From contig JACQIB010000002.1 in the NCBI GenBank assembly GCA_016198755.1, positions 32,001-96,000 on the forward strand: 64,000 nucleotides of DNA, given 5' to 3'. Made by a program: the position numbers and the translations under genes. Every line of letters begins with the position of its first letter. Position 1 is the first letter of the stretch. The notes beneath the pieces were generated by a model. That model was not told the origin of the DNA. It saw only the letters and a program-made list of their open reading frames with translations, and did no database searches. This DNA comes from Candidatus Aenigmatarchaeota archaeon. GTDB lineage: Archaea; Aenigmatarchaeota; Aenigmatarchaeia; Aenigmatarchaeales; JACQIB01. Positions 1-64,000 of this stretch are shown here, one piece after another.

Positions 1-2
1 CA

Positions 3-530
3 GCCATAATAGGTGCAGATGTAAAGCTTGGAGACAGTGTTATTGTGAGTGATTTTGCAGTTTTAGCAGGAGCTGCAAAAATAGGCAATGGCGCAAATAT
101 ATGGAGATATGCAAATCTATATGGATGTGAGATAGGTGACGGGACAAAAATAGGCACCTATGTTGAGGTACAGAAGGGTGCAATAATAGGAAAGAACTGC
201 AAAATATCTACCCATTCATTTGTGTGTGAAGGCGTAAAAATTGAAGACGATGTATTTATTGGACATGGAGTAATGTTCATAAACGACAACTATCCGCGTG
301 CTGTTAACAAGGACGGAAAAATGGAAACGGATTCTGATTGGATGGGAGAGCGGCTGTTATGTACTACAGTAAAGAAAAGCGCATCTATAGGTTCAAATGC
401 AACAATTCTCGGCGGGGTTACAATAGGCGAAGGAGCTATTGTGGGTGCTGGTGCTGTTGTAACTGAAGATGTTCCGGATTTTACAGTTGTGGCTGGTGTG
501 CCAGCAAAAATTTTAAGGAAGATAAAGTGA
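3..530 (+). CDS. Hexapeptide-repeat sugar N-acetyltransferase (WbpD/WlbB-like), 5'-truncated by window edge
   Basis: Left-handed beta-helix repeats ([21 protein letters not shown]), FINDNYPR motif and VVAGVPAK end. Frame is open from base 3 ([15 protein letters not shown]...), so the true start lies upstream. Confidence 0.85.
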
Positions 531-534
531 TATT

Positions 535-1638
535 ATGGACTATAAAATACCCCTAATGAAGCACGTTGTAAATGACGAAATGAAAGAAGCCGTTTTGCAG
601 ATTTTGGAAGAACAAAAACCATTGGTTTTCGGTGATGAAGTATTCAAATTTGAAGAAGAGTTTGCAAGGTACATAGGCACAAAATACGCTGTTTCATTAA
701 GTTCGGGAACAGATGCACTTAATCTTTCTGTAATAGCCTTAGGAGTTAAACAAAAAGATAAAGTTATAACAACTACAAATTCTTTCATAGCTTCTGCAAA
801 TTGCATACAGCTTGCCGGTGCTGTACCAGTCCTTACAGACATAGAACCTAACACAGGTAATATAGACATTAAAAAAATGAAAACCAATGGAGCTAAAGGT
901 ATAATACCTGTGCATTTGTATGGAAACCCCTGTAAGATTGAAGACATAATCAATATTGCGAAAGAAGAGGGAATGTTTGTAATAGAGGATGCATGTCAGT
1001 CCCATGGGTCTGCTATAAATGGAAAAAAACTTGGTTCTTTTGGTGACATAGCCTGTTTTTCTTTCTACCCCTCCAAAAACATAACTGTTGGAGGCGATGG
1101 TGGTATTGTTACTACAAATAATGATGATTTAGCAAATAAAATAGCTTCCCTTAGGGACGGCGGAAGAGAAACCAAAGGAACAAAGCGATCATCCCACTAC
1201 ATCCATACTGAAATAGGCATAAATGCAAGGCTCAACACAATAAACGCTGCAATAGGCAGGATACAGCTAAAGCATTTGGATGAATGGAATAATGAGAGGA
1301 GAAAGATTGCAGGACTTTACTCAAAATTTCTTCCGAAAGAAGTGCTTCTAAACACAGCTTCAGGTTCCTGTTTTTATATGTTTGCAATTAAAACTCCACT
1401 TAGGGACAAAGTAATGGCTCATTTAGCAGAAAATGGAATAAAGAGCGGTATACACTATCCAATACCAATCCATCTCCAGCCAATATATATGCGTTTATAC
1501 GGCTACAAAAAAGGTGATTTTCCAATTGCTGAACAATTCTGCAGCCAGATACTATCTATTCCACTCTTCCATGGTATAACTGAAGAACAAATAAAAATTG
1601 TTGCAGAAAAAATAAATGAGGTACTTGAAAATGCTTGA
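535..1638 (+). CDS. DegT/DnrJ/EryC1/StrS family PLP-dependent sugar aminotransferase (WbpE/WlbC-like)
   Basis: SSGTDAL, IEDACQSHG, FSFYPSKN (PLP lysine), GDGG, GIHYPIP motifs. Confidence 0.93.
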   Translation: MDYKIPLMKHVVNDEMKEAVLQILEEQKPLVFGDEVFKFEEEFARYIGTKYAVSLSSGTDALNLSVIALGVKQKDKVITTTNSFIASANCIQLAGAVPVLTDIEPNTGNIDIKKMKTNGAKGIIPVHLYGNPCKIEDIINIAKEEGMFVIEDACQSHGSAINGKKLGSFGDIACFSFYPSKNITVGGDGGIVTTNNDDLANKIASLRDGGRETKGTKRSSHYIHTEIGINARLNTINAAIGRIQLKHLDEWNNERRKIAGLYSKFLPKEVLLNTASGSCFYMFAIKTPLRDKVMAHLAENGIKSGIHYPIPIHLQPIYMRLYGYKKGDFPIAEQFCSQILSIPLFHGITEEQIKIVAEKINEVLENA

Positions 1639-2554
1639 GAAAAGACTAATAGGTGTTATAGGAGCCGGCAGGCAGGGACAGAATCATATAAGAGATATCA
1701 TATCACTTGGATGTGATGTTATAGCAGCCGATATAAACGAAGCGACTTTGAAGCAGGCCAAAGAGAAGTTTAATTGCCAGACAACAATGGATTATAAGGA
1801 AATACTCAATAATACCAATATAACAGCTGTTAGCATATGCGCTCCAAACAGCGAACACTATAAGATAGCAAAAGAAGCGTTGGAAAGCGGAAAGAATATT
1901 TTAATAGAAAAACCAATGGCAGATACTTACTCTGATGCAAAATCCCTTATAGAAATATCCAAAAAAGCAGGCAAAAGTATTTGTGTAGGTCATGTTTTCA
2001 GGTTTAATGATGCCATAGTTGAATTAAAAAGACTTGTAGAACAGAAATATTTCGGAGATAATATATTTTTCATAAAGTTTGTATGGAACAATCTTGAGCC
2101 TATATGGAACAGGGACATAATTTTTGACTTAGCATCACATCCATACGACATATTACACTTTATTTTCAATAAAACACTTGAAAATCCCAGTTTTATAGGG
2201 GCTCCATGCAGAAGGGAAACTGGAAATGAAGTCGCCTTTATAACAGGTAACATAGGTAAAACCCTAGTCAGTATGGATTTAAGCTGGGTTTTTCCTGAAA
2301 AAATAAGGCAAATAGTTATTGTTGGGTCAGAAAAAGCAGCAACAATAGGGTGTGTGGAGCAAACAATAGACATTTATGATTTCAAAACAAAGTCAAAAAC
2401 AAGACTCTGGCATGAAGCAAACAATGCACTGCGTGCAGAGCTTGCCCACTTCATAAACATAGCTTATGCAAATATTCCAACACACAGTTCCGGAGAAGTT
2501 GGAGCAGAAATTGTAAAGTCACTTGAAGAGCTTAGGGAACTGTCTAAGAAATAA
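1631..2554 (+). CDS. Gfo/Idh/MocA family NAD-dependent oxidoreductase (WbpB/WlbA-like)
   Basis: GVIGAGRQG Rossmann motif, IEKPMA, VGHVFRFN, DLASHPYD. ATG at 1631 overlaps the upstream stop. Confidence 0.9.
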   Translation: MLEKRLIGVIGAGRQGQNHIRDIISLGCDVIAADINEATLKQAKEKFNCQTTMDYKEILNNTNITAVSICAPNSEHYKIAKEALESGKNILIEKPMADTYSDAKSLIEISKKAGKSICVGHVFRFNDAIVELKRLVEQKYFGDNIFFIKFVWNNLEPIWNRDIIFDLASHPYDILHFIFNKTLENPSFIGAPCRRETGNEVAFITGNIGKTLVSMDLSWVFPEKIRQIVIVGSEKAATIGCVEQTIDIYDFKTKSKTRLWHEANNALRAELAHFINIAYANIPTHSSGEVGAEIVKSLEELRELSKK

Positions 2555-3650
2555 TATCCCTATAAATCCCAATTGTATTTTTTGTTATATTTTCCCACTC
2601 ATAATGTTTCATTGCCAGTTCTCTGCAGTTTCTAAATCTTTCAGGCGCATCTAAAACTTCCTTAATTGCATCTACCAAGTTCCCGTTTGGTATTGTGCCA
2701 ATTCCTGTCCATTCATCATTTGGAAAGTGAATGAGATTGGTGCTAACCATTGGGGTTCCACATGCTGCAGCTTCAACAGGCGCAATGCCTATTCCGCCCC
2801 ACTTCGCAATCATATCTGTTGCGTTTAAAATATAGGCATCAACAGCGCTATAATAAAGCGGCATCTGCTCCCTCGGAACAGGAGCCAGCGCTATTCCCCC
2901 CATCCTTTTTACTTCACTGAACATTTCATTTTCCCCCCTATCTATAAGCAACATATCAACATCGAATTTTTCTTTCAAAACTTTAACAGCATCCAGCATT
3001 TCTCTCCATTTTATTTTATAAGGAGCTCCAACATAGAGCAGCAATTTTTTATCTTGCGGCAAATTAAGTATTTTCCTAGCATGTTTTCTTTCTGTTGGCT
3101 GACAAAAATTAAAGTCCACACCCATTCCCTGGAGCAAAACTCTTTCTTTTGGCAATATTCTAGAAATATATTCTATCTCAGCCTTTGAAACTGCCAAAAC
3201 TTTTCTTACTTTTTTAAGTGTAAAAGGTTCGAAAAAAGTCTTTATTCTTGGAAACGGAGACTCTCCATGATGCTGTATAACTACAGGAAGAGAAGAAAAT
3301 ATTTTTGAGATAAGGCTTACAAAAGGATAATGGAGTCCATGAAGATGAAGAATTACCTTTTCCTGCTTTGAAACTCTTTTTATTTCCCTTAAAAGAGGTA
3401 GCGATATTTCATACCCAGAACGCAATGCAAAGGAAGGAAAAATTTTAAAAGTTATTCCACTCCCCTCCTTTATTTCCATGTTTTTAAAGCTTTTTTCTGG
3501 TGTAAAACACTCTATATCAAATTCATTCGTTTCTTTAAGAACCCTTTTTCCAACTCTTGCAGCCCAACTCTCGAATATTCCAATTTCCAGCCGTTCTTTC
3601 GGAAGGGCAAAAGATAATGAATGGTGTACTACATGTATAACTTTTGTCAA
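2544..3650 (-). CDS. Glycosyltransferase family 4 (GT-B)
   Basis: GIAPVEAAACGTPMV motif, YYSAVDAY, YEWENIT tail. TTG start coupled to upstream stop. Confidence 0.85.
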   Translation of the reverse strand: MTKVIHVVHHSLSFALPKERLEIGIFESWAARVGKRVLKETNEFDIECFTPEKSFKNMEIKEGSGITFKIFPSFALRSGYEISLPLLREIKRVSKQEKVILHLHGLHYPFVSLISKIFSSLPVVIQHHGESPFPRIKTFFEPFTLKKVRKVLAVSKAEIEYISRILPKERVLLQGMGVDFNFCQPTERKHARKILNLPQDKKLLLYVGAPYKIKWREMLDAVKVLKEKFDVDMLLIDRGENEMFSEVKRMGGIALAPVPREQMPLYYSAVDAYILNATDMIAKWGGIGIAPVEAAACGTPMVSTNLIHFPNDEWTGIGTIPNGNLVDAIKEVLDAPERFRNCRELAMKHYEWENITKNTIGIYRDIIS

Positions 3651-4699
3651 TTATGCACACCAGCCAATGGGCAGCCTGTGCAGTTTGGAGGGACACCTCC
3701 AGAAGCCAGATGCTTTCTAAAGGAAACAACCTGCCGGCTGTTTTTTAATTCTGAATAAGGAGTTTCAAGTACATTACCAAAATTAAAAGTCCTCGGATCA
3801 GGATTTACACAACAAGTCGCAATATACCCATCTGCAGTTATGAAAGGTCCCTGCCATGGATATCCACACACTCCCTTCGGAACATCCCTAGCAAACTCGA
3901 AACCCAATCCATACGACTTTGCAAGAGCTTCGGCTTCCTCTACAGCCTTATCATCTACTTTTATAGCCAAGGCGGAATGAAGTTCTTCCTTACCTGTGAA
4001 GTTTGGGTTTACAACACCTATACTCAATGTACTTACACCCAAGCCGTGAGCAAGATTCACTATTTCTTTCATTTGATGTGCATTCTTTTTCATTAAAACA
4101 AAACCCAAATGAACTATTATTTTACTTCCATATCTTTTTTTTGTCTCTACAAGAGTCTTAATATTAGCAAGTACCTTATCGTAATCAGCACCAGCCCTTA
4201 TGGAGTTATAAGTTTCCTTTGTAGCACCATCAAATGATATGGCAACTTTATCTATCCCAGAGTTTACAAACTTTTCACAAACTTCCCTGTTTAGAAGGGT
4301 TCCATTGGAAATTACGAAAATAAAATCAACTTTTTTCACATTTTTTGCATGATCCACTATCCTGAAAAAGTCCTTATTCATTATGCCTTCACCCAGACCA
4401 GTGAAAATTATGTTATTAAGGTACTTGAACTGTCCTATAATTTTCAAATACCTGTCAAAAGTAAGGTCCTGTATCCTCTGTTCATCATAATAAGTTCTTT
4501 TGCACATTGTGCATCGCAAGTTGCACTTTCCAGTAGGTTCAAGTTGTACTGTTATCGGTTCCCCCATAATTTTATCTTTATTTAATTTTAATGTCAGTCC
4601 ATAAAGTAGCATGTTATAAACTCCGGATATACCGTTCTTTAGAAGGCTCCTTTCCATAAGGAATTTTATTCTAGAGAACTTTGCGGTTATTTTTATCAT
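3647..4699 (-). CDS. Radical SAM protein with SPASM/Twitch-like C-terminal domain
   Basis: CNLRCTMC (CxxxCxxC), GLGEG, ISFDGAT, C-terminal CGYPW...CC...CTGC. Start chosen at ATG 4699 after a GGAG RBS. Confidence 0.9.
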   Translation of the reverse strand: MIKITAKFSRIKFLMERSLLKNGISGVYNMLLYGLTLKLNKDKIMGEPITVQLEPTGKCNLRCTMCKRTYYDEQRIQDLTFDRYLKIIGQFKYLNNIIFTGLGEGIMNKDFFRIVDHAKNVKKVDFIFVISNGTLLNREVCEKFVNSGIDKVAISFDGATKETYNSIRAGADYDKVLANIKTLVETKKRYGSKIIVHLGFVLMKKNAHQMKEIVNLAHGLGVSTLSIGVVNPNFTGKEELHSALAIKVDDKAVEEAEALAKSYGLGFEFARDVPKGVCGYPWQGPFITADGYIATCCVNPDPRTFNFGNVLETPYSELKNSRQVVSFRKHLASGGVPPNCTGCPLAGVHN

Positions 4700-4809
4700 A
4701 CTATCTCCATGTTCATAACCTTTTAAATACCTTTCTACCGTTAGTTTTATAAAACATATGTATTTGTGGTTCATTCGTACCACATACAGTAAAATTAAAT
4801 AGTGATAAA

Positions 4810-5784
4810 ATGAGAGCTTTGATTACAGGTGGCGGTGGGTTCGTAGGCTCAAATCTAGCCTTATACCTACTTTCGAAAGGCCATGATGTTACTGTTTATG
4901 ATAATATGCAAAGGATGGGCAGCCATATAAATATTGGAAAAATAAAAGCAGCTTTTCCACAAGCCAAAATAGTGCCCAAGGAACTGGATGATATAAGGGA
5001 GTTTTTGCAAAATAATAGGTTTCATGTAATATTTCATTTCGCAGCCCAGGTTGCTGTTACGAGCAGCTATGAAAGTCCGCACAGTGATTTCAGGATAAAT
5101 GCTCTAGGAACATTTAATATTGTTTCGTCTACAGACACCCCAGTTATCTATGCCTCAACAAACAAAGTCTACGGAGATAATGTTAATCTTGTTCCCATAG
5201 AGGAGCATGAAACCAGATATGATTTTTCAGGCCCATTAAAAGGAGTTGGAATACCTGAAAGTTTCAGTATAGACTCCAAAAAGCATACTCCATATGGCTG
5301 TTCAAAGCTTGTTGGCGAGCTTTATGTCAGAGAATTCGACGGTGTTGCAAACAGGTTCTCCTGTATGTATGGTCCAAACCAGTTTGGCAATACAGATCAG
5401 GGCTGGCTGTCACATTTTGTTCAATATGCTCTATCAGGAAAACAACTCACTGTTTATGGTGATGGAAAACAGGTAAGGGACGCACTCTATATCGACGATG
5501 TTGTAAGACTTTTGGAGCTGCAGGCACTTAACATAGATAAAATACGCGGAGAGGTTTTCAATATAGGAGGTGGTTACAATAATGTAATTTCTCTGTTAGA
5601 ACTTTGCTCAAAACTTGGAGTAAAACCTAAATTTGAGGACTGGAGGCCTTCAGACCAGAAAGTTTACTATTCGGATATATCCAAAGCTAAAAAACTTTTA
5701 GGCTGGTCACCGGCAGTTTCTGTTGATGACGGACTTAAAAGACTTGTTGAATGGCACAAATCCCCAGAATCAAAGCTCCATTAA
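4810..5784 (+). CDS. NAD-dependent sugar epimerase (CDP-paratose/tyvelose 2-epimerase RfbE-like SDR)
   Basis: ITGGGGFVG, AAQVAVT, YASTNKVYG, YGCSK, SCMYGPNQFGNTDQGW, GDGKQVRD. Confidence 0.88.
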   Translation: MRALITGGGGFVGSNLALYLLSKGHDVTVYDNMQRMGSHINIGKIKAAFPQAKIVPKELDDIREFLQNNRFHVIFHFAAQVAVTSSYESPHSDFRINALGTFNIVSSTDTPVIYASTNKVYGDNVNLVPIEEHETRYDFSGPLKGVGIPESFSIDSKKHTPYGCSKLVGELYVREFDGVANRFSCMYGPNQFGNTDQGWLSHFVQYALSGKQLTVYGDGKQVRDALYIDDVVRLLELQALNIDKIRGEVFNIGGGYNNVISLLELCSKLGVKPKFEDWRPSDQKVYYSDISKAKKLLGWSPAVSVDDGLKRLVEWHKSPESKLH

Positions 5785-5820
5785 GGTGCCTTTTAATCTT
5801 TTTCTATTCATGTTTTTCCA

Positions 5821-8076
5821 ATGGCAAATACCCTTAAAACAGACTTGATAAGCATAACCTTCATTTTCCTACTGTCTATTACACCATTCCTCCCATACTT
5901 AGTCCAATCAGGCAAAGTACTTGGTTCAGGTATATCAGACACAGTCTATATACTCCCGTTTATAGGTGAGTTATCCAGAAAAGAGCTCACAGAAACAGGT
6001 TTTTTCCCTACATGGGACAGCTATACATCCTCAGGTCGTCCATTTCTAGCAAACCCACAATCAGCTCCATTTTCCCTCTCAACACTTCTTTATCTCCTTT
6101 TTTCATTCAATTCCTTTGCTATTTCCACAGCTATTTACATGTTTCTTGCAGGTATTTTTACATACTTATTTTCCAGATTACTTGATCTAAAACAGCCCGA
6201 AGCCCTCTTCGCCTCAATTTCCTATATGTTCAGCAGTCTGTTCTTCCTCAGAATATTCGCAGGTCACACTCTGTTAATAGGTGCATTCGCTTTCTTCCCC
6301 CTTATACTTCTTATAGCAGAACTAAATGTAAGAAAAACCAGAAAACTTCATATAATATTGTTTGGTTCAATAGCATTCTTCCTCCAAATATCCACAGGCG
6401 GTTTGCAAATAGCCTTTTACACCACAATAGCATTCTTTCTTTACACCATCCTGCGCAGCGTACAGCGGTTCTTGCTTGAAAACTCAACTAAACAGCTCCT
6501 GAAAAATATTGTTGCACCGCTTTTAATGATAGCAATTTCAATTATGATGGTTTCATCTCAACTACTTCCTGCATTTGAGCTCCTTTCATTAAGCCCAAGG
6601 GCAAATTCTGATGGTACTTCAGTTTCCACCTCTTCCCACCCCCTGTTGTTATCCAATCTGTTTCTCCCAGAAATTTTATCCAGTTCCAACTATAACTTCG
6701 GTTTTACTAATTTTTGGGAATTCATACCATACATAGGTGCGATAACAGCTATCATGGCACTTTTAGGTTGCTTATTTTCCAGCAGAAAGATAAAATATCC
6801 GCTCATTATACTTGCTCTATTTTCAATATTATTTTCTCTTGGAACATACACGCCATTTTTCAGTTTATTCTCAAAAGTACTTCCGTTTATTAACAGCTTT
6901 AGATTTCCTTCGCGCATGATATTTGTTTTTCTCTTCTCCCTATCTATACTATCCTCACTCGGGTTTCACTCACTCCTGCAGAAAAGCACAAAAAAACTCT
7001 TTCATGTCCCACTTTTCATAGTATCCATTGTTTTTCTTTTAGTATCCATACTACTAACAAATCCAGCCTATATTATATTAAAAGAACAGTTTACACACAT
7101 ATCTGCTGTTATTGCCGGCAGTCTTCCATATGACTCTGCAATAATAAAAGCCAGTGCAATAGAACAGAACTTCCAGTTTATTTATGCTAATATAGTTTTC
7201 GGTTCTTATCATCTGCTTATTTTCTTAGTTCTCTTTCTCTGGGCATGTTCTTCTTTCATTAAAGGCAGACTTACACCGCGTATATTTTCTCTTGCAATAT
7301 TATTGCTTCTTCTATCAGATCTGCTTTTATTCGGTATTCCCTATATAAAGTATACAGACCAGAAGAGTTTAGAGCTGCCGCAGGATGCACTAAAATACAT
7401 AGATTCGGATTATAATGTATATCTGGACAAAGCAGTTTTCCCTCCTGTAGCATTAATAAAAAATAACTTAAAGACTCACCAGATATACGATCCTGCAACA
7501 CTAAAATCATATGAAGAATTTTTATCTATAAATAACTGCACAGAATATTGCTCTTCAGCCTCAAACCTGTTCTCTACAAAATACTACATAACAAACAAAA
7601 CCTTGGATATGGAGAAACTATATTCATTCTCCTATACTAACTATCTGACTGGAAAGCCTTCCATCGCCACAATTTACAGCATAAACTCTTCAGGTTTGGC
7701 AAGAATATCCTATAACTGGAGAGTAGACTCCTCATACCTAGGCGACGTTTATCTGGATAAACTAGAATTCTCAGATGATTCTAAAATAAACATAACTTAT
7801 CGTTCATCCAGCAAAATAAATATCTCAACCTATACTTCTCAGTCCGGAGTTCTCGTGCTTTCCCAGAATTATTATCCAGGATGGAAAGTTTTTATAGATG
7901 ATAAGGAAGCCAGAATTTTACAACCATATGCCAGCTATACCGGCGTTTTCCTTCCCAGAGGTCAGCATAACGTGGAGTTTGCTTTCAATCCATATTCAGG
8001 CCTGACTGTTACACTTATAGGAACTATAATTTCCTTAATATCGTTCTTTACTCTACTGCTTCTCTATATATTCTGA
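5821..8076 (+). CDS. YfhO-like polytopic membrane protein (GT-C fold glycosyltransferase candidate)
   Basis: Many TM helices, N-terminal loop D...PTWDSYTSSGRPFLANPQ, FRFPSR, C-terminal LVLSQNYYPGWKVFID...LPRGQHNVEF typical of YfhO. Confidence 0.8.
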   Translation: MANTLKTDLISITFIFLLSITPFLPYLVQSGKVLGSGISDTVYILPFIGELSRKELTETGFFPTWDSYTSSGRPFLANPQSAPFSLSTLLYLLFSFNSFAISTAIYMFLAGIFTYLFSRLLDLKQPEALFASISYMFSSLFFLRIFAGHTLLIGAFAFFPLILLIAELNVRKTRKLHIILFGSIAFFLQISTGGLQIAFYTTIAFFLYTILRSVQRFLLENSTKQLLKNIVAPLLMIAISIMMVSSQLLPAFELLSLSPRANSDGTSVSTSSHPLLLSNLFLPEILSSSNYNFGFTNFWEFIPYIGAITAIMALLGCLFSSRKIKYPLIILALFSILFSLGTYTPFFSLFSKVLPFINSFRFPSRMIFVFLFSLSILSSLGFHSLLQKSTKKLFHVPLFIVSIVFLLVSILLTNPAYIILKEQFTHISAVIAGSLPYDSAIIKASAIEQNFQFIYANIVFGSYHLLIFLVLFLWACSSFIKGRLTPRIFSLAILLLLLSDLLLFGIPYIKYTDQKSLELPQDALKYIDSDYNVYLDKAVFPPVALIKNNLKTHQIYDPATLKSYEEFLSINNCTEYCSSASNLFSTKYYITNKTLDMEKLYSFSYTNYLTGKPSIATIYSINSSGLARISYNWRVDSSYLGDVYLDKLEFSDDSKINITYRSSSKINISTYTSQSGVLVLSQNYYPGWKVFIDDKEARILQPYASYTGVFLPRGQHNVEFAFNPYSGLTVTLIGTIISLISFFTLLLLYIF

Positions 8077-9154
8077 GAAGCTGTTCATTCCTAGCTTTTA
8101 TAGAAAACTTTCCATTCACAACTTCTTTCAACCCAGTTTCCCCCAGCTTCCGCCTTAATTTTGAATCCTGTATCAATAAACCAGCCTTTTCTATTATACC
8201 GCTTACTATTTCCGGTTTTTCTGTTGTTTCTACAAATCTGTTAAATTTTTCCCAATTATCCATGGAAAACAGGTAGTTCTTTCCATACCAAGAGTATTTT
8301 GAACTAGGTAGTGCAAATCCACAATTACCTATTATTTCCGGAACAGCAAATGTATCTGTTCCAATACACGGTTTTCCGGCAGCCATAGCCTCAAGAAAAA
8401 CCATGCCAAAAGTATCAGTATATGTTGGTAATATGAAAACATCTGAATTTGGAAAGAATTCTGTAAGAACCTTTTCCCTTGGCTGAAGCCCAGGAAATTT
8501 TACTTTAAACTTCCCAGAGTATTTCTCCACAATATCCTTTGGCACATCACTTATCATTGTAAGTTCAACATCATACTTTTTGCTTAGTGTCTCGAAAGCT
8601 TTCAGTACTTCCATCCCCCCCTTTATGTAAAACCCATAGCTTACAAACAAAAATCTCACAGAATCAGACTTGGTTTCCGCAACATTCCTTGGTGCTATAG
8701 CAGGGTATACAACTTCCAACTTTTCCTTAAATCCAGAGCAATCCAGACCATTTAGAATAGACATTTTTCCAGCCTCTGTCCAAGGCATTATTTTTTTACA
8801 GTTTTTCCCAGCTAAATACTTCTCAACCTTTTTCCTGACATTTTCCAGCCTTCCAGCCTGAAAACCAACAAAAGAAGCAGCATGTTCCAAATCCAATACC
8901 CAAGGCATATCATTTTTTACCAGAATCCCGCTGCATCCATGTATAAGCTCAGCTCCCATCGGATTAACTTTTAATGCATGTGGATTGTTTGTAAACCTCA
9001 GGTAAGACCTGAATAGTCCGCGTTTTATATTGTTTACAATTTTATTTTTCGACGGGACAACATAAGGCGGAAAGACATATTCTACACCCTTCGGAGGATA
9101 TTTTATCAAATCCTCAAAGACAGAATGGTAACCTTTCCTCAAACAAACTTTCAT
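8048..9154 (-). CDS. Glycosyltransferase family 4
   Basis: DVFILPT..DTFGMVFLEAMAAGKPCI motif. Confidence 0.9.
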   Translation of the reverse strand: MKVCLRKGYHSVFEDLIKYPPKGVEYVFPPYVVPSKNKIVNNIKRGLFRSYLRFTNNPHALKVNPMGAELIHGCSGILVKNDMPWVLDLEHAASFVGFQAGRLENVRKKVEKYLAGKNCKKIMPWTEAGKMSILNGLDCSGFKEKLEVVYPAIAPRNVAETKSDSVRFLFVSYGFYIKGGMEVLKAFETLSKKYDVELTMISDVPKDIVEKYSGKFKVKFPGLQPREKVLTEFFPNSDVFILPTYTDTFGMVFLEAMAAGKPCIGTDTFAVPEIIGNCGFALPSSKYSWYGKNYLFSMDNWEKFNRFVETTEKPEIVSGIIEKAGLLIQDSKLRRKLGETGLKEVVNGKFSIKARNEQLLRIYREAVE

Positions 9155-9155
9155 T

Positions 9156-10235
9156 CTACCCACCCAGCAGACTTTTGTAAATAGCCATCATACCATTTGC
9201 ATGGTTTTCATATGTAAATACCTTTGCTCTTTCCAAGCTCAGTTTTGAATATTTCTGCCTCATATGCTCATCTTCTATCAGTGGCCTTAATCCAGCAGCC
9301 ATAGATTCTATATTCGGCTCTACTATAACCCCATACTTTTGTATTAACTCAGGAGACGTTGAAGCATTGCAAGCAACAACAGGCAATCCGCAGTGCATAG
9401 CTTCTGCTATCATGTTTCCAAAACCCTCACTCAGAGACGGAAATACAAATATATCAAGAGAGTTGTAAAATTTTGTAACATCTTTATTGTCTACAAATCC
9501 GTAGAAATGCGTACCATCAACTCCTAATTTTCTGAAAGCCTCCAGATTTTTACCCCCGCCACCAACATGAAGCTCTACTTTGTTTCCATATTCCTTTCTT
9601 AATTTTTCAAAGGCCTGTACGAGAAGTATAACATTCTTCCTCCCATCCAACCCACCAAGATACCCTATTTTCACGATGTCACTTTTTGTTTTTGGCAAAG
9701 GATGAAATATGCTAGTATCGCATCCATGATAAACGACCTTCAATTTTTCCCTTTCTATACCCAGTTTCACGGCTTCTTCTTTTGCAGAATTTGAAAAAAC
9801 TAAAAGTGCATCAGCTTTTCTTATTGTCCTAAAACAATACCTATACCATGCTGTTATTACCAAGTCCCTTAACTTCATATTTTTTAGAGCATAGTGAAAC
9901 GGTATAACATCGTGTATAGCCACAACAGAAGGCGTTTTATCGTTCCATATAAACGGTGCGCCAGTAGTTACATAATCCGAATGGTAAACATCAGCTTCAA
10001 GATTCTTTATCTTTTTCGAGAGATAAAGCGGATATGGTATCCAGCTGAATTTTGGTGCATGCACAGTTTCTATCCAAGGTTCAGATGGTGAGAAGTCATC
10101 TCTTATAAGCAGCTTCACATCATTATTGAGCTCCTTCAAGCTCTTCCCTAGATTGTATATATATCTGGAGAATCCTATGCTCATACCCCACACACCACTT
10201 TGCGGTACAGTGTGACCTGCAAGCAGTATTCTCAT
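9156..10235 (-). CDS. Glycosyltransferase family 4
   Basis: DIFVFPSLSEGFGNMIAEAMHCGLPVV, RKN motif. Confidence 0.92.
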   Translation of the reverse strand: MRILLAGHTVPQSGVWGMSIGFSRYIYNLGKSLKELNNDVKLLIRDDFSPSEPWIETVHAPKFSWIPYPLYLSKKIKNLEADVYHSDYVTTGAPFIWNDKTPSVVAIHDVIPFHYALKNMKLRDLVITAWYRYCFRTIRKADALLVFSNSAKEEAVKLGIEREKLKVVYHGCDTSIFHPLPKTKSDIVKIGYLGGLDGRKNVILLVQAFEKLRKEYGNKVELHVGGGGKNLEAFRKLGVDGTHFYGFVDNKDVTKFYNSLDIFVFPSLSEGFGNMIAEAMHCGLPVVACNASTSPELIQKYGVIVEPNIESMAAGLRPLIEDEHMRQKYSKLSLERAKVFTYENHANGMMAIYKSLLGG

Positions 10236-10266
10236 AACATCACAAAAAGCTTGAAGTGAAAGGCTT

Positions 10267-11277
10267 TTATGCCTTTAGTAACCTATGAACCACATCTGCT
10301 ATACACTCTTTTCTCTGCCCGTAATTGAAAATTTCCTTTATCCTTTCCCTTCCTATATTTCCAAGTCTTTCAACTAGTTCCCCATTTTTAAGTACCTTTA
10401 GTATCGCTTCCGCCAGCTTCTTTGGATTTTTTACAGGCACATACAATCCAGCCCCGCCAGCTACCTCTGGAGTAGCCCCCTTTCTGCTAACAATAACTGG
10501 CAATCCACATGCCATTGCCTCTGCCATAGCTAATCCAAACCCCTCGTGCATTGAAGGCTGAACAAAAGCTACAGATTTGTTTACTAACCTTATTTTCTCC
10601 TTCTCTTTCATCTCCCTAGATTCATGGAACTCTACATTTCTTTCCAATCCAAGATTTTTTACCCTTTCCTTTACAGCCGGAAACCCGTCTATAAGCGTCC
10701 CAATAAGTACAAACTTCGCATCTGGAATATCATTAACTACGATTTTCATAGCATCCAATATGTCCATTATCCTTTTTCTCTCCACATTGTGTTTTGATAC
10801 ATGACTAACTAAAACCACACTTTTTTCCTTCTTAATTTTCAGTGGCTTATACTTTTCCGTATCTATTCCAAAATAACAAAGTTTAAGGTTTTTCCCTCCC
10901 AGCATTCTAGCCTGTTGTAAAACATGTTTTGAATCTACAAGAACAGCATTACTGTTTTTTAACGTCCATTTTATAATCTTTTTCTGCCAATACGGTCTCG
11001 CATCAAATCCAGTTGAAGTTTTATCACTCTTACACACATCACTGCCTGCAGCTACTAGTATGTTAGGCTTACCTATCATTTTGCTGTACATTATTGCTTT
11101 GGCTCCTGAAGAGGCCCAGTAGGCAAAATAAAGGTCAGCATTTTTTTCTATATTGCTAAAAGAATTAGAAACCTTAACTTCGAATCCCAGCTCTTCCAAA
11201 ATCCTTATATCGGTTTTGTAGAACTCTACAACCTTTATCAAGTCAAATGGAGCATTTGCAAAAAAACAAACTTTCAT
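10267..11277 (-). CDS. Glycosyltransferase family 4
   Basis: FVQPSMHEGFGLAMAEAMACGLPVI motif. Confidence 0.92.
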   Translation of the reverse strand: MKVCFFANAPFDLIKVVEFYKTDIRILEELGFEVKVSNSFSNIEKNADLYFAYWASSGAKAIMYSKMIGKPNILVAAGSDVCKSDKTSTGFDARPYWQKKIIKWTLKNSNAVLVDSKHVLQQARMLGGKNLKLCYFGIDTEKYKPLKIKKEKSVVLVSHVSKHNVERKRIMDILDAMKIVVNDIPDAKFVLIGTLIDGFPAVKERVKNLGLERNVEFHESREMKEKEKIRLVNKSVAFVQPSMHEGFGLAMAEAMACGLPVIVSRKGATPEVAGGAGLYVPVKNPKKLAEAILKVLKNGELVERLGNIGRERIKEIFNYGQRKECIADVVHRLLKA

Positions 11278-12347
11278 TTTTCAAGCCCCCGCACAACTTC
11301 TATCGCTTTTTTCGTAAGATCAGGCTTAAATTCGATACTAACAGTCTTTATTTTCATCTTTTCTATCTTTTCTGCAGCTTCTAACATTCTATCACCATCT
11401 ACACCAGTAACAAATACCAACCCCTTATTTAAAAGCTCTCTGAACGGTGTAAATTTGTTTGTAACTATACATGGCTTTCCAAGAACATTACACTCCTCAA
11501 CAACTCCATTGCTGTCTGTTACAACTATATCAGCTGCTGCAATGAGTTTCAAATATTTCTCATAAATGACAGGTTCCACAACCATGACTTTTTCCTTATC
11601 CAAACCCAAAAAGAAGCCATACTTTTCCAGCATATTTCTTATGATAGGATTGGCAGAGAATATAACTCTTCCACTAACAGCAACGCAAAACTTTTTCATT
11701 TCTTCCACATCATTTCTGTTTTTTATGGATCTCACGCTATTTACCAGTACAAATCTCCCAGTAACAGTCTTCTTATTTCCCAATCCCAAAACATACGAAA
11801 CTACATCTGTCATTAAATTACCTACAAAAAAAATCCTGTTTTTTGATATACTTTCCTTTTTTAAATTTTCTTCAAAATCCCTATATTGTACAAACAAGTA
11901 GTTGCTCAAGTGGTCTGCTATCCAATACATTAAGTCCAGTGTATAGGAGCCAAAGGCTTTAGAGCGGAATCCGGATTCAAAATGTAAAACCTTTTTCCCC
12001 GTAAGTTTTCCTGCAAATACAGCAGCCAGTGATGACATTGTGTTACCATGCGAAATCACGATTCCTTTATTGTTTATAAAAACTTTTGCAAGCTTTATTG
12101 TTGTAAGAACAAACCAAAATATACCAAGAGCTGTAGATAAGGGAAACGGCAGCTTAGACCACACACTCCTATACGACCTGCCAAAATGAATATCCGGAGC
12201 AGGAATTTTCAATGCTTTCTGTAGTTCAGAATTATCATGTTGTCCTGTGTCTATTATAACATTATCTTCGTTTTCAGACTTAAGCAGCTTTATGAATACT
12301 GATAATTTTATCAGTTCAGCCCTTGTCCCGTATACAACAATAACCAT
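11274..12347 (-). CDS. UDP-N-acetylglucosamine 2-epimerase family protein (divergent)
   Basis: VYGTRAELIK, DTGQH, HFESGFRS, FVGN, VTDSNGVVEE motifs. Some catalytic positions appear altered (see findings). Confidence 0.8.
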   Translation of the reverse strand: MVIVVYGTRAELIKLSVFIKLLKSENEDNVIIDTGQHDNSELQKALKIPAPDIHFGRSYRSVWSKLPFPLSTALGIFWFVLTTIKLAKVFINNKGIVISHGNTMSSLAAVFAGKLTGKKVLHFESGFRSKAFGSYTLDLMYWIADHLSNYLFVQYRDFEENLKKESISKNRIFFVGNLMTDVVSYVLGLGNKKTVTGRFVLVNSVRSIKNRNDVEEMKKFCVAVSGRVIFSANPIIRNMLEKYGFFLGLDKEKVMVVEPVIYEKYLKLIAAADIVVTDSNGVVEECNVLGKPCIVTNKFTPFRELLNKGLVFVTGVDGDRMLEAAEKIEKMKIKTVSIEFKPDLTKKAIEVVRGLEK

Positions 12348-12360
12348 ATCAAACCCAATA

Positions 12361-13350
12361 TTAAACTTTTAAATTAACTCTCATTCTCTCTTCCCACCAT
12401 TTTAACATATCATTTAGCGTCTGGTCCATAGGAATTACAGGTTTCCAGCCAGTTTTTGATACAAATTTTAAATTGTCACCTGCAATAACCCTTTCATCAG
12501 CCGGTCTCAGGAGAGTTTTATCTTGAATCAGATCTGCCTTTACACCGCTTAATTCCATCATCCTTTTAACAATATCACCTATTTTATGAAGCTTGCCTGA
12601 ACATAAGTTATATGATTCTCCCCACTCACCAGAATCACCGGCAAGCCATATGGCTGCTGCCATATCCCTCCCGTCTGTAACATCCCTATAATTCTCCAAA
12701 TTCCCACACAATATTTTATTTCTTACTCCAAGTTTAACTTCTATTATACGTTTTGCATATGCAGAGCATGCATCCTTTGTTTTGCCTGGCCCAGTAGTAT
12801 TAAAAATCCTGCAAACAACAGTTTTTATACCATAATTTTTAAAGTACTGATAGGACAGTAAATCCTGTGCAACTTTACTCACCCCATATGGATGCAATGG
12901 CTTCAGCTGGTGGGTTTCTTTTGTTGGCAGATCTTTCTCCTCTACTATACCATATTCTGCCGAAGAACCGGCAACAACTACAATAGGATTTATTTTTAGG
13001 TCTCTTATAGATTCAAATATATTTATAGTTCCTATGACATTGGTTTGAATTGTTTCCTGTGGATATTGTAAGGAATATGTAGGGGATGCCTCTGCTGCCA
13101 AATGGAATATTTTGTCCGGTTTAAATTCTTCAATAAGCCTCCTGACAGCATAAAAATCCGCAACATTGCAATATACAAGCTTCATCTTTGTTTCTATATC
13201 ATCTATAAGATTTTTGTTCTGTATATCTTCTAGGTTGGCATAATCATCACTCTTCCAGTACACACCAATTACATTTTCTCCTTTATTCAAACAAAGTCTA
13301 GAAAGAAAACTACCTATAAACCCAGATGCTCCAGTGATGAGTACTGTCAT
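12361..13350 (-). CDS. GDP-mannose 4,6-dehydratase / Rmd-like SDR
   Basis: LITGASGFIG, FHLAA, AGSSAEYG, PYGVSK, RIFNTTGP, GNLENYRD, LRPAD. Confidence 0.85.
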   Translation of the reverse strand: MTVLITGASGFIGSFLSRLCLNKGENVIGVYWKSDDYANLEDIQNKNLIDDIETKMKLVYCNVADFYAVRRLIEEFKPDKIFHLAAEASPTYSLQYPQETIQTNVIGTINIFESIRDLKINPIVVVAGSSAEYGIVEEKDLPTKETHQLKPLHPYGVSKVAQDLLSYQYFKNYGIKTVVCRIFNTTGPGKTKDACSAYAKRIIEVKLGVRNKILCGNLENYRDVTDGRDMAAAIWLAGDSGEWGESYNLCSGKLHKIGDIVKRMMELSGVKADLIQDKTLLRPADERVIAGDNLKFVSKTGWKPVIPMDQTLNDMLKWWEERMRVNLKV

Positions 13351-13467
13351 AGAAAAGGGCTGGTCAGTTACAAATAAAAACCTATTGGTATCATTGCTAC
13401 ATATTATGCAGAGATCCTATACCCATTTAAATCCCAAAACAACCTCTGTAAATAGAAAGATGATATA

Positions 13468-14961
13468 ATGAGAACAATAGATAAGGCAATAAGCAATACA
13501 TTTTACCTTTTCTTGGACTGGTTGGGAGTTGCAGTTTCAGGTTACTTATACTGGGTTATTATAGGGAAGCTGTTGCAGCCTGCAGATGCTGGTGTTGTAT
13601 CAGCGTTTATAAACTTCTCGCTTCTAATAAGCGGTCTTTCCACTTTAGGATTATTGACTGCAGTCAGTAAGCTTTTGCCGGAATATGAAATAAAGGGACA
13701 GAAAGAAAAACTCGTTGGAACAATATGGTGGACATTCAAAATAATAATGTTACTGAATATTATAATCGGTATTTTGATTGTTGCCGCAAATCATATTTTT
13801 GGCTGGTTTGTCTATAGTACACAATACGATGCGATAGCACTTTCCCTCTTTTTAATAACTATGACAAGCTCTACACTGCTTTCAACTTATTTACAGAGTA
13901 TGCAGCAAATGAAAAGGATTTTTACTTCCAATCTTGTTTTAGCCATATCAAAAATAATTGCAACTCTGGCTTTTATGACGGTTTCTTTCAATTACATAGG
14001 TCCTTTAGCAGGTTTTATAGCAGCTTCCGCTTTAGTGACAGTTATAAGGTTTTTCTGGATGCCAAAGGGAAAGGGTGATATAGATACAAAGGGAATACGG
14101 GATCTTGCTATACCTTCTTTCATGACAATACCAGGAACTCTTTTAGTAAGCAATGGCAGTGTTATTGCCTTAACTGCAATAGCTACAGCCAGTGATGTAG
14201 GCTTATTTGGTTTTGCGCTCATTATAGCTTCTGTTATCCATATAATGCCCAATGTCTTATCCCGCTCTATTTTTCCAATTTCTTCCCAGCAATGGGCAAT
14301 GAAAACCACAGAAAGCCTTCGTCGCCTTCTTTCCCTCAGCCTAAAATATTCTATTTTAATAGCTCTTCCAATGGTAGCCTTTTCATTTATTTTCTCCAAC
14401 GAAATAATACTTTTGCTTTCAAAACAGAGCTATATAGAAGCAAAAAATATCGTGGGAATTTTAGCTGCATCATTCATGTTTTATGGAATATCAAGTATTT
14501 TCACAAATACTCTCTATTCGATGGGTGAAGCAAAAAGAAACAGGGATATATGGAGTGCTGCAGGTGCAATCAATATAGGGCTGACAATTTTACTTTATTC
14601 ACTATACGGCATATCCGGTGCTGCATTCGCTCTTTTAATATCTACAATATTTATAGCAAGTTTAACAATATATTTTTCCATAAAGAAGACCGGAAACTTC
14701 ATACATCCAAAGCCAATAATAAAAATTATAGTTTCCACATGCATTTCATTTATTATAACAATTATTTTAAAACAGTTTTTTCCAGGATACATTTATGCTA
14801 TTCCAATAGCATTAGCATTTCTTTTCATCTATTGCGTATCACTTCTTTTGACAAGGATTTTTGAAAAAGATGACAGCCTTCTTATAGAAAGACTTGAAAC
14901 TAAGATACCCTCCTATATTAAACCGATTTTTAACAAATTAGCCTCTTTTATACCCAAATAA
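13468..14961 (+). CDS. Oligosaccharide flippase (Wzx/MOP superfamily, AglR-like)
   Basis: About 14 hydrophobic segments, LGLLTAVSKLLPE, DVGLFG, YGISGAAFA patterns, located inside the glycosylation locus. Confidence 0.85.
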   Translation: MRTIDKAISNTFYLFLDWLGVAVSGYLYWVIIGKLLQPADAGVVSAFINFSLLISGLSTLGLLTAVSKLLPEYEIKGQKEKLVGTIWWTFKIIMLLNIIIGILIVAANHIFGWFVYSTQYDAIALSLFLITMTSSTLLSTYLQSMQQMKRIFTSNLVLAISKIIATLAFMTVSFNYIGPLAGFIAASALVTVIRFFWMPKGKGDIDTKGIRDLAIPSFMTIPGTLLVSNGSVIALTAIATASDVGLFGFALIIASVIHIMPNVLSRSIFPISSQQWAMKTTESLRRLLSLSLKYSILIALPMVAFSFIFSNEIILLLSKQSYIEAKNIVGILAASFMFYGISSIFTNTLYSMGEAKRNRDIWSAAGAINIGLTILLYSLYGISGAAFALLISTIFIASLTIYFSIKKTGNFIHPKPIIKIIVSTCISFIITIILKQFFPGYIYAIPIALAFLFIYCVSLLLTRIFEKDDSLLIERLETKIPSYIKPIFNKLASFIPK

Positions 14962-14962
14962 T

Positions 14963-16006
14963 TCACAGTAATTTCATAAAGAAGAGTGCAAAACCCAGCA
15001 TACATAATATAATTTGTAGACCAACCAATCTATAGACAATTCCGCGTTCAGTATTCCTACCGTTCATGAAAACATGAGTTAGAGAATATATTTTATCATA
15101 CTTCGATTTCAAAGAGCCATCCTTCTGCAAAATACCAAAGCTCTGCGCTTTAAATCTAGATCTGGCTTTCAATGCAAATTCTATAAACCATGGGAGGAAA
15201 AGGAATGCTACAAATCTTTCCATATTCCCTATTATTGCTGCAGTTGCTATAACAGCTCCTATGGCATATGTAAGGCTGTCTCCAGGCATTATTTTTGCAG
15301 GATATTTATTATATAAAAAAAATGCAAACAAGCCAGCTGCAAATATCAATGCTATAGAAGCTGCCGGAATTTCACCTATTATAAGAGCAAAAATTCCTAT
15401 AGATCCAAGAGTTACTGCTCCAAGACCAGCTTCCAGTCCGTTCAACCCAGCCAACATGTTTGTTGCATTTGAAGCTCCAACTATAGCTATAGGTACTATC
15501 AATAGCGGGTAGAGTATACCCAGATCTACAGGTCCAAGAACCGGCAAATATAGGACTGTATTACCTGCTAATATTGCCATTAATGGTATTGCTGCAGGAA
15601 GAGTGAAAAGTGGTTTTTGCCACTGTTTCAGACCTATACGTTTTATGTTTCCAAAAACATCTTTTTTCATTTTTTTCTTTATCAATCTACCAAGGTCATC
15701 AAACATTCCTATCAAAACAACTATCAGTATAGTAGAAATTGAAATCAATATTTTTACCATTACAATATCCGCCTTCAAATCATAGAGGAAAACACGTGCT
15801 CCAATGAAAGCAAATATTCCTATTAAAAATCCTACAACAACAGCCGGTCCACCCATTTCAGCTATTTTCGGTTTTTCTATTTTCTGAACATCTATTCCAA
15901 CCATACCGCTTAATTTCAGGAATTCTATCAATCTGGGTAAAACAAGATAGGCTACTGCAAAGGCTATGAACATAGCTGTTGCGATTGTAACTGACAACTT
16001 ATACAC
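14963..16006 (-). CDS. aglH: UDP-GlcNAc:dolichyl-phosphate GlcNAc-1-phosphotransferase (AglH/Alg7, MraY-like)
   Basis: GIDVQK, AEMGG, IGMFDD, NATNMLAGLNGLE, NKYPAKIMPGDS, IYSLTH motifs. Confidence 0.88.
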   Translation of the reverse strand: MYKLSVTIATAMFIAFAVAYLVLPRLIEFLKLSGMVGIDVQKIEKPKIAEMGGPAVVVGFLIGIFAFIGARVFLYDLKADIVMVKILISISTILIVVLIGMFDDLGRLIKKKMKKDVFGNIKRIGLKQWQKPLFTLPAAIPLMAILAGNTVLYLPVLGPVDLGILYPLLIVPIAIVGASNATNMLAGLNGLEAGLGAVTLGSIGIFALIIGEIPAASIALIFAAGLFAFFLYNKYPAKIMPGDSLTYAIGAVIATAAIIGNMERFVAFLFLPWFIEFALKARSRFKAQSFGILQKDGSLKSKYDKIYSLTHVFMNGRNTERGIVYRLVGLQIILCMLGFALFFMKLL

Positions 16007-17600
16007 CTTCTGAATTTATTTTGTATATTATAGTACCATCATTCTCAAAAACTTTTGTGAAGTTCTTTGAGCCCTCCAAATATACAACAAACTTAATTGG
16101 GTAAGCCTGTGAATAGTCCTGTAATTGTATGGAAAATTTCGCTACAAGAATATAATCTATTCCATGTTTTTTCAAAATTGGCAGAACAGTATCATCTTTT
16201 CCTGACAACAATATATCATTCAATTCAGGCATACTCCATATAGCTTTCCTTCCAGAAAGATAAACAGTATGAGCTGTCCAGAGTGATAGTATTGTAGAAT
16301 CTATTGGAGTGTTTTGTCTTATCCAGTCGTTTGACTTTTCAAAATCAGGTGAAAAGGTTTTTACACCCTGCATAACGAAAACTTTTCCTGGCATGTTTAC
16401 ACCAGGTCCCGGAGGCCATATTGCTTGCGGTATTAGGAAGACAACGAAAATAGCTATGATAAAAAGAATTCCTACTTTATAGGCTATATTTTCCTTACCT
16501 TCTAATTTGTACGCTAAAAATGCAGGAAGTATTGAAAGAGGAATAGCAACAGGCAACACATATCTTGCAACGTCCTCTGACCTACCTGTAGAATACTGAT
16601 AAAGTGTTAGAGTAACAAGGAAAAATAACGCTATAATCCACGGTCCTTTATCTTTCCTATAAAATAAGGCAGCTAAGAATCCTGATATAGCAAGGAAAAC
16701 TATAAAGAAATTTCCATATGCAAATTCCATAAAAGCAGGCACTCCAATATTAAGTACATTATTCTCTGATCCTACATTTGCTGTTCTTCCTGCAAATTCC
16801 AAACCAGTAGATGATTGTGTTGTTCCAACATTGCAGCCTGAGTTGTTGAAAAACCTGCCCAAGAACGGATAGTTATCGCATATTGGACTTCCATATAACA
16901 GAGAATTCCTTACCAGCCACGGAGAAGCTATTAAAATCATACAGATAAACAAAATACCGGCTTTTTTCAACCCTTCTTTTTTCAGACCATCTAAAGCAAA
17001 ATATACTATAAAAAACAGAGGCATTATAATACCGCTAATCTTTGTTATTATTGCAAGTCCGCTGAATATACCTGAAAATATAAGGAAAGCTGTTCTGCCT
17101 GTTTTTACATGTTTATAGAAAGCATACAAGGCTATTGTTAGAATCATTATAAACAGCGAGTCACTGTACGCCAAAACACTATGTGTTATTACAGTTGGCA
17201 GCAACAAGAAAATCAGCATCGATAATATTCCTGCTAATCCTGATACAAGATTCCTTACAAGTAGGTATATTGTAAACGCTGTTATAAGCGAGAATATAGG
17301 CAACAGAATTTTTAACAAAGATTCATTCCATCCAAATATATTGAGTCCTGCAAATAAAGTGTGATGTAACGGAGGCCTAAGGTAGCCCATTTTGCTGTAT
17401 TCAGTTTCATAAAATAACGGAGTCCATTTCGGCAATATTTTATTTTCTGATATCCACTTAGACATTTCAGCATGATATCCTTCATCCCCAAACAGTATAT
17501 TTCCACCTACAGAAGCTATAGAATAAACAAACAACCAAAAAACGAAAACTATTATTATAGCAGCAACGTCAGTTCCAAGCAAAACCTTATTTTCTCTCAT
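15999..17600 (-). CDS. GT-C membrane glycosyltransferase (PMT_2/ArnT-like)
   Basis: Luminal-loop GDEGYH acidic motif, RPPLH, YSD, ITKISG, PWLVRN, RYVLP, and a soluble C-terminal domain. Confidence 0.85.
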   Translation of the reverse strand: MRENKVLLGTDVAAIIIVFVFWLFVYSIASVGGNILFGDEGYHAEMSKWISENKILPKWTPLFYETEYSKMGYLRPPLHHTLFAGLNIFGWNESLLKILLPIFSLITAFTIYLLVRNLVSGLAGILSMLIFLLLPTVITHSVLAYSDSLFIMILTIALYAFYKHVKTGRTAFLIFSGIFSGLAIITKISGIIMPLFFIVYFALDGLKKEGLKKAGILFICMILIASPWLVRNSLLYGSPICDNYPFLGRFFNNSGCNVGTTQSSTGLEFAGRTANVGSENNVLNIGVPAFMEFAYGNFFIVFLAISGFLAALFYRKDKGPWIIALFFLVTLTLYQYSTGRSEDVARYVLPVAIPLSILPAFLAYKLEGKENIAYKVGILFIIAIFVVFLIPQAIWPPGPGVNMPGKVFVMQGVKTFSPDFEKSNDWIRQNTPIDSTILSLWTAHTVYLSGRKAIWSMPELNDILLSGKDDTVLPILKKHGIDYILVAKFSIQLQDYSQAYPIKFVVYLEGSKNFTKVFENDGTIIYKINSEGV

Positions 17601-18307
17601 CTACCCACCTTAAATAATCTTCTAATTATTTCCCCCTTATACTTAAAAGCGAAGTTCATATACCCACTTGCCAACCTTACAAAATTTGGTTTTCTGCCAG
17701 TTTCATAGCTGCAAGAAACAGGAACTGTGGCAATCCTGTAGTTATTATCTACACAAAGCCTCAAAATCTCAGGTTCTATCCCAAAATCCACCACATTCAA
17801 TTTTTTTCCAACAGATTTTATAACATCCCTTGAATAGGCTCTATATCCGGAAGATACATCAGCAAAGAACTGCCCTGTGACAAGAAGCACAACTATATTT
17901 ACAATAACATTAAAAAATACCCTTATAGGAGGGAATTTATCCACACCCCTTCTGCTGTACCTAGATCCTATAACAACATCAGAAGCTCCACTTTCAACCA
18001 ATTCTGACAGGGACTCTATCTGCGTCGGATCATGCTGCCCGTCAGCATCCAACGTTATTAAAACATCGCCAGAACCATTCAAAAATTCCTCTAATCCGAC
18101 TTTTGTCGCATACCCCTTCCCTCTGTTTGGCTGGTAACTTATAACTGTAATGTCCTTTCCCTTTAGTTTTTTTAGTTTATCATAGGTTTTATCTCTGCTG
18201 CCATCATCCACGACTATAACTCTTTCTACCTCTTTCTTCGTTTCTTTCACAACTCTTACTATGTTTTTTTCTTCGTTGTATGCGCAAATCAGTGCAACCC
18301 TTCTCAT
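17597..18307 (-). CDS. GT2 dolichol-phosphate glycosyltransferase (DPM synthase-like)
   Basis: AYNEE, VVDDGSRD, NRGKG, TLDADGQH, VIGSR, DVSSGYRAY. Confidence 0.9.
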   Translation of the reverse strand: MRRVALICAYNEEKNIVRVVKETKKEVERVIVVDDGSRDKTYDKLKKLKGKDITVISYQPNRGKGYATKVGLEEFLNGSGDVLITLDADGQHDPTQIESLSELVESGASDVVIGSRYSRRGVDKFPPIRVFFNVIVNIVVLLVTGQFFADVSSGYRAYSRDVIKSVGKKLNVVDFGIEPEILRLCVDNNYRIATVPVSCSYETGRKPNFVRLASGYMNFAFKYKGEIIRRLFKVGR

Positions 18308-18350
18308 GAAATCACACAGCTTTATATTGAAAGCAACCATTTATATACAG

Positions 18351-19298
18351 ATGCGGCCGAAAGTCTCCATACTCATAATAGCAAGGAATGAAGAGCATAA
18401 CATCCCTAAACTTTTTAAATCTTTAAAAAGGCTTCGGTATCCGCGGGACAGCTATGAAATAGTTCTTATAGATGATAAATCTACAGATAATACAGGAAAG
18501 GTTGCAAAATCATTTGGTGCAAGAGTTGTAAGGAATGAAAATTGGGCAGGGCGCGGCAGAGCCCGCAATATAGCCCTGAAAAACGCAAAATATGATCATG
18601 TAGCCTGGATAGATGCTGATTGTGAGATTGTAAATGAAAACTGGCTTAATGACATGATTCCATACCTCAAGGGCAAGGTTGTTGGTGTTGCAGGTACACA
18701 TGTATTTCCTTCACATGGAAATTCTGTACAAAAAGCAATATGGTTCCTGCCAGGCATGCACATGGAAACAGATAAGCCAAAAGAATTTTCCCGTGCACCA
18801 ACAACAAGCAGCTTATTCCTGAAAAAACCACTAATTGATGTCGGAATGTTCAATGAAAAACTTGTTACAGGAGAGGATCTTGAAATTTGCATGCGATTAA
18901 GGAAAAACGGATATAAATTTATGTTAATACCATCTGCAAAAATTATAATAGGATACAGGAAAACAGCTTTCAGGTATATGGAGCAACAAATTGAATATGG
19001 CAGCGAAGGTGCAAAGATTCTTGCAAAGTATCATGGACGGGGAAAAATATTGCTTTCTATTCCAGTCTTAATTTTACTTTTTGCAGCGGCCTACCTTTTC
19101 CCACTTCTAATACCCGTGTATTTAGCTTCTTTATTTCTTCTCCACTTCACTCTATTGGGTCCTGAGATTGCTGTTCGTACATGGATTAGGTCATTGAAAG
19201 CCGGAGGTGCAAACGTATGTCTTGCCAATTTCTGCCTAACATTCCTTAGAAACATTTCCATTATTTGCGGTTTTTTGCGCGGTATTCTCAGAACTTAA
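18351..19298 (+). CDS. Glycosyltransferase family 2 with C-terminal TM helices
   Basis: ARNEE, IDDKSTD, WIDADC, GEDLE, QQIEYG. ATG at 18351, divergent from the upstream GT2. Confidence 0.88.
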   Translation: MRPKVSILIIARNEEHNIPKLFKSLKRLRYPRDSYEIVLIDDKSTDNTGKVAKSFGARVVRNENWAGRGRARNIALKNAKYDHVAWIDADCEIVNENWLNDMIPYLKGKVVGVAGTHVFPSHGNSVQKAIWFLPGMHMETDKPKEFSRAPTTSSLFLKKPLIDVGMFNEKLVTGEDLEICMRLRKNGYKFMLIPSAKIIIGYRKTAFRYMEQQIEYGSEGAKILAKYHGRGKILLSIPVLILLFAAAYLFPLLIPVYLASLFLLHFTLLGPEIAVRTWIRSLKAGGANVCLANFCLTFLRNISIICGFLRGILRT

Positions 19299-21438
19299 CT
19301 TCGTATATCTTTACTTGAGAATTTCTGAAAACAAGCTTAAACTTTTCTAATCCAAATCCATCCAAAAAGAACATTCTCGTGAACATGCTATCTTCCAATA
19401 TATCCGGAATCATGACTAAATAACCATAATTGTCTTCTGCCCAAATGGCTCTCGGAATAGTCTGATTTACAATATTTATACCAAGCTGCGAAGTTATAGG
19501 ACTGACAACCGGTATAAGATTTTTCAATTCCTCATCTTTTATAGAGAAATCTGTTAGTCCGGTATCATTCCTGTATATTACATGACTAAAGAAAACAGCA
19601 TTATTTCCTTCACGATAAAGAACCAAAGGCACAGAGCCATGAAGCACAATAATCTCTTTATTCGGAGTACCTGATGGTTCTGGTAAATCATATATTCTCA
19701 TTCCCATCTTACCATCTGCCGTATATTTCGCAGAAGTCTGTGGCACATACATATACATTTCGCACTTAGGATCACCAGTCCTACCATCACATCCTGTTCC
19801 AAAGTATTGCAGCCACTGAAACTTTTGTATTAAGTCATCTGATGCTATCCAATATGCTGTGTCAGATGTACCCTTATATTTTTTCAGTATATCTATAGCT
19901 TTGTTTTCATCTGTTTCAAGGAAAACCTTTCCAAGATCAGATATCCTCTGATTAATACCATACAAACAGCTTTCATTTCCACAGTGTGCACCATCAGCAA
20001 TAACCCTTCTTTCACCCAATCCAGTAATCATATGCCCAGGATCCCACCAAGTTCCAACCAATGCATTTTCAGGTGTTTTTTCTTTAAGAAACTTCCAAGC
20101 TGCATCCCAGTTACCACTGTGATCTGGTCCAAGTCCAATAGAAAGTTGCAATCCTATAAACATTGTTGTAGCAGCTAAAAATAAAACAAGACCACTGCAT
20201 AAAACTGCCATTAAAGTCCTTCCGGCATTTTCACTTCCTTTCTGCCTAGACCAAAAATAGTCTATTAAATATCCTGTACCTGCTGCTACAGTAATTAAAA
20301 TGAAAATAGATGAAAATTCTGTAAATCTTGCACCACGTGTTGTAGTGTAAATACCAACTGAAACCAATGTTATAAGGAAAGCAGAATTTACAAATTCTTT
20401 TCTTTTTATTGACATAACAAAAGAACCAGCAATAAAAATCAGCATAAGAATAAAAATAGTTATATCTATAATACCATCTCCAGTCACAACTCTACCAAAT
20501 GCTACCAGCCAGTTTCCGATTTCCATAAGATTGACATTCTGCAATTCTGCTATGGATATGTTTACTATGAGTGCTTCTGGTTTTTGTGCCCAGCCCAAGA
20601 GGCTGACAAAAGCCCCAATTATATCAACTTTGCTAATTATACCAAATATCAAAATAGAAGCAATTATAACAAGAATCGAAACTATGAGCATTGTAGTTTC
20701 TTTAACAGATCCTTGGATAGATTTGCCAAAAACACCGGAAATAAGTGAAATTATAAAGAAAACCGGTATAGCAATCGCTGCTATAAAAATAACGTAGAAG
20801 AATGTGGTCCACATTAGCATGAATCCTACGAATGATGCAGCAGCGAAACAATAGCTAAAAATTGTCTTCCTTTTCATCGCATAAATTACTGAAAATAATG
20901 TCAAAAGAATAAAGAAAACCACAAGTTGATCTGTATCATAGCTGCCTCCAAATGTTCTTATAAGTATTTGCGGTGCTGAACCTATCAAAGCCGCAGATAT
21001 TAATCCTCCATATTTGTTTGAAAGTTCTCTCCCAAGAAAGAAAGCAGGTATTACAATCGCAGCTCCATACAAAGCCGAAAGCAAACTTGCTGTTGATAAG
21101 AGCGTAAATCCAAAGTTTTTCAAAATCCAGTAAATCAGAGCAGAAAGATAGAACATTATCGGAGGTGCGCTGTTTATGGTTATTTCCCTTCCAGGAGTAT
21201 AAGTCAATTCATCCCACTTAGGCAGTTCCCCATAGTCTGCAACATATTTCGTATATCTATATTCAAATACCGGATCAAATGACAGCAATTTATTTGGGTC
21301 TAAGTTTGCAGCTCTTATAGAGTAAGAAAAGCAAATTATGAATAAAAGAGCTAAAATCCACCAATGTTGTTTGGCTAAATCAGCTAATCTATAAGCTACT
21401 TTAAGATAGTTTGAAACGGGTACTTCCGTGCCTTCCAT
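19288..21438 (-). CDS. aglB: Oligosaccharyltransferase AglB (STT3)
   Basis: FDPVF, GSYDTD (DxD), SIAEL (TIxE-like), WWDPG (WWDYG variant), multi-TM N-terminal half. Confidence 0.93.
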   Translation of the reverse strand: MEGTEVPVSNYLKVAYRLADLAKQHWWILALLFIICFSYSIRAANLDPNKLLSFDPVFEYRYTKYVADYGELPKWDELTYTPGREITINSAPPIMFYLSALIYWILKNFGFTLLSTASLLSALYGAAIVIPAFFLGRELSNKYGGLISAALIGSAPQILIRTFGGSYDTDQLVVFFILLTLFSVIYAMKRKTIFSYCFAAASFVGFMLMWTTFFYVIFIAAIAIPVFFIISLISGVFGKSIQGSVKETTMLIVSILVIIASILIFGIISKVDIIGAFVSLLGWAQKPEALIVNISIAELQNVNLMEIGNWLVAFGRVVTGDGIIDITIFILMLIFIAGSFVMSIKRKEFVNSAFLITLVSVGIYTTTRGARFTEFSSIFILITVAAGTGYLIDYFWSRQKGSENAGRTLMAVLCSGLVLFLAATTMFIGLQLSIGLGPDHSGNWDAAWKFLKEKTPENALVGTWWDPGHMITGLGERRVIADGAHCGNESCLYGINQRISDLGKVFLETDENKAIDILKKYKGTSDTAYWIASDDLIQKFQWLQYFGTGCDGRTGDPKCEMYMYVPQTSAKYTADGKMGMRIYDLPEPSGTPNKEIIVLHGSVPLVLYREGNNAVFFSHVIYRNDTGLTDFSIKDEELKNLIPVVSPITSQLGINIVNQTIPRAIWAEDNYGYLVMIPDILEDSMFTRMFFLDGFGLEKFKLVFRNSQVKIYEVKF

Positions 21439-21470
21439 AAAACCAACAATTGTACCTCAGGCTTATAAGC

Positions 21471-21608
21471 CTACCAGTCATCCTCATCTTCGTCCTCATC
21501 CTCTTCCTCAGTGTCCAGATCCTTGGATGAGGAGCTAGTATCTATTTCCTGCTCTTCGTGCCCTTCTGCGTTTTCTTCTAGTAACTTTTTTACTGGACGT
21601 TTTTGCAT
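21471..21608 (-). CDS. Small protein with basic N-terminus and acidic C-terminus (45 aa)
   Basis: GGGGGTGA RBS before ATG 21608 and a TTTAAATA box upstream. Sequence MQKRPVKK...EEEDEDEDEDDW. Confidence 0.65.
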   Translation of the reverse strand: MQKRPVKKLLEENAEGHEEQEIDTSSSSKDLDTEEEDEDEDEDDW

Positions 21609-21691
21609 AAATTCACCCCCGAATTCATTTCTTAGGCATACAATTAGTAAGTATTTAAACTTTTCCTTCCTCCGCATTTAAGGCACTATAA

Positions 21692-22936
21692 TTATATTTC
21701 TCCAATATCCCCGTTTTTTGGTGCTGCAGAATCAAATCCCATGCCATTTAGCTCTGCTGCAAAATTTTCACACTGATCTCCGTGCATAACAAAAATCTTT
21801 TCAGGTGTTACCTTTTTTATGAATTCTAACAACTCTCCTCTGTCAGCATGCGCTGAAAAATCCAAAAATTCTGTTTTCATTTTCACTTTCTGATCAAATC
21901 CATTCTGCACAAACCTTCCAGTATCCTGCAAAACCTTACCTGCGGTCTCCGGTATCTGAAAACCAACAAAAATCAATGAGCATTCCGGTCTGTTATAGAG
22001 TTTTTTAATGTAGCTGGCAGAAGGCCCCCCATCCACACATCCTCCAGTTGTTATTATGGCGCATGGTTTTTTCAATGCTTCAGCTCTTTCTTCTTCTGTA
22101 TACAAAGGATAAACATCTTCCAGAGCTTTCTTCAGTGCAGCAGGATCTCTTAAGAATTCAGGATATCTCAAAGCTATATCAGTTGCTTCCCTAGCCATAC
22201 CATCCAAATAAACAGGTATACTTCCAGCTATTCTGTCTAAAATCATTGCAACTTCAGCAGCTCTTCCAACAGCAAATGATGGAATTATAGCTATTCCCCC
22301 ATTGCCTATGGTATCTTCCACAGCTTCTATCAGCTTTCTTTCTGTTTCAGCCCTATCTGGATGCAGTCTGTTAGAATATGTTGATTCTGTAAAAAGCACA
22401 TCCACCTTTTCCAAATTTTCTATCCTTGCTCCAGCCAGTAGTTGTGTTGGTTTAAGTTTTAGATCTCCAGTGTATAATATATTCTTTTTAAACAACTTTA
22501 CTAAAAACATGCAAGATCCAGGTATATGTCCTGCATCTATAACATCCACAAGAGCCTTTCCAACTTCAAACTGCTGTCCATAAGTTACTCTATGCTGGTT
22601 CATTTTCATCAGTTCAAGCTGTTTATCCCCAAAAAGCGGGCTTTTCCCATTGGCTTTTGCAACTTTTATGCTATCCTTTAAAATCAATTCCCCCAAATCA
22701 AATGTGGAAACAGTTGAAAATATGCTTGGAGTTCCAGAGAAAAAGAGTGATGGAACAGAACCTATATGGTCCAAGTGTGCATGTGAAACAAACACTGATT
22801 TTGGCTGTACTTTTATAGGTGGTGTCCCCTCTTCCACATTTAGTCCATAATCAAAAACTATTTCCTCTCCATTAGGGTCAATCAAAACTCCATTTCTTCC
22901 AACTTCCCCAAAACCACCCAAAGCCTTGAATTTCAT
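21692..22936 (-). CDS. Beta-CASP metallo-beta-lactamase ribonuclease (aCPSF-like, no KH domains)
   Basis: GGFGEVGRN, SHAHLDHIG, AGHIPGS, YTGD, ESTY, FSAHAD, MHGD. Confidence 0.92.
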   Translation of the reverse strand: MKFKALGGFGEVGRNGVLIDPNGEEIVFDYGLNVEEGTPPIKVQPKSVFVSHAHLDHIGSVPSLFFSGTPSIFSTVSTFDLGELILKDSIKVAKANGKSPLFGDKQLELMKMNQHRVTYGQQFEVGKALVDVIDAGHIPGSCMFLVKLFKKNILYTGDLKLKPTQLLAGARIENLEKVDVLFTESTYSNRLHPDRAETERKLIEAVEDTIGNGGIAIIPSFAVGRAAEVAMILDRIAGSIPVYLDGMAREATDIALRYPEFLRDPAALKKALEDVYPLYTEEERAEALKKPCAIITTGGCVDGGPSASYIKKLYNRPECSLIFVGFQIPETAGKVLQDTGRFVQNGFDQKVKMKTEFLDFSAHADRGELLEFIKKVTPEKIFVMHGDQCENFAAELNGMGFDSAAPKNGDIGEI

Positions 22937-23027
22937 ACCTTTCAGTTCTATTTCCTTCAATAAATACTCTATACAGACCTGACTGGAAGGCTTTTTAACT
23001 TAAAAACAGAATCTGTTTCGTGATGAA

Positions 23028-24116
23028 ATGGACATAGAAAGGAGAATAGAGCTTATAACAAGAGCTCCAGTAGAGGAGGTTGTAACAATAGAAGAGCTGC
23101 GCGAGCTTTTACAGACCAAGGAACATCCATCTGCTTATGACGGATTCGAGCCCTCAGGTATAGCTCACTTGGGCTCAGGATTATTGAGGGCAATAAAGAT
23201 AGCCGACCTGCTCGAGGCAGGCGTAAAGTTCAAACTTTTTGTTGCTGATTGGCATGCTTGGTGCAACAATAAATTAGGAGGTTCTCTGGAAAATATACAA
23301 ACAGCCGGAAAATACCTTATAGAAGCCTGGAGAGCTTGTGGTGTAGATACAAAGAAAGTTGAAGTTGTTTGGGCAAGCGATGTTGTAAAAGATCCCGAAT
23401 ACTGGAAGACTGTACTAGCTTTTTCCAAGGCTTCTACAGTGGACAGGATAAAAAGATGCAGCACTATAATAGGAAGACGGGAGGGTGAGATGCAGTACAT
23501 GTCCATGTTTATTTACCCGTTAATGCAGGCTGTGGATCCATTTTTCCTTAAAACAGAGATATGCCAGCTTGGTATGGACCAAAGAAGAGTATACATGTTG
23601 TCAAGAGAACTGGGTCCAAAGCTTGGTTACAATAAACCCATAGTAATAAGCCATCATTTAATGATAGGATTACAGGGACCCTCAAAAATGGGCGGTTTTG
23701 ATACAAACAAAGCTGTTGACGAGGAAATAGCAAGCAAAATGAGCAAATCTATTCCAAATACAGCAATTTTTATCCATGACTCTCCGGAAGAAATAAAGAA
23801 AAAAATATCAGAAGCTTTCTGCCCTGCAAAACAAACAGAAGAAAATCCCATCCTTGAAATATGCAAGTACATTGTTTTCAGGAAACAGAAGTCCCTAAAT
23901 ATAGACAGACCAGCAAAGTTTGGAGGTCCACTTGAATTTAGCGGTTATGAGGAGCTTGAAAAAGCCTTCCGTGAAGGTTTACATCCTGCAGACTTGAAAA
24001 CTGCAGTTTCCGATTCTATAATAAAAATACTTGAACCTGTAAGAAAACACTTTGAAAAGGATAAAACAGCTAAAAAACTGCTGGAACAGGTAAAAGGATT
24101 CTCAGTAACGCGCTAA
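23028..24116 (+). CDS. tyrS: Tyrosine--tRNA ligase (archaeal type)
   Basis: AYDGFEPSG, HLGS (HIGH-like), YPLMQAVD, GMDQR, KMSKS, LHPADLK. Confidence 0.96.
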   Translation: MDIERRIELITRAPVEEVVTIEELRELLQTKEHPSAYDGFEPSGIAHLGSGLLRAIKIADLLEAGVKFKLFVADWHAWCNNKLGGSLENIQTAGKYLIEAWRACGVDTKKVEVVWASDVVKDPEYWKTVLAFSKASTVDRIKRCSTIIGRREGEMQYMSMFIYPLMQAVDPFFLKTEICQLGMDQRRVYMLSRELGPKLGYNKPIVISHHLMIGLQGPSKMGGFDTNKAVDEEIASKMSKSIPNTAIFIHDSPEEIKKKISEAFCPAKQTEENPILEICKYIVFRKQKSLNIDRPAKFGGPLEFSGYEELEKAFREGLHPADLKTAVSDSIIKILEPVRKHFEKDKTAKKLLEQVKGFSVTR

Positions 24117-24736
24117 GCCTTTCCAACCTTTAAAATAAACTGGTATGCAAGCAGGCTTGGCCAGATTTTTGTTATAAAATAAATAGCAGGTTTCCATGGT
24201 GTATAATCTTCTTTCAGTACTTTGAAACCAGAGTTCTCCAGTAGTTTCCTTGCGGTTTTCAATGTAAAAAACCTCAGGTGACCAGAATCCATTATTCCAG
24301 TTTCAGTATAGTCCCACTTTCCAAAAAGGTGCTTTAATCTCATAGTCCAATACCCGATATTAGGCAGGCTTACAACAATATATCCCTCAGGCTTCAAAAA
24401 CCCAGAAAGCTTTTTCAAAGTTATATCAGGTTCTTTCATATGCTCAAGCACATCAGCCAGAACAATAACATCAAACGATGCCTTCCCCATAGGCAGCTTT
24501 TCCATATCTTCTATATCCCCTCCAATAACCTCTATCCCAGCTTTCCTAGCAACTTCAGCTGCTTCATTTTCAATTTCAATTCCTACAACAGAGCATCCAT
24601 GTTCTTTCATTTTAGAAGAAAGATAGCCTGTTGCACAGCCAATTTCCAGCACCTTTTTATTGTTTCCGACAAGTTCTAGGACTTTTTCATGTGCTCCATG
24701 CTTTGTGCCGCTATATTTTGTATACTTTAAAACCAT
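24113..24736 (-). CDS. Class I SAM-dependent methyltransferase
   Basis: VLEIGCATG motif I, FDVIVLADVLEH, VSLPN, HLRFFT. Confidence 0.88.
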   Translation of the reverse strand: MVLKYTKYSGTKHGAHEKVLELVGNNKKVLEIGCATGYLSSKMKEHGCSVVGIEIENEAAEVARKAGIEVIGGDIEDMEKLPMGKASFDVIVLADVLEHMKEPDITLKKLSGFLKPEGYIVVSLPNIGYWTMRLKHLFGKWDYTETGIMDSGHLRFFTLKTARKLLENSGFKVLKEDYTPWKPAIYFITKIWPSLLAYQFILKVGKA

Positions 24737-24819
24737 TGAAACCAATTAATAAGAGATACGAAAGCCTTTAAATACTATGCCTATATTATATCCATCCGAG
24801 CATTCTAAGCGGTGAAATT

Positions 24820-27081
24820 GTGAGTACAATAATAATATGCGAAAAACCAGATGCAGCTGATCATATAGCCCATGCACTTGCGGAAAAAGATTTGAAGAAA
24901 AAGAAGAGTGAATTTGGGGTTGACTACTGGGAATTTACACGTGGTAACAAAAAATACCTTGCAGTTGCAGCTGTTGGTCACCTATTTAATCTAAAGCAGA
25001 AGGGCGGGAAAGGCTGGACATACCCGATTTTTGATGTTGAATGGGCACCTTCCTTTGAAATACGGAAAAAGGCAGAATTTTCTGCCAAATACTTCAAAAC
25101 CCTCCAGTCCCTCTCTAAGGATGGTTCTGATTTTGTGATAGCCTGCGATTTTGACAATGAGGGAACTGTTATAGGGTACAATATACTGCATTTTATTTTC
25201 GGGAAGAATGATGCAAAGAGAATGAAATTCTCAACTTTAACAAAGCAAGACCTTCAAAAATCTTTTGCTGAAATGAACTCACATTTAGATTTTCAAAACC
25301 TTGAAACAGGCCTTGCCCGCCATATGATAGATTTTTACTATGGAATAAACAGTTCCCGTGCCCTAACATTAGCAATAAAAAAATCTTCTACCCGTTTTAC
25401 TCTTCTTTCAGCAGGTCGTGTTCAGGGACCAGTACTTTACATGCTTGCAGAGCGCGAGGCAGAAATAAAATCCTTTAAGCCTGTTCCATACTGGCATTTG
25501 CAGGCTATAGTCTTGTTAGATGGAAAGGAAATGATAGCCGAACATTTGACAGATAAATACTGGAAGAAGGATGAGGCTGATGCAGCCCTGAAAAATTCAA
25601 AATCAGAAGTTGCAGTTGTTGATTCTGTTGAGAAAAAAGAACATAAAGAATCTCCTCCAGTTCCTTTTAACATAACAAGTCTTCAGACAGAAGCCTACAA
25701 ACTCTTTGGTTATAGCCCCCAGCAAACCTTGTCTATAGCTCAGGATCTTTACACTAAAGCTTACACAAGCTATCCGCGCACAAGCAGCGAAAAACTTCCT
25801 CCACAGATAAATTACAGAGAAATATTGGAAGCTGTTTCTAAAATTAGAAAGTACGAAAAACTCGCCAAAAAACTGCTTAGTTTGCAGGAACTAAAACCAA
25901 CAGAAGGAAAAAGAGATGATCCTGCACACGAAGCATTGCACCCAACAGTTGAGCCGCCAGATTATGAAAAGCTAAAAAGCATGCACAAGAATATTTACGA
26001 CCTTATAGTTCGCAGATTCTTTTCAGTTTTCGGCGAGCCAGCCATAAGAGAAGGTATGAAAATACTTTTCAATATAGGAAAGGAAAAATACAAAGTCAGC
26101 GGCAGGAGGACAATAAAACCCGGTTGGATAGAATTCTATGGACCACTTGCAAAGTTTGATGAAATAACTCTGCCGGATTTAAAGAACGGCGACAAAACAA
26201 AGGTTAAAGGGCTGAATATGCTTTCTAAAGAAACCCAGCCACCTGACCGTTATTCCCAAGCTTCTGTAATAAAAGAAATGGAAACGCGTGGTTTGGGCAC
26301 GCGTGCAACCCGTTCCGCAATACTTCAAACACTGTATGACAGAAGTTACATTACAGACAAAAGCGTAAAGGTAACTGAACTGGGGATTAAGGTTGCAGGA
26401 GTTTTGAAAAAGTATGTCCCTGATTTTGTTGATGAAAAGTTTACAAAGGAAATGGAAGAAGATTTGGAAAGAATTACAGAAGGCAAAGTAAAGAAGGAGA
26501 AGGTTCTGGAGGAAGCTAAAAAAGCCCTGATAAAGATATGCAAAGACTTCAAGGAAAACGAGGAAAAGATAGGGAAGGACATTGGAAAAGCTGTCATGAA
26601 TACACAGGAGGACAAAAATACTGTTGGCACATGCCCGAATTGCGGGGGAACACTGAAAGTTTTATTCAGTATTTTCACAAAGAAATCTTTCGTTGGCTGC
26701 TCAAGCTACAACCGCTGTTCAAAGTGTGAAATGACAAAGAAAGCCTGCAAATGCGAGTGTCCTATATGTAAGCAACCGAAGGGGAAGTGTGCAGACAGCT
26801 GGAAAGACAAAGTTTATTCTCCAAAATGTTCTACAGGTTATCCATTGCCTGCAGCTGCAACCATACAGAGGCTGGACAAGGTTTGTGAAAAGTGCAAAAC
26901 CCCGCTGATAATGGTTTATAGAAAGGGGAAAAGACCATTCAAGATGTGCCTTTCTCCGGAATGTCCAACAAAAGCTGAATGGGGCAAGCCTAAGTCAGGA
27001 GCCCAGAAACAAAAGAAAACACTCCCTTCAAAAAAGGTGCAAGCCAAAAAAGCGGAAAAGAAAATCCAGCCAAAAGCATAA
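24820..27081 (+). CDS. topA: DNA topoisomerase IA with C-terminal zinc ribbons
   Basis: ICEKP, GHL, ACDFDNEG (TOPRIM), SAGRVQ, SYPRT (catalytic Tyr), AHEALHPT, GLGTRATR. Confidence 0.95.
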   Translation: MSTIIICEKPDAADHIAHALAEKDLKKKKSEFGVDYWEFTRGNKKYLAVAAVGHLFNLKQKGGKGWTYPIFDVEWAPSFEIRKKAEFSAKYFKTLQSLSKDGSDFVIACDFDNEGTVIGYNILHFIFGKNDAKRMKFSTLTKQDLQKSFAEMNSHLDFQNLETGLARHMIDFYYGINSSRALTLAIKKSSTRFTLLSAGRVQGPVLYMLAEREAEIKSFKPVPYWHLQAIVLLDGKEMIAEHLTDKYWKKDEADAALKNSKSEVAVVDSVEKKEHKESPPVPFNITSLQTEAYKLFGYSPQQTLSIAQDLYTKAYTSYPRTSSEKLPPQINYREILEAVSKIRKYEKLAKKLLSLQELKPTEGKRDDPAHEALHPTVEPPDYEKLKSMHKNIYDLIVRRFFSVFGEPAIREGMKILFNIGKEKYKVSGRRTIKPGWIEFYGPLAKFDEITLPDLKNGDKTKVKGLNMLSKETQPPDRYSQASVIKEMETRGLGTRATRSAILQTLYDRSYITDKSVKVTELGIKVAGVLKKYVPDFVDEKFTKEMEEDLERITEGKVKKEKVLEEAKKALIKICKDFKENEEKIGKDIGKAVMNTQEDKNTVGTCPNCGGTLKVLFSIFTKKSFVGCSSYNRCSKCEMTKKACKCECPICKQPKGKCADSWKDKVYSPKCSTGYPLPAAATIQRLDKVCEKCKTPLIMVYRKGKRPFKMCLSPECPTKAEWGKPKSGAQKQKKTLPSKKVQAKKAEKKIQPKA

Positions 27082-27280
27082 TACCAGCAGCCAAATCTAT
27101 TCCCCCAAGAATATCAAAGAAAAACCCTGACATAACACTTCCTCCCACCGAAAACAATCCTTTTACAAGCATTAACACAGCCACCCAAAAAACAATTTCC
27201 TGCCCGAAAAAATCAGGAAACAAAAATGATAGCCCAGCTAAAATATCCAATATACTTACAATAGGCAGGAAAATTCCCAT
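26990..27280 (-). CDS. Small hydrophobic membrane protein
   Basis: 96 aa, 3-4 TM segments with a repeated LD(I/L)xAG...KG(L/V)FS unit. Starts 2 bp after the radB stop and overlaps the topA 3' end. Confidence 0.6.
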   Translation of the reverse strand: MGIFLPIVSILDILAGLSFLFPDFFGQEIVFWVAVLMLVKGLFSVGGSVMSGFFFDILGGIDLAAGIMLLAGFSFPLFWLAPFLKGVFSFVSGLLT

Positions 27281-27282
27281 TG

Positions 27283-27954
27283 TTATCCCTTATAATCTCT
27301 TATTCCTTTTGAATAAATCTCAAATTCCACTCCCCTTTCCTCTGGCAGGCTTCTGGCCTTTTTTATAACTGCAAGCCTTCTTCCAGGTTTTCCAACATGA
27401 AACAGTTCTATAATATTCTTGCTCCACCATTTTACAATTGAGCTCCCGCTCATTTCCAGCCTGCCAGTCTTCGGGTTCTCATACACCTGATTTGTTATAA
27501 TAACAGGTATTTTGTTTGTTCGCGCTATTTTTGAGAGTACAGATAACTGAGTTGCCAGCTCCCTTATGGCTGTTTTTGCATTCTTTTCCTCTATATGAAC
27601 TCTCCATAAAGCTGCTATGCTATCCACTATAATAAGTCCTATATCCCTTTTCCTTGAAATAACTTCAGCCTTTTTCACGGCTTCCATTTGTTCCTCCCAT
27701 GTTTTTGGTTCAAGTAAAATTATCTTTTTTCCAACTTTCCCTCCATCTGCTATCTGATTTAATCTTTCCACTGAAAATCCCCCCTCAGTATCTATAAACA
27801 GTACTTTTTTCCCTCTTCCAACAGCAGAAACAGCACTAAGCATTGAAATCTGGCTCTTCCCAACAGCCGGAGGCCCGAAAAAGTTTGTAACACATCCATC
27901 TTCTACCCCACCCCCCAAAAGCCTGTCTATCGGAGTGCATACAGAAAGCCGCAT
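27283..27954 (-). CDS. radB: DNA repair and recombination protein RadB
   Basis: IDRLLGGG, GPPAVGKS Walker A, IDTEGGFS, IIVDS, ITNQVY. Short RecA core without the RadA N-domain. Confidence 0.88.
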   Translation of the reverse strand: MRLSVCTPIDRLLGGGVEDGCVTNFFGPPAVGKSQISMLSAVSAVGRGKKVLFIDTEGGFSVERLNQIADGGKVGKKIILLEPKTWEEQMEAVKKAEVISRKRDIGLIIVDSIAALWRVHIEEKNAKTAIRELATQLSVLSKIARTNKIPVIITNQVYENPKTGRLEMSGSSIVKWWSKNIIELFHVGKPGRRLAVIKKARSLPEERGVEFEIYSKGIRDYKG

Positions 27955-28003
27955 ACTGCGGATTAGGTTTCAAGAATTTAAATAGACCGTGCAATCTATA
28001 CCT

Positions 28004-28453
28004 ATGGAAAGAGTAACTTATCGTCTTGTTGCAACAGGCATTATAAAGAAAGGAAATAAAGTTCTAATCAGTCTGAAGGGCTCAGAACCACGCCCAATAC
28101 GCAATCAGTGGTACTTTCCAGGAGGCAACGTGGAAGCCGGTGAAAATCCTTTCTATTCTGTGTTGAGAGAAATAAAGGAGGAGACAGGCCTACGCGTAAA
28201 AGTTCTGCGTGTTATAGACTTCTTTCCAGAGTTCCGCGACTTCAATCCCTGGAAGTTCAAAGGCTGGATGATGCATATTGTTTTCGAATGTGAATATACT
28301 TCAGGCAAGCCATTTGCAAAGGACGATATAGTGCAGGTAAAATGGGCTTCTAAAAAAGAAATTTTAGAATATACAAGAAAAAATTCACATACAAGACTTG
28401 CAAAGTTTCTCAAAAACAGCAAAAACCTTAAGTCATTCTTCCAGCGGATTTAA
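28004..28453 (+). CDS. NUDIX hydrolase
   Basis: WYFPGGNVEAGE...REIKEETGL Nudix box. Confidence 0.9.
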   Translation: MERVTYRLVATGIIKKGNKVLISLKGSEPRPIRNQWYFPGGNVEAGENPFYSVLREIKEETGLRVKVLRVIDFFPEFRDFNPWKFKGWMMHIVFECEYTSGKPFAKDDIVQVKWASKKEILEYTRKNSHTRLAKFLKNSKNLKSFFQRI

Positions 28454-28462
28454 TCCATAACA

Positions 28463-28515
28463 GAAAGCTTTAAATACTTAGTATGTATAATAACACAAAT
28501 AGTTAGTATGTATAA
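28463..28515 (+). promoter_or_regulatory. BRE/TATA promoter with tandem 19-bp direct repeat (putative operator) of the cdc48 operon
   Basis: GAAAGC-TTTAAATA followed by AAATACTTAGTATGTATAA (28472-28490) and AAATAGTTAGTATGTATAA (28497-28515), 18/19 identical. Confidence 0.6.
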
Positions 28516-28535
28516 GGATACCAAAAGTGAGGAAA

Positions 28536-28883
28536 ATGCAGATTGAAATAAGAAAGAAAGGACCGGAAACTGCCATTCTGATTAGTTTTGACACGAATAC
28601 TGAAAGCTTCAAGTCTCCGTATGAAAGGAACAAGTTCTTTTCCGAGCTTCATGGGAGAAAGCAAATTGTTATAAACCAGTCAGGTAGATATGTTTACCAT
28701 AGACCAGGGCTTATGGATGAAATACCGCATATAGACGTGGACAGGTCCGTTTTCATAGTTGCGATGGAACATATGAAAAGAATGGAAGAGTTTTTCCATG
28801 ACTGGCAGAAGAATGTAATGTTCAAAACATTCCCCGTTTTACTTAGCAGGGAAGAAGCAGAAGAACTAAAGGAGGAAGAATAA
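28536..28883 (+). CDS. Hypothetical protein, possible Cas2/VapD/PaaX-like ferredoxin fold; first gene of cdc48 operon
   Basis: ILISFD...ERNKFFSELHG...RSVFIV pattern. GAGG RBS before ATG 28536. Stop is 1 bp before cdc48. Confidence 0.7.
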   Translation: MQIEIRKKGPETAILISFDTNTESFKSPYERNKFFSELHGRKQIVINQSGRYVYHRPGLMDEIPHIDVDRSVFIVAMEHMKRMEEFFHDWQKNVMFKTFPVLLSREEAEELKEEE

Positions 28884-28884
28884 T

Positions 28885-31170
28885 ATGTTAAAAGAACCGC
28901 AGCCAGAGGGAGTGAAGCTAAAGGTAGGAGAATTGACAGGAAGGGAGGATTTTGGAAGGGGTATTGCTAGATTGGATGCTAATACAATGAAAGCCATAAG
29001 TGTAAAAGAAGGGGATGTTATTGAGATTAGAGGAAAGAGAACAACAGCAGCAATAGCTGTGCGTTCTTATCCGGCGGATGTGGGTCTGAATATTGTAAGG
29101 ATTGACGGGCTTGTAAGGAAGAATTGCGGAACTTCTATCGGGGAAGGTGTTATTGTTGTCAAGGCAAATGCAAAGGAAGCAAAGAAAATTGTTTTGGCTC
29201 CGGCTGAAAAAGGGTATATACTCAGGGTTTCCCCCAACCTTTTGAAGCAAAATCTTTTCATGAGACCAATGGTAAAGGGAGATCTTATAATTGCAAATCC
29301 AGTTTTCCGCAGCCGCAGGGGAGGAGGAGATGTTTTTGAACAGTTTTTTGGCGTTCCAATGGAGGAAGTTTTCCTTCCTTTAGGAACAGAAACAAGGTTG
29401 GCTGTTGTTAAAACAGTTCCTGAAGGAGCAGTGCAAATAACTGAAATGACAGAGCTTGAGCTTTTGCCGGAAGCAACAGAACTTGAGGAGGGGAAAGTCC
29501 AGACAGTAACATATGAGGATATTGGAGGACTAGGAGAGATTGTGCCAAAAATCCGCGAGATGATAGAAGTTCCATTGCGTCACCCTGAAGTTTTTGAGCG
29601 TTTAGGAGTAGAACCTCCAAAGGGGGTTTTGCTGCATGGTCCGCCTGGTTCAGGAAAAACTTTGCTTGCAAAAGCAGTTGCAAATGAATCCGGTGCCTAT
29701 TTTATTTCAGTTGCAGGCCCAGAACTGGTGAGCAAATGGTATGGTGGTTCTGAGGAGAATCTTAGGAAAGTATTTGAAGAGGCTGAAAAGAATGCACCCA
29801 CAATTATTTTCTTTGACGAGATTGATGCTATAGCCCCAAAGAGGGAGGAGGTTTCAGGGGAGGTTGAAAGGAGAATGGTTTCTCAGTTACTAACTTTAAT
29901 GGACGGTCTAAAAAGCAGGGGAAGAACAATAGTAATTGCAGCTACTAACAGGCCAAATAGCTTGGATCCAGCTCTGAGAAGGGGAGGGAGGTTTGACAGG
30001 GAACTGGAGATACCAGTGCCTGATAAAAAGGGCAGGAAAGAGATTTTGCAGATTCACACACGCCATATGCCTATGGATGGAGTGGATCTTGATAAATTAG
30101 CTGAGATAACATATGGTTATGTGGGGGCTGACGTTTCAGCTCTTGTAAAGGAAGCTGCAATGCATGCTTTGCGAAGGGTTTTACCAGAGGTTTCTGCCTT
30201 AAAGGAGGATGAAGCACTTCCAAAAGAATTGCTGGAAAAACTAAAAGTTACAAGTGAGGACTTTGAATTTGCAATGCGCATGGTTCAGCCTTCTGCGATG
30301 AGGGAAGTTCTAATAGAGATACCTAAAGTTAAATGGGCTGATGTTGGAGGATTGGAAAATGTAAAGGAACTTCTGAAGGAAGCTGTTGACTGGCCGCTTA
30401 AAAATGCGGATGCTTTCAAACGCATTGGGATAAAGCCGCCAAAGGGAATAATGCTTTATGGTCCGCCCGGATGCGGGAAAACATTTATTGTGAAAGCTCT
30501 TGCAAACGAAGCTGGTGCAAACTTTATTTCAGTAAAGGGTCCTGAATTGCTTTCCAAATGGGTTGGGGAAAGTGAACAGCATTTAAGGGATGTTTTCCGC
30601 AGAGCAAAACAAGTCGCTCCATGTATAATTTTCTTTGATGAAATAGATTCTCTAGCTCCAAGAAGGGGGTCTGATGCAGGGAATAGAGTAACAGAACAGG
30701 TTGTTTCCCAGCTGCTTACAGAAATGAATGGAATAGAGAACATGGAAGGTGTAATGGTTATAGCAGCCACAAACAGGCCGGATATTATTGATCCAGCACT
30801 CCTAAGGCCAGGGAGGTTTGACAGGTTAATTTATGTCCCTGCACCAGATGAAAAAACAAGGCTGGAAATTTTAAAGGTTCATACAAAATCAATGCCGCTT
30901 TCGAAAGATTTATCTATGGAGAAACTGGCAAAACAGACAGACGGATACTCAGGAGCGGATTTGGAGGCTGTTGTGAGAGAAGCCGGATTAAATGCTTTGA
31001 GGGAAAATATGAAAGCAAAGGAAATAACGAAAAAACACTTTGACGAATCTCTGAAGGAAATAAAACCATCAATAACAGAAGATATATTCATGAAATACCA
31101 GAAAATAGTTGAAGATGTAAAGAAAACAAAGCTGGAAGAACATGAAAAATCAAGCAGATATATAGGGTGA
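28885..31170 (+). CDS. cdc48: CDC48/VCP family AAA+ ATPase
   Basis: N-domain plus two AAA modules ([14 protein letters not shown] and [14 protein letters not shown]), second-region-of-homology motifs [10 protein letters not shown] and [10 protein letters not shown]. Confidence 0.97.
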
Positions 31171-31175
31171 TAAAA

Positions 31176-31520
31176 ATGGTAGAAAAAAGAATTAACGTAA
31201 GTATAGACCACACAGATCCAACATTTTTTTGTGACAGGGTAGTTGTTTCCCATAGTCCCACAAAATTTATACTGGATTTTACTCAAACAAGCCCAAGGTT
31301 CGATTTCAACGGTGAAAACCTTCAGGAAGCACTGGTTGTAAAACACAGGACCATAATGCTGGATCCCATGGTTGCTAAAGATTTTCTAAATGCTTTACAT
31401 GAAAATGTAGCAAAATTCGAGAAAGCTTTTAAGAAAATAGAAGTTCCAAAACAAAAGAAACATTCACATCCAATAAAGGAATTTCAGAGGCCAACAGAAC
31501 CCAGCAAATATATAGGATAA
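31176..31520 (+). CDS. DUF3467-like protein
   Basis: VVSHSPTKFILDF...IMLDPMVAKDFLNALHENVAKFEKAF pattern matches my recollection of DUF3467. GGTGA RBS overlaps the cdc48 stop. Confidence 0.7.
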   Translation: MVEKRINVSIDHTDPTFFCDRVVVSHSPTKFILDFTQTSPRFDFNGENLQEALVVKHRTIMLDPMVAKDFLNALHENVAKFEKAFKKIEVPKQKKHSHPIKEFQRPTEPSKYIG

Positions 31521-31523
31521 AAA

Positions 31524-31742
31524 TCAGGCAGCTTTTCTTGCGAGGAGCACATCCTCGCGTTTAATTGTTTTCCTACCGGCGTGCATTGCATACTTTAAGG
31601 AATCTTTTGCAACTTCCAGCCCCCTTTCCATTAGAATCTCTGAAAGGGCGCGTGCTGCACTATCAGAAACTCTCTGTGCTCCGGCCTGCTTGAAAATATC
31701 AACCATTGGAGCTGCTGCAATAATACTCCTCTTCCTTGGCAT
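31524..31742 (-). CDS. Archaeal histone (HMf/HTk nucleosomal type)
   Basis: AAPMVDIFKQAGAQRVSDSA...AMHAGRKTIKREDV histone fold with RKTxxxxD clamp and HAGR. 72 aa. Confidence 0.92.
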   Translation of the reverse strand: MPRKRSIIAAAPMVDIFKQAGAQRVSDSAARALSEILMERGLEVAKDSLKYAMHAGRKTIKREDVLLARKAA

Positions 31743-31791
31743 AACAAATAGTTTCTCAGGCTTGTATATAAACATTTGCTGCGCTCGTTAG

Positions 31792-32688
31792 TCAGAGCAA
31801 AGTTGTAACAAAAGGTTTCTCACCCACAATTATAGTGTGTTCAAACTGAGCAACCATTCCATTTCCTGTTTCTTTCAGTATCTTGTACGGATAAACTGAA
31901 ACAATAGATGAGAGCTCTTTCAGTGCAAGCTCTGTTTTAACAGAGCCAAATAGCTTCTGAAGCCAGCGTTTTGCAAACGGTAACCTTGCAAAGTCTGTTT
32001 TTCCAAGTTCCATTATTTTTCTGGCTTCCATTGTTCTGACAGGCCTGTCCATTATCCAGCGGAATATTGTTGCAGGATCCACTTCCTTAACCATACCAGC
32101 CCCATTTGTGCAAAAAGGCTCACAAGCATAAACTTTTCCATCATCTATAACACCAGCAGAATTAGTCTTAACATTCTGTATCATAACACCAGCGTGCAGA
32201 TTATACCTTTCAACACCATGCCCAGTCAGGTTTCTAATTGATTTGAACCCAAATTCTTTTGCAACCCCTTCTATTGTCTCTCCAATATCAGCTATCTGAG
32301 TTCCCGGTGTAAACATAGGCAGAGCTGAGGAAAGCATCTTTTTTGCACATACTATTAGTTCATCCTCCCCAGCAGGTCTGACCGTAATGGCAGCATCAGC
32401 TATAAACCCGTCTACATGAGCACCTATATCCAGCTTTACATAATCCGTTTCTTTAACAAAAATCCCATCTCCAACTAATGGACTGTAGTGAGCTGCAATT
32501 TCATTTATGGAAATATTTGCCGGAAAAGCAGGCTTCCCACCCATTTCCACCATTTTTTTCTCCACAGCTTCAGCAATATCAAAAATCATAGCACCTTCCT
32601 TTATCATACCCTTTCCCAATTTCAGAGCTTCAGCAGTTATTCTTCCGGCTTTCTTTAATTTTTCTATCTCTTCAGGCAGCAACACCAT
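31792..32688 (-). CDS. map: Methionine aminopeptidase type II
   Basis: PAFPANIS, AAHYSP, KLDIGAHVDGFIADAA, LTGH, LHAG, CEPF, AQFEHT. Confidence 0.95.
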   Translation of the reverse strand: MVLLPEEIEKLKKAGRITAEALKLGKGMIKEGAMIFDIAEAVEKKMVEMGGKPAFPANISINEIAAHYSPLVGDGIFVKETDYVKLDIGAHVDGFIADAAITVRPAGEDELIVCAKKMLSSALPMFTPGTQIADIGETIEGVAKEFGFKSIRNLTGHGVERYNLHAGVMIQNVKTNSAGVIDDGKVYACEPFCTNGAGMVKEVDPATIFRWIMDRPVRTMEARKIMELGKTDFARLPFAKRWLQKLFGSVKTELALKELSSIVSVYPYKILKETGNGMVAQFEHTIIVGEKPFVTTLL

Positions 32689-32742
32689 AAGCAGAGAATA
32701 CAAGAGAGCGGCTATAAATAGGATTATTAACAGAATGAATTC

Positions 32743-33978
32743 ATGGAAAAAGCAAAAACAGACAAATACCCAAGAATAATACTTGATCCCGTTCACGGAT
32801 TCATAGAACTCTCTCCTCTACAAGATGAGCTTTTAGCCCAGCCAGAACTGCAGAGAATGAGATGGGTAAAACAGCTGGGCCTTATAGATCTTATTTTTCC
32901 AGGTGCTCATCATTCAAGAATAGAGCATTGTTTAGGATCCTCTTTCGTTGCCACTAAAATAGCAGAACATCTAAAACTGCCTGAAAAAGAAAGGGAGCTT
33001 GTGCAGGCAGCGGGTATTTTACATGATATAGGGCATACACCCTTCTCCCATGTTCTGGAGCCAGTTCTCCCTAAAGACAGCATGGAGACTACAAGAGACA
33101 TGATAGAAGGAAGAACAGAAATCCCCCTGCCAAATGCAGGACATATACCAGAGATATTGAAAAGGCATGGTATAAACCCGAAAGATGTTTCAGACCTTAT
33201 CTGCCATGCCTATAAAGGCAAAAAATATCTGCAGCAGATAATTTTCAGTGAAATAGACTGCGATCAAATAGACTATCTTGCCCGCGATTCTTACTATACT
33301 GGCTCAACTCATGGCCAGATACATGTGCAAAGATTACTCTCTATAATGAGGCTGGTTGATAATGAAATCTGCTTTGTGGAAAAGGGGCTGACAGAAATTG
33401 AAGAATTCCTCGTTGGAAGGGAGCATATGTACACTTCTATCTACCTGCACCATACAGGCAATGCAGCAGCAAAAATGTTGCTCCGTGCTTTTGAAAGCCT
33501 GAAAGACAAAATACCCAACTTCCTTTATATGACAGATGCAGAGGTCATAGCTTCTCTGCTCAACGGAACAAAATACACACGTGACATTATGCAGAGGATC
33601 CTTTATAGGAGGCTGTTTAAACGGGCATTCGAGATAAGCTCAAGAAAGTTTACAAAAGCAGATATAGAACTTGTTAAAAAGGCTTCAAAAATAGGGGAAA
33701 AGAAGCTAGAAGCTGAGCTTACAAAGAAAGCAGGCATACCAGAAGGCTATTTGTTTGTACATTTGCCTGCAAATGCACTCTCCCTATCAGAGCCAAGAAT
33801 GAAGAATTTTAATATAAAATTTGTCAGAAAAGACAATTCATCCATAAATGTTACAGAGATATCCACACTTGTGCAGGCATTAGCAAACCGTGTTACTCCA
33901 AAAGAACTTTTTGCTGTCTATACACCTTTAGAATACAGGGAAAAAGCAGCTTCATCAGCACGTGCATTTTTCGCCTAA
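32743..33978 (+). CDS. HD-domain phosphohydrolase (SAMHD1/dNTP triphosphohydrolase-like)
   Basis: DPVHG, LQRMRWVKQLG, HSRIEHCLG, LHDIGHTPFSH, DCDQIDYLARD, IYLHH. Confidence 0.88.
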   Translation: MEKAKTDKYPRIILDPVHGFIELSPLQDELLAQPELQRMRWVKQLGLIDLIFPGAHHSRIEHCLGSSFVATKIAEHLKLPEKERELVQAAGILHDIGHTPFSHVLEPVLPKDSMETTRDMIEGRTEIPLPNAGHIPEILKRHGINPKDVSDLICHAYKGKKYLQQIIFSEIDCDQIDYLARDSYYTGSTHGQIHVQRLLSIMRLVDNEICFVEKGLTEIEEFLVGREHMYTSIYLHHTGNAAAKMLLRAFESLKDKIPNFLYMTDAEVIASLLNGTKYTRDIMQRILYRRLFKRAFEISSRKFTKADIELVKKASKIGEKKLEAELTKKAGIPEGYLFVHLPANALSLSEPRMKNFNIKFVRKDNSSINVTEISTLVQALANRVTPKELFAVYTPLEYREKAASSARAFFA

Positions 33979-34388
33979 GAAATCTTTAAAATAGTTAAAC
34001 TTTTCGTGCCTTCAATCCCCTCTATTCCCCTAATCTTTTCTATAATATTGTTGAAGCTTTCAGCACTGTCAGTTGAAATTTCTGTGACCACATCAGTTTC
34101 TCCAGCTGTCTCAAAAACCCTCTTTACTCCAGCAATTCCTAAAATCTTTTTAACAACCCCGTCTGTCTGAACTTTTGGCACCGTATTAATCAAAACCAGT
34201 GCAGAAAAGCCAGCTGAAGTGGATAGTTCAACGGTAAATCTCTTTATTACCCCAATCTTCCTCAGCTTTTCAATTCTCTGCCTGACAGTAGCTTCAGAAA
34301 CCTCCAGTTTCTTTCCAATATCAGAATTGGTCTGCCAAGCATCCTTCTCCAGTTCCCTAAGTATTTTCTGATTAAGTTTCTCTACCAT
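33975..34388 (-). CDS. Lrp/AsnC family transcriptional regulator
   Basis: N-terminal HTH (IGKKLEVSEATVRQRIEKL..GVI) plus C-terminal RAM domain (TAGETD). Confidence 0.9.
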   Translation of the reverse strand: MVEKLNQKILRELEKDAWQTNSDIGKKLEVSEATVRQRIEKLRKIGVIKRFTVELSTSAGFSALVLINTVPKVQTDGVVKKILGIAGVKRVFETAGETDVVTEISTDSAESFNNIIEKIRGIEGIEGTKSLTILKIS

Positions 34389-34511
34389 ATTCGTATTTAG
34401 TATACCTTTTTATTTATAAACTTAACTATTTTCTTTTATTTTACACCAAAAATCAACTGAAAACTTATGCTTAAATAAGTTACTCCACACTTCTTGAAAG
34501 GTGATTTAAAA

Positions 34512-34976
34512 ATGGATTGTGGTAGCATAGGTCCGGATTCTTCTTCTAGCAGCGATTTTCCTACTTTAGTGGCAACTTCTGGAAGAGAAACGAGGATCCC
34601 TCGATATAATGGCAAGCCAAAAGGACCAGTAATTTATGGAGAAGAAGTAGGAAAAGAACCTTTCAATAGAGATGCTTTCTATGGTATCCGCGGCAGGGGA
34701 GGTTATGGTGTGGTTGTAGTGGCAGGTGGATTCATAGAGGCGATGGCTGAAGGATGCGGTTTAAGTCCCGATGATACTATGCAGAGAATTATGAGAGACG
34801 TAGGAAAGGTTAATCTGGGTGTTGTAGAATATTCACCAGTTGGAACTCCTATGCTAAATGGGAGGCGAACCAGAGAGAGAATAACACTCAAACTTCATGG
34901 TATGGATAGAAAAATGGTTGTAGCAAGAGTTGTACCGGACTATCTGCCTATGTCTGGAGACGGCGGAGTAATGTAA
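34512..34976 (+). CDS. Orphan hypothetical protein
   Basis: AGGTGA RBS before ATG 34512 and TTAAATA upstream. No recognisable motif. Confidence 0.55.
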   Translation: MDCGSIGPDSSSSSDFPTLVATSGRETRIPRYNGKPKGPVIYGEEVGKEPFNRDAFYGIRGRGGYGVVVVAGGFIEAMAEGCGLSPDDTMQRIMRDVGKVNLGVVEYSPVGTPMLNGRRTRERITLKLHGMDRKMVVARVVPDYLPMSGDGGVM

Positions 34977-34984
34977 TTCTAAAC

Positions 34985-35109
34985 TGGTGCGGGGGGAGAG
35001 ATTCGAACTCTCGTACGGACTAACCGACCAGATGCCTATATCATCTTAGTTATCAAAACTCAAGAGATTCTTGAGTCTGGCGCCTTTGACCTGGCTGGGC
35101 TACCCCCGC
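34985..35109 (-). tRNA. tRNA-Leu(CAA) with 36-nt intron at 37/38 (35034-35069), encoded CCA
   Basis: GCGGGGG/CCCCCGC acceptor, CCAGA-CT-CAA-G^A-TCTGG anticodon arm after intron removal, long variable arm, GTTCGAATC T-loop. Confidence 0.92.
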
Positions 35110-35150
35110 ATCCAAGAATTGTAAGGAGAGAGTTAAAAACCTTCTTTTAG

Positions 35151-35179
35151 CAAAGAAAAAAGTTAGGGGCACGGGCCCC
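35151..35179 (-). terminator. GC hairpin plus U-tract downstream of small histone gene
   Basis: Minus strand GGGGC-CCGT-GCCCC followed by TAACTTTTTTCTTT, 7 nt after the stop codon. Confidence 0.55.
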
Positions 35180-35186
35180 AAACCAC

Positions 35187-35354
35187 TTAAATATCAGCTG
35201 GTCTTATTGTAGCGCGTCCATTGGCTTTTGCCCTTGAACCCGCATCTTTAACTATTTCTGTAACTTTCTTGTCCAGTGCAGCAAAGAAGTCGCCAGAAAA
35301 TCTCCAGCCTTTGCCAACTTGTTTTACCTTTGACCTTACTACTAAAGAGCCCAT
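35187..35354 (-). CDS. Short non-nucleosomal histone-fold protein (face-to-face / DUF1931-related type), 55 aa, absent from ORF track
   Basis: Translated by hand: MGSLVVRSKVKQVGKGWRFSGDFFAALDKKVTEIVKDAGSRAKANGRATIRPADI. RxTxxxxD clamp, strong GAGGTGA RBS, terminator downstream. Confidence 0.88.
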   Translation of the reverse strand: MGSLVVRSKVKQVGKGWRFSGDFFAALDKKVTEIVKDAGSRAKANGRATIRPADI

Positions 35355-35514
35355 CTAATCACCTCATTTTTTACAGTGCATTTGTTTATTTTGGAACCGC
35401 TTTTTGATTTGGAATATCAAAGTGCGAATTCCTTCGTATTTTAACGTTTACAGCCTATTTAAAGGCTTCTATACTATGGTTCTATTTGGCTTTAAACCCA
35501 GAAAAAGAGAGGAA

Positions 35515-36240
35515 TTAGGCTTTTGCAAGTTCAGCATCAATTGCAGCCTTGAATGCTGCATATGGCTGTGCACCAACTATTGGCTTTCCATTTACGAAAA
35601 TTGTAGGTGTTCCTGTAACACCAGCAGTGTCCCCATCTGAGGCATCTTTCTCAACCTGATTCTTTTTTGTTCCAGAATCCAGGCAAGAGTTGAATGTTGC
35701 AGTATTCAATCCCATATCAGCAGCATATTTCTTCAGGTCATCTACACCAAGTTTATCCTGATTTTTAAACAAGACATCATGATATTCCCAGAACTTTCCC
35801 TGATCCTGTGCACATGCTGCAGCTTCAGAAGCTTTCTGTGCATATGGATGTATCTGTGTTAATGGGAAGTGCTTGAAAAATAGTTTTACTTTCCCTGTAT
35901 CAACATAATCCTTTTCTATTTTCACTAAAGCATCTGATGTAAATCTCTCACAGAATGGGCACTGGAAATCCTCGAAAATAACCAATGAAACTTTTGCGTT
36001 CTGGTCTCCTTTCAAAGCTGCCCCTGAAGTATCTAGCTGAACTGGACCCAGTGTTGTAGTTGGATATTGAGGCAGTGTACCTCCAGTATTCCCCAAAACA
36101 TTGCCAGTTGCACCAGCAGCAGCGCTTGAACCTGAAAAATAGGATCCTGAGAAGAATCCCATAACAAATACAACAGCAAGAGCAGCTACAACAACAAGAT
36201 GCTGCTTTTTTACTGTGAAAGTAACCATATCATCTTCCAT
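35515..36240 (-). CDS. Membrane-anchored DsbA-family (thioredoxin-fold) protein
   Basis: FEDFQCPFC, KHFPL, HPYA, GKFWEYHD, GVTGTPT, GAQPY, and an N-terminal TM helix. Confidence 0.92.
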   Translation of the reverse strand: MEDDMVTFTVKKQHLVVVAALAVVFVMGFFSGSYFSGSSAAAGATGNVLGNTGGTLPQYPTTTLGPVQLDTSGAALKGDQNAKVSLVIFEDFQCPFCERFTSDALVKIEKDYVDTGKVKLFFKHFPLTQIHPYAQKASEAAACAQDQGKFWEYHDVLFKNQDKLGVDDLKKYAADMGLNTATFNSCLDSGTKKNQVEKDASDGDTAGVTGTPTIFVNGKPIVGAQPYAAFKAAIDAELAKA

Positions 36241-36330
36241 TAAATTCACATCCTTTACTTAATTAGTAACCTATTTAAACCTGCTGGTTTTTCTTTGTAA
36301 GGTTAATAAATCGCCAACTCCACTAGTAAT

Positions 36331-36939
36331 ATGGTAAAAAAACAGGAAAATTCATTTTCAAAAGATAAAATAATGAATATAGCGCTTCCAATATTGCTGT
36401 GGGGAGTTGTTACAGCAGCCTATGCTTTCAGAAGGCCTCTGGAAATGCTTCTCTTTTCAATTGATCCGTATGTCCTGCTTCTTGTTTGTATTCCAGTAGC
36501 ACTTCTCTTGCTCAAAAAAGTCAGTTTTTCTGAAATCGGACTTAAACTTGGAAAACCAATATACGGTATTCCACTTGCCCTTTTCCTGCCTGCCATATTG
36601 TTCATAAGATTCTTTTTTATGGGAAAATCTTTTGTTTTAACAGGTGATATTTTGCCGCTTATAATAAGTTCAGTAGCAGAAGAGGTTTTTTTCAGGGGTT
36701 ATTTACAAAGCCAGTTTGATAAATCCTTTAATGGCAACATTGGACTAAGTTTTGTTCTGACAAACTTGCTATTTGCCTTTGTACATTTAATAAAGGGTTA
36801 CAATATTTTGGGAGTATTATCAGTAGGAGCAGTTGGGCTTTATTTTAGCTTTGTAAAAGACAAGAAAGGCGGGGATTCACTTGGATATTCAGCAGCAGCT
36901 CATAGCCTCTATAACATAGTGAATATTTCGCTTAGGTAG
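36331..36939 (+). CDS. CPBP (CAAX/Abi) family intramembrane metalloprotease
   Basis: AEEVFFRG, LFAFVH, AAHSLYN motifs. Confidence 0.88.
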   Translation: MVKKQENSFSKDKIMNIALPILLWGVVTAAYAFRRPLEMLLFSIDPYVLLLVCIPVALLLLKKVSFSEIGLKLGKPIYGIPLALFLPAILFIRFFFMGKSFVLTGDILPLIISSVAEEVFFRGYLQSQFDKSFNGNIGLSFVLTNLLFAFVHLIKGYNILGVLSVGAVGLYFSFVKDKKGGDSLGYSAAAHSLYNIVNISLR

Positions 36940-37001
36940 ATAACGATCAAAGTTTCATAAGGTTTTTAAGCTTTAGGTGGGTAAATTTTTACAGGAAAAG
37001 G

Positions 37002-37307
37002 GTGATAAAAATCAGCGGGAATCAATCGATATTGGGGCAGATTTTTGGCAAAAAATGGATAGTTACTATACTATGTTCTCTGAAAGCAGGGGAAAAAAGG
37101 TTCAACCAACTGTTTTCTGAAATAAACGGAGTCAGCACAAAAACTCTTTCAGAACGCTTATCAGAGCTTGTAAGAATGGGTATTGTTGAAAGGAAGAGTT
37201 TTAGGGAAACACCTCCGCATGTTGAGTATTCTTTAACAGAAAAAGGAAAGGAACTTGTAACCAGTTTTAGTATAATAGAAGATATTGTATCAAAATGGAA
37301 TTCCTAG
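37002..37307 (+). CDS. HxlR/DUF24 family winged-helix regulator
   Basis: GKKW..IL..L..GEKRFNQL...STKTLSERLSEL...PPHVEYSLTEKG. Confidence 0.92.
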   Translation: MIKISGNQSILGQIFGKKWIVTILCSLKAGEKRFNQLFSEINGVSTKTLSERLSELVRMGIVERKSFRETPPHVEYSLTEKGKELVTSFSIIEDIVSKWNS

Positions 37308-37612
37308 AGCTCAACAAAAACCTGTTCCCCCTCAACCTTTACTTTATGCGTTGTCAATGAACGAGTAGCCGGCGGTGTTAAAACAGCTCCAGTTTCTATA
37401 TCAAACTGCGCTCCATGCAAAGGGCACATTATACACTTCTCTTCCAAATATCCTTCTTCCAAAGGTCCGCCAGCATGTGTGCATATAGAATCGCAGGAAA
37501 AGAATTTCCCGCCAGATTTTGCAATAAAAATTCTCTTTCCCTTCAGCGTAAACCCTTTTATTTCCCCTTCCTGGCAATCATTCTCTTTACAAACCTGAAC
37601 GAATTCTCCCAT
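37304..37612 (-). CDS. Rieske-type [2Fe-2S] ferredoxin
   Basis: CTHAGGPL and CPLHGAQFDIETG Rieske boxes, PPA motif. Confidence 0.93.
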   Translation of the reverse strand: MGEFVQVCKENDCQEGEIKGFTLKGKRIFIAKSGGKFFSCDSICTHAGGPLEEGYLEEKCIMCPLHGAQFDIETGAVLTPPATRSLTTHKVKVEGEQVFVEL

Positions 37613-37625
37613 TAAATCACAACAC

Positions 37626-37642
37626 GTATAACAGTGTTATAC
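37626..37642. promoter_or_regulatory. Perfect palindromic operator between TATA box and start of the Rieske gene
   Basis: GTATAAC-AGT-GTTATAC, immediately downstream (minus strand) of TTTTATAA at 37643-37650. Confidence 0.65.
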
Positions 37643-37662
37643 TTATAAAAAGCTTTCAGAAC

Positions 37663-37800
37663 TGGTGCCCCCAATGGGATTTGAACCCATGTCCGAAGCT
37701 TTCCTCTCACAGCTTTTGGCTCGATTCCTTCGCAGCGAGCGAAGGGCTTCTATCCTTTTCCGTGTGCGCTTGCGCGCTGACCGGACTAGACGATGGGGGC
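37663..37800 (-). tRNA. tRNA-Glu(TTC) with two introns (D-loop 37758-37778, 21 nt; 37/38 37701-37739, 39 nt), C at position 33
   Basis: GCCCCCA/TGGGGGC acceptor plus ACCA. Spliced D-loop AGTCCGGTCAA, GAAGC/GCTTC anticodon stem, ATGGG-TTCAAAT-CCCAT T-arm. Strict BHB around the second intron. Confidence 0.85.
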
Positions 37801-37876
37801 AGGAATTGTTTGCAAGCAGGTAATTTAAGCCTATCCCTGCGGAAACCTTAAAAACTTTAGATACTGTAACTTCGTT

Positions 37877-38464
37877 ATGTTGTTAAAGAAGAAAAAATGC
37901 ACAGAGTGCCTCTCCACAATAGAAAATGACTGGGATTTTTGCCCGCGCTGCGGCGAACCTTTGAATGCAGAAAATTCGTTTGAAAATATCTTTGAGGATA
38001 TGGAAAAGCTATTTACTTTTCCAGAAGTTAAGTTTTCCGACTACGGAGATTCAGGTGGTATTTCTATTTCCATTGTTTCAGGCACTGGACTTGAGCCAAA
38101 AGTAAGCATTAAAACTTCAGGAAAATTCAAAGAAATGGAACCTGAATTAAGGAAACAACTCGCTGGCTCTGTACCAACACTTAAATCAAAGGAAACAAAA
38201 CGAAGAGCAGTAAAATTTGAAAAAACAGAAGAACCTAAAATGGAAGTTAAAAAAAGTAAAAACGAGCTTACTTACAGGATAAAACTCCCAGGAATAGTTT
38301 CCCTGCGTTCAGTTGATGTGAAAAAGCTGCCAAATTCAATTGAGATAAGGGCAGCTGCAGGCAACAAGCTCTACTTTAAGCTTTTCGAAGTTCCAGAAGG
38401 TTTTGAAATAATAGAAAAAAACTTCAAATATGGTATACTTTTCTTGTCGTTGAAGAGGCAATAG
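37877..38464 (+). CDS. Zinc-ribbon plus Hsp20/alpha-crystallin-like domain protein
   Basis: CTEC...WDFCPRCG, then TEEP..V......IKLPGI...IEIRA...FKYGILFLSL. Confidence 0.75.
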   Translation: MLLKKKKCTECLSTIENDWDFCPRCGEPLNAENSFENIFEDMEKLFTFPEVKFSDYGDSGGISISIVSGTGLEPKVSIKTSGKFKEMEPELRKQLAGSVPTLKSKETKRRAVKFEKTEEPKMEVKKSKNELTYRIKLPGIVSLRSVDVKKLPNSIEIRAAAGNKLYFKLFEVPEGFEIIEKNFKYGILFLSLKRQ

Positions 38465-38500
38465 AGGCAATTTTATAAACAGGCCAAATACAATAAATCC

Positions 38501-39787
38501 ATGAAATATGTGGTTTTTGCCCTTGCTATAGTTGTTCTGGCAGCAGGCTGCACAGGTCAGGCTTTTCCAAATTTTGGGAACTTCACATCAAATGATGCTA
38601 AAAACCTTCAAGAAATACAAAAATTCATGGCAGATCATCCAAATGCAGAAATTAAAACATCTGTATACGACAGCGATAGCATAAAGGCAGTTCTTCCAGA
38701 ATTCAAGGATGACTGCCCAACTCTTGGAAAAGAAGATAAAACCTATTCAAAAATAACAGCCCGTGATCCTGATACCAATCGTGGAATGATTGTCTGGGTG
38801 GATGATATGAATAAAGTTATCTGTTCTGTCAGCAAACCTATTATTATAGTCCAAACTACCACAACAGCCCCAATTAAAAAGTCAGACGGGAGCGCGTGTG
38901 AAATCCATGATGAGTGTGTAAGCGGATTATGCTTAAACAAAGTTTGTTCCACTCCAGGTTCTGTATTACAGACTACAACATCCATAGCATCTACAACTAC
39001 AACAACAGTTCCACCTACAACAACAACTTCAAATGATACAAACGCAGCCGTAACTTCCAGCACAACAACTACACTCGGGCCGATGCCTGATTTATTTGTT
39101 TCTGATATAACCATAACAAAGCCAGTTTACTATCTAGACACTTGGAATTCAAATCAATTTTCCCATAATATTTCATTCCGCGTAACAAACATTGGATCTG
39201 CACAATCAAACGCAACTTTAGCCCGAATAAAAATTTTAAATGAAAGTGCCGGAAATGTAACTATAACTACAAATTTGAGTTCTGTGAAATCCCTAGCTCC
39301 CGGAGAATCCGTTCTTGTGGATTTCAATGGTCCATACAAGTTAACGCGATCAACAAGAGCACAAGCTATGTATTATCTCTCAGCTGCAGTAGATTTATCT
39401 GACCAGTTTTCATTTTACAACAATACTGAATCAAGCGAGACTAATAATGAAAAAACAGTCTCATTTCCAGTTCCATATATTTTCCCAACACAGGCAAATT
39501 TTGTGATTAATTACATATCTATTTTATATGGAAATGTAACTTATCAGGTGAAAAATATAGGCAGTGAAACATCTGGTGCCTTTTCCATTAGCATCAATAT
39601 GTATAACAGCCTCAATCAATCTGCAGGAGGATGCGGTGGTAGTGGTCCTGCTCTAGCTCCTGGCATGAAAACAAATCTAACTTGGTGCTGGGTTTCTGGG
39701 GCTGCAAAAGCCAATGCTACAGTAGATGCTTACAACATGACAATTGAAACAAATGAAAACGACAATGTTAATTCAACATTCGCATAA
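38501..39787 (+). CDS. Surface lipoprotein with Cys-rich motif, Thr-rich linker and two CARDB-like domains
   Basis: LAAGC lipobox, DGSACEIHDECVSGLCLNKVC, poly-Thr, PDLFVSDI...VTNIGS...ESSETNNE and VKNIGS...VD...ETNENDN. Confidence 0.8.
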   Translation: MKYVVFALAIVVLAAGCTGQAFPNFGNFTSNDAKNLQEIQKFMADHPNAEIKTSVYDSDSIKAVLPEFKDDCPTLGKEDKTYSKITARDPDTNRGMIVWVDDMNKVICSVSKPIIIVQTTTTAPIKKSDGSACEIHDECVSGLCLNKVCSTPGSVLQTTTSIASTTTTTVPPTTTTSNDTNAAVTSSTTTTLGPMPDLFVSDITITKPVYYLDTWNSNQFSHNISFRVTNIGSAQSNATLARIKILNESAGNVTITTNLSSVKSLAPGESVLVDFNGPYKLTRSTRAQAMYYLSAAVDLSDQFSFYNNTESSETNNEKTVSFPVPYIFPTQANFVINYISILYGNVTYQVKNIGSETSGAFSISINMYNSLNQSAGGCGGSGPALAPGMKTNLTWCWVSGAAKANATVDAYNMTIETNENDNVNSTFA

Positions 39788-39867
39788 AATTTAAGCACTT
39801 ATTTTTTTGTGACAATATATACCCCCCATCCTCGGGTTTTAAATATTGGAAACTCAAATTCTTATCA

Positions 39868-40368
39868 ATGTTCTGGAAAAAGGAAAAGTGCAAAGCCTGT
39901 TCTTCCGATGTTAAAGAGAACTGGAACTACTGCCCAACATGCGGACAGGCTACAAAGGAAAGAAATGTTGTAGGCAATGGTAACAGTGTTTCCCTATCCG
40001 GACCATTTGGGGTTAAAATCAGCTTCCGCTCTGTTGGCGAGGATAATACTTCAGGCGTGGGTTTAGCAGAGTTAAAGGTACGCGAACAGTTAGTTGAACA
40101 GGCAAAGTTGCATGGTTTGGTTGAAAGTCCAAAAGTAACAGAAGAACCCTCTGCTGAAATAAAGAAAGATTCTCTTGGTATAGTTTTCAAAATCAGCCTC
40201 CCAGGTGTGCAGGAAAATTCAATCGAACTCCGCAGGCTCCCAAACAGCCTTGAGCTCAAAGCAATAGCAGGAAACAAGCTCTATTTCAAAGTTTTCGAGG
40301 TTCCGCAGAATTTGGTTGTTGTAGAAAGAAAGTTCGAGCCGCCGCTTTTGATTGTTAGAATGGGATAA
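39868..40368 (+). CDS. Zinc-ribbon plus Hsp20-like protein, paralog of 37877
   Basis: CKAC...WNYCPTCG, TEEP, LPNSLELKAIAGNKLYFKVFEVP nearly identical to the paralog. Confidence 0.72.
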   Translation: MFWKKEKCKACSSDVKENWNYCPTCGQATKERNVVGNGNSVSLSGPFGVKISFRSVGEDNTSGVGLAELKVREQLVEQAKLHGLVESPKVTEEPSAEIKKDSLGIVFKISLPGVQENSIELRRLPNSLELKAIAGNKLYFKVFEVPQNLVVVERKFEPPLLIVRMG

Positions 40369-40377
40369 TAACTGAAA

Positions 40378-40671
40378 CTAAATTTTTCCACCATGAACAG
40401 CTAGACTTATCAAGTAATATATAACAATCATTGTTATTAATAATATAATAGATACTATAAGCCATCCATAATAGTATGTGCGCCTGCGGAAGCCAGTTCC
40501 AAGGAATTCTGGTTCTTCTTTCTTGTGTACAAAATATCCAATTATTTGAATTAACCAATATAGCAGACCCAATACACCAAGATAACCTAAGTAGTAGACG
40601 ATTCTGCGCCAGCCCACTTTAAACCATTCCTTCTGTATCTTTTGGATTCTTCTCTTCCTTTGTTTTGGCAT
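40378..40671 (-). CDS. Small basic two-TM membrane protein
   Basis: Arg/Lys-rich N-terminus, two hydrophobic helices each preceded by RR-x2-YY-x-G. TATA-like sequence upstream. Confidence 0.55.
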   Translation of the reverse strand: MPKQRKRRIQKIQKEWFKVGWRRIVYYLGYLGVLGLLYWLIQIIGYFVHKKEEPEFLGTGFRRRTYYYGWLIVSIILLITMIVIYYLISLAVHGGKI

Positions 40672-40728
40672 AAATCATATTGTAGTTTTTTTTATATATA
40701 TGGAAATTTTTTTGAATTGAAAACTTAG

Positions 40729-40817
40729 TGGTGGGCCCACCAGGAATTGAACCTGGCCCTTTACCGATTTCAGCAAATGCATGTGAGGGTAATGTCCTAC
40801 CGATAGACCATGGGCCC
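40729..40817 (-). tRNA. tRNA-Val(CAC) with 15-nt intron at 37/38 (40767-40781), encoded CCA
   Basis: GGGCCCA/TGGGCCC acceptor, TTACC-CT-CAC-A^C-GGTAA anticodon arm, CCAGG-TTCAATT-CCTGG T-arm. Confidence 0.92.
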
Positions 40818-40836
40818 GAATTCTAATTTGAATAAT

Positions 40837-41532
40837 TCACTTAAATAGGTAGCCAGTTTCTTCTCCCCAGAACAAGAGGTCTAAATGGCTCATTGGAATT
40901 CCAGAAAGTTCTGAAAAATCTTTCATTTTTTCTTCTATTTCCAAGTAAAGCTTTGGAGTCAGTGATTTAGGCTCCTCATCTATAACTCCGCACTTTACCA
41001 AGTTTTTTAGTATATGCCTGTCCAAAATAGCAATATTCTCCCCGAATCCAATATTCCTCAGGAAATGGTTTACCTCCTTCCATCCAATACCCTTCACATT
41101 TTCCACAATCCACTCCCTTGTTTTTAGTATGTTTTTGGGGTCTATATGCTTTTTTATGGAAATTTTTCCATTCTCTATAAAAAGTTTCCTTGCCTCCACA
41201 ATATACCTTGATTTATTTTCATTAAACCTGACTTCCCTTAAGTATGGAAGTATCTGTTGGGATGAACCAGTAAACAAAAGATTGTTTTCCAGCAGTTTCT
41301 TTATTGCTGCATCGCATACAACAGCTTTTGACTGCGGTGTACACAGACAGAAACAAAGCTCAGCAAAAATCCTTTCTTCAGGCAGTTCCCAGACTTTCCT
41401 GTATTCAGAAAGCCTTTTTAGAATAATTTTGTGCCTTTTCTCGTAAGACTCCAAAACCTTCTGGAAATCCAGCATTCTGTCTATCCCTTTGTCCATCGTT
41501 GGGTTTAGGAATTCGTTTAAGTTTTCCGGCAT
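40837..41532 (-). CDS. ogg: 8-oxoguanine DNA glycosylase/AP lyase (Ogg2 type)
   Basis: ELCFCLCTPQS, VRFNENK, VKGIGWKEVNHFLRNIG, AILDRHIL, and a C-terminal Lys. Confidence 0.9.
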   Translation of the reverse strand: MPENLNEFLNPTMDKGIDRMLDFQKVLESYEKRHKIILKRLSEYRKVWELPEERIFAELCFCLCTPQSKAVVCDAAIKKLLENNLLFTGSSQQILPYLREVRFNENKSRYIVEARKLFIENGKISIKKHIDPKNILKTREWIVENVKGIGWKEVNHFLRNIGFGENIAILDRHILKNLVKCGVIDEEPKSLTPKLYLEIEEKMKDFSELSGIPMSHLDLLFWGEETGYLFK

Positions 41533-41556
41533 GAACTGAATTGGATAACAGAAGAT

Positions 41557-42114
41557 TTAAGCTTTCGCCAGTCTGATAAACTCCTCTATCTGCCTATAGA
41601 AGGGCTCAAGCTCTTCCTTGCACTGGGGCAGCGACAAGATTTCCCATTTCTCATCTGCCTTTTCTTCTACATAAACAATGGAATCATTAAAGCTCATTTT
41701 CCTGTTCCCCAGAGAATGTAAAAAGCTTAGAAAGCCCCTTGGAGAGAGGAACCTGTAGCAGTCTGCATTTGCACATATCTCAGACTCTATACATGAAAAG
41801 CTCTGTAAGTGGTGCTCCTTTATACATGCTAAAACTTTTCCAAGTTTTTCAGAATCCAGCAAACCATGAAGAAGCTTTTCTGCAGCAGCAACGCTAAGTT
41901 CAGCATGTTCCTCCTTCTTTCTAAGTGAGGTTGCTTCTCCAAGCTTGAAGTCCATTAGAATTGTCCCCAGTTCTACAACAAGCCTGTCAGCTCCCAGCTC
42001 TTCAGCCAACTCTATAGCCTTTGAAAGGGAAAGATCCAAGTGGAGCTGGGATGGTAATCCATGCTTTTTAATCTCAGCAATGGCTGCTGCTTTTGCTATT
42101 TCCACCGGATCCAT
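41557..42114 (-). CDS. Degenerate HD-domain protein
   Basis: H...AEELGAD..VVELGTILMD (HD changed to MD), EHA, EHH, ICANADC. Confidence 0.7.
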   Translation of the reverse strand: MDPVEIAKAAAIAEIKKHGLPSQLHLDLSLSKAIELAEELGADRLVVELGTILMDFKLGEATSLRKKEEHAELSVAAAEKLLHGLLDSEKLGKVLACIKEHHLQSFSCIESEICANADCYRFLSPRGFLSFLHSLGNRKMSFNDSIVYVEEKADEKWEILSLPQCKEELEPFYRQIEEFIRLAKA

Positions 42115-42125
42115 TTAATCACAAT

Positions 42126-42268
42126 TGGCGCTGGGGGAGGGATTTTCTCTGCTCTACCTGAGGGGGTAGGGCTGTAGGGGGAAACTTCCCCCTGAGCTTC
42201 GAACCCTCGCTGGCATTGCTGCCAACCAACTTAGCAGGCTGGCGCCGTAACCGCTTGGCTACCCCAGC
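42126..42268 (-). tRNA. tRNA-Ser(GCT) with 55-nt intron in the T-loop (59/60; 42143-42197), encoded CCA
   Basis: GCTGGGG/CCCCAGC acceptor, G discriminator, CCAGC-CT-GCT-AA-GTTGG anticodon arm, long variable arm, GAGGG-TTCGAA^T-CCCTC after splicing gives 88 nt. Confidence 0.9.
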
Positions 42269-42362
42269 ACTATCTATTAGTTGTGAGTAAGTTTTAAAAC
42301 CCACTATCAGCTTTATATTCTTTACATCCCCTTATACTGGTAAGAAAATGAGGGTGATTTGC

Positions 42363-42677
42363 ATGGGAATAACAGTAAAAAACGTTTCAGAAATGTTTGG
42401 AAAAGATGTATTTACAAACAGGGGAGTTTACTGCGGAAGGGTTTCTGATATAAAGGTAAACATGCAGAAGTTCAGGATAAATTCTATTGTTTTGGATGTT
42501 GTTAAGGGAAGCTTCCTATCCGGGGTTATTGGAAATAAGAGAGGAATTATAGTTCCATACCAGTATGTTGATTCTGTTGGAGATGTAATTATAATCAAGC
42601 ACATACAGACTCCACAAGTTCCAGATGAAAGAGCAGTTGGAACAGAGCCAGAAGAGATAACACCAGTGCCATTCTAA
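42363..42677 (+). CDS. PRC-barrel domain protein (CdpB-like)
   Basis: SEMFGKDVFTNRGVYCGRVSDI...IIVPYQYVDSVGDVIII, with GAGGGTGA RBS. Confidence 0.85.
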   Translation: MGITVKNVSEMFGKDVFTNRGVYCGRVSDIKVNMQKFRINSIVLDVVKGSFLSGVIGNKRGIIVPYQYVDSVGDVIIIKHIQTPQVPDERAVGTEPEEITPVPF

Positions 42678-42683
42678 ACAGGC

Positions 42684-43370
42684 TTATTTTTTGGCAAATT
42701 TCTTTATAGCCAAAGCTGCCTCTACAGCAACTCCCCATGCAGTATATCCTTTAAGTCCAATCACTTTAGCTCCAAATCCCCTAACAGCATCTTCCATTGC
42801 TGTCCTGTCTTTTGGTTCTTCCTTAAACTCAAACTGCATTTTTTCCCCATGCTCACCGAAAACAAAAGACTTAATTTTATCAGGATTCTTTTTCAGTTCC
42901 TTTCCAAGCAGGTAACGTAGTCTTGCTGTATCTGTTTCAGTGCCTAAAACAAAAACCCTTTCTTTTGGAAAGCCTGAAGCTTTCCTGAACACTTCTGCAA
43001 TCTTGCTGCTCGGGTTTGTTGCAACAAAAACATAAGCTTTAGGAGAAATATCCGGAACAACCTTTGCAATACCCTCTATAATTGATTTGTTCTTCTCAAA
43101 CAGCTGTTCCCTTGTCATTGTTGAAGAGCGGGCTAACCCAGCTGTAACAACAATAAAATCACTACTTTCTATAATTTCAAGTTTATCTGAGCCTGAAATA
43201 ACTGTACTCGGAGAAACCTGTACAGCAGCTCCAGCCAAATCCAAAGCCTCACCTTCAGCAACTCCAGGCACAATATCCTGCAAAACAAGCTCTTCCGGCT
43301 TTACAATATTCAGCACAGCAAATCCAACAGCAGCTCCAACCCTCCCAGAACCAACTATACTTATCTTCAT
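42684..43370 (-). CDS. Shortened LDH-like malate dehydrogenase
   Basis: KISIVGSGRVG, GEALDL, TAGLAR...TREQL, ATNP, DTAR, GEHG. Only 228 aa. Confidence 0.8.
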   Translation of the reverse strand: MKISIVGSGRVGAAVGFAVLNIVKPEELVLQDIVPGVAEGEALDLAGAAVQVSPSTVISGSDKLEIIESSDFIVVTAGLARSSTMTREQLFEKNKSIIEGIAKVVPDISPKAYVFVATNPSSKIAEVFRKASGFPKERVFVLGTETDTARLRYLLGKELKKNPDKIKSFVFGEHGEKMQFEFKEEPKDRTAMEDAVRGFGAKVIGLKGYTAWGVAVEAALAIKKFAKK

Positions 43371-44113
43371 TTTCTCACCTTTACTATTTCAGCTATTGCC
43401 CCATAAACAGCTTTTCCAGCAATACTTGAATAGAGTTCATCCAATCCCGCGACTCCAATCGGAGTAAACTCAACAAAATCAATTGCACAAAGCTTTCCTG
43501 CCAGTGATTTTACAATTGAAATAAGCTCATTAAATCCCAGCCCTTCAGGCTCAGGATTTCCAACAGCAGGAAGCACAGAAGGATCAAGGCAATCAAAATC
43601 AATGCTCAAGTAAATAGGGCCAGGCAGATTTTTAACTGCAGAGGCAGAAAGTATTTTTATTTTATTATTTTTAATAAAATTCCCCTCTTTTTTCGAAATA
43701 GTTCTTACCCCATGCAGAAAACAGTTCTTTGCCCCAAGAAATTCTGTCACCTTTCTAAAAACAGCATTATGTCCTTCTCCATCCTCACAGTCAGGATGCG
43801 CATCCAGACTAAGGAATGTTCTGGGTTTTACAGCTTTAACACAGGGAAATGTTATTGAATGTTCCCCACCCAAAATTATTGGAAATTTCTTTGTTTCTGA
43901 GAGTTTATTTTGCACAATAGCTGAAAGTTCTATGCTATCCTTAGGATAGAAAACACCGAGATCATGAAAAAAAGCCTTTTCGTTCAGATCAACACCGGAA
44001 ATATTTGTTTCCAGTTTTCCAAAAGCAGTTTTAATCATTTCAGGTCCTAAAATACTACCTCTTCTAAATGTCTGAGTTTTATCATAACCAAGCCCTAATA
44101 ATGAAAAATCCAT
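43367..44113 (-). CDS. Agmatinase / arginase (ureohydrolase) family protein
   Basis: GGEHSIT, LDAHPD, SIDFDCLDPS...GNPEPEG, DFVE. Confidence 0.88.
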   Translation of the reverse strand: MDFSLLGLGYDKTQTFRRGSILGPEMIKTAFGKLETNISGVDLNEKAFFHDLGVFYPKDSIELSAIVQNKLSETKKFPIILGGEHSITFPCVKAVKPRTFLSLDAHPDCEDGEGHNAVFRKVTEFLGAKNCFLHGVRTISKKEGNFIKNNKIKILSASAVKNLPGPIYLSIDFDCLDPSVLPAVGNPEPEGLGFNELISIVKSLAGKLCAIDFVEFTPIGVAGLDELYSSIAGKAVYGAIAEIVKVRK

Positions 44114-44162
44114 TGTATCACAAGCGTTTTAAATATAGGCTGCAGTATTTAATAGGTTTGTT

Positions 44163-44957
44163 ATGGCAATAATGAAAAGGTTGTTTGGTATAAAGAAATC
44201 TAAAATAGCTAGTAAACCTACTCCGAAGCCAAAATCTAAACCAAAGGCTAAAATAACGCACAAAACAGCCCCAAAAGCCAAAATAGTACATAAAAAGCCT
44301 TCTATACCCAGTGTAAAAGTTGAAGTAAAGCAAGCAGCTCCTATATTAGAAGGTATTCCAGATGACAAGGCATTTGAAATGCTAAAAACATCCCATGTGC
44401 CAGTTGTTCCTTTCTTTTCAATTAAAAAAGAGTCTGATATAAAGGAAGCTTTGAAAAAGGTTGGAACTCCAGCCATACTAAAGGTTTATGGTGCGAAAAT
44501 AGCCAACAGGACAGAAGTTGGAGGAGTTGTTTCCGTTTCATCCGAAGCTGAGGCAACAGAAGCTTTTAAAAAACTAATGAAAATAAAGGGTGCAGAAAAA
44601 GTTATTGCACAGAAAGTTCTTACAGGAATAGAAATGATTCTCGGCACAAAATCTGACCAGCAGTTTGGAACAATTGTTTCAGTTGGGTTGGGTGGTGCCT
44701 ATAAGGAAATAATAAAGGATGTTGCATTCCGCGTTGTACCTTTTTCAGATTCTGATGCAGAAGCAATGCTAAAAGAATTAAAAGGTTTTGAAGTTATTGC
44801 TAGTGCAGGCAACAAGATCAATGTTCAAAGCTTAAAGGACAATTTAGTTAAGCTCGGAAAGTTTGCAGTGGAAAACAAGCAGATAAAAAGCTCTACAATA
44901 TTGTTTTTCTGCAATTCTGATGGGTGCTGGGCTTCTGACGTAGTACTTTCAAAATAA
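44163..44957 (+). CDS. ADP-forming acyl-CoA synthetase beta-subunit homolog (ATP-grasp), degenerate, with Lys/Pro-rich N-terminal extension
   Basis: GTPAILKV, TEVGGV, GIEMILG..SDQQFG.IVSVGLGG...IKDVAFR.VP. The conserved HKSD motif reads NRTE. Confidence 0.82.
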   Translation: MAIMKRLFGIKKSKIASKPTPKPKSKPKAKITHKTAPKAKIVHKKPSIPSVKVEVKQAAPILEGIPDDKAFEMLKTSHVPVVPFFSIKKESDIKEALKKVGTPAILKVYGAKIANRTEVGGVVSVSSEAEATEAFKKLMKIKGAEKVIAQKVLTGIEMILGTKSDQQFGTIVSVGLGGAYKEIIKDVAFRVVPFSDSDAEAMLKELKGFEVIASAGNKINVQSLKDNLVKLGKFAVENKQIKSSTILFFCNSDGCWASDVVLSK

Positions 44958-44959
44958 AT

Positions 44960-45172
44960 TTACTGGAAATCCCAGAACTTTTTTTCAAATCCATCAGGCA
45001 CTATACCCAATTCTTCAGAATCTTCCTGCATTTCCCCCTCGCAATTTTGGCAGATTTCATCTGTAACAAGATTTATCCTGAATTTTCCCATATAGGATGC
45101 AAAAACAATTGTTGTTTCTTTCAAAAGAAGCGGATTGTAGAATTGTTGCAGCGGAAAAAGTTCTTTTTGCAT
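44960..45172 (-). CDS. Small hypothetical protein (CxxC, acidic C-terminus)
   Basis: ORF fills the intergenic gap, with TTATAAA about 25 bp upstream of ATG 45172. No family recognised. Confidence 0.4.
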   Translation of the reverse strand: MQKELFPLQQFYNPLLLKETTIVFASYMGKFRINLVTDEICQNCEGEMQEDSEELGIVPDGFEKKFWDFQ

Positions 45173-45279
45173 AAAGGTATTGTGCTGAAAAAGCATTTAT
45201 AACAGCAAAAACAGGATAAAGTAATTTCTGTGCAGTAGGAAATCGCGCATTTTTATTCTACCGCACCGAAAAGCTTCAC

Positions 45280-45861
45280 ATGAAAGCAGAATTATTTCTG
45301 GAATTGCGCAGGCAGGCTGTACATGCCTTTGGAATAGTTGTTGCAATCGGTGTTATGTTCCTTCCACAGGAGGTGTATATAGGAGGGCTTGAATCTGTTC
45401 TGATATTTTTTGTTTTGCTGTCCGTTTACAAGGCAGGCAAGTTTGTATTCATAGGCAGAATTGGAAAATTATTTCTATTGTTTGCAAAAAAGTTTGAGCG
45501 CCCAGGAGAACTGTTGCTGAGAGGTCCAATAATGTTCTTTGCTGGCGCAACAATAACAGCAATAATTTTTCCGAGTGCTGTTGCAGCAGCCGGAATAGCT
45601 GTTTTAGCACTGGGTGATTCAGCTTCCACTATTATTGGAAAAACTTATGGAAAGCATAAAATTCCATGGGAAGGAAACAGAAGCTGGGAAGGCAGCATAG
45701 CTTTCTTCATTTTTGCATTAGCAGCCTGTTTACTCTTCCAAATTCCAGTGCAAAAAGCATTTGCAGCAGCTGTGCTCTCAGCAATTATTGAGACAATCCC
45801 AATATTAGATGATAACCTAACAGTTCCAATAGCTGCTGCTGCAGCAATCCAACTCTTCTAA
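45280..45861 (+). CDS. SEC59/DGK1/VTE5 family CTP-dependent polyprenol (dolichol) kinase
   Basis: ELRRQAVH, ER, LALGDSASTIIG..YG.HK, RSWEGS, DDNLTVP. Confidence 0.88.
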   Translation: MKAELFLELRRQAVHAFGIVVAIGVMFLPQEVYIGGLESVLIFFVLLSVYKAGKFVFIGRIGKLFLLFAKKFERPGELLLRGPIMFFAGATITAIIFPSAVAAAGIAVLALGDSASTIIGKTYGKHKIPWEGNRSWEGSIAFFIFALAACLLFQIPVQKAFAAAVLSAIIETIPILDDNLTVPIAAAAAIQLF

Positions 45862-45910
45862 AGGCAAAAATATATAACACTTAAATAGAAGACCCGCCCA
45901 TAGATTTCTC

Positions 45911-47227
45911 ATGCATGAGCTTGAGAACTTTTTCAATCCAACTTCAGTGGCTGTTATAGGTGCCAGCCATACACCAGGCAAGGTAGGCTATGTTATAGTT
46001 GATAGCCTTAAAAGCTCTTTTCATGGTAAAATATACCCTATAAACCCTTCTGTTACAGAAATATTGGGTTTACCGGCGTATACATCTGTAAATAACGTTA
46101 CAGAGCCAATAGACCTAGCTATAATAGCTGTGCCGGCAGAAACTGTAAATTCTGTTTTAGAAGAGGTTATACAGCACAAAATTAAGTCTGTAATTATAGT
46201 TTCAAGCGGTTTTACAGGCGTTGAAGATAAAGAAAGGTATAAAACACTTGAAAATCTTATTAAGAAGTCAAAAATCCGAGTTATAGGACCTAGCTCCTTG
46301 GGGACCTTTACAAGTAAGCTAGATATGTTCTTTCTGCCAAGAGAAAGGTTCAAAAGACCTCCTGAAGGTTATATAAGCTTTATAAGCCAGTCCGGATCCG
46401 TAGGAGCAATGCTTTTAGACCTTATTTCTTCAGAAGGTGTTGGTATAAGCAAATTTGCTTCTTTTGGAAGCAGAAGTGATGTGTCTGAAATAGAGCTTTT
46501 AGACTATTTAGGAAAGGATTTGCAGACCCGTTGTATAGCTCTGTATATAGAATCCCTGAAAGATGGAAAAGCTTTTATTGAAGTTGCAAAGAAAGTTGTA
46601 AAGACAAAGCCTATTGTTGCACTCAAAGGAGGAAAGGACAGTGCAGAAATATATTCTGCTGCTTTCAAACAAGCCGGAATTATTGAAGCAAAAACAACTG
46701 AGGAATTATTTGATTTTGCAAAGGTTCTTGCAAATCAGCCGCTTCCAGCCTCAAAGAAAATAGCTATTGTAACAGAAGGGAGTGGATTGGGTGTTATTGC
46801 TGCAAATTCTCTTGTTTCCCTTGGGCTTGAGATTGCAGAATTTTCAAAAGAAACAGTAAAACCATTTAAAAATTTAGGATTTACAACACTTCCAAATCCT
46901 GTGGATTTGGGTGGAGAAAGCAATGTTGAGCGCTACCAGAAGGCGTTAGATGCGGTTTTCAAAGACAAGGCTGTCGCAGGAGTTATTTGCATACCTCTTT
47001 TCCAAACACCTTCAATTGAAGATAGTATTGTTGATATTTTAAGAGACTGTAAAATATATGGAAAGCCTCTTATTGTTTGTGCAGCAGGCGGGGAGCACAC
47101 ACAGAAACTCTCAAGAAAACTGGAAGCTGTTGGTATTCCTGTTTATCAGACTCCTGAAAGGGCAGCAAAAGCAATGTCCATCCTTTCTAAACAGCCTGTA
47201 CAGGTTCCAGCTAAAGCCAAAAAGTAA
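45911..47227 (+). CDS. ADP-forming acyl-CoA synthetase alpha-subunit homolog lacking the phospho-His segment
   Basis: FFNPTSVAVIGAS..PGKVG, IYPINP, DLAIIAVPA, ISQSGS, LYIES, NPVDL, TPERA. The SHTG motif is absent. Confidence 0.88.
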   Translation: MHELENFFNPTSVAVIGASHTPGKVGYVIVDSLKSSFHGKIYPINPSVTEILGLPAYTSVNNVTEPIDLAIIAVPAETVNSVLEEVIQHKIKSVIIVSSGFTGVEDKERYKTLENLIKKSKIRVIGPSSLGTFTSKLDMFFLPRERFKRPPEGYISFISQSGSVGAMLLDLISSEGVGISKFASFGSRSDVSEIELLDYLGKDLQTRCIALYIESLKDGKAFIEVAKKVVKTKPIVALKGGKDSAEIYSAAFKQAGIIEAKTTEELFDFAKVLANQPLPASKKIAIVTEGSGLGVIAANSLVSLGLEIAEFSKETVKPFKNLGFTTLPNPVDLGGESNVERYQKALDAVFKDKAVAGVICIPLFQTPSIEDSIVDILRDCKIYGKPLIVCAAGGEHTQKLSRKLEAVGIPVYQTPERAAKAMSILSKQPVQVPAKAKK

Positions 47228-47290
47228 GTTCTGCAAAAAGCGAACCCTTAAGTGAAAGAGTTATATACCAGTTTTTTTGAAAGAGAACGA

Positions 47291-48586
47291 ATGCTCCGCT
47301 CCACATTTTTTGTTTTATTCTCCTCTTTGCTTCTTTTCCCAGCAGTTGTGCAGGCTGTTGTTATAAGTGAAATAATGTATGCTCCCTCAGGTGATTATGG
47401 CCCGTTTTACAATGAATGGGTAGAACTTTACAATCCCTCTGATTCTGAGGAACAGTTAGGAAACTGGATACTTAACGGAACAATAAGCTCTACTTTTATT
47501 TTTCCTAACAATACAAACCTCCCAGCAAAAGGATTTATTATTATATCAAAGAACCTTACCCGCTTTAATGAAGTTTACAGTGCAAGCTGCGAAAAGCTTA
47601 TAGATAATTTTTCTCTGGGAAACAACGGAGACTGGATAGATATATACAGTTTTTCAAACAACTCTTACAAATCCGAGGCTTCAGTAAACTATAAACCTGA
47701 ATGGGGAGGCAACAGGACAAACCGTTCTTTGGAAAAGAACAGCACAGGCTATTTTGAAAGCTCTGTTTTAGGCGGAACTCCCTGCTACCAGAACAGCATT
47801 ATTCTAACCACAACAACATCTACTACAAACACGGGTTTAACCACAACAACTATTCCCAGCCAAACAACTACTTCCATAAGAGAAACAACAACTACAACTC
47901 TTTCTATACAGGATCAGCAGGATTTTTCAGGCCAGCAGCAAACCTTTGGCAGATGGAAATTTTCCTCTTCTGAGTTTGATAAAGCAGTATTCGGGGATAA
48001 CAAAACAATAAGCGGGAGCTTTTACTCTGGTGACGGAAGGTTTGTAAAGCTCTCTTTCGTTTCCTATATTTTCAAGCCAGACTGGATTTCTATTGATAGT
48101 AAAGGCAAAATACTCAGGAGCAACCTTGCAGAAGCTGATACAGCCCAAGTTTTTGAAATGGTTGGCAGAAATGAAACTCTTAATTTTTCTATCCCACTTT
48201 TCCTGTATGAAAACTGCAACTACATATACCCTCCAGGTGAGTATACAGCAAGAGTAAGAGCTTACGAGTATAACAGAACAAGAGATTGGAACCCTGTTGC
48301 ATGGAAGGATTTTCCTGTTCTAATAGGAGACAATCCATCCTGCTCAGAGGAGAGGGGCAATATAACAGGAACACCCTTTGCTAAAGAGCAAAATAGAGCC
48401 AGTGGAGCAACAGGATTCTCAATTTTTCCAATAAAAGACTATAATGTGGTAATAGCAGGTGCTGTTATTCTGGTTTCAGCTCTTTTGCTAAAATATAGGA
48501 AAAAATTCACACAGCAACAGTATCGTTCAGGAACTTCTGAAGCAAAATTTCCGCAAGCCCAGAATATTCTCCCCACAACTTTTTAG
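47291..48586 (+). CDS. Secreted lamin-tail-domain surface protein with Thr-rich linker and C-terminal TM anchor
   Basis: Signal peptide, VVISEIMYAP...EWVELYN...LGNNGD...GTP, poly-Thr, C-terminal hydrophobic helix followed by KYRKK. Confidence 0.82.
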   Translation: MLRSTFFVLFSSLLLFPAVVQAVVISEIMYAPSGDYGPFYNEWVELYNPSDSEEQLGNWILNGTISSTFIFPNNTNLPAKGFIIISKNLTRFNEVYSASCEKLIDNFSLGNNGDWIDIYSFSNNSYKSEASVNYKPEWGGNRTNRSLEKNSTGYFESSVLGGTPCYQNSIILTTTTSTTNTGLTTTTIPSQTTTSIRETTTTTLSIQDQQDFSGQQQTFGRWKFSSSEFDKAVFGDNKTISGSFYSGDGRFVKLSFVSYIFKPDWISIDSKGKILRSNLAEADTAQVFEMVGRNETLNFSIPLFLYENCNYIYPPGEYTARVRAYEYNRTRDWNPVAWKDFPVLIGDNPSCSEERGNITGTPFAKEQNRASGATGFSIFPIKDYNVVIAGAVILVSALLLKYRKKFTQQQYRSGTSEAKFPQAQNILPTTF

Positions 48587-49289
48587 CTTCTTCCTTTCCA
48601 GATTTGTTATCAGCCCTAACTTTATAGTGTTCCCTTAAAATCCTTTCAGTTAGAGTATCCCAATAAAATCCTGAAAAGTCCCTTCTCTGAAAAATGTTAA
48701 ACAATGCAGCACTATACTTTCCAACACCCTTTATTTTTGTCAGCTCTCGTGGTATAGCTCCAGACAGGAAAATTTTTGCCAGCCCGACAATAAAAGGAGC
48801 CTTATACCCGAGTTTTAGTTTCCTGAGTTTTTCCTGATCCAGATAGTTTTCAGGCACAAAATTCAGTTCTGCGCAAAGCTTTTGCATTGTTTGCAAATAG
48901 TTCCTGAAAGAGTTATTCTGGGAAACAATAGCCCCTACAAGAGCCTCAAAATCAGAGAAAGCTGAAACCATTCTAGTTCCCTTTATCCTTGGCAGCAATT
49001 TATTAAGAACTATATCCTGCCTGCAAAGTTCATAGAACCTTCCCATGTTTTCATTTACTCCAAGACAGAATGCAACCCTTTCCTTAACAATTTTTTCCTC
49101 TTCCTTTGAAAGTTTTCTATCCACATTAACAGTTAATTTTCCATCTTTTTGTGAAAACCCCAGTTTCGCAGGCTTTCCATTTATAAAAACAACTCTGCTG
49201 GGTTCAGGAGAGTAGAAAAAGTAAAACGGCTTTCCCTGCAGTATTTTTAGAAAATCAAAATCTTCCTGAACATTAAACTCTAATTTCAT
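48507..49289 (-). CDS. AlkA-like HhH DNA glycosylase
   Basis: FEALVGAIVSQN, LGYKA, LTKIKGVGKYSA (HhH), WD, WGEYSGLA. Start at ATG 49289. Confidence 0.8.
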   Translation of the reverse strand: MKLEFNVQEDFDFLKILQGKPFYFFYSPEPSRVVFINGKPAKLGFSQKDGKLTVNVDRKLSKEEEKIVKERVAFCLGVNENMGRFYELCRQDIVLNKLLPRIKGTRMVSAFSDFEALVGAIVSQNNSFRNYLQTMQKLCAELNFVPENYLDQEKLRKLKLGYKAPFIVGLAKIFLSGAIPRELTKIKGVGKYSAALFNIFQRRDFSGFYWDTLTERILREHYKVRADNKSGKEEAKKLWGEYSGLAEILLQKFLNDTVAV

Positions 49290-49356
49290 ACCATATGCTT
49301 TGCAAACTAAATGTTTAAAAGGGTTGGGTTTGCAGTCTGATACAGAAGTGTTGGAA

Positions 49357-52140
49357 GTGGTTAGTGTATTCACCTTACTTAATAATAGGGTAAAAGAGCT
49401 AGCCGTATCTAGATTTTCTGCACCCACTGAAATACAAAAAAATGCTATTCCGCTTGTTTTAGAGGGTAAAAACGTGCTTGTTATAGCCCAGACAGGCTCT
49501 GGCAAAACAGAAAGCCTTATGCTACCTGTTTTCAGCAAAATGCTTGAGCTTGAGAAAATGCCAATAACAACCCTTTACATAACACCTCTCAGAGCACTGA
49601 ACAGGAACATGTTCGAAAGGCTTATTTGGTGGTGCAATTCTTTGGGTTTTGAAGCTTCTGTTCGTCACGGAGATACAACCCAGTCAGAAAGAAAGCTCCA
49701 GACAGAATACCCCCCAGACCTTCTGATAACAACTCCGGAGCAGCTAAATTCAATGATTTTAGGAAAAAGGCTCAGGGAATTCATGAAAAACATAAAGTTT
49801 ATTGTTGTGGATGAAGTACATGAGTTAATAGACAGCAAGCGCGGAGTTCAACTGGCTGTTGTTCTTGAAAGAATAAAAGAACTCTGCGGAAAACCCCAGA
49901 TTTTAGCTCTCTCAGCTACAGTTGGAAGTCCTGAAGAAGCTGCAAAGTTTATTGGCTGCAGCTCCGTTGTTTCCTCAACTGAAGCAAAATTACTTAATAT
50001 AAAAGTTGAAGCTCCGACTCCTGGAGCTGAGGACAAAATACTTGCTGAAAAAGTGTTTATAGGGGATAGTATTGCAGCAAGACTGAGAAGAATAGCAGAG
50101 CTGACAAAAACCCATCACTCAGTCTTAACTTTTACAAATACAAGGGAAGCTGCTGAAGTCCTCTCTTCCAGATTAAGGTTATTTGAAACAGGACAGAAGC
50201 ATGAAGTTCACCATTCCTCCCTCTCGAAAGAAGTAAGAGTTAAGGTAGAAAAAGATTTCAAAGAAGAGGTTTTGAAAAGCATTATATGCACAAGCAGCCT
50301 CCAGCTTGGGATAGATATAGGCAGCATAGACCTTGTTATACAATATCAAAGCCCAAGAGAAGTAACACAGCTAACACAGAGGATTGGCAGGGCAGGGCAT
50401 TCCATTGAAAAGGTTTCTGAGGGCATTATAATATCAGGTGAAGGAGACGATCTCTTTGAATCCACTGTTATAGCAAGGAAGGCTCTGGCAGGCGAACTGG
50501 AACCAATAAGGTTTTATGAAAATTGTTTTGATGTTTTAACACACCAACTTGTGGGTATAGCTTCTGAAACCTATGGAATTGACATAAAAAAGGCATTATC
50601 AATTATACAGAGAGCCTATCCATACAGGAACCTTTCAGAAAAAGATTTTTCAGAGCTGATAAAGTTTCTTGAAACAATACATATTCTCTGGAGCAGCAGT
50701 GGTTTGCATAGAGGAAGAAAAGCCCTGCAATATTATTTTGAAAATCTTTCAGTTATACCAGACAACAAATCCTACAAAGTTATAGATATGGCTGCCAACA
50801 GCCCTGTAGGTAGTTTGGACGAGGCATTTGTTGCAGAGCACTGTTTACCCGGAGCAACTTTTATCTTCAAAGGCAGGCCATGGGCTGTTATTTCAGTTGA
50901 AAAGGATAAAGTTTTTGCCCAAGCTTCAGCAGATATAGAATCTTCTGTTCCAGCATGGCAGGGAGAGCTTATTCCAGTTCCTTATTCAATTGCGCAGGAA
51001 GTTGCAGCTCTCAGAAAATTAATAGCAGACAATATTGAAAAGAAGAACTTGACAGAGCTTTTAAAGGAAAAATATCCTATCTCCAGTTCTGTAGCAGAGA
51101 AAATGACTTCTATTATAAAAAAGCAGGTAAAATTCTTTATACCAGATGAGAAAACCCTTGTTTTTGAAACCTATGGGGACTTTACTGTTCTCCACTCACC
51201 ATTTGGCTCTCTCGTTAATGAAACACTGAGCAGGTTTATTTCAGCCCTTATAGCAGCTGAAACAGGCTCTTCAGTTAATACAAAATCAGACCCTTATAGG
51301 ATAGTTTTTTCCCAGATTCTACCGGAAGCTATAAAACGTGTTCTTCTCCAATACAAACCAGAGGATATTGGTATTATTCTGGAAAAATCCCTTGTAAACA
51401 GCAGTTTGTTCAAGCACAGGTTCCTGCATGTTGCAAAAAGGTTCGGTGCAGTCAGAAGAGATGCTTCCCTTGAAAAGATAAGTATGGACAGGATTATACG
51501 TGCTTTCGAAGGAACACCTGTAATAAAGGAAACTTTGCGTGAGCTTTTTATTGAAAAGCTTGATTTGTCAGGTGCAGAGTCTGTTCTGCGGGAGCTGCAG
51601 AAGGGAAAGCTAGAAATAAAAGAGTTTGCAGGATTGAGCCCGCTTGGGGAAGAGGGATTAAAATACGAGCTGCATGATATTGCAAAACCTGACAGGCCAG
51701 AAGCTGAGATAATGAGAATATTCAAGCAGCGTCTGCTTGGAACCAAACTCCGGTTGGTTTGTGTAAACTGCGGCAAATATTCTATTACAAAATTTGTAAA
51801 GGATATAGATGAAGAGCCGCGCTGTTCCAAGTGCAAAAGCAAGCTGCTTGCAGCACTCAGCCCATATGAAACAGAAATGCAGAATATTGTGAAGAAGAGG
51901 CTTTCAGGAAAATCTTTAGTTGCAGATGAGCATAAAAGACTTGAGAGAGCCAAGAGATCTGCAGACATGGTAATTGTCTACGGAAAGAAAGCCTGCATTG
52001 CTTTAGCAGGGAGGGGAGTAGGTCCCCAAACAGCTTCGCGTATCCTTGCCAGAATGCACCGCACTGATCAGGAGTTTTACAAGGATATTTTAAAGGCTGA
52101 AAAGCAGTTCATAGAAACCAAAAAATTCTGGAGCACATGA
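49357..52140 (+). CDS. lhr: Lhr-family SF2 DEAD/DEAH-box helicase with C-terminal Zn finger
   Basis: AQTGSGKT, TPLRALN, RHGDT, TTPE, DEVH, LSAT, HHSS, QRIGRAGH, HSPFG..VN, CVNC...CSKC. Start codon approximate. Confidence 0.92.
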   Translation: MVSVFTLLNNRVKELAVSRFSAPTEIQKNAIPLVLEGKNVLVIAQTGSGKTESLMLPVFSKMLELEKMPITTLYITPLRALNRNMFERLIWWCNSLGFEASVRHGDTTQSERKLQTEYPPDLLITTPEQLNSMILGKRLREFMKNIKFIVVDEVHELIDSKRGVQLAVVLERIKELCGKPQILALSATVGSPEEAAKFIGCSSVVSSTEAKLLNIKVEAPTPGAEDKILAEKVFIGDSIAARLRRIAELTKTHHSVLTFTNTREAAEVLSSRLRLFETGQKHEVHHSSLSKEVRVKVEKDFKEEVLKSIICTSSLQLGIDIGSIDLVIQYQSPREVTQLTQRIGRAGHSIEKVSEGIIISGEGDDLFESTVIARKALAGELEPIRFYENCFDVLTHQLVGIASETYGIDIKKALSIIQRAYPYRNLSEKDFSELIKFLETIHILWSSSGLHRGRKALQYYFENLSVIPDNKSYKVIDMAANSPVGSLDEAFVAEHCLPGATFIFKGRPWAVISVEKDKVFAQASADIESSVPAWQGELIPVPYSIAQEVAALRKLIADNIEKKNLTELLKEKYPISSSVAEKMTSIIKKQVKFFIPDEKTLVFETYGDFTVLHSPFGSLVNETLSRFISALIAAETGSSVNTKSDPYRIVFSQILPEAIKRVLLQYKPEDIGIILEKSLVNSSLFKHRFLHVAKRFGAVRRDASLEKISMDRIIRAFEGTPVIKETLRELFIEKLDLSGAESVLRELQKGKLEIKEFAGLSPLGEEGLKYELHDIAKPDRPEAEIMRIFKQRLLGTKLRLVCVNCGKYSITKFVKDIDEEPRCSKCKSKLLAALSPYETEMQNIVKKRLSGKSLVADEHKRLERAKRSADMVIVYGKKACIALAGRGVGPQTASRILARMHRTDQEFYKDILKAEKQFIETKKFWST

Positions 52141-52188
52141 CAAATCTATATAAATTATAGTCTTGCGTATTATACACGGAGATTAAGA

Positions 52189-53160
52189 ATGAATTATCGT
52201 AGACTAGGCAGAACTGGATTTGAAGTCAGTGAAATTGGGCACGGTCTATGGGGAATGGGATTGTGGAGCGGTTCTGATGATAAGGAATCAAAAACAGCAC
52301 TTCAGCTTTCTTTGGATAGCGGCTGCAACTTCTTTGATTCTGCATGGGCATATGGCGACGGCAGAAGTGATAGCCTACTAGGTGAATTAATAAGGAACAA
52401 TCCAGACAAGAGAATTCTCACGTCCTCTAAGATACCTCCAAAGAACATGAAGTGGCCAGCTTCTTCAACTGACAAGTATGAAGACGTATACCCACTGGAT
52501 CATGTGCTTAAGTATACAGAACTTATCAAGAAAGCTCTGGGTGTAGAATCCATAGATGTATTGCATCTCCATGTATGGGATGATAGCTGGGCAGATAACA
52601 GTGTTTTTTTGAAGACTGCCCAGAAACTCAAAGATGAGGGGCTTATACGGACTTTTGCCATAAGTCTTAACAGATGGGAGCCGGAAAATGGAATAGAAGC
52701 CATTAAAACTGGTCTCATTGATGTTGTTCAGGTTATATATAACATTTTTGACCAAGCACCCGAAGATAAACTCTTTCCTCTATGCAAAAAGATGGATGTT
52801 GGTATAATAGCCCGTGTTCCATTGGATGAAGGAAGCTTGGGTGGTAAGCTTACTATAAATACAAAATTTCCCCCTAGTGATTGGAGAGCTAAATATTTTG
52901 GTCCTGAAAATTTATCTAAAACAATAGAGCGCGTTGAAAACCTAAAATCTATTGTACCGAATGGTATGACATTGCCTGAAATGGCCTTACGGTTTATACT
53001 TACAAACAAACAGGTTGGCACAACTATAATAGGAATGAGGAAACTCGAACACATAAAATCAAATTTTTCTGCCAGCGATAAGGGCCCGCTAGATGCGAAT
53101 CTAATTGAAATACTGCACAACCATAGATGGGACAGGAAAGTTAAATCGTGGTCCAACTAG
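52189..53160 (+). CDS. Aldo/keto reductase
   Basis: YRRLGRTGFEVSEIGHG, FFDSAWAYGDG.S, SK, QVIYNIF, ARVPL, ALRFIL. Confidence 0.92.
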   Translation: MNYRRLGRTGFEVSEIGHGLWGMGLWSGSDDKESKTALQLSLDSGCNFFDSAWAYGDGRSDSLLGELIRNNPDKRILTSSKIPPKNMKWPASSTDKYEDVYPLDHVLKYTELIKKALGVESIDVLHLHVWDDSWADNSVFLKTAQKLKDEGLIRTFAISLNRWEPENGIEAIKTGLIDVVQVIYNIFDQAPEDKLFPLCKKMDVGIIARVPLDEGSLGGKLTINTKFPPSDWRAKYFGPENLSKTIERVENLKSIVPNGMTLPEMALRFILTNKQVGTTIIGMRKLEHIKSNFSASDKGPLDANLIEILHNHRWDRKVKSWSN

Positions 53161-53654
53161 GGCCAATTATCCTCTTCCCAGTTCCTTTTTTTGTTATAAA
53201 GCAAAGCCATACCAAACAGAAGGGAAGATAGCCTGTTAAGGAATTTTTGGATAAGAGTATTACACTTTACTTTCCATGTTTCAATCTCAGCTTTTCTTGC
53301 CAGAGCACGTGCATACTGTAAATGGGAAGCTGGACCTGCAGGCAGTACAAAGTTCTTCAGTTCTTGAGTTTTAGCTCCAATTTTATCTGTTTCTGTCTGC
53401 AGCCATGACATGTCTGTTTCAGTAAGTTTTACATTCCCTCCAGCTAAATCAGAGCCAATAACAAACAGCTTCCTCTGAACTTCTTTCAAAATTGAATCCA
53501 CTTCATTATCTTTACAATTTTCCCTGCAAACTCCAATATAGCTGTTAAGTTCATCCACAGTTCCTATAGCTCCTATCAACGGTTCTGTTTTCTTTATTCT
53601 ACAGCCGAAAACAGAAGTATCTCCCTTATCCCCAGTTCCAGTATAGAGTTTCAT
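53157..53654 (-). CDS. PduO-type cob(I)alamin adenosyltransferase
   Basis: KLYTGTGDKGDT, GTVDELNS, FVLP, RALARKAE, LNRLSSLLF. Confidence 0.9.
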   Translation of the reverse strand: MKLYTGTGDKGDTSVFGCRIKKTEPLIGAIGTVDELNSYIGVCRENCKDNEVDSILKEVQRKLFVIGSDLAGGNVKLTETDMSWLQTETDKIGAKTQELKNFVLPAGPASHLQYARALARKAEIETWKVKCNTLIQKFLNRLSSLLFGMALLYNKKRNWEEDNWP

Positions 53655-53682
53655 GTGTAAAATTTGCAGTGCCAGCTTAAAT

Positions 53683-54822
53683 CTATAATCCCCGTCCCAA
53701 CTCAATAATCCTTGCCCCTTCCAAAGCTTTCTCAACAAGTTTTTCCATATCTATAGAGCTTTCAGCCTGTTTCATGTTTTCAGGCTTTGCGCTTGTTGCA
53801 GGGTGAGGGTCCATTATTGAAATGCAGCAATCTCTATACTTTTCCAGAGATATTTTATAGGTACCAACTTTTTCAGCAAGCTGTATTATCTCCCGTTTAT
53901 CAAATCCAACCAAAGGCCTGAATACAGGCAAATTTATCCCCTCTTCCACAACTCGCATGTTGCTCAATGTTTGTGAGGCAACCTGTCCAACGCTCTCCCC
54001 AGTAACAATTCCCAGCGCCTTTTCTCTATCAGCTATTTTCTCAGCACAGCGCAGCATAAACCTGCGAAAGGAAAGCAAAGCAAACCTTGAGGGTATTTTC
54101 AGGGAACCAAGCTGGAAAGGATAGAAAGGTACAAGATAAACCTTTAATTGAGAAGGGAAATATTCTTTCAGCTTTCCAATAAGTTTTTCTATCTTCCCAA
54201 AATCTGCCTTATCTTTTGGACCGAAAGGATGGAAATGTACAAATATTGGAGTGCAGCCGCGTTTCATCATTAGCCAGCTTGAAACCGGAGAGTCTATACC
54301 TCCGGAAAGCAGGGAAACAACCTTCCCAGCGCTTCCAGCAGGCAACCCTCCCAATCCCCTGAATTTTCCAAGAAAAACTAAACTCTCCTTTTTATCAGCT
54401 TCAATATACAAAACCTGCTCAGGTTCCATTGAAACCTTATATTTTTTGTTAAAGAAAACCTCACCAATTTTTGCAGCCAGTTCCTGAGAAGTATAAGGAA
54501 GAGTTTTGTCCACTCTTTTTGCTTCCACTTTAAAGGTTTTTTTCTTATCCATCTTTAGCTTGAGTGCTGTTGACTTTATTGACTTAAAATCACTCTTAGA
54601 TTTCAAAGGAAACGAGAACCATTCTATACCAAAAATCTTTTCCATAGCTTCCTTAACTCTTTTTTCAGTTCCAGTAAACTTTATAATTATTTTTCCATGT
54701 TCTCTTTTAACCTTTGCTTTAGGCAGCGCAGCCTTTATGCTCCTTTCCAATAAGCTTTCAAAGTAGGGCCTGTTCCCGCCCTTAAGCGCTATTTCTCCAT
54801 AATGAACTAAAGCCAGTGTCAT
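53683..54822 (-). CDS. thiI: tRNA 4-thiouridine synthase ThiI (THUMP plus PP-loop, no rhodanese domain)
   Basis: YGEIALKGGNR, GLGGLP, LLSGGIDSPV, TGESVGQVASQT, RP, DCC. Confidence 0.95.
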   Translation of the reverse strand: MTLALVHYGEIALKGGNRPYFESLLERSIKAALPKAKVKREHGKIIIKFTGTEKRVKEAMEKIFGIEWFSFPLKSKSDFKSIKSTALKLKMDKKKTFKVEAKRVDKTLPYTSQELAAKIGEVFFNKKYKVSMEPEQVLYIEADKKESLVFLGKFRGLGGLPAGSAGKVVSLLSGGIDSPVSSWLMMKRGCTPIFVHFHPFGPKDKADFGKIEKLIGKLKEYFPSQLKVYLVPFYPFQLGSLKIPSRFALLSFRRFMLRCAEKIADREKALGIVTGESVGQVASQTLSNMRVVEEGINLPVFRPLVGFDKREIIQLAEKVGTYKISLEKYRDCCISIMDPHPATSAKPENMKQAESSIDMEKLVEKALEGARIIELGRGL

Positions 54823-54928
54823 GAGAAGAGTTGGATAATAGAGGATATAAATAGAAAGCCCATGTCTCTGCAAAACTTACAATTTTTACTGCTATCTTTA
54901 TATATGTTATATAAACATAAGTAATTTT

Positions 54929-56110
54929 ATGCGCAATCCGGAGTTAATCAGGTTTCTGCCTATTATTGTCATTGTTATAATAGCTCTCATAGCAGGCTGC
55001 ACAGGACAAAAAAGTAACGATCCCGTAACAATTGCAAAAGAAACAACTGCAGTGAAAGCTTATCTTTCTGGCGGCGAAGAAGCTGATATTTCGGTGGTTA
55101 CGGTTTCAAAAGATGATATTATAAAGCAAAAGGCAACTCTAGATCAGATTTGCAGCATGCAGTTTGAGGAAAAAAAGTATAAAAAGGTAATATTTACAGG
55201 TGGTAATGGTGATGTTGCCGTATGGATAGATACGGATACAAATACTGCTGTTTGTGTTATTGGAACAGATGCTTCTGGGCAAGTTACAGTTGAAAAGCCA
55301 TCTACAACGCTCCCACCTACAACAACTAGCGGAGCGGCCTCAACTACCATCTCAACAACTACTTTAGGCGATTCTAGCAGCAAGAAAGCAGATGGTTCTG
55401 CATGCAGCATACACGATGATTGTCAGAGCGGATATTGTTTGAACAGTGTATGTGCAACCCCAGGCGGGGCAACAACCACAACAATTGCAGCCGGGATAAC
55501 AACTACCACTGTTGTTGGGGCAACAACCACAACAGTTGGCCAGACAACAACCACAGGGAACACAACAACCACTTTGGGTGGAACAACCACAACCTCAGGC
55601 GGAACTACTACAACTTCCGGCGGAACAACCACTTCTACTACAGCCGCTGGAACAACCACAACATCTACAACTACCGCCACTACTACCACTTCTACTACTA
55701 CAACAACCAGCACAACAACTACCACATCCACTACAACAACCACAACAGCGCCAGGGCAGCCTGATATTACTATAGCTTTTGTTTCTGCTGCTGGTACTGA
55801 TGCAAATCCAGGAATAGGTCTTGGGGAGTCAATTCTTGTTACTTTTAATGTGAACAATGTTGGTAATGGAAGTGCAGGTCAGTTTACTTCACGGGCATCC
55901 TTCCCTGATGGAGATGGCGGAGGAACAAATTGTCAGGTAGTTATAAATTCTCTAGCAGCTGGTGCGACAACACAACGCAGCTGCACTTTCGGAGGCACAA
56001 ACATTCCAGGGAATCACAACATACAGCTTATGGCTGATACACCGGGCGTAATAACAGAATCCAATGAAGGCAACAATAATGACAACAGCGGTACTGCAAA
56101 CGTAATGTAA
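54929..56110 (+). CDS. Surface lipoprotein with Cys-rich motif, long Thr/Gly stalk and CARDB-like domain; paralog of 38501
   Basis: LIAGC lipobox, KKADGSACSIHDDCQSGYCLNSVC, about 95-aa Thr-rich region, PDITI...VNNVG...AD...ESNEGNN. Confidence 0.82.
   Translation: MRNPELIRFLPIIVIVIIALIAGCTGQKSNDPVTIAKETTAVKAYLSGGEEADISVVTVSKDDIIKQKATLDQICSMQFEEKKYKKVIFTGGNGDVAVWIDTDTNTAVCVIGTDASGQVTVEKPSTTLPPTTTSGAASTTISTTTLGDSSSKKADGSACSIHDDCQSGYCLNSVCATPGGATTTTIAAGITTTTVVGATTTTVGQTTTTGNTTTTLGGTTTTSGGTTTTSGGTTTSTTAAGTTTTSTTTATTTTSTTTTTSTTTTTSTTTTTTAPGQPDITIAFVSAAGTDANPGIGLGESILVTFNVNNVGNGSAGQFTSRASFPDGDGGGTNCQVVINSLAAGATTQRSCTFGGTNIPGNHNIQLMADTPGVITESNEGNNNDNSGTANVM
55470..55750 (+). repeat. Low-complexity ACN-codon (poly-Thr) coding repeat
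   Basis: Runs of aca/acc/act triplets encoding (G/S)GTTTT units. Confidence 0.8.
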
Positions 56111-56126
56111 TTACAATAGAACATTA

Positions 56127-56318
56127 CTAAAGCTTCTTCCTTGTGGCAACCTTTACAACATAGCCGGCAACCTTATTCCTTATATTCTTGCTTTCTATGA
56201 GCTTCAGGCTAGTAATAAAGACCTTATTTCCATCAAAACTGGCGCTTAATTTATCAGGGTACTTTACAAACAGCTCTTCAGCTATGCTCTTTACCCACGT
56301 GGATCTTATCCTTCCCAT
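56127..56318 (-). CDS. rps17e: 30S ribosomal protein S17e
   Basis: MGRIR...K..A..L...YP......F..NK.........SKNIRNKVAGY. Confidence 0.95.
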   Translation of the reverse strand: MGRIRSTWVKSIAEELFVKYPDKLSASFDGNKVFITSLKLIESKNIRNKVAGYVVKVATRKKL

Positions 56319-56371
56319 AGGAGAGCTTTATCTATCCACAGGCTTAAAAAGCTTGCGTAGGAGGTATGTTT

Positions 56372-57367
56372 ATGGCAATTTATCTAGCAGCAAATCCTTT
56401 GGGAGTATTTGCTGTCTCAGAAGGCAAAATAGTCTGGAAGCTCCTTTTTGGAAAGGACTCATTGCAGGCAGCCAAAAAGCTGAACAGCTGGAAAACGCTC
56501 CCTGAGGTTATTGAGACTATAAAAAGATTTTCGGCCTTAACTGATCAGCCAAATCCGGCTTCAGAATATTTATCCACACATTTGAGGGAAATTGCTCCGG
56601 AAGCAGGATTCAACCCAGGAGAGCTAGGATTATTTTTATCTGCAACTGGTGCAGAGTTATCAAAACTTTCAATAACCTCTACAGAAAGGAGAGATAAAAT
56701 TATTGTTCAGGCTGTTTCAGCACTGAATGATTTAGATAAAATACTAAACCTAAAAACAGAGAGGCTCAGGGAATGGTTTGGCTTGCATTATCCGGAATTT
56801 AGCATGAGGGACCATGAGAAATTTGTAACTGAAATAATGGCTAAAGGTTCTAGGGAGAAATTTGATAATTATCATGGTTCCCATGGAATAAGTTTTAAAG
56901 CTGAGGATATTTCAACAGTGCAACTCTATGCCACAGCACTTCGCACAGACTATGAATTAAGGAAAAAGCTCGAAGCATATCTGGCTGTTATGGTAAAAGA
57001 AGAGATGCCAAATACAACAGCACTTTTAGGAACTTTATTGGCTGCGCGTTTACTTGCTCAGGCAGGAGCATTGGAGAAATTGGCAAAGATGAGTTCCAGC
57101 ACTATCCAGCTTTTGGGTGCTGAGAAAGCTTTATTCAGGTTTATGAAAGCGCGGGGGCGCGAGAAGGTAAAAGCTCCGAAATTTGGAATTTTATTTACTC
57201 ATCCAGATGTTTCTGGAGCTCCAAGGGATAAACAGGGTAAAATAGCAAGGCTTTTGTCAAGCAAGCTTACAATAGCTGCCCGCGCAGATTTTTATAGTAA
57301 GGAAAATAAAGGGGAAGCTTTGCTGAAAGAGTACAAAGAAAAGGTAGCAGAAGCACTGAGGGAGTGA
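56372..57367 (+). CDS. nop5: C/D box sRNP protein Nop5 (Nop56/58)
   Basis: ERLREWFGLHYPE, MPN, LAKMSSSTIQLLGAEKALF, PKFGILF, GKIARLLSSK..IAARAD. Confidence 0.95.
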   Translation: MAIYLAANPLGVFAVSEGKIVWKLLFGKDSLQAAKKLNSWKTLPEVIETIKRFSALTDQPNPASEYLSTHLREIAPEAGFNPGELGLFLSATGAELSKLSITSTERRDKIIVQAVSALNDLDKILNLKTERLREWFGLHYPEFSMRDHEKFVTEIMAKGSREKFDNYHGSHGISFKAEDISTVQLYATALRTDYELRKKLEAYLAVMVKEEMPNTTALLGTLLAARLLAQAGALEKLAKMSSSTIQLLGAEKALFRFMKARGREKVKAPKFGILFTHPDVSGAPRDKQGKIARLLSSKLTIAARADFYSKENKGEALLKEYKEKVAEALRE

Positions 57368-57368
57368 A

Positions 57369-58013
57369 ATGGGAGCGCAAGAGAAGTTCCCAGGGGTTTC
57401 TATAGTAAACGGTAGACTGGCTGTTAATGCAAATCACAGTTTTTTCGGGGAGATTGTTGAAAAAGGTTATAGATTCTGGGATCCTAACAGGAGCAAGCTA
57501 GGAGCTGCTCTTATGAAAGGTCTGAAAGAGCTTCCAATAAAGTTTGGCAGTTCTGTTCTCTATCTTGGAGCAGCGCACGGTTTTACAACAAGCTTTATTT
57601 CTGATATTGTTGGTTCTGCCGGAATAATTTATGCGGTTGAGTTTTCAGAACGCTGCTTTAAAGAATTACTACCAATAGCAGAAAAGCTGAAGAATGTGGT
57701 TCCAATAAAGGGCGATGCGCGCATGCCAGAAACTTATTCATGGATAGAAAAGATGGATGTTGTATACTGTGATATAGCAGACCCTCAGCAGACTGAAGTT
57801 GCTATCAGAAACTGCTCTGCTTTCCTTAAACCCAAAGGCTATTTGATGATAGCAATAAAAACCCAGAGCATAGATGTGACTGCACAGCCTGCGACAGTTG
57901 CACAAGCAGAAGCAGATAAACTTAGGAAAGCAGGCTTTGACGTTCTTGAGGTTTTGAATTTAGAGCCTTTTGAAGAGAAGCACTATTTTATTGTGGCACG
58001 CTCCCGTGCCTGA
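57369..58013 (+). CDS. flpA: Fibrillarin-like rRNA/tRNA 2'-O-methyltransferase
   Basis: YRFWDPNRSKLGAA, VLYLGAAHG, YAVEFS, DARMP, DIADPQQ, SIDVT, LEPFEEKH. Confidence 0.95.
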   Translation: MGAQEKFPGVSIVNGRLAVNANHSFFGEIVEKGYRFWDPNRSKLGAALMKGLKELPIKFGSSVLYLGAAHGFTTSFISDIVGSAGIIYAVEFSERCFKELLPIAEKLKNVVPIKGDARMPETYSWIEKMDVVYCDIADPQQTEVAIRNCSAFLKPKGYLMIAIKTQSIDVTAQPATVAQAEADKLRKAGFDVLEVLNLEPFEEKHYFIVARSRA

Positions 58014-59166
58014 GAAAACTTTTTACAGTTTTCTGCTCCTTCAAAATCCTGAACAGTTTGCTTTCCATTTTCCATTTGTCCTTTGTTAAACACTTTTGTG
58101 TAATGCTGCTGAAAGCTTTCTCCAGTGTTTCAAATTTCTCTGCAGGCTTTTCAAAAGCCCCCCTTACAATCTCTCTTACTTTCCAAACCCCAACAGGGGC
58201 ATAATATTCCGGAGTTATCTCCCGCACAATTATTATTGAGGCAGATTTCTTGATTTTTTCCAAATATTCCAGCACAGGAAGGCGCGAAGCATAGAACCCG
58301 CCTCCTGTAGAGGATGCATAGGTTTTCCTTCCCCAATAAGGTTCATAGTCTTTTGAAACCGAGATTTTTGTCTTGTCCAAATCATACAGTTCAATAAGTT
58401 CAAACTGGTAAGTTCCAGGAACCAATAAAATCTGGAACTTGTTCCCAATATACTCGTTCCTGAAAAGCAAAACCTCTTCCAAAGGTTCGTATTGCCTTAC
58501 ATTAGCTAACATTATCTTCCCAAGAATATCATCCACACCCGTAATAGACCAGCGGGTTGGAACAAGCTTCCTCTCTAGTTTAGAGCCAAGTAGACCAACA
58601 GAAAAAATCTTTTGAATAGAACTTATTGGTATGCTCTTGTAAAGCTCTGAAACAGCCTGCACGGTTTTTAGGTCTGTGTCAGAAACAATATAGTCCACTT
58701 TCTTTTCCACAGACGGATTGCTGGCAAGCCTGACATTTTCCAATGGAGCAGGATTGCCAACAGGTGCAAAATATTCATTGAAAGTAAACTTGAACTCAGG
58801 CTTACTTTTTAGTTCCACCTCAATATCCACCTGTTTCCTGCTCATTGCAACTTCTTTTACAACATCCATTAGCTTTGTTTCAACCCTTACTGTAGGAACT
58901 TTAAATCTGGAATAAATCATCTGCCCACGAAAATTCAGTATCTGTTCTATACTAACATTCTGTTTATACCAGCTTTCAGGCGAGTCCAGAATATTTGCAT
59001 CCTGAAGCTGCTGTGGTGGAGACAGGAGACCAACAAAAACCTTTGGATAGAACGCTTTCCCAACAAAAACACTCGGTGGGCTCGTGCCTGTAAAGTCTTT
59101 TACACTTTCAATAGTCTTCTGCCAGAACCTTATCTTATCCATGTACTTAGAATAGTCAACTTGCAT
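57988..59166 (-). CDS. Nre family DNA repair protein (DUF650/DUF651)
   Basis: GTSPPSVFVG..YPKV, DSPESW, KLVPTRWSITGVDD, GGFYASRL, REITPEYYAPVGVWKVRE, C-terminal PIP-like QKTVKSF. Confidence 0.9.
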   Translation of the reverse strand: MQVDYSKYMDKIRFWQKTIESVKDFTGTSPPSVFVGKAFYPKVFVGLLSPPQQLQDANILDSPESWYKQNVSIEQILNFRGQMIYSRFKVPTVRVETKLMDVVKEVAMSRKQVDIEVELKSKPEFKFTFNEYFAPVGNPAPLENVRLASNPSVEKKVDYIVSDTDLKTVQAVSELYKSIPISSIQKIFSVGLLGSKLERKLVPTRWSITGVDDILGKIMLANVRQYEPLEEVLLFRNEYIGNKFQILLVPGTYQFELIELYDLDKTKISVSKDYEPYWGRKTYASSTGGGFYASRLPVLEYLEKIKKSASIIIVREITPEYYAPVGVWKVREIVRGAFEKPAEKFETLEKAFSSITQKCLTKDKWKMESKLFRILKEQKTVKSFLRHGSVPQ

Positions 59167-59191
59167 ACCAGAGCTTTGCTTCCAAACAGCT

Positions 59192-60169
59192 TTAAGCTTT
59201 TTCGTGCTTCACAAGATGTTTCCTGACCCTTTTCAGGAACAGTTCAATATCTGAAACTTTTGCACCGGCTGCAACAGGATGACCACCCCCTTTGCCTATA
59301 CCGCGTGCAGCTGACTTGAAAACTTTCCCAAGATCAATATTTTTATTTGGAGCCCGTCCGCTAACCCTATATCCATCCCTGCTTTTGCTGTATAAAATAA
59401 TAGCCCTTTTCGGGTACAAATCAGATAGTTTTGTTGAGAGAATAGAAGTTATATGGACTCTGCTCTTTACCTGAAACAGACTTAATTTTGATTCAGGCAG
59501 CTGGGAAAATACAGCTATCTGTTTTTCTATCTCAGCTGAAACCTTCTTTTTCATTTCCATATAGTCTGGATTTTCTATAACATCTTTTGTACCAGAAGCA
59601 TTAGAAAGGAAAACGCAAAGATTTATCATTAGTTCAGGATTGTCCATTGCTTTCACAGCATTTATTGTATCCACAGCTTCTATCTCCAACTTCGTTCCTT
59701 CAATCTCATGATCGCCTATTGCTCCAAGCTTCATCAGCCATTCAAATCCTTCAAAACCTGTAGCTTTTGTAATGTCGTAAATGTTATGTGAAGTGGAAAT
59801 ATAGGCTTTCTTGTCAAAAAGGCGCGGGTTCCAGAAAACAAATCCCTTTTTGTTAAAATCAATTGCAGGCGGATGATGATCCACAACCAAACATTTCCCC
59901 ACGAAAGGCTTAAGGAATTTTAATTCATCAAATGCATAATCCAAGAAAATTGCAAAATCCACCTTCTCCTTCCCATAAGCTTCAAAAACATAGTCATCCT
60001 TATTTCCAGTATTAAGTGAAAAGTATACTCCTTTCAGTTTTTTAAGGAAAGCAAGTGTTATTGCACCAGAGCAAACGCCATCACAATCCATATCAAAGAA
60101 AATTCCAACTTTACCCTTTGCATTTTTCAGGAAATTCACAGAATTCTTGAAAATAACGTCTTTATTCAT
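59192..60169 (-). CDS. DHH/DHHA1 family phosphoesterase (RecJ-like)
   Basis: DMDCDG, LD, VVDHH, NP, IGD, SGR, GGGHPVAAG. Confidence 0.88.
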   Translation of the reverse strand: MNKDVIFKNSVNFLKNAKGKVGIFFDMDCDGVCSGAITLAFLKKLKGVYFSLNTGNKDDYVFEAYGKEKVDFAIFLDYAFDELKFLKPFVGKCLVVDHHPPAIDFNKKGFVFWNPRLFDKKAYISTSHNIYDITKATGFEGFEWLMKLGAIGDHEIEGTKLEIEAVDTINAVKAMDNPELMINLCVFLSNASGTKDVIENPDYMEMKKKVSAEIEKQIAVFSQLPESKLSLFQVKSRVHITSILSTKLSDLYPKRAIILYSKSRDGYRVSGRAPNKNIDLGKVFKSAARGIGKGGGHPVAAGAKVSDIELFLKRVRKHLVKHEKA

Positions 60170-60767
60170 CCTTTGCCTCCTCCTTTGCTTTCATTAACAG
60201 TACTTGGAGAGGGTTAGGAGTTCCATGAACATGGCTCTCTACAGCAGAGTCTATAACATCAGCATAGTAAACCAGCATACCCTCTATTGTTCTTGGATTT
60301 GCAGCACTAGATCCCTGATCTCCTCCATGCGCAGCAACTATATGTATAACTTCTTCAGGAAACCCGCGTGCATACAGCTCAGCAGCAGAGAAAAAGCCAT
60401 GGTCAAGATTTGTTCCAGTAAATCCCCATCCCTTTGCCTCTTTCTTTATAATAAAACACTTCATTATGTCATGCAGCAAAGCTCCTGAAATTAAATGATC
60501 CTTATTTACCTTTATTCCATACGTCTTTTCAAAGTGCTCAGCCAAACCCAGAGCAATCCTTACAATACTAACTGTATGATCCAGCTCCCCTCCTGTATAC
60601 GAATGGTGAGAACCTACAGCCCATGCTGGTATTTCATCAAACCTTGCTGCAGGATATGTTATTTCAGGGTTTGAAACCGCAGGTTTTTTTAATAGTTCAG
60701 TTGTTTTCTCCCTCAAATTCTTATCCTTTATTTTTCCAGCCAGCTCAAATAGTTCTTTCATACTCAT
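60162..60767 (-). CDS. HDIG/HD-domain phosphodiesterase (YhaM/MptB-like)
   Basis: HHSYTGGELDHT, ALLHDIMK, DHG, HIVAAHG, PRTIEG, YADVID. Confidence 0.85.
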   Translation of the reverse strand: MSMKELFELAGKIKDKNLREKTTELLKKPAVSNPEITYPAARFDEIPAWAVGSHHSYTGGELDHTVSIVRIALGLAEHFEKTYGIKVNKDHLISGALLHDIMKCFIIKKEAKGWGFTGTNLDHGFFSAAELYARGFPEEVIHIVAAHGGDQGSSAANPRTIEGMLVYYADVIDSAVESHVHGTPNPLQVLLMKAKEEAKDE

Positions 60768-63745
60768 TTTCTTACACCAAACCTGTATTTTTTCTCTTCA
60801 AATTCCAGTTCAAATTCCTTTCCTTCCAGCTTTCCAAACCTAAGTTTACTTCCTGTTGCCTCTTCCAATCTTTTTTCCTGCCCCTTAAATTCCTTCCCCT
60901 CTATGCTCAGGAAAACTTTATCCCCTATTTTCATTCCCATCTCTTTCCTCGCAGCCTGTACAGCTCTTATGAACTCTCTTATCAGCCACTCTTCCTTTAG
61001 CTTTTCTGAAACTTTTGTTTCAAGGAATATCTTTCCTCCTGGGAAAGAAAAGCCCTCTTCAGAAACTTCCCTGAAAATAACATCTCCCTTATCTACTTCC
61101 AATCCAGAAACCTTTACCCTTCCTTTTTCCAGTTCTTTCTTTAGTTTTTCGCCATCAATATTCAACAAACCCTCTGCCAGCCTTTTAACATTAGACCCAA
61201 ACTTTTTACCTGCAACAGAATAATTCGGCTTAATATCATAAGTTACAGAAGCAGTTCCATACCCTACTTTTTCAACATTAACAAGGCTTTCTATAAATTT
61301 CTCAACAGTTTTTAGTTTCTTTACAACTGCTGGCTGGGCAGCAATCTTTAGCTCAGGAAGCAGATACTTTAATTTAATTCCCTGAGCTGCTCTTGCTTCA
61401 TTTGCAGTCTCTACAACATGTAAAGCAAGTTCTATACTCTCCTCAAGTTCTTTGTTTACCTTTCCTGTTTTTGGCCAACCCTCGAAGTGTATACTTCCTT
61501 TTTTTCTGTTTTCCATATAGTAATGTTCTGATATGTGGGGCAGAGCAGGAGCTAAAAGTGTTATAAGAGAATTGTATACAGTATTTAAGACAGCTGAAAC
61601 AGAATCTTTTTCCCTCCCTTTAATTCTGTCTCTTACAAGTTTTATGTAAACTCTGCTAAGATCCTCCAGTGCAAACTTTCTAATTTCCTGCAAAGCTTGA
61701 AATCCTCTGTAATTTTCCATTATATCAGATGTTCTCAAAATCAGACTATTCAATCTCGAAATAATCCACTCATCCTCAATTTTTAGTCCTTTAAGCTTTT
61801 TGTTCCCAGAGCAATAGGTTTTAATGAATGTGTATAGGTTTTGTATGCTTAGGAAAAAATCCATGGATTTTTCAACTTCTGCCCAGTCAAATTTTATATC
61901 TTCTGCAGGGTCTTTTGAGAGCAGGTAAAATCTTAACACATCCCTTCCATACCTTTCTATAACATCTGCAGGCGAAACAATGTTCCCCAGAGATTTACTC
62001 ATCTTTATTCCCTTAGCATCTAAAACCATACCATGATATACAACAGTTTTGAACGGAATATAGCCCAAAGTCATTATTCCAGTGATTGATTCTGCATTCC
62101 ACCAGCCTCTAAATTGGTCTGCTCCCTCCAGCTCAAACTCTACCTTTTTTCCAAGCTTTTCAAAAAGTTTCTTATCATTTGGATAATTCAAGCTGGCCCA
62201 TGGAGCAACCCCAGCATCAAACCATACATCCAGAACATCCAGAACCCTGTTCATTGTAGAGCCGCATTTACACCTTAATTTTACCTTGTCTATAAACGGT
62301 CTGTGCAAGTCTTTTAGTTTAACAGGCAACTCCTTTGATGAACCTATAATCTTTACTTCAGAACAAACGTTACATGTCCATATTGGCAAAGGTATACCCC
62401 AATATCTCTGCCTTGAAACAGGCCAGTCTCCCAATCCATGCAGCCAGTCATCAAACCTTTTTCCTGCCCAGTCAGGCACCCAAGTCACTTCTTTATTCTG
62501 TTCAATTAACTTGTCCCTTATTGCAGAAACCTTAAAAAACCACTGCGGAACTGAAATCAAAATCAACGGGTTTTTGCACCTCCAGCATATTGGATAGCTA
62601 TGTTTTATCTTTCCCTGCATAACCAGTGCTCCAGCTCCTTTCAAATCAGCCAGAATCTCATCATCAGCATCTTTAACATATTTTCCCGCATATTTTCCAG
62701 AATTCTGAACAAACTTTCCATCCAGTCCAACAGGGCATAAAACAGATAATTTATTTTCCTGAGCAACCTTAAAGTCTTCCTTTCCATGCCCAGGAGCTGA
62801 ATGAACCAGTCCTGTTCCCTCATCCAATGAAACATATTGCGCAGAGCAAACCACTCTCCTGTCCACACCTTTTTGCTGCGGCACAAATTCTATTAAAGGG
62901 CTCTCGTATCTTAACCCTTCCAATTCCTTTCCTTTAACAGTTTTCAAAACCTTAAAATCAATACTAAACAGCTCTGTTAGTTTTGGAACAAGCTTTTCAG
63001 CAACAATCCAAACCTCATTGCCAGCTTTTACTTTTGCATAAGAAAACTCTGGGTTAACCATTATACCTGTGTTTGAAGGCAAAGTCCATGGAGTTGTCGT
63101 GTAAATAACCAAATATTCATTCTGTCCCCTAACCCTGAACTTTACATAAACAACAGGGTCCTCCAAATCCGTATATTCTATTTCATTATAGGCAACAGCC
63201 GTGGCACAATGAGAACAGGCATGCACAGGATAAATTCCCTTGTATAATAACCCCTTTTCAAATCCTTTCTTGAAAGTAAACCAAGCACCTTCAATATAAC
63301 TATTATTCAAAGTAAGGTAAGGCTTATTCCAGTCCATCCAAATCCCTAAATTATGGAAATCTTTGTTCATTTTTTCTATATGTTCTGTTACAAAATTTCT
63401 GCATTCAAAATTGAACTTTTCTATACCAAATTTTTCAATATCCTCCTTTGACTTGAATCCCAATTTCTTTTCAACCTTATTTTCTATTGGAAGACCATGC
63501 GTGTCATACCCAGGCTGGCTCCAAACTGAAAATCCCTGCATTCTCCAGAATCGTATATAGAAATCCTTGAGTACTTTGTTAATTGCTGTACCCATATGTA
63601 TGGCTCCTGAAGCATACGGAGGTCCATCAAGAAAATAGAAAGGTTTTCCTTTAGCTTCCAGCGCTTTCTTTTCTATACCTTCTTTTTTCCAGTATTCCCT
63701 GACCTTTTCTTCCATCTCCCTTATATCCATACCTTTCACTTCCAT
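60764..63745 (-). CDS. ileS: Isoleucine--tRNA ligase (archaeal type)
   Basis: DGPPYASGAIHMGT, GYDTHGLPIE, TTTPWTLP, GTGLVH, DWPVSRQRYWG, EGADQFRGW, KMSKS. Confidence 0.97.
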   Translation of the reverse strand: MEVKGMDIREMEEKVREYWKKEGIEKKALEAKGKPFYFLDGPPYASGAIHMGTAINKVLKDFYIRFWRMQGFSVWSQPGYDTHGLPIENKVEKKLGFKSKEDIEKFGIEKFNFECRNFVTEHIEKMNKDFHNLGIWMDWNKPYLTLNNSYIEGAWFTFKKGFEKGLLYKGIYPVHACSHCATAVAYNEIEYTDLEDPVVYVKFRVRGQNEYLVIYTTTPWTLPSNTGIMVNPEFSYAKVKAGNEVWIVAEKLVPKLTELFSIDFKVLKTVKGKELEGLRYESPLIEFVPQQKGVDRRVVCSAQYVSLDEGTGLVHSAPGHGKEDFKVAQENKLSVLCPVGLDGKFVQNSGKYAGKYVKDADDEILADLKGAGALVMQGKIKHSYPICWRCKNPLILISVPQWFFKVSAIRDKLIEQNKEVTWVPDWAGKRFDDWLHGLGDWPVSRQRYWGIPLPIWTCNVCSEVKIIGSSKELPVKLKDLHRPFIDKVKLRCKCGSTMNRVLDVLDVWFDAGVAPWASLNYPNDKKLFEKLGKKVEFELEGADQFRGWWNAESITGIMTLGYIPFKTVVYHGMVLDAKGIKMSKSLGNIVSPADVIERYGRDVLRFYLLSKDPAEDIKFDWAEVEKSMDFFLSIQNLYTFIKTYCSGNKKLKGLKIEDEWIISRLNSLILRTSDIMENYRGFQALQEIRKFALEDLSRVYIKLVRDRIKGREKDSVSAVLNTVYNSLITLLAPALPHISEHYYMENRKKGSIHFEGWPKTGKVNKELEESIELALHVVETANEARAAQGIKLKYLLPELKIAAQPAVVKKLKTVEKFIESLVNVEKVGYGTASVTYDIKPNYSVAGKKFGSNVKRLAEGLLNIDGEKLKKELEKGRVKVSGLEVDKGDVIFREVSEEGFSFPGGKIFLETKVSEKLKEEWLIREFIRAVQAARKEMGMKIGDKVFLSIEGKEFKGQEKRLEEATGSKLRFGKLEGKEFELEFEEKKYRFGVRK

Positions 63746-63836
63746 AAACTTTCTATTTTCAGCTTAAAAACCTTCTATACAACAGCTTTGGTGCAAAAGC
63801 CTTAAATTCAAGCTAATACCAAAGATTTTGAAGAAA

Positions 63837-64000
63837 ATGAAGTATGTGATGGTTTCAGACTTGAAAACAAAGGGAAAGTTCAAGCTATTCCCAGCTACAG
63901 CCTATTCTATATCGCCCTTTGATCATGGTGTTTTGTATGGGGACGGAATTTTTGAAGGTATAAGGATTTACAACGGGAGAATTTTTAAACTAAAGGAACA
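63837..64000 (+). CDS. ilvE: Branched-chain amino-acid aminotransferase (class IV), 3'-truncated by window edge
   Basis: Translated by hand: [10 protein letters not shown]...[30 protein letters not shown]. Confidence 0.88.

Follow-up and report, generated by a model that had tools for sequence, protein, structure and literature searches.

Proteasome activators are described as reaching the 20S proteasome through C-terminal tails of the HbYX class, carried by PAN, archaeal Cdc48/VAT, AMA, PbaA/PbaB and Rpt2/3/5, in which a tri-residue signal with an essential Tyr stands at the end of a flexible tail. TaCdc48, which ends L-Y-L, needs its last 12 residues for 20S binding (PMC3493965), and PbaB, which ends G-Y-L, needs its last three residues together with alpha K68 (PMC3605417). 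PbaB of Pyrococcus furiosus is described in the latter source as a PAC2-family, ATP-independent activator and chaperone, a non-ATPase that reaches 20S by flexible C-terminal 'tentacles' and holds unfolded proteins. The published pattern used to search for HbYX tails is [LVIMGAPFYW][FY]x, and from a data set of 2012 the same source states that no archaeon lacks an AAA protein with such a canonical tail (PMC3493965). The human Y-Phi motif (Opoku-Nsiah et al. 2022, PMC8907193) is reported with Tyr at P3, an aromatic residue (Phe/Tyr) at P2 and a small residue, preferably Ala or Thr, at P1, and in human 20S its P3 Tyr is described as bonding alpha Glu25. Among small orphan proteins, the 11-kDa proteasome-binding Pbp11 (Q9UZY3) of Thermococcales has been linked to the archaeal proteasome system; it has an OB fold, binds tRNA and was found through PAN, and its abstract mentions no docking tail at the terminus (PMC9540759).

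We analysed a stretch of 64,000 nucleotides (the window) from a DPANN-type archaeon with a tiny genome (0.89 Mb), in which a gene for a Cdc48-type unfoldase is followed by one for a DUF3467 protein (Table 1). The Cdc48 protein passes as CDC48 against TIGR01243 (1060.9 bits, cut-off 802.65), and its Pfam domains (CDC48_N, CDC48_2, two copies of AAA and two of AAA_lid_3) account for an N domain and two AAA modules. Its neighbour matches PF11950 (E 1.2e-9, 38.6 bits against a gathering score of 25), a family represented by one copy in this genome. Two starts are conceivable for the DUF3467 gene, GTG 31167, which overlaps the stop of cdc48, and ATG 31176, 5 nt past that stop; the alignment of homologues favours ATG 31176 as the start, and with either one the cdc48 and DUF3467 genes are packed as one operon. 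The probable first gene of this operon is a 118-aa ORF with no match in Pfam or NCBIfam and an AlphaFold2 (AF2) model of low confidence (pLDDT 60). Homologues of this ORF occur in 50 of 61 relatives, and it adjoins cdc48 upstream in 12/12 loci examined, including five genomes without a DUF3467 match.

Table 1 Features of the cdc48-DUF3467 locus (positions in the window)
Feature	Position	Strand	Remarks
Unnamed conserved ORF, 118 aa	28527..28883	+	Stop 1 nt before cdc48 ATG
Cdc48/VAT-type AAA+ unfoldase, 761 aa	28885..31170	+	CDC48_N, CDC48_2, two AAA modules with lids
Cdc48 tail S-R-Y-I-G	31153..31167	+	Stop 31168-31170
DUF3467 protein	31176..31520, stop included	+	114 aa from ATG 31176; 117 aa from GTG 31167
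DUF3467 globular core, residues 21-84	31236..31427	+	Three long beta strands, then one long helix
DUF3467 linker, residues 85-109	31428..31502	+	Flexible, mostly basic, no secondary structure (model)
DUF3467 tail S-K-Y-I-G	31503..31517	+	Stop 31518-31520

The preliminary description of this DNA had pointed to a common S-[RK]-Y-I-G ending on Cdc48 and on the adjacent gene product, and the DNA reads accordingly: cdc48 closes with AGC AGA TAT ATA GGG TGA (31153-31170; S-R-Y-I-G-stop) and the DUF3467 gene with AGC AAA TAT ATA GGA TAA (31503-31520; S-K-Y-I-G-stop), tail and stop being identical at 15 of 18 nt. The same ending is found on a third protein, a PbaB-like PAC2 protein (G000:C5:160958-161731, minus strand) that ends LKYIG and scores 142.8 bits against PF09754 (cut-off 25.8) and 225.7 bits against TIGR00162 (cut-off 200). 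In Cdc48, DUF3467 and PAC2, and likewise in the relatives listed, the Gly codon runs directly into the stop, which places the motif at the free C-terminus.

Like HbYX, this tail is carried by Cdc48 and PAC2-family proteins (PMC3493965, PMC3605417), and the alpha residues that HbYX tails use are conserved here. It departs from the HbYX definition given in PMC3493965 in that Tyr stands at -3 and Ile (F, M, L, V, Y or A in other sequences) takes the penultimate position of Tyr/Phe, the last residue always being Gly; the [LVIMGAPFYW] class, which covers small or hydrophobic residues at -3, does admit Tyr there, but the search pattern as a whole misses Y-I-G. The human Y-Phi motif (PMC8907193) shares with it a Tyr at P3, found in Cdc48, DUF3467 and PAC2 alike, a hydrophobic P2 and a small P1, and the proposed bond partner of the P3 Tyr, alpha Glu25, is conserved here as E27. 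The differences from the human motif are that the carriers are archaeal, that P2 is mostly Ile (Ile in this genome, Phe or Tyr in some relatives) and that P1 is Gly. PbaB offers the closest functional model for a possible role of DUF3467, which differs from it in having another fold (beta3-alpha, 95 aa), in being much smaller, in occurring also in bacteria and in being known from sequence and a model. Pbp11 resembles DUF3467 as a small orphan protein and belongs to a different family.

The tail is kept among orthologues. DUF3467 proteins of relatives end in YIG in 30/30 cases, and a second locus set gave 29 YIG and two YVG among 33; this set held 40 loci, of which seven without DUF3467 by our own HMM (weak Pfam matches, all of one family) were excluded from the tail counts. 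Across archaeal DUF3467 family representatives, 91 of 132 end in Y-hydrophobic-Gly (Y-x-G), YFG occurring in 18 of the 132, with the consensus Y-[IFMLV]-G at the extreme C-terminus. The archaeal motif always lies at the free end, which fits a carboxylate-dependent motif. The top match to the family, a 1137-aa tandem repeat that we judged spurious, is among the 41 representatives with other endings. A word-index search with DUF3467 returned one near-identical match and nothing else.

The other two families gave a similar picture. YIG ends on archaeal PAC2-like proteins, mentioned in the preliminary description, were recovered not only in this genome but also at 30/30 PAC2 loci from relatives, including genomes without DUF3467, and as Y-[IFLV]-G in 29/29 PAC2 proteins of a second phylum. 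Cdc48 proteins adjoining DUF3467 end in YIG at 20 of 21 loci and in YVG at the other, and those of five genomes without DUF3467 end in YIG (four) or YTG (one). Cdc48 proteins from another five archaeal genomes have the ending P-x-Y-[MYLFA]-G, YFG and YYG included; four of these genomes have two PAC2 paralogues that both end S/D-Y-[ILV]-G, together with a PAN-like ATPase of 380-386 aa that ends M-F-G. As judged from these homologues, the comparisons show the tail to be fixed phylum-wide in the Cdc48, PAC2 and DUF3467 families, with few exceptions. DUF3467 itself is patchy, having been found in 95 of 301 genomes of the phylum, whereas PAC2 (57 of 61 relatives) and Cdc48 (the ten genomes checked) are widespread, which marks DUF3467 as accessory rather than core.

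A comparison with the C-termini of PAN and PAC2 in the same genome, envisaged in the preliminary description, found PAC2 ending in YIG, and neither PAN nor a canonical HbYX-bearing AAA protein was found in the assembly, which is 89% complete and whose weaker AAA matches were partly identified. Cdc48 was the sole strong match in a PF00004 search of the genome, with weaker AAA matches also listed. This leaves the YIG-tailed Cdc48 as the one candidate for a proteasomal ATPase that was found, and within the assembled part of the genome the published claim of an HbYX-bearing AAA protein in all archaea (PMC3493965) does not hold. The one weaker AAA match identified, a protein of 580 aa with the ending Y-F-L, was considered as a second proteasomal ATPase and rejected, being ABCE1/RLI. 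In the 20S alpha subunit, Y10, D11, R12, P19, G21, E27, Y28 and K68 are invariant in 31/31 aligned sequences, and the conserved residues align to Thermoplasma chain 1pma with an offset of +2. Alpha position 83 is Phe, invariant in 31/31 close homologues, and Ile or Leu in the two PDB chains compared.

From these sequence comparisons we consider it probable, though by no means assured, that Y-Phi-G-COOH represents a lineage-specific form of the HbYX docking tail, addressed to the 20S alpha ring, and that the small DUF3467 protein serves in proteostasis by docking on that ring. The tail would insert in the pockets between 20S alpha subunits, as in the HbYX class, and probably in the same register as human Y-Phi. 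The conserved alpha Lys (K68 here, K66 in Thermoplasma numbering) would then be paired with the carboxylate of the last Gly, the residue at -2, which is hydrophobic, would take the place of PAN's Phe, and alpha E27, the conserved Glu, would be within reach of the invariant Tyr at -3. This reading is supported by the fact that Cdc48 and PAC2, families known to bind 20S via their C-termini, share the DUF3467 tail; bearing this tail on a flexible linker, DUF3467 would be expected in the alpha-ring pockets that they use. Further support comes from the conservation of the tail in all three families and its constant place at the free end, from the invariant alpha residues, from the clade-wise co-variation of the residues before Tyr in Cdc48 and DUF3467, and from the operons with cdc48 or with grpE, dnaK and dnaJ. 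Against it stand the Ile in the penultimate place, the canonical M-F-G of the PAN-like ATPases, the restriction of cdc48 linkage to one order and the patchy occurrence of DUF3467. The most likely role of DUF3467 would be that of a proteostasis co-factor connecting the protease with an unfoldase (here Cdc48) or a chaperone (Hsp70 in other lineages). It might bring clients, for instance, or fill a pocket that Cdc48, through the 6-on-7 mismatch, leaves open on the alpha ring. The protein may act as an activator, a stabiliser or a competitor, or as a cap or an adaptor.

The AlphaFold2 model of DUF3467 (mean pLDDT 87.2, core 93-98) is consistent with a small beta3-alpha domain that carries its tail on a flexible basic linker of 25-45 residues; the domain is probably self-associating. 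The last three 10-residue blocks, at pLDDT 64-70, are charged and devoid of secondary structure up to the tail, in agreement with the flexible charged linker proposed before, and linker length differs among homologues in the alignment. Foldseek with the model against the PDB returned nothing at E <= 0.001. A wide VIA fold search gave middling matches, the best of them to COMM domains (Z 6.4, rmsd 2.2 over 58 residues), which is below the reliable level for such matches; PUR-alpha repeats reached Z 5.3 and PC4 Z 4.1. The COMM-domain fold consists of three strands and a helix that form interlocked dimers. An ESMFold2 complex of three alpha copies with DUF3467 residues 76-114 scored ipSAE 0.02 and 0.00 (mark 0.32) without controls; as the partner comprises 39 mostly disordered residues, unlike the tool's calibration, this counts neither for nor against binding.

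Within the order, 20 of 21 relatives share the linkage of DUF3467 to cdc48 seen here, but it occurs in 0/9 genomes of other orders and in 1/33 of the second locus set, so linkage to cdc48 did not hold up as a family trait. The earlier interpretation was partly supported, by tail conservation, the PAC2 endings and the comparison with PAN, and not by linkage across the family. In other lineages the DUF3467 gene lies within grpE-dnaK-dnaJ clusters in at least 15 of 51 loci. Where archaeal DUF3467 genes stand in dnaK operons, their products still end P-S-Y-M-G and fall within the clade of archaeal members, which indicates that tail type tracks the domain of life and not the operon partner. Hsp70 was not found in the present 0.89-Mb genome, its absence being unproven at 89% completeness. 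A literature search on 'DUF3467' returned a passing mention alone and nothing about function.

Bacterial-type DUF3467 ORFs carry a different signal: 38 of 45 have [ILMV]G[FY] one to five residues before the end, against ~1% expected by chance, and ClpP is present in four of the five genomes checked that carry bacterial DUF3467. The IGF loop of ClpX/ClpA is described as docking in hydrophobic sites of ClpP (PMC9035409); bacterial DUF3467 has the same tripeptide type, comparable with the ClpP-docking [LIV]-G-[FL], on a short flexible tail, with no free carboxylate needed. The ClpX tripeptide, however, belongs to an ATPase and sits in a loop inside the chain, and the resemblance is limited to sequence. 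A broader view, which we regard as rather doubtful, is that DUF3467 is an ancient hand-off factor in the protein quality control of two domains of life, whose single conserved beta3-alpha domain would cooperate with the local unfoldase or chaperone and whose tail would be fitted to the resident chambered protease. The partner would be Hsp70 in bacteria and many archaea and Cdc48 in Hsp70-less DPANN; Y-Phi-G-COOH would address 20S alpha pockets in archaea, and the ClpX-like [ILMV]-G-[FY] the hydrophobic sites of ClpP in bacteria. In such a scheme DUF3467 could fill the docking site left empty by a hexameric ATPase on a heptameric ring.

Docking on the alpha ring has to be weighed against other explanations of the shared ending, one being that it is due to chance or is a by-product of composition and codon use, without function. 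The tail does span just three to five residues, and the genome, at 39-41% G+C, is AT-rich. However, among 901 non-overlapping proxy genes scanned for their C-terminal endings, three (Cdc48, DUF3467 and PAC2) end in YIG against 0.12-0.17 expected (Poisson P(>=3) ~7e-4), and no Y-hydrophobic-G ending beyond these three was found in the same 901. All three carriers are proteostasis proteins, if DUF3467 is counted among them as on our reading. The shared YIG ending is real and far above chance. A fourth YIG ending, seen when 2717 ORFs of at least 60 aa were scanned, belongs to a 60-aa ORF that looks spurious. Conservation in relatives is a stronger argument than this count: the ending is kept in three unrelated families and dozens of genomes while the preceding linkers vary freely, and on the evidence of these alignments a fortuitous origin is already refuted; we give it virtually no credence.

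It is also conceivable that the tail is functional and read elsewhere. Tail-binding cofactors with PUB and PUL domains bind the C-terminus of eukaryotic p97, and Cdc48, PAC2 and DUF3467 might similarly meet at a common partner that is not the 20S alpha ring. The position of Tyr at -3 instead of -2 fits such an arrangement, as does the canonical M-F-G kept by the PAN-like ATPases of one clade in the same genomes, where two tail codes coexist and Y-Phi-G could be a separate code for a separate site; the conserved gene upstream of cdc48 could encode the partner. We nevertheless think this unlikely, since Cdc48 and PAC2 keep no canonical HbYX tail with which to dock on 20S instead, and 20S is the only partner known for PAC2/PbaB C-termini in the account of PMC3605417. 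A further alternative places the action of DUF3467 on the unfoldase or chaperone and not on the protease: its tail would mimic that of Cdc48, the likeness to PAC2 being secondary, and the protein would regulate Cdc48 (or Hsp70 elsewhere), for example as a pseudo-substrate or assembly factor. It shares an operon with cdc48, or with grpE, dnaK and dnaJ, and its tail, positions -4 and -5 included, is nearest to that of the same-clade Cdc48 and not to PAC2. Clade by clade, the residues before Tyr in Cdc48 and DUF3467 pair as [ST][RK] with [SA][RK], acidic run with acidic run, and P-S with P-x, a co-variation that comprises three clades of related genomes and so does not have the weight of a statistical test. 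Against this stand the archaeal tails retained in dnaK operons and the failure to find Hsp70 in this genome; moreover, we know of no site on Cdc48 for its own tail. To this alternative, too, we attach a low probability.

If docking of Y-Phi-G on the 20S alpha ring is correct, the HbYX rule misses a whole set of partners in at least two phyla of small-genome archaea, in which the signal would consist of a Tyr at -3 followed by a hydrophobic residue and then the C-terminal Gly. DUF3467, a family of bacteria and archaea, would gain a testable assignment as a tail-docking proteostasis factor of Cdc48/Hsp70 operons, and a small non-ATPase that shares the docking tail of an ATPase would provide a handle on labile Cdc48-20S complexes and on the 6-to-7 mismatch.

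The Cdc48 gene in the window (G000:C6:32001-96000; the source genome, G000, has 890,842 bases in six contigs and is 89% complete) is followed directly by an ORF that matches PF11950 (DUF3467) with a score over the Pfam cut-off. The preliminary description had noted that the two products share a YIG tail, and this is borne out, the last 18 nt of the two genes differing at three bases. Two starts are available for the DUF3467 ORF, a GTG at 31167 that overlaps the Cdc48 stop and an ATG at 31176, five bases past it; the homologue alignment suggests the ATG. The transcription unit stops at 31524, because a convergent histone-fold gene ends there. At the upstream end, the stop of a 118-aa ORF lies 1 nt ahead of the cdc48 start. 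Homologues of this ORF were found in 50/61 relatives. In all 12 loci examined the homologue is the gene just ahead of Cdc48, with or without DUF3467 in the locus. Its product is a candidate Cdc48 cofactor; its AF2 model is poor (pLDDT 60).

Features of the Cdc48-DUF3467 locus, with positions in the window
Feature	Position	Strand	Basis
118-aa ORF	28527-28883	+	no Pfam/NCBIfam match
Cdc48/VAT ATPase, 761 aa	28885-31170	+	TIGR01243 1060.9 bits (cut-off 802.65); CDC48_N, CDC48_2, two AAA modules
Cdc48 tail S-R-Y-I-G	31153-31167	+	read from sequence
DUF3467 tail S-K-Y-I-G	31503-31517	+	read from sequence

Several neighbouring genes were recorded as well. A RadB/Rad51-like protein beside the cluster (27283-27954, -) ends D-Y-K-G, a near-miss with Lys at -2. 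At L118, a locus from a different clade, a convergent Peptidase_M24 (methionine-aminopeptidase-like) gene lies just past DUF3467 (6365-7291, -), and the window ORF at 31792-32796 (-) resembles it by position and length; an M24 gene also lies upstream of the bacterial DUF3467 at L131. In two relatives (G008:C47 and G043:C5; loci L243, L245, L248 and L251) the open frames of the Cdc48 region reach 1690 and 1255 aa, compared with ~770 elsewhere, and may contain an intein or a fused neighbour.

We then asked how common the ending is in the genome, using 901 non-overlapping proxy genes drawn from the full ORF listing. Exactly three end in YIG, compared with 0.12-0.17 expected, and the same three are the only ones with any Y-hydrophobic-G ending: Cdc48, DUF3467 and a 257-aa protein (G000:C5:160958-161731, -) ending L-K-Y-I-G. 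The third is a PbaB-like member of the PAC2 family (PF09754, 142.8 bits; TIGR00162, 225.7 bits against a cut-off of 200), in agreement with the suggestion in the preliminary description that archaeal PAC2-like proteins carry YIG-type ends. For the proteasome, the genome encodes a single alpha and a single beta subunit. No AAA match above 52 bits was found in it besides Cdc48, and no Hsp70 match in the 89% of the genome that is represented. A canonical HbYX-pattern ending (penultimate Tyr/Phe) occurs on 26 proxy genes; none of those checked is an AAA ATPase. One of the weaker AAA matches, a 580-aa protein ending Y-F-L, proved to be ABCE1 and was set aside as a candidate proteasomal ATPase.

Conservation of the tail, which the preliminary description had proposed to test, was found throughout the phylum. 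PF11950 is present in 30/61 relatives (G000 counted), and all 30 proteins end in YIG. Cdc48 lies directly upstream at 21 of these 30 loci, with a YIG ending in 20 and YVG in one; in five genomes without a DUF3467 match it ends YIG in four and YTG in one. PAC2 is present in 57/61 relatives and ends in YIG at 30/30 loci returned, many of them from genomes without DUF3467. Across the phylum PF11950 occurs in 95/301 genomes. Our own profile matched 33 of 40 further loci fetched, the other seven being weak Pfam matches of one family that were excluded, and these 33 end YIG (29), YVG (2), YIE (1) and YIQ (1). In genomes of f19, a family within the phylum (L196-L199, L191), a 377-385-aa AAA protein ends Y-E-E-W-G-x-x-[LF]-G-x, with neither a Y-Phi-G (Tyr, hydrophobic, Gly) nor an HbYX tail.

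When 1.84 billion representatives were searched exhaustively with HMMER, 132 DUF3467 matches came back, of which 91 end in Y-x-G (YIG 42, YFG 18, YMG 14, YLG 7, YVG 6, YTG 2, YSG 1, YYG 1) and nine further ones in Y-I-[ARS]; the remainder include fragments and bacterial-type proteins. One match, P0002, was judged spurious, being a 1137-aa tandem repeat. In aligned homologues a conserved core of ~95 residues is joined to the tail by a linker whose length varies widely. The Tyr is invariant in this alignment partly by choice, its rows having been taken mostly from tail-bearing proteins; the unbiased counts are those for the 30 relatives, the 132 representatives and the 33 phylum loci. A scan of species genomes with a single library protein, P0062, gave 51 named loci. 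Eight are archaeal-type, in MAGs automatically labelled Euryarchaeota, Methanobacteriota, Methanosarcinales, Woesearchaeota or Nanoarchaeota, and the DUF3467 endings in them are P-S-Y-M-G, P-[SN]-Y-L-G or Q-S-Y-F-G. Five of the underlying genomes, those of L114, L116, L117, L118 and L120, have a Cdc48 ending in P-x-Y-[M/Y/L/F/A]-G. In the four of these with PAC2 matches, a PAC2 paralogue pair ends x-Y-I-G and S-Y-[LV]-G, and a PAN-like ATPase of 380-386 aa ends M-F-G; the pattern stands without the unpublished genome G318 (via L117), which contributes one row per family. In the phylum of another genome, G315, PAC2 was found in 57/61 genomes and ends Y-[IFLV]-G in all 29 proteins from newly returned loci. 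On the evidence of these endings, small-genome archaea of at least two phyla use a free-end signal of Tyr(-3), hydrophobic(-2) and Gly(-1) on Cdc48 and PAC2.

In the AF2 model of the DUF3467 protein (mean pLDDT 87.2), residues 21-84 form three long strands and a long helix, and the chain beyond them is unstructured to its C-terminus. Foldseek found no match for the model in the PDB, and a wide structural search returned COMM domains (Z 6.4), PUR-alpha repeats (Z 5.3) and PC4 (Z ~4), scores typical of common arrangements. These modules all pair as interlocked dimers. The two tandem copies of DUF3467 present in one 202-aa library protein fit a pairing module. The residues ahead of the Tyr appear to track those of Cdc48 from the same clade, a lead drawn from three clades of related genomes: DUF3467 [ST]-[RK]-Y-I-G with Cdc48 [SA]-[RK]-Y-I-G in the order of G000, E-[GSVE]-Y-I-G with acidic-[TG]-D-Y-[LV]-G (3/4) in f19, and P-S-Y-[ML]-G with P-x-Y-Phi-G in a third group. 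Tails that have to suit a common site would be expected to co-vary in this way.

Linkage to cdc48, also among the checks suggested in the preliminary description, holds within the order (20/21 relatives) but does not extend beyond it (0/9 other-order genomes, 1/33 further phylum loci). The genes found upstream in f19 encode a site-2-type peptidase M50 (4/4 scanned) and an HD hydrolase (2/2 scanned); at other loci MCM takes this place. GrpE, DnaK or DnaJ lies within two genes of DUF3467 in at least 15 of the 51 named loci, a lower bound given that 80 neighbours, chosen partly by size, were scanned. Two archaeal MAGs show the order grpE-dnaK-DUF3467-dnaJ; in bacteria the order is often grpE-DUF3467-dnaK, as in several members of candidate phyla. 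The ftsZ gene lies downstream in six loci labelled Saccharibacteria or Paceibacter.

None of 45 bacterial-type DUF3467 ORFs (loci L122-L164) ends in Y-x-G, and 38 carry [ILMV]-G-[FY] 1-5 residues before the end, compared with ~1% expected. This tail resembles in sequence the tripeptide type by which ClpX/ClpA engage the hydrophobic sites of ClpP; of these seven sites, the hexamer leaves one unoccupied (PMC9035409). ClpP is present in 4/5 genomes checked with bacterial-type DUF3467. In a quick maximum-likelihood tree of the core domain with tails removed, a branch with 99% SH-aLRT separates 68 of the 69 Y-x-G proteins from all 44 others, which are grouped with one long-branched row; archaeal proteins from dnaK operons branch inside the archaeal side. 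On this tree, the type of tail goes with the domain of life, and with it the resident protease, and not with the neighbour in the operon. The grpE-DUF3467-dnaK locus L151, labelled Pacearchaeota, combines a bacterial-type tail with a core that is almost the same as in L143, a Patescibacteria record, and that falls among the bacteria in the tree; it probably reflects mis-binning or transfer.

Two non-PAN families, Cdc48 and PbaB, have been shown to dock on the 20S alpha ring through their C-termini. Activation by Thermoplasma Cdc48 (ending L-Y-L) is lost without the last 12 residues (PMC3493965), and binding and activation by Pyrococcus PbaB (ending G-Y-L) are lost without the last three residues or in alpha K68A (PMC3605417). 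Here the canonical ending is replaced by Y-I-G on both Cdc48 and PAC2, with none left on either. The alpha gate and pocket residues (Y10, D11, R12, P19, G21, E27, Y28 and K68) are invariant in 31/31 close homologues and align to the Thermoplasma chain with an offset of +2. The Y-Phi motif defined for human 20S (PMC8907193) has a third-last (P3) Tyr that bonds alpha Glu25, a hydrophobic-aromatic residue at P2 and a small one at P1, the last position. The PAN-like M-F-G ending shows, at the level of sequence, that those archaea accept Phe at P2 followed by Gly at P1. The kept pocket, the human motif and this ending together suggest that Y-Phi-G is to be read in the Y-Phi register, in which the Gly carboxylate would pair with alpha K68, the hydrophobic residue would fill the P2 site and the P3 Tyr would reach alpha E27. 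Y-Phi-G is putatively HbYX-like in action, yet without the defining penultimate Tyr/Phe; it is closer to the human motif, differing at P2 and P1. A literature search by the name DUF3467 gave a passing mention alone, with no function described, and the incomplete set of papers covered on archaeal HbYX, Cdc48 and PbaB gave none on a Y-Phi-G tail or DPANN, so an earlier mention is possible.

Taken together, the comparative evidence is strong, and it partly supports the earlier suggestion that DUF3467 is a proteasome-docking partner of Cdc48. On balance, we lean towards regarding Y-Phi-G as a lineage variant of the HbYX 20S-docking tail, and DUF3467 as a small proteostasis factor that would dock there.

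Follow-up and report, generated by a model that had tools for sequence, protein, structure and literature searches.

What keeps the genes of an ADP-forming acyl-CoA synthetase (ACD) intact once both phosphohistidines of its catalytic relay are gone? The question is raised by an alpha/beta gene pair in a stretch of 64,000 nucleotides (the window) from a tiny groundwater archaeon of the Candidatus Aenigmatarchaeota, whose genome is 0.9 Mb and 89%-complete. In a normal ACD, as set out in an excerpt of PMC11494057, the phosphoryl group passes from the nucleotide site of beta to the beta His and then to a His on a loop of alpha, which moves some 30 A to reach the CoA/acyl site. The same excerpt places the swinging loop of Nmar_0206 at S246-I266, with H256, and the second His at H535, and it describes a sulfate at G163/A164/G310/G311. 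Elsewhere in the superfamily, a His-to-Ala mutant was inactive with its structure unchanged (PMC8163506). A sequence-only reading of the window had reported the coordinated loss of both histidines and proposed a selected non-catalytic role. We compared the window (W) with two other contigs carrying the same locus, E (ENA contig, 31,876 bp) and N (NCBI contig, 116,649 bp); coordinates are collected in Table 1.

Both catalytic histidines are missing from a pair with the predicted ACD fold

The pair has the two-gene layout of archaeal two-subunit ACDs (Ca. Korarchaeum ACD1, 4xyl/4xym; P. horikoshii PH0766, 2csu), with subdomains 1-2-5 on alpha and 3-4 on beta. It is 31-36% identical to the solved chains and 50-59% identical to canonical Aenigmatarchaeota orthologs, the orthology being given by tree position. 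Alpha consists of CoA_binding and Succ_CoA_lig domains (PF13380, E 9e-24; PF13607, E 2e-37) in the domain architecture of an ACD, a CoA-binding Rossmann domain and two flavodoxin-like CoA-ligase domains, and scores 391.7 bits with TIGR02717 (386.2 in the genome search), under the equivalog cut-off of 567. Beta matches PF13549 (ATP-grasp_5) with E 1e-32 and 113.8 bits against a gathering score of 27.6, and it also matches PDB 4xyl_B (E 1e-27). The AlphaFold model of alpha (pLDDT 83, pTM 0.83) is predicted to share the ACD fold (TM 0.87-0.89), with Foldseek TM values of 0.89 to 2csu, 0.87 to ACD1 (4xz3) and 0.85 to PatZ.

When alpha was aligned with PDB entries 2csu, 9y43, 4xyl and 8wzu and with nine close canonical homologs, the reported in-frame loss of the SHTG segment was borne out as a clean gap of 16 residues. 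At about 46622-46678, PIVALKGGKDS is followed directly by AEIYSAAFKQAG, where canonical sequences have xxGxEAVxSHTGxLAGx; in the model, the junction is predicted to run from a strand (235-239) through a short turn into a helix (245-255). The exchange of GPNCLG for GPSSLG was also seen as described. It falls in the loop equivalent to the active-site loop P128-C130 of Nmar_0206, where the Asn is 99% conserved in 118 homologs and W, E, N and P0119 have SS instead. The middle Gly of GGG is 100% conserved in 118 homologs and is Ser in W and E and Arg in N; this residue (G291) aligns with G310 of Nmar_0206, a sulfate contact. Only NPVD is unchanged among the five site I loops, SQSGA having become SQSGS (A163S) and GNK having become GSR. 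The SQSG core, NPVD and the Rossmann motifs for the CoA nucleotide are retained in W, E and N. The CoA-binding N-domain had been called well preserved, which is right for its Rossmann loop GASxTPGKxG and for YPINP, but not for the conserved SSGFSExG loop, which reads SSGFTGVE in W and SSLLSDSK in N. The C-terminus is PAKAKK, as had been noted.

In beta, the reported change of HKSDVGGV to NRTEVGGV was confirmed. The position of the second His corresponds to H535 of Nmar_0206 (PMC11494057, excerpt). The His is kept by 28 of the 29 other homologs compared, whereas W, E and N have N, N and S, respectively, in motifs that also differ from one another. The late E-x-D-x-N-P motif, which had also been listed as lost, is replaced in all three betas; its conservation in 29 homologs is 90% for E, 86% for D, 97% for N and 97% for P. 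We take this motif to be the Mg/nucleotide site, the equivalent of LEINPL in SucC.

Assembly error was checked with Logan contigs of four sequencing runs (X1-X4), all from one study that is possibly the source of the assembly. Contigs of X2, X3 and X4 each run through 44163-47227 without a single difference or indel, those of X1 span it in two parts, and none of the four runs has an indel at the loop junction. E and N carry the same trio of beta, dolichol-kinase-like and alpha genes with the same lesions. The alpha orthologs P0190 (E, 94.1% identity to W) and P0002 (N, 86.1%) and the window protein are all of 438 aa, and the beta orthologs P0122 (E, 82.6%) and P0123 (N, 75.4%) align gap-free with the window protein at 264 aa each; the ORFs are thus intact, with neither stops nor indels. 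The lesions are therefore real and, being common to W, E and N (75-94% protein identity), inherited, reflecting neither private decay nor assembly error. Because W, E and N are close kin, they count as one evolutionary event.

Table 1. Features of the locus, in positions of the window
Feature	Position	Strand	Remarks
TATA-box-like element TTTTAAATATA	44127..44137	+	26-36 nt 5' of beta ATG; read by eye
ACD beta homolog (ATP-grasp, subdomains 3-4)	44163..44957	+	264 aa; predicted catalytically dead
Lys/Pro-rich basic N-tail of beta, residues 1-65	44163..44357	+	conserved start MAxLxxLFGxKK
NRTEVGGV for HK(T/S)DVGGV (second phosphohistidine motif)	44505..44528	+	N115 replaces His
K-S-S-T-I-L-F for E-x-D-x-N-P-(L/V), i.e. 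E-(M/L)-D-(I/L)-N-P	44886..44906	+	replaced in W, E and N
Small ORF between beta and kinase-like gene	44960..45196	-	78 aa
SEC59/DGK1/VTE5 (dolichol/polyprenol kinase-like) membrane protein	45280..45861	+	193 aa; between beta and alpha
ACD alpha homolog (subdomains 1, 2, 5)	45911..47227	+	438 aa; predicted catalytically dead
GPSSLG for GPNCxG	46286..46303	+	
Junction K242-D-S-A245, phosphohistidine swinging loop (16 residues) absent	46634..46645	+	from alignments
G290-S291-G292 for GGG, second power helix tip (phosphate site)	46778..46786	+	

Loss of the alpha loop is rare among the homologs compared

The top 120 alpha matches comprise 114 with SH[TSI]G, three with a His in a variant loop, one that the pattern left unresolved (P0081) and only two in which the loop is absent, the window protein and P0002. 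Alphas of related GTDB genomes have the His in all 29 cases, and alpha 50%-cluster representatives in 149 of 150. Across these sets, loss of the His or its loop in alpha is rare.

In the alpha tree, the three orthologs form the clade (W,E),N with support of 1.0 and a stem of 0.34-0.38. Its nearest sisters, P0119 and P0204 from uncultured archaea (support 0.93-0.97; 461-466 aa), have derived states in common with it, namely GPSS or GPSC (N128S), the GSR motif and T334G, as well as R20H in P0204, but only they retain the His, in a modified loop (EEHSGH..., ETHTGH...). Beta partners of P0119 and P0204 were not found. These data suggest a single loss in the ancestor shared by a genus-level Aenigmatarchaeota lineage (three assemblies); in the nearest relatives of that branch, site I is already altered and the His still kept. 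P0238 (420 aa, one 50%-cluster representative) also misses the loop at the equivalent place (14 residues) in an intact ORF; unlike W, E and N, it is more eroded, its Rossmann motif, SQSG, GGG and NPVD being gone (DQSK, NSRS). It sits on a branch of 1.23 and groups with W, E and N in one clade of divergent sequences, where long-branch attraction is possible, so that it may stem from the same or a second loss event. Under the less likely second-job reading discussed below, a graded series would run from canonical enzymes through the His-bearing P0119/P0204 with their altered site I and the loop-less W, E and N to the eroded P0238.

The pair differs from known ACDs in lacking the alpha swinging loop and in the replacement of the beta His, E-x-D-x-N-P, GPNC and the Gly/Ala residues of the power-helix tips. 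With the loop excised, the beta sites replaced and the phosphate and thiol sites of alpha altered, the half-reactions would be uncoupled, and by the ACD mechanism no ATP should then be made from acyl-CoA. The proteins might nonetheless form an enzyme with a His-relay-free chemistry, such as a CoA-dependent partial reaction or hydrolysis, for which site I would be remodelled and beta would play a structural part. The His-bearing P0119 and P0204, with their remodelled site I, suggest that a change of substrate or chemistry predated loop loss; the retained Rossmann, SQSG and NPVD motifs would be in keeping with this, and the ACD superfamily offers a precedent in the DMSP lyase DddX (PMC8163506). 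However, the power-helix tips that hold the phosphate are changed (A163S; G291 to S or R) and vary from one clade member to another, and the GFSExG loop differs between W and N, whereas conservation would be expected of a newly evolved active site. The characterised members described in the excerpts of PMC11494057 and PMC8163506 also use His, and we regard an alternative chemistry as quite improbable.

Retention of the pair weighed against slow decay

W, E and N contain 0 stops and 0 indels over 702 codons, the Lys/Pro tail included. In a neutral simulation, alpha had a probability of 0.05, and beta one of 0.037, of carrying no stop at the W-N divergence, giving a joint chance of ~0.002 (0.05 x 0.037) for substitutions on the W-N path alone. 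The alpha and beta identities given above can be set beside W-E and W-N values of 90.7% and 89.5% for an arginase-family neighbour and 87.6% and 77.2% for the kinase-like gene, and W-E values of 92.6% for Ogg and 90.4% for an MDH-like protein (E side from an ENA contig of 13,890 bp); these neighbours are a handful, and three others (the 185-aa protein, the aldo-keto reductase and the CARDB protein) are without a cluster mate at 90% or above. By these identities, alpha is about as conserved as the neighbouring enzymes, and beta shows the lowest conservation of the six proteins compared. Long invariant stretches persist (e.g., alpha 341-360, 0 variable sites).

The distribution of substitutions gives another picture. 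With alpha columns binned by conservation, lowest class first, W and N differ at 17/87, 16/95, 13/116 and 14/135 columns; 317 canonical pairs at the same identity have median fractions of 0.40, 0.20, 0.083 and 0.007. Among columns conserved at at least 95%, 10.4% differ between W and N, versus a canonical median of 0.7% and a maximum of 3.4% (317 pairs). This strongly flattened profile is the one expected of wide relaxation and, alone, is hard to separate from slow decay, in which catalysis would be dispensable and both genes would be drifting to loss, functionless yet still unhit by a stop or frameshift. Decay would likewise fit the former active-site motifs that keep varying inside the clade (GFTGVE vs LLSDSK, GSG vs GRG, NRTE vs SVTE) and the far more eroded state of the 420-aa P0238, and the enzyme is perhaps unneeded, as POR_N and AMP-forming ACS were not found in the 89%-complete genome and additional CoA ligases exist there. 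It is harder to reconcile with three lineages free of stops and indels even in a slippage-prone low-complexity tail, with the joint chance of ~0.002, with an alpha better conserved than the adjoining membrane enzyme and with persistence in a genome of 0.9 Mb, a size at which useless DNA tends to be purged. On balance, we consider decay unlikely and the pair probably a retained pseudoenzyme, whose full-length, indel-free subunits would fold into an alpha/beta complex that is kept for a non-catalytic role. After the loss, both proteins would have been maintained while the former active-site positions drifted. The alpha and beta genes are retained together in the three assemblies, and a predicted alpha-beta complex lends weak support to association. 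As for the selected non-catalytic role proposed earlier, neighbour-like conservation fits a retained protein, but the gain of the tail did not coincide with the loss.

The basic tail and the CoA-binding domain as candidate functions

The Lys/Pro-rich tail of beta had been taken for a gain of the dead lineage, a view that its distribution contradicts. Among the 18 closer beta homologs (P0124-P0141), 17 have a tail of at least 50 aa with at least 25% K+R and an MAxLxxLFGKK start; the His is kept by 16 of these 17, and relatives L010 and L024 carry the tail as well. By this distribution, the tail is ancestral in the order, and its presence on His-bearing enzymes rules out reading it as adapted to a new role in sensing. 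Its identity is 74% between W and E and 63% between W and N, with 0 indels. The TATA-like element, which by eye resembles the archaeal TATA consensus, lies where it would serve the first beta ATG, in keeping with translation from there, tail included.

As the likeliest such role, we propose with low confidence that the preserved Rossmann domain binds the nucleotide part of CoA or that the pair continues a structural or tethering job which the complex had from the start through the ancestral tail. A bolder version, to which we give little credence, is that the Aenigmatarchaeota ACD held a second, non-enzymatic job before catalysis was lost, by way of the order-wide beta tail (MAxLxxLFGKK); such a job, for example tethering to membrane or nucleic acid, would be the sole one left in the genus.

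The sequence-only reading had pointed to Pat/PatZ, and the precedent holds: in the excerpted text of PMC8556138, His-less NDP-forming domains are inactive acetyl-CoA-sensing modules, and PatZ (9it0) aligns His-less. The pair could by analogy be a trans-acting acetyl-CoA sensor regulating a separately encoded acetyltransferase or other partner. In type I/II GNATs, the ACD domains that lack the His are described as inactive, as binding acetyl-CoA and as required for activity (PMC8556138), the structural match to PatZ given above agrees with such a role, and the genome has two GNAT-domain (PF00583) genes, both on contig C2. However, a scan of both ORFs and of 14 neighbours found no GNAT domain, in line with what had been stated. 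E. coli PatZ (9it0/9isq) has the ACD fold without the catalytic His and a known non-catalytic role, but it is a single chain fused to a GNAT, whereas the pair, 27% identical to it and from an archaeal DPANN lineage, consists of two free-standing subunits. PatZ also keeps a His-less loop ~12 residues longer than the window junction, whereas here the loop is fully excised. The changed, partly drifting thiol- and phosphate-site residues (GPNC, SQSGA, GGG, GFSExG) argue against a finely tuned acyl pocket, and a sensor of this type seems highly improbable.

Locus and genome context

The gene between the two subunit genes had been called a polyprenol kinase, and its homologs bear this out: they are named dolichol kinase (JGI) or SEC59/DGK1/VTE5 (NCBI), and three bear PF01148; the window's own 193-aa protein gave 0 Pfam matches. 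BLASTP with the 78-aa ORF gave 0 matches, and the ORF weakly resembles a 63-aa Cys-rich ORF at the equivalent place in L010 (local score 49 vs 24 +/- 4.5; 500 shuffles, 0 as high). A search of the 89%-complete genome found no further ACD beside the pair. Two SucD-like paralogs in this genome retain GHAGA and, judged by these motifs, damage among the paralogs is restricted to the ACD pair.

Implications

Databases name homologs of the pair ADP-forming acetate-CoA ligase, and under this automatic annotation they stand for the substrate-level ATP source that metabolic reconstructions usually assign to DPANN archaea. Because the 89%-complete genome yielded no second ACD, that assignment would be wrong for this lineage, and the pair, probably kept for a non-enzymatic job, should not be scored as an energy-yielding step. 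His-less ACD modules are described in the excerpts of PMC8556138 only as domains fused to acetyltransferases, and searches of the main texts of open-access papers yielded no free-standing dead ACD. If the ancestral ACD did hold a second job, the locus would be a natural separation-of-function mutant exposing moonlighting by an enzyme central to the energy metabolism of DPANN archaea. With the sites of both subunits dismantled together and the genes intact in a 0.9-Mb genome, the pair offers a clean case for studying pseudoenzyme retention, to which the intermediate and the more eroded relatives supply a time axis.

Results

We examined the alpha and beta homologs of an archaeal two-subunit ADP-forming acyl-CoA synthetase (ACD) encoded in the window, for which the sequence-only reading had claimed the loss of both catalytic histidines. 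When alpha was aligned with solved structures and nine canonical homologs, the claimed loss of the whole histidine segment appeared as a clean 16-residue gap, corresponding to xxGxEAVxSHTGxLAGx, and the protein runs across the deletion junction as ...KPIVALKGGKDS-AEIYSAAFKQAG... The two losses claimed for beta were likewise found: the second catalytic histidine is Asn (NRTEVGGV), and the late motif E-x-D-x-N-P has become K-S-S-T-I-L. According to the structural study of the 8WZU protein, a 'swinging loop' (S246-I266) moves H256 by ∼30 Å between two active sites, and the second histidine, H535 in the ATP-grasp part, accepts phosphate from ATP (PMC11494057). That study names five active-site loops, of which four are altered in alpha: GPNC to GPSS, SQSGA to SQSGS, GNK to GSR, and GGG to GSG, the middle Gly of which aligns with the sulfate-binding G310 (PMC11494057); NPVD is unchanged. 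Overall, 118 other close homologs share 137 columns with a conservation of 95% or more; alpha is off consensus in 27 of these, compared to 1 for the median canonical sequence, and none of the tested catalytic features of ACD membership was found in the pair. In DddX, another member of the ACD superfamily, loss of the histidine alone (H292A) is reported to give an inactive protein that was not unfolded (PMC8163506).

Sequence, fold, and tree position nonetheless mark the pair as an ortholog of the two-subunit ACD of archaea. Among solved structures it lies closest to ACD alpha and beta chains, namely 2csu and 4xyl and, as fused proteins, 9y43 and 8wzu. Against the equivalog model for acetate-CoA ligase alpha, whose cut-off is 567 bits, alpha scored 392 bits. 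The host genome comprises 0.89 Mb in 6 contigs and is 89% complete, and the nearest relatives of the window's proteins carry the name Aenigmatarchaeota.

Features of the ACD locus and of related loci
Feature	Location	Strand	Length	Description
Beta	window 44163-44957	+	264 aa	ATP-grasp_5 protein
Basic tail of beta	window 44163-44357
Small ORF	window 44960-45196	-	78 aa	candidate zinc ribbon
Kinase-like gene	window 45280-45861	+	193 aa	membrane protein
Alpha	window 45911-47227	+	438 aa	CoA_binding and Succ_CoA_lig domains
Surface protein	fourth in row, after alpha	+		lamin-tail domain
MDH-like gene	window 42684-43370	-	228 aa	malate/lactate dehydrogenase homolog
Tail in canonical locus L010	26-300
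Tail in canonical locus L024	4323-4050	-
SucC/SucD-like row, contig C3	G000:C3:103662-106477		389, 299, 249 aa	SucC-like; SucD-like (GHAGA kept); short citrate-synthase family (PF00285)
SucC/SucD-like pair, contig C5	G000:C5:56554-63637		353, 291 aa	His kept; among mevalonate-pathway-like genes, judged by eye

The genes around the pair (DNA glycosylases, a helicase-like gene, CARDB and LTD surface proteins, a short MDH-like gene, and an arginase-family gene) gave no functional hint for it. Since one or two small unrelated genes also separate beta from alpha in relatives, an intervening gene is normal at this locus; the kinase-like gene itself (SEC59/DGK1/VTE5 homolog) is specific to the window's lineage. 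The small ORF that follows beta has weak similarity to a Cys-rich ORF of 63 aa found at this position in L010. Because it keeps CQNC and has ASYM where the L010 relative has CPCC, it is a candidate zinc ribbon, in which one Cys pair would have been lost. The MDH-like protein matches 101 of the 174 profile positions of Ldh_1_C and keeps GEHG; its short form is real, as a 231-aa copy, 90.4% identical, occurs in another assembly.

The stretch is present in four groundwater runs of one study (X1 to X4), possibly the source of the assembly; no RNA data set is listed among those that contain it. In groundwater samples the organism attains depths of 10 to 60x. Logan's independent contigs from three of the four runs covered all 3,065 bases with 0 differences and 0 indels. 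A search of relatives for the same His-less pair and its synteny, as had been proposed, identified two further assemblies sharing the gene trio and the lesions. In assembly E the trio (P0122, P0154, and P0190) lies on one ENA contig of 31,876 bp, and in assembly N (P0123, P0155, and P0002) on one NCBI contig of 116,649 bp. At the alpha junction E has KGGKDG and N has KGGKEG, both have GPSS, and the beta motifs are NRMD and TSTIFF in E and SVTE and TSTILF in N. The Logan contigs, together with these lesions, rule out an assembly error. Judged by its sequence, the pair is thus a real, inherited, and doubly inactivated ACD.

Further searches gave little additional material. With P0002 as query, 76 loci were retrieved from genome contigs, every one at most 55% identical and none of them E or N DNA; a degenerate pattern spanning the deletion junction had 0 matches in metagenome contigs, and an alignment of the three dead betas had 0 confirmed there. 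At window positions 46640-46684, canonical SHTG alphas of much commoner organisms in X1 to X4 match only the conserved helix after the deletion, and contigs with these canonical alphas reach depths of up to ∼300. Run X4 also holds low-depth contigs of a related strain (records 20 and 24), with 15 to 17 differences per 151 bases, which cover the beta tail and kinase-like gene only.

Loss of this kind is rare. Among the 120 best alpha matches, the loop is absent from just two, the window protein and P0002, and a His loop is kept in all 29 alphas of related GTDB genomes (27 with SH.G, one with STHIG, and one with MGHIG). The histidine is kept in 149 of 150 sequences that each represent a cluster at 50% identity, the exception being P0238, and in 28 of 29 other beta homologs, the exception being P0137, a beta of 272 aa with ASASN where HKTD(V)GG is expected. 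A genome-wide tendency to lose catalytic histidines was ruled out, as both SucD-like paralogs have GHAGA.

The three dead alphas fall together in phylogenetic trees, as a single clade (support 1.0) with a long stem (0.34 to 0.38) and short tips. Its nearest neighbors, P0119 and P0204 (support 0.93 to 0.97), still have the histidine, in an altered loop, and share with the dead clade the derived states GPSS or GPSC, the GSR motif, R20H, and T334G; P0119 shares 12 departures outside the loop. Because these proteins keep the histidine yet share derived states, the remodelling of site I, the acyl/CoA site of alpha, apparently preceded the loss of the loop. That the pair has taken up a new chemistry is a reading to which we give a small chance. 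P0238 (420 aa, ORF intact, branch length 1.23) groups with the dead clade and P0119/P0204, and its loop, Rossmann motif, SQSG, GGG, and NPVD are all gone. Long-branch attraction may have influenced every one of the placements in this group. A separate protein, P0203 (894 aa), a cluster representative and canonical Aenigmatarchaeota-like ACD alpha, has an apparent large insertion right after GPNC; the match to its homolog falls into two stretches, and the insertion is, by its position, a candidate intein-like element.

The predicted alpha structure (pLDDT 83, pTM 0.83) passes at the deletion site from a strand (235-239) through a short turn into a helix (245-255) and superposes with TM 0.87 to 0.89 on ACD alphas and 0.85 on PatZ. 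A complex predicted for alpha and beta residues 60-264 from our own alignments reached ipSAE 0.58 versus 0.38 for the best control, which is graded as weak support, with contact agreement of at least 94% and partner pLDDT of at least 83 across runs. Solved complexes attain the mark in 58 of 80 cases and mismatched pairs in 2 of 110. With ipSAE of at most 0.60, only 7 of the 80 passed, along with both mismatched pairs. Since a like complex, 4xyl, is already solved, the pass may represent memory of the model.

The dead beta had been thought to have gained its basic N-terminal tail, but this did not hold: among the 18 beta homologs that are closer to it (P0124 to P0141), 17 also have one, of 50 to 154 residues with 25 to 63% K+R and the same MAxLxxLFGKK start, and 16 of these 17 keep the histidine. 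The tail is likewise present in canonical loci and mostly lacking from 11 more distant homologs. Because it occurs on His-type homologs and is 63 to 74% identical with 0 indels within the dead clade, the alignments indicate that the order's ACD had it ancestrally and has conserved it. A TATA-like TTTTAAATATA, read by eye 26 to 36 nt upstream of the first beta ATG, fits with the tail being translated. An ESM Atlas look-up of the tail gave no usable match. Some alphas have basic C-terminal tails (P0003), and across Aenigmatarchaeota the basic tails belong to enzymes that have the histidine and are presumably active.

We compared the pair with neighboring genes between the window (W), E, and N.

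Protein identity between W and the sister assemblies
Protein	W-E	W-N
Alpha	94.1%	86.1%
Ogg	92.6%
Arginase family	90.7%	89.5%
MDH-like (ENA contig of 13,890 bp)	90.4%
Kinase-like	87.6%	77.2%
Beta	82.6%	75.4%

Alpha is conserved on par with neighboring enzymes and beta about as well as the kinase-like gene. Both subunits have the same length in all three assemblies, with 0 gaps even in the low-complexity tail, and when random substitutions were simulated on the real genes until the proteins had diverged as far as those of W and N, the share of runs that stayed free of stops was only 5% for alpha and 3.7% for beta. These observations count, indirectly, for retention. Counting indirectly against it, W-N differences in alpha are spread nearly evenly over the former conservation classes (17/87, 16/95, 13/116, and 14/135), whereas 317 canonical pairs matched for overall identity have medians of 0.40, 0.20, 0.083, and 0.007, with a top-class maximum of 0.034. 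A single loop (GFTGVE versus LLSDSK) accounts for six of the 14 changes in columns that were once invariant. Slow decay of both genes would account for the even spread, and in view of the intact lengths we consider it unlikely. We read the pattern as old catalytic and binding sites probably freed from constraint in proteins whose fold and length selection still maintains; relaxation could also be wide.

Discussion

Taken together, these data make a retained pseudoenzyme the most likely reading of the pair, and we consider it probable. In its working, the pair may most resemble the ACD modules without histidine in Pat/PatZ, reported to be inactive regulators that bind acetyl-CoA (PMC8556138). 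In contrast to these, the dead pair is free-standing, has two subunits, and lacks a GNAT domain, and its loop is excised rather than present without the histidine. A Pat-like sensor acting in trans, which this resemblance would suggest, is in the light of these differences very improbable.

A check for a separate canonical ACD found no second ACD in the window's own genome (89% complete), and neither POR_N nor an AMP-forming synthetase was found in it. A tie between loss of ACD catalysis and loss of pyruvate:ferredoxin oxidoreductase (POR) was rejected, since POR_N was also not found in four of six same-family genomes with His-bearing alphas, leaving no clean correlation. The genome has two SucC/SucD-like pairs with the histidine present, on C5 and C3; SucD-like genes occur in 7 of 60 related genomes. 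In its layout, the C3 row is similar to a split form of ATP-citrate lyase or of citryl-CoA synthetase/lyase, and it is a possible source of acetyl-CoA. We infer that the SucC/SucD-like pairs may have made ACD catalysis dispensable.

Degenerate ACD subunits occur elsewhere too, as in P0238 (alpha) and P0137 (beta), and the dead ACD pair is a useful warning in metabolic reconstructions of DPANN archaea.
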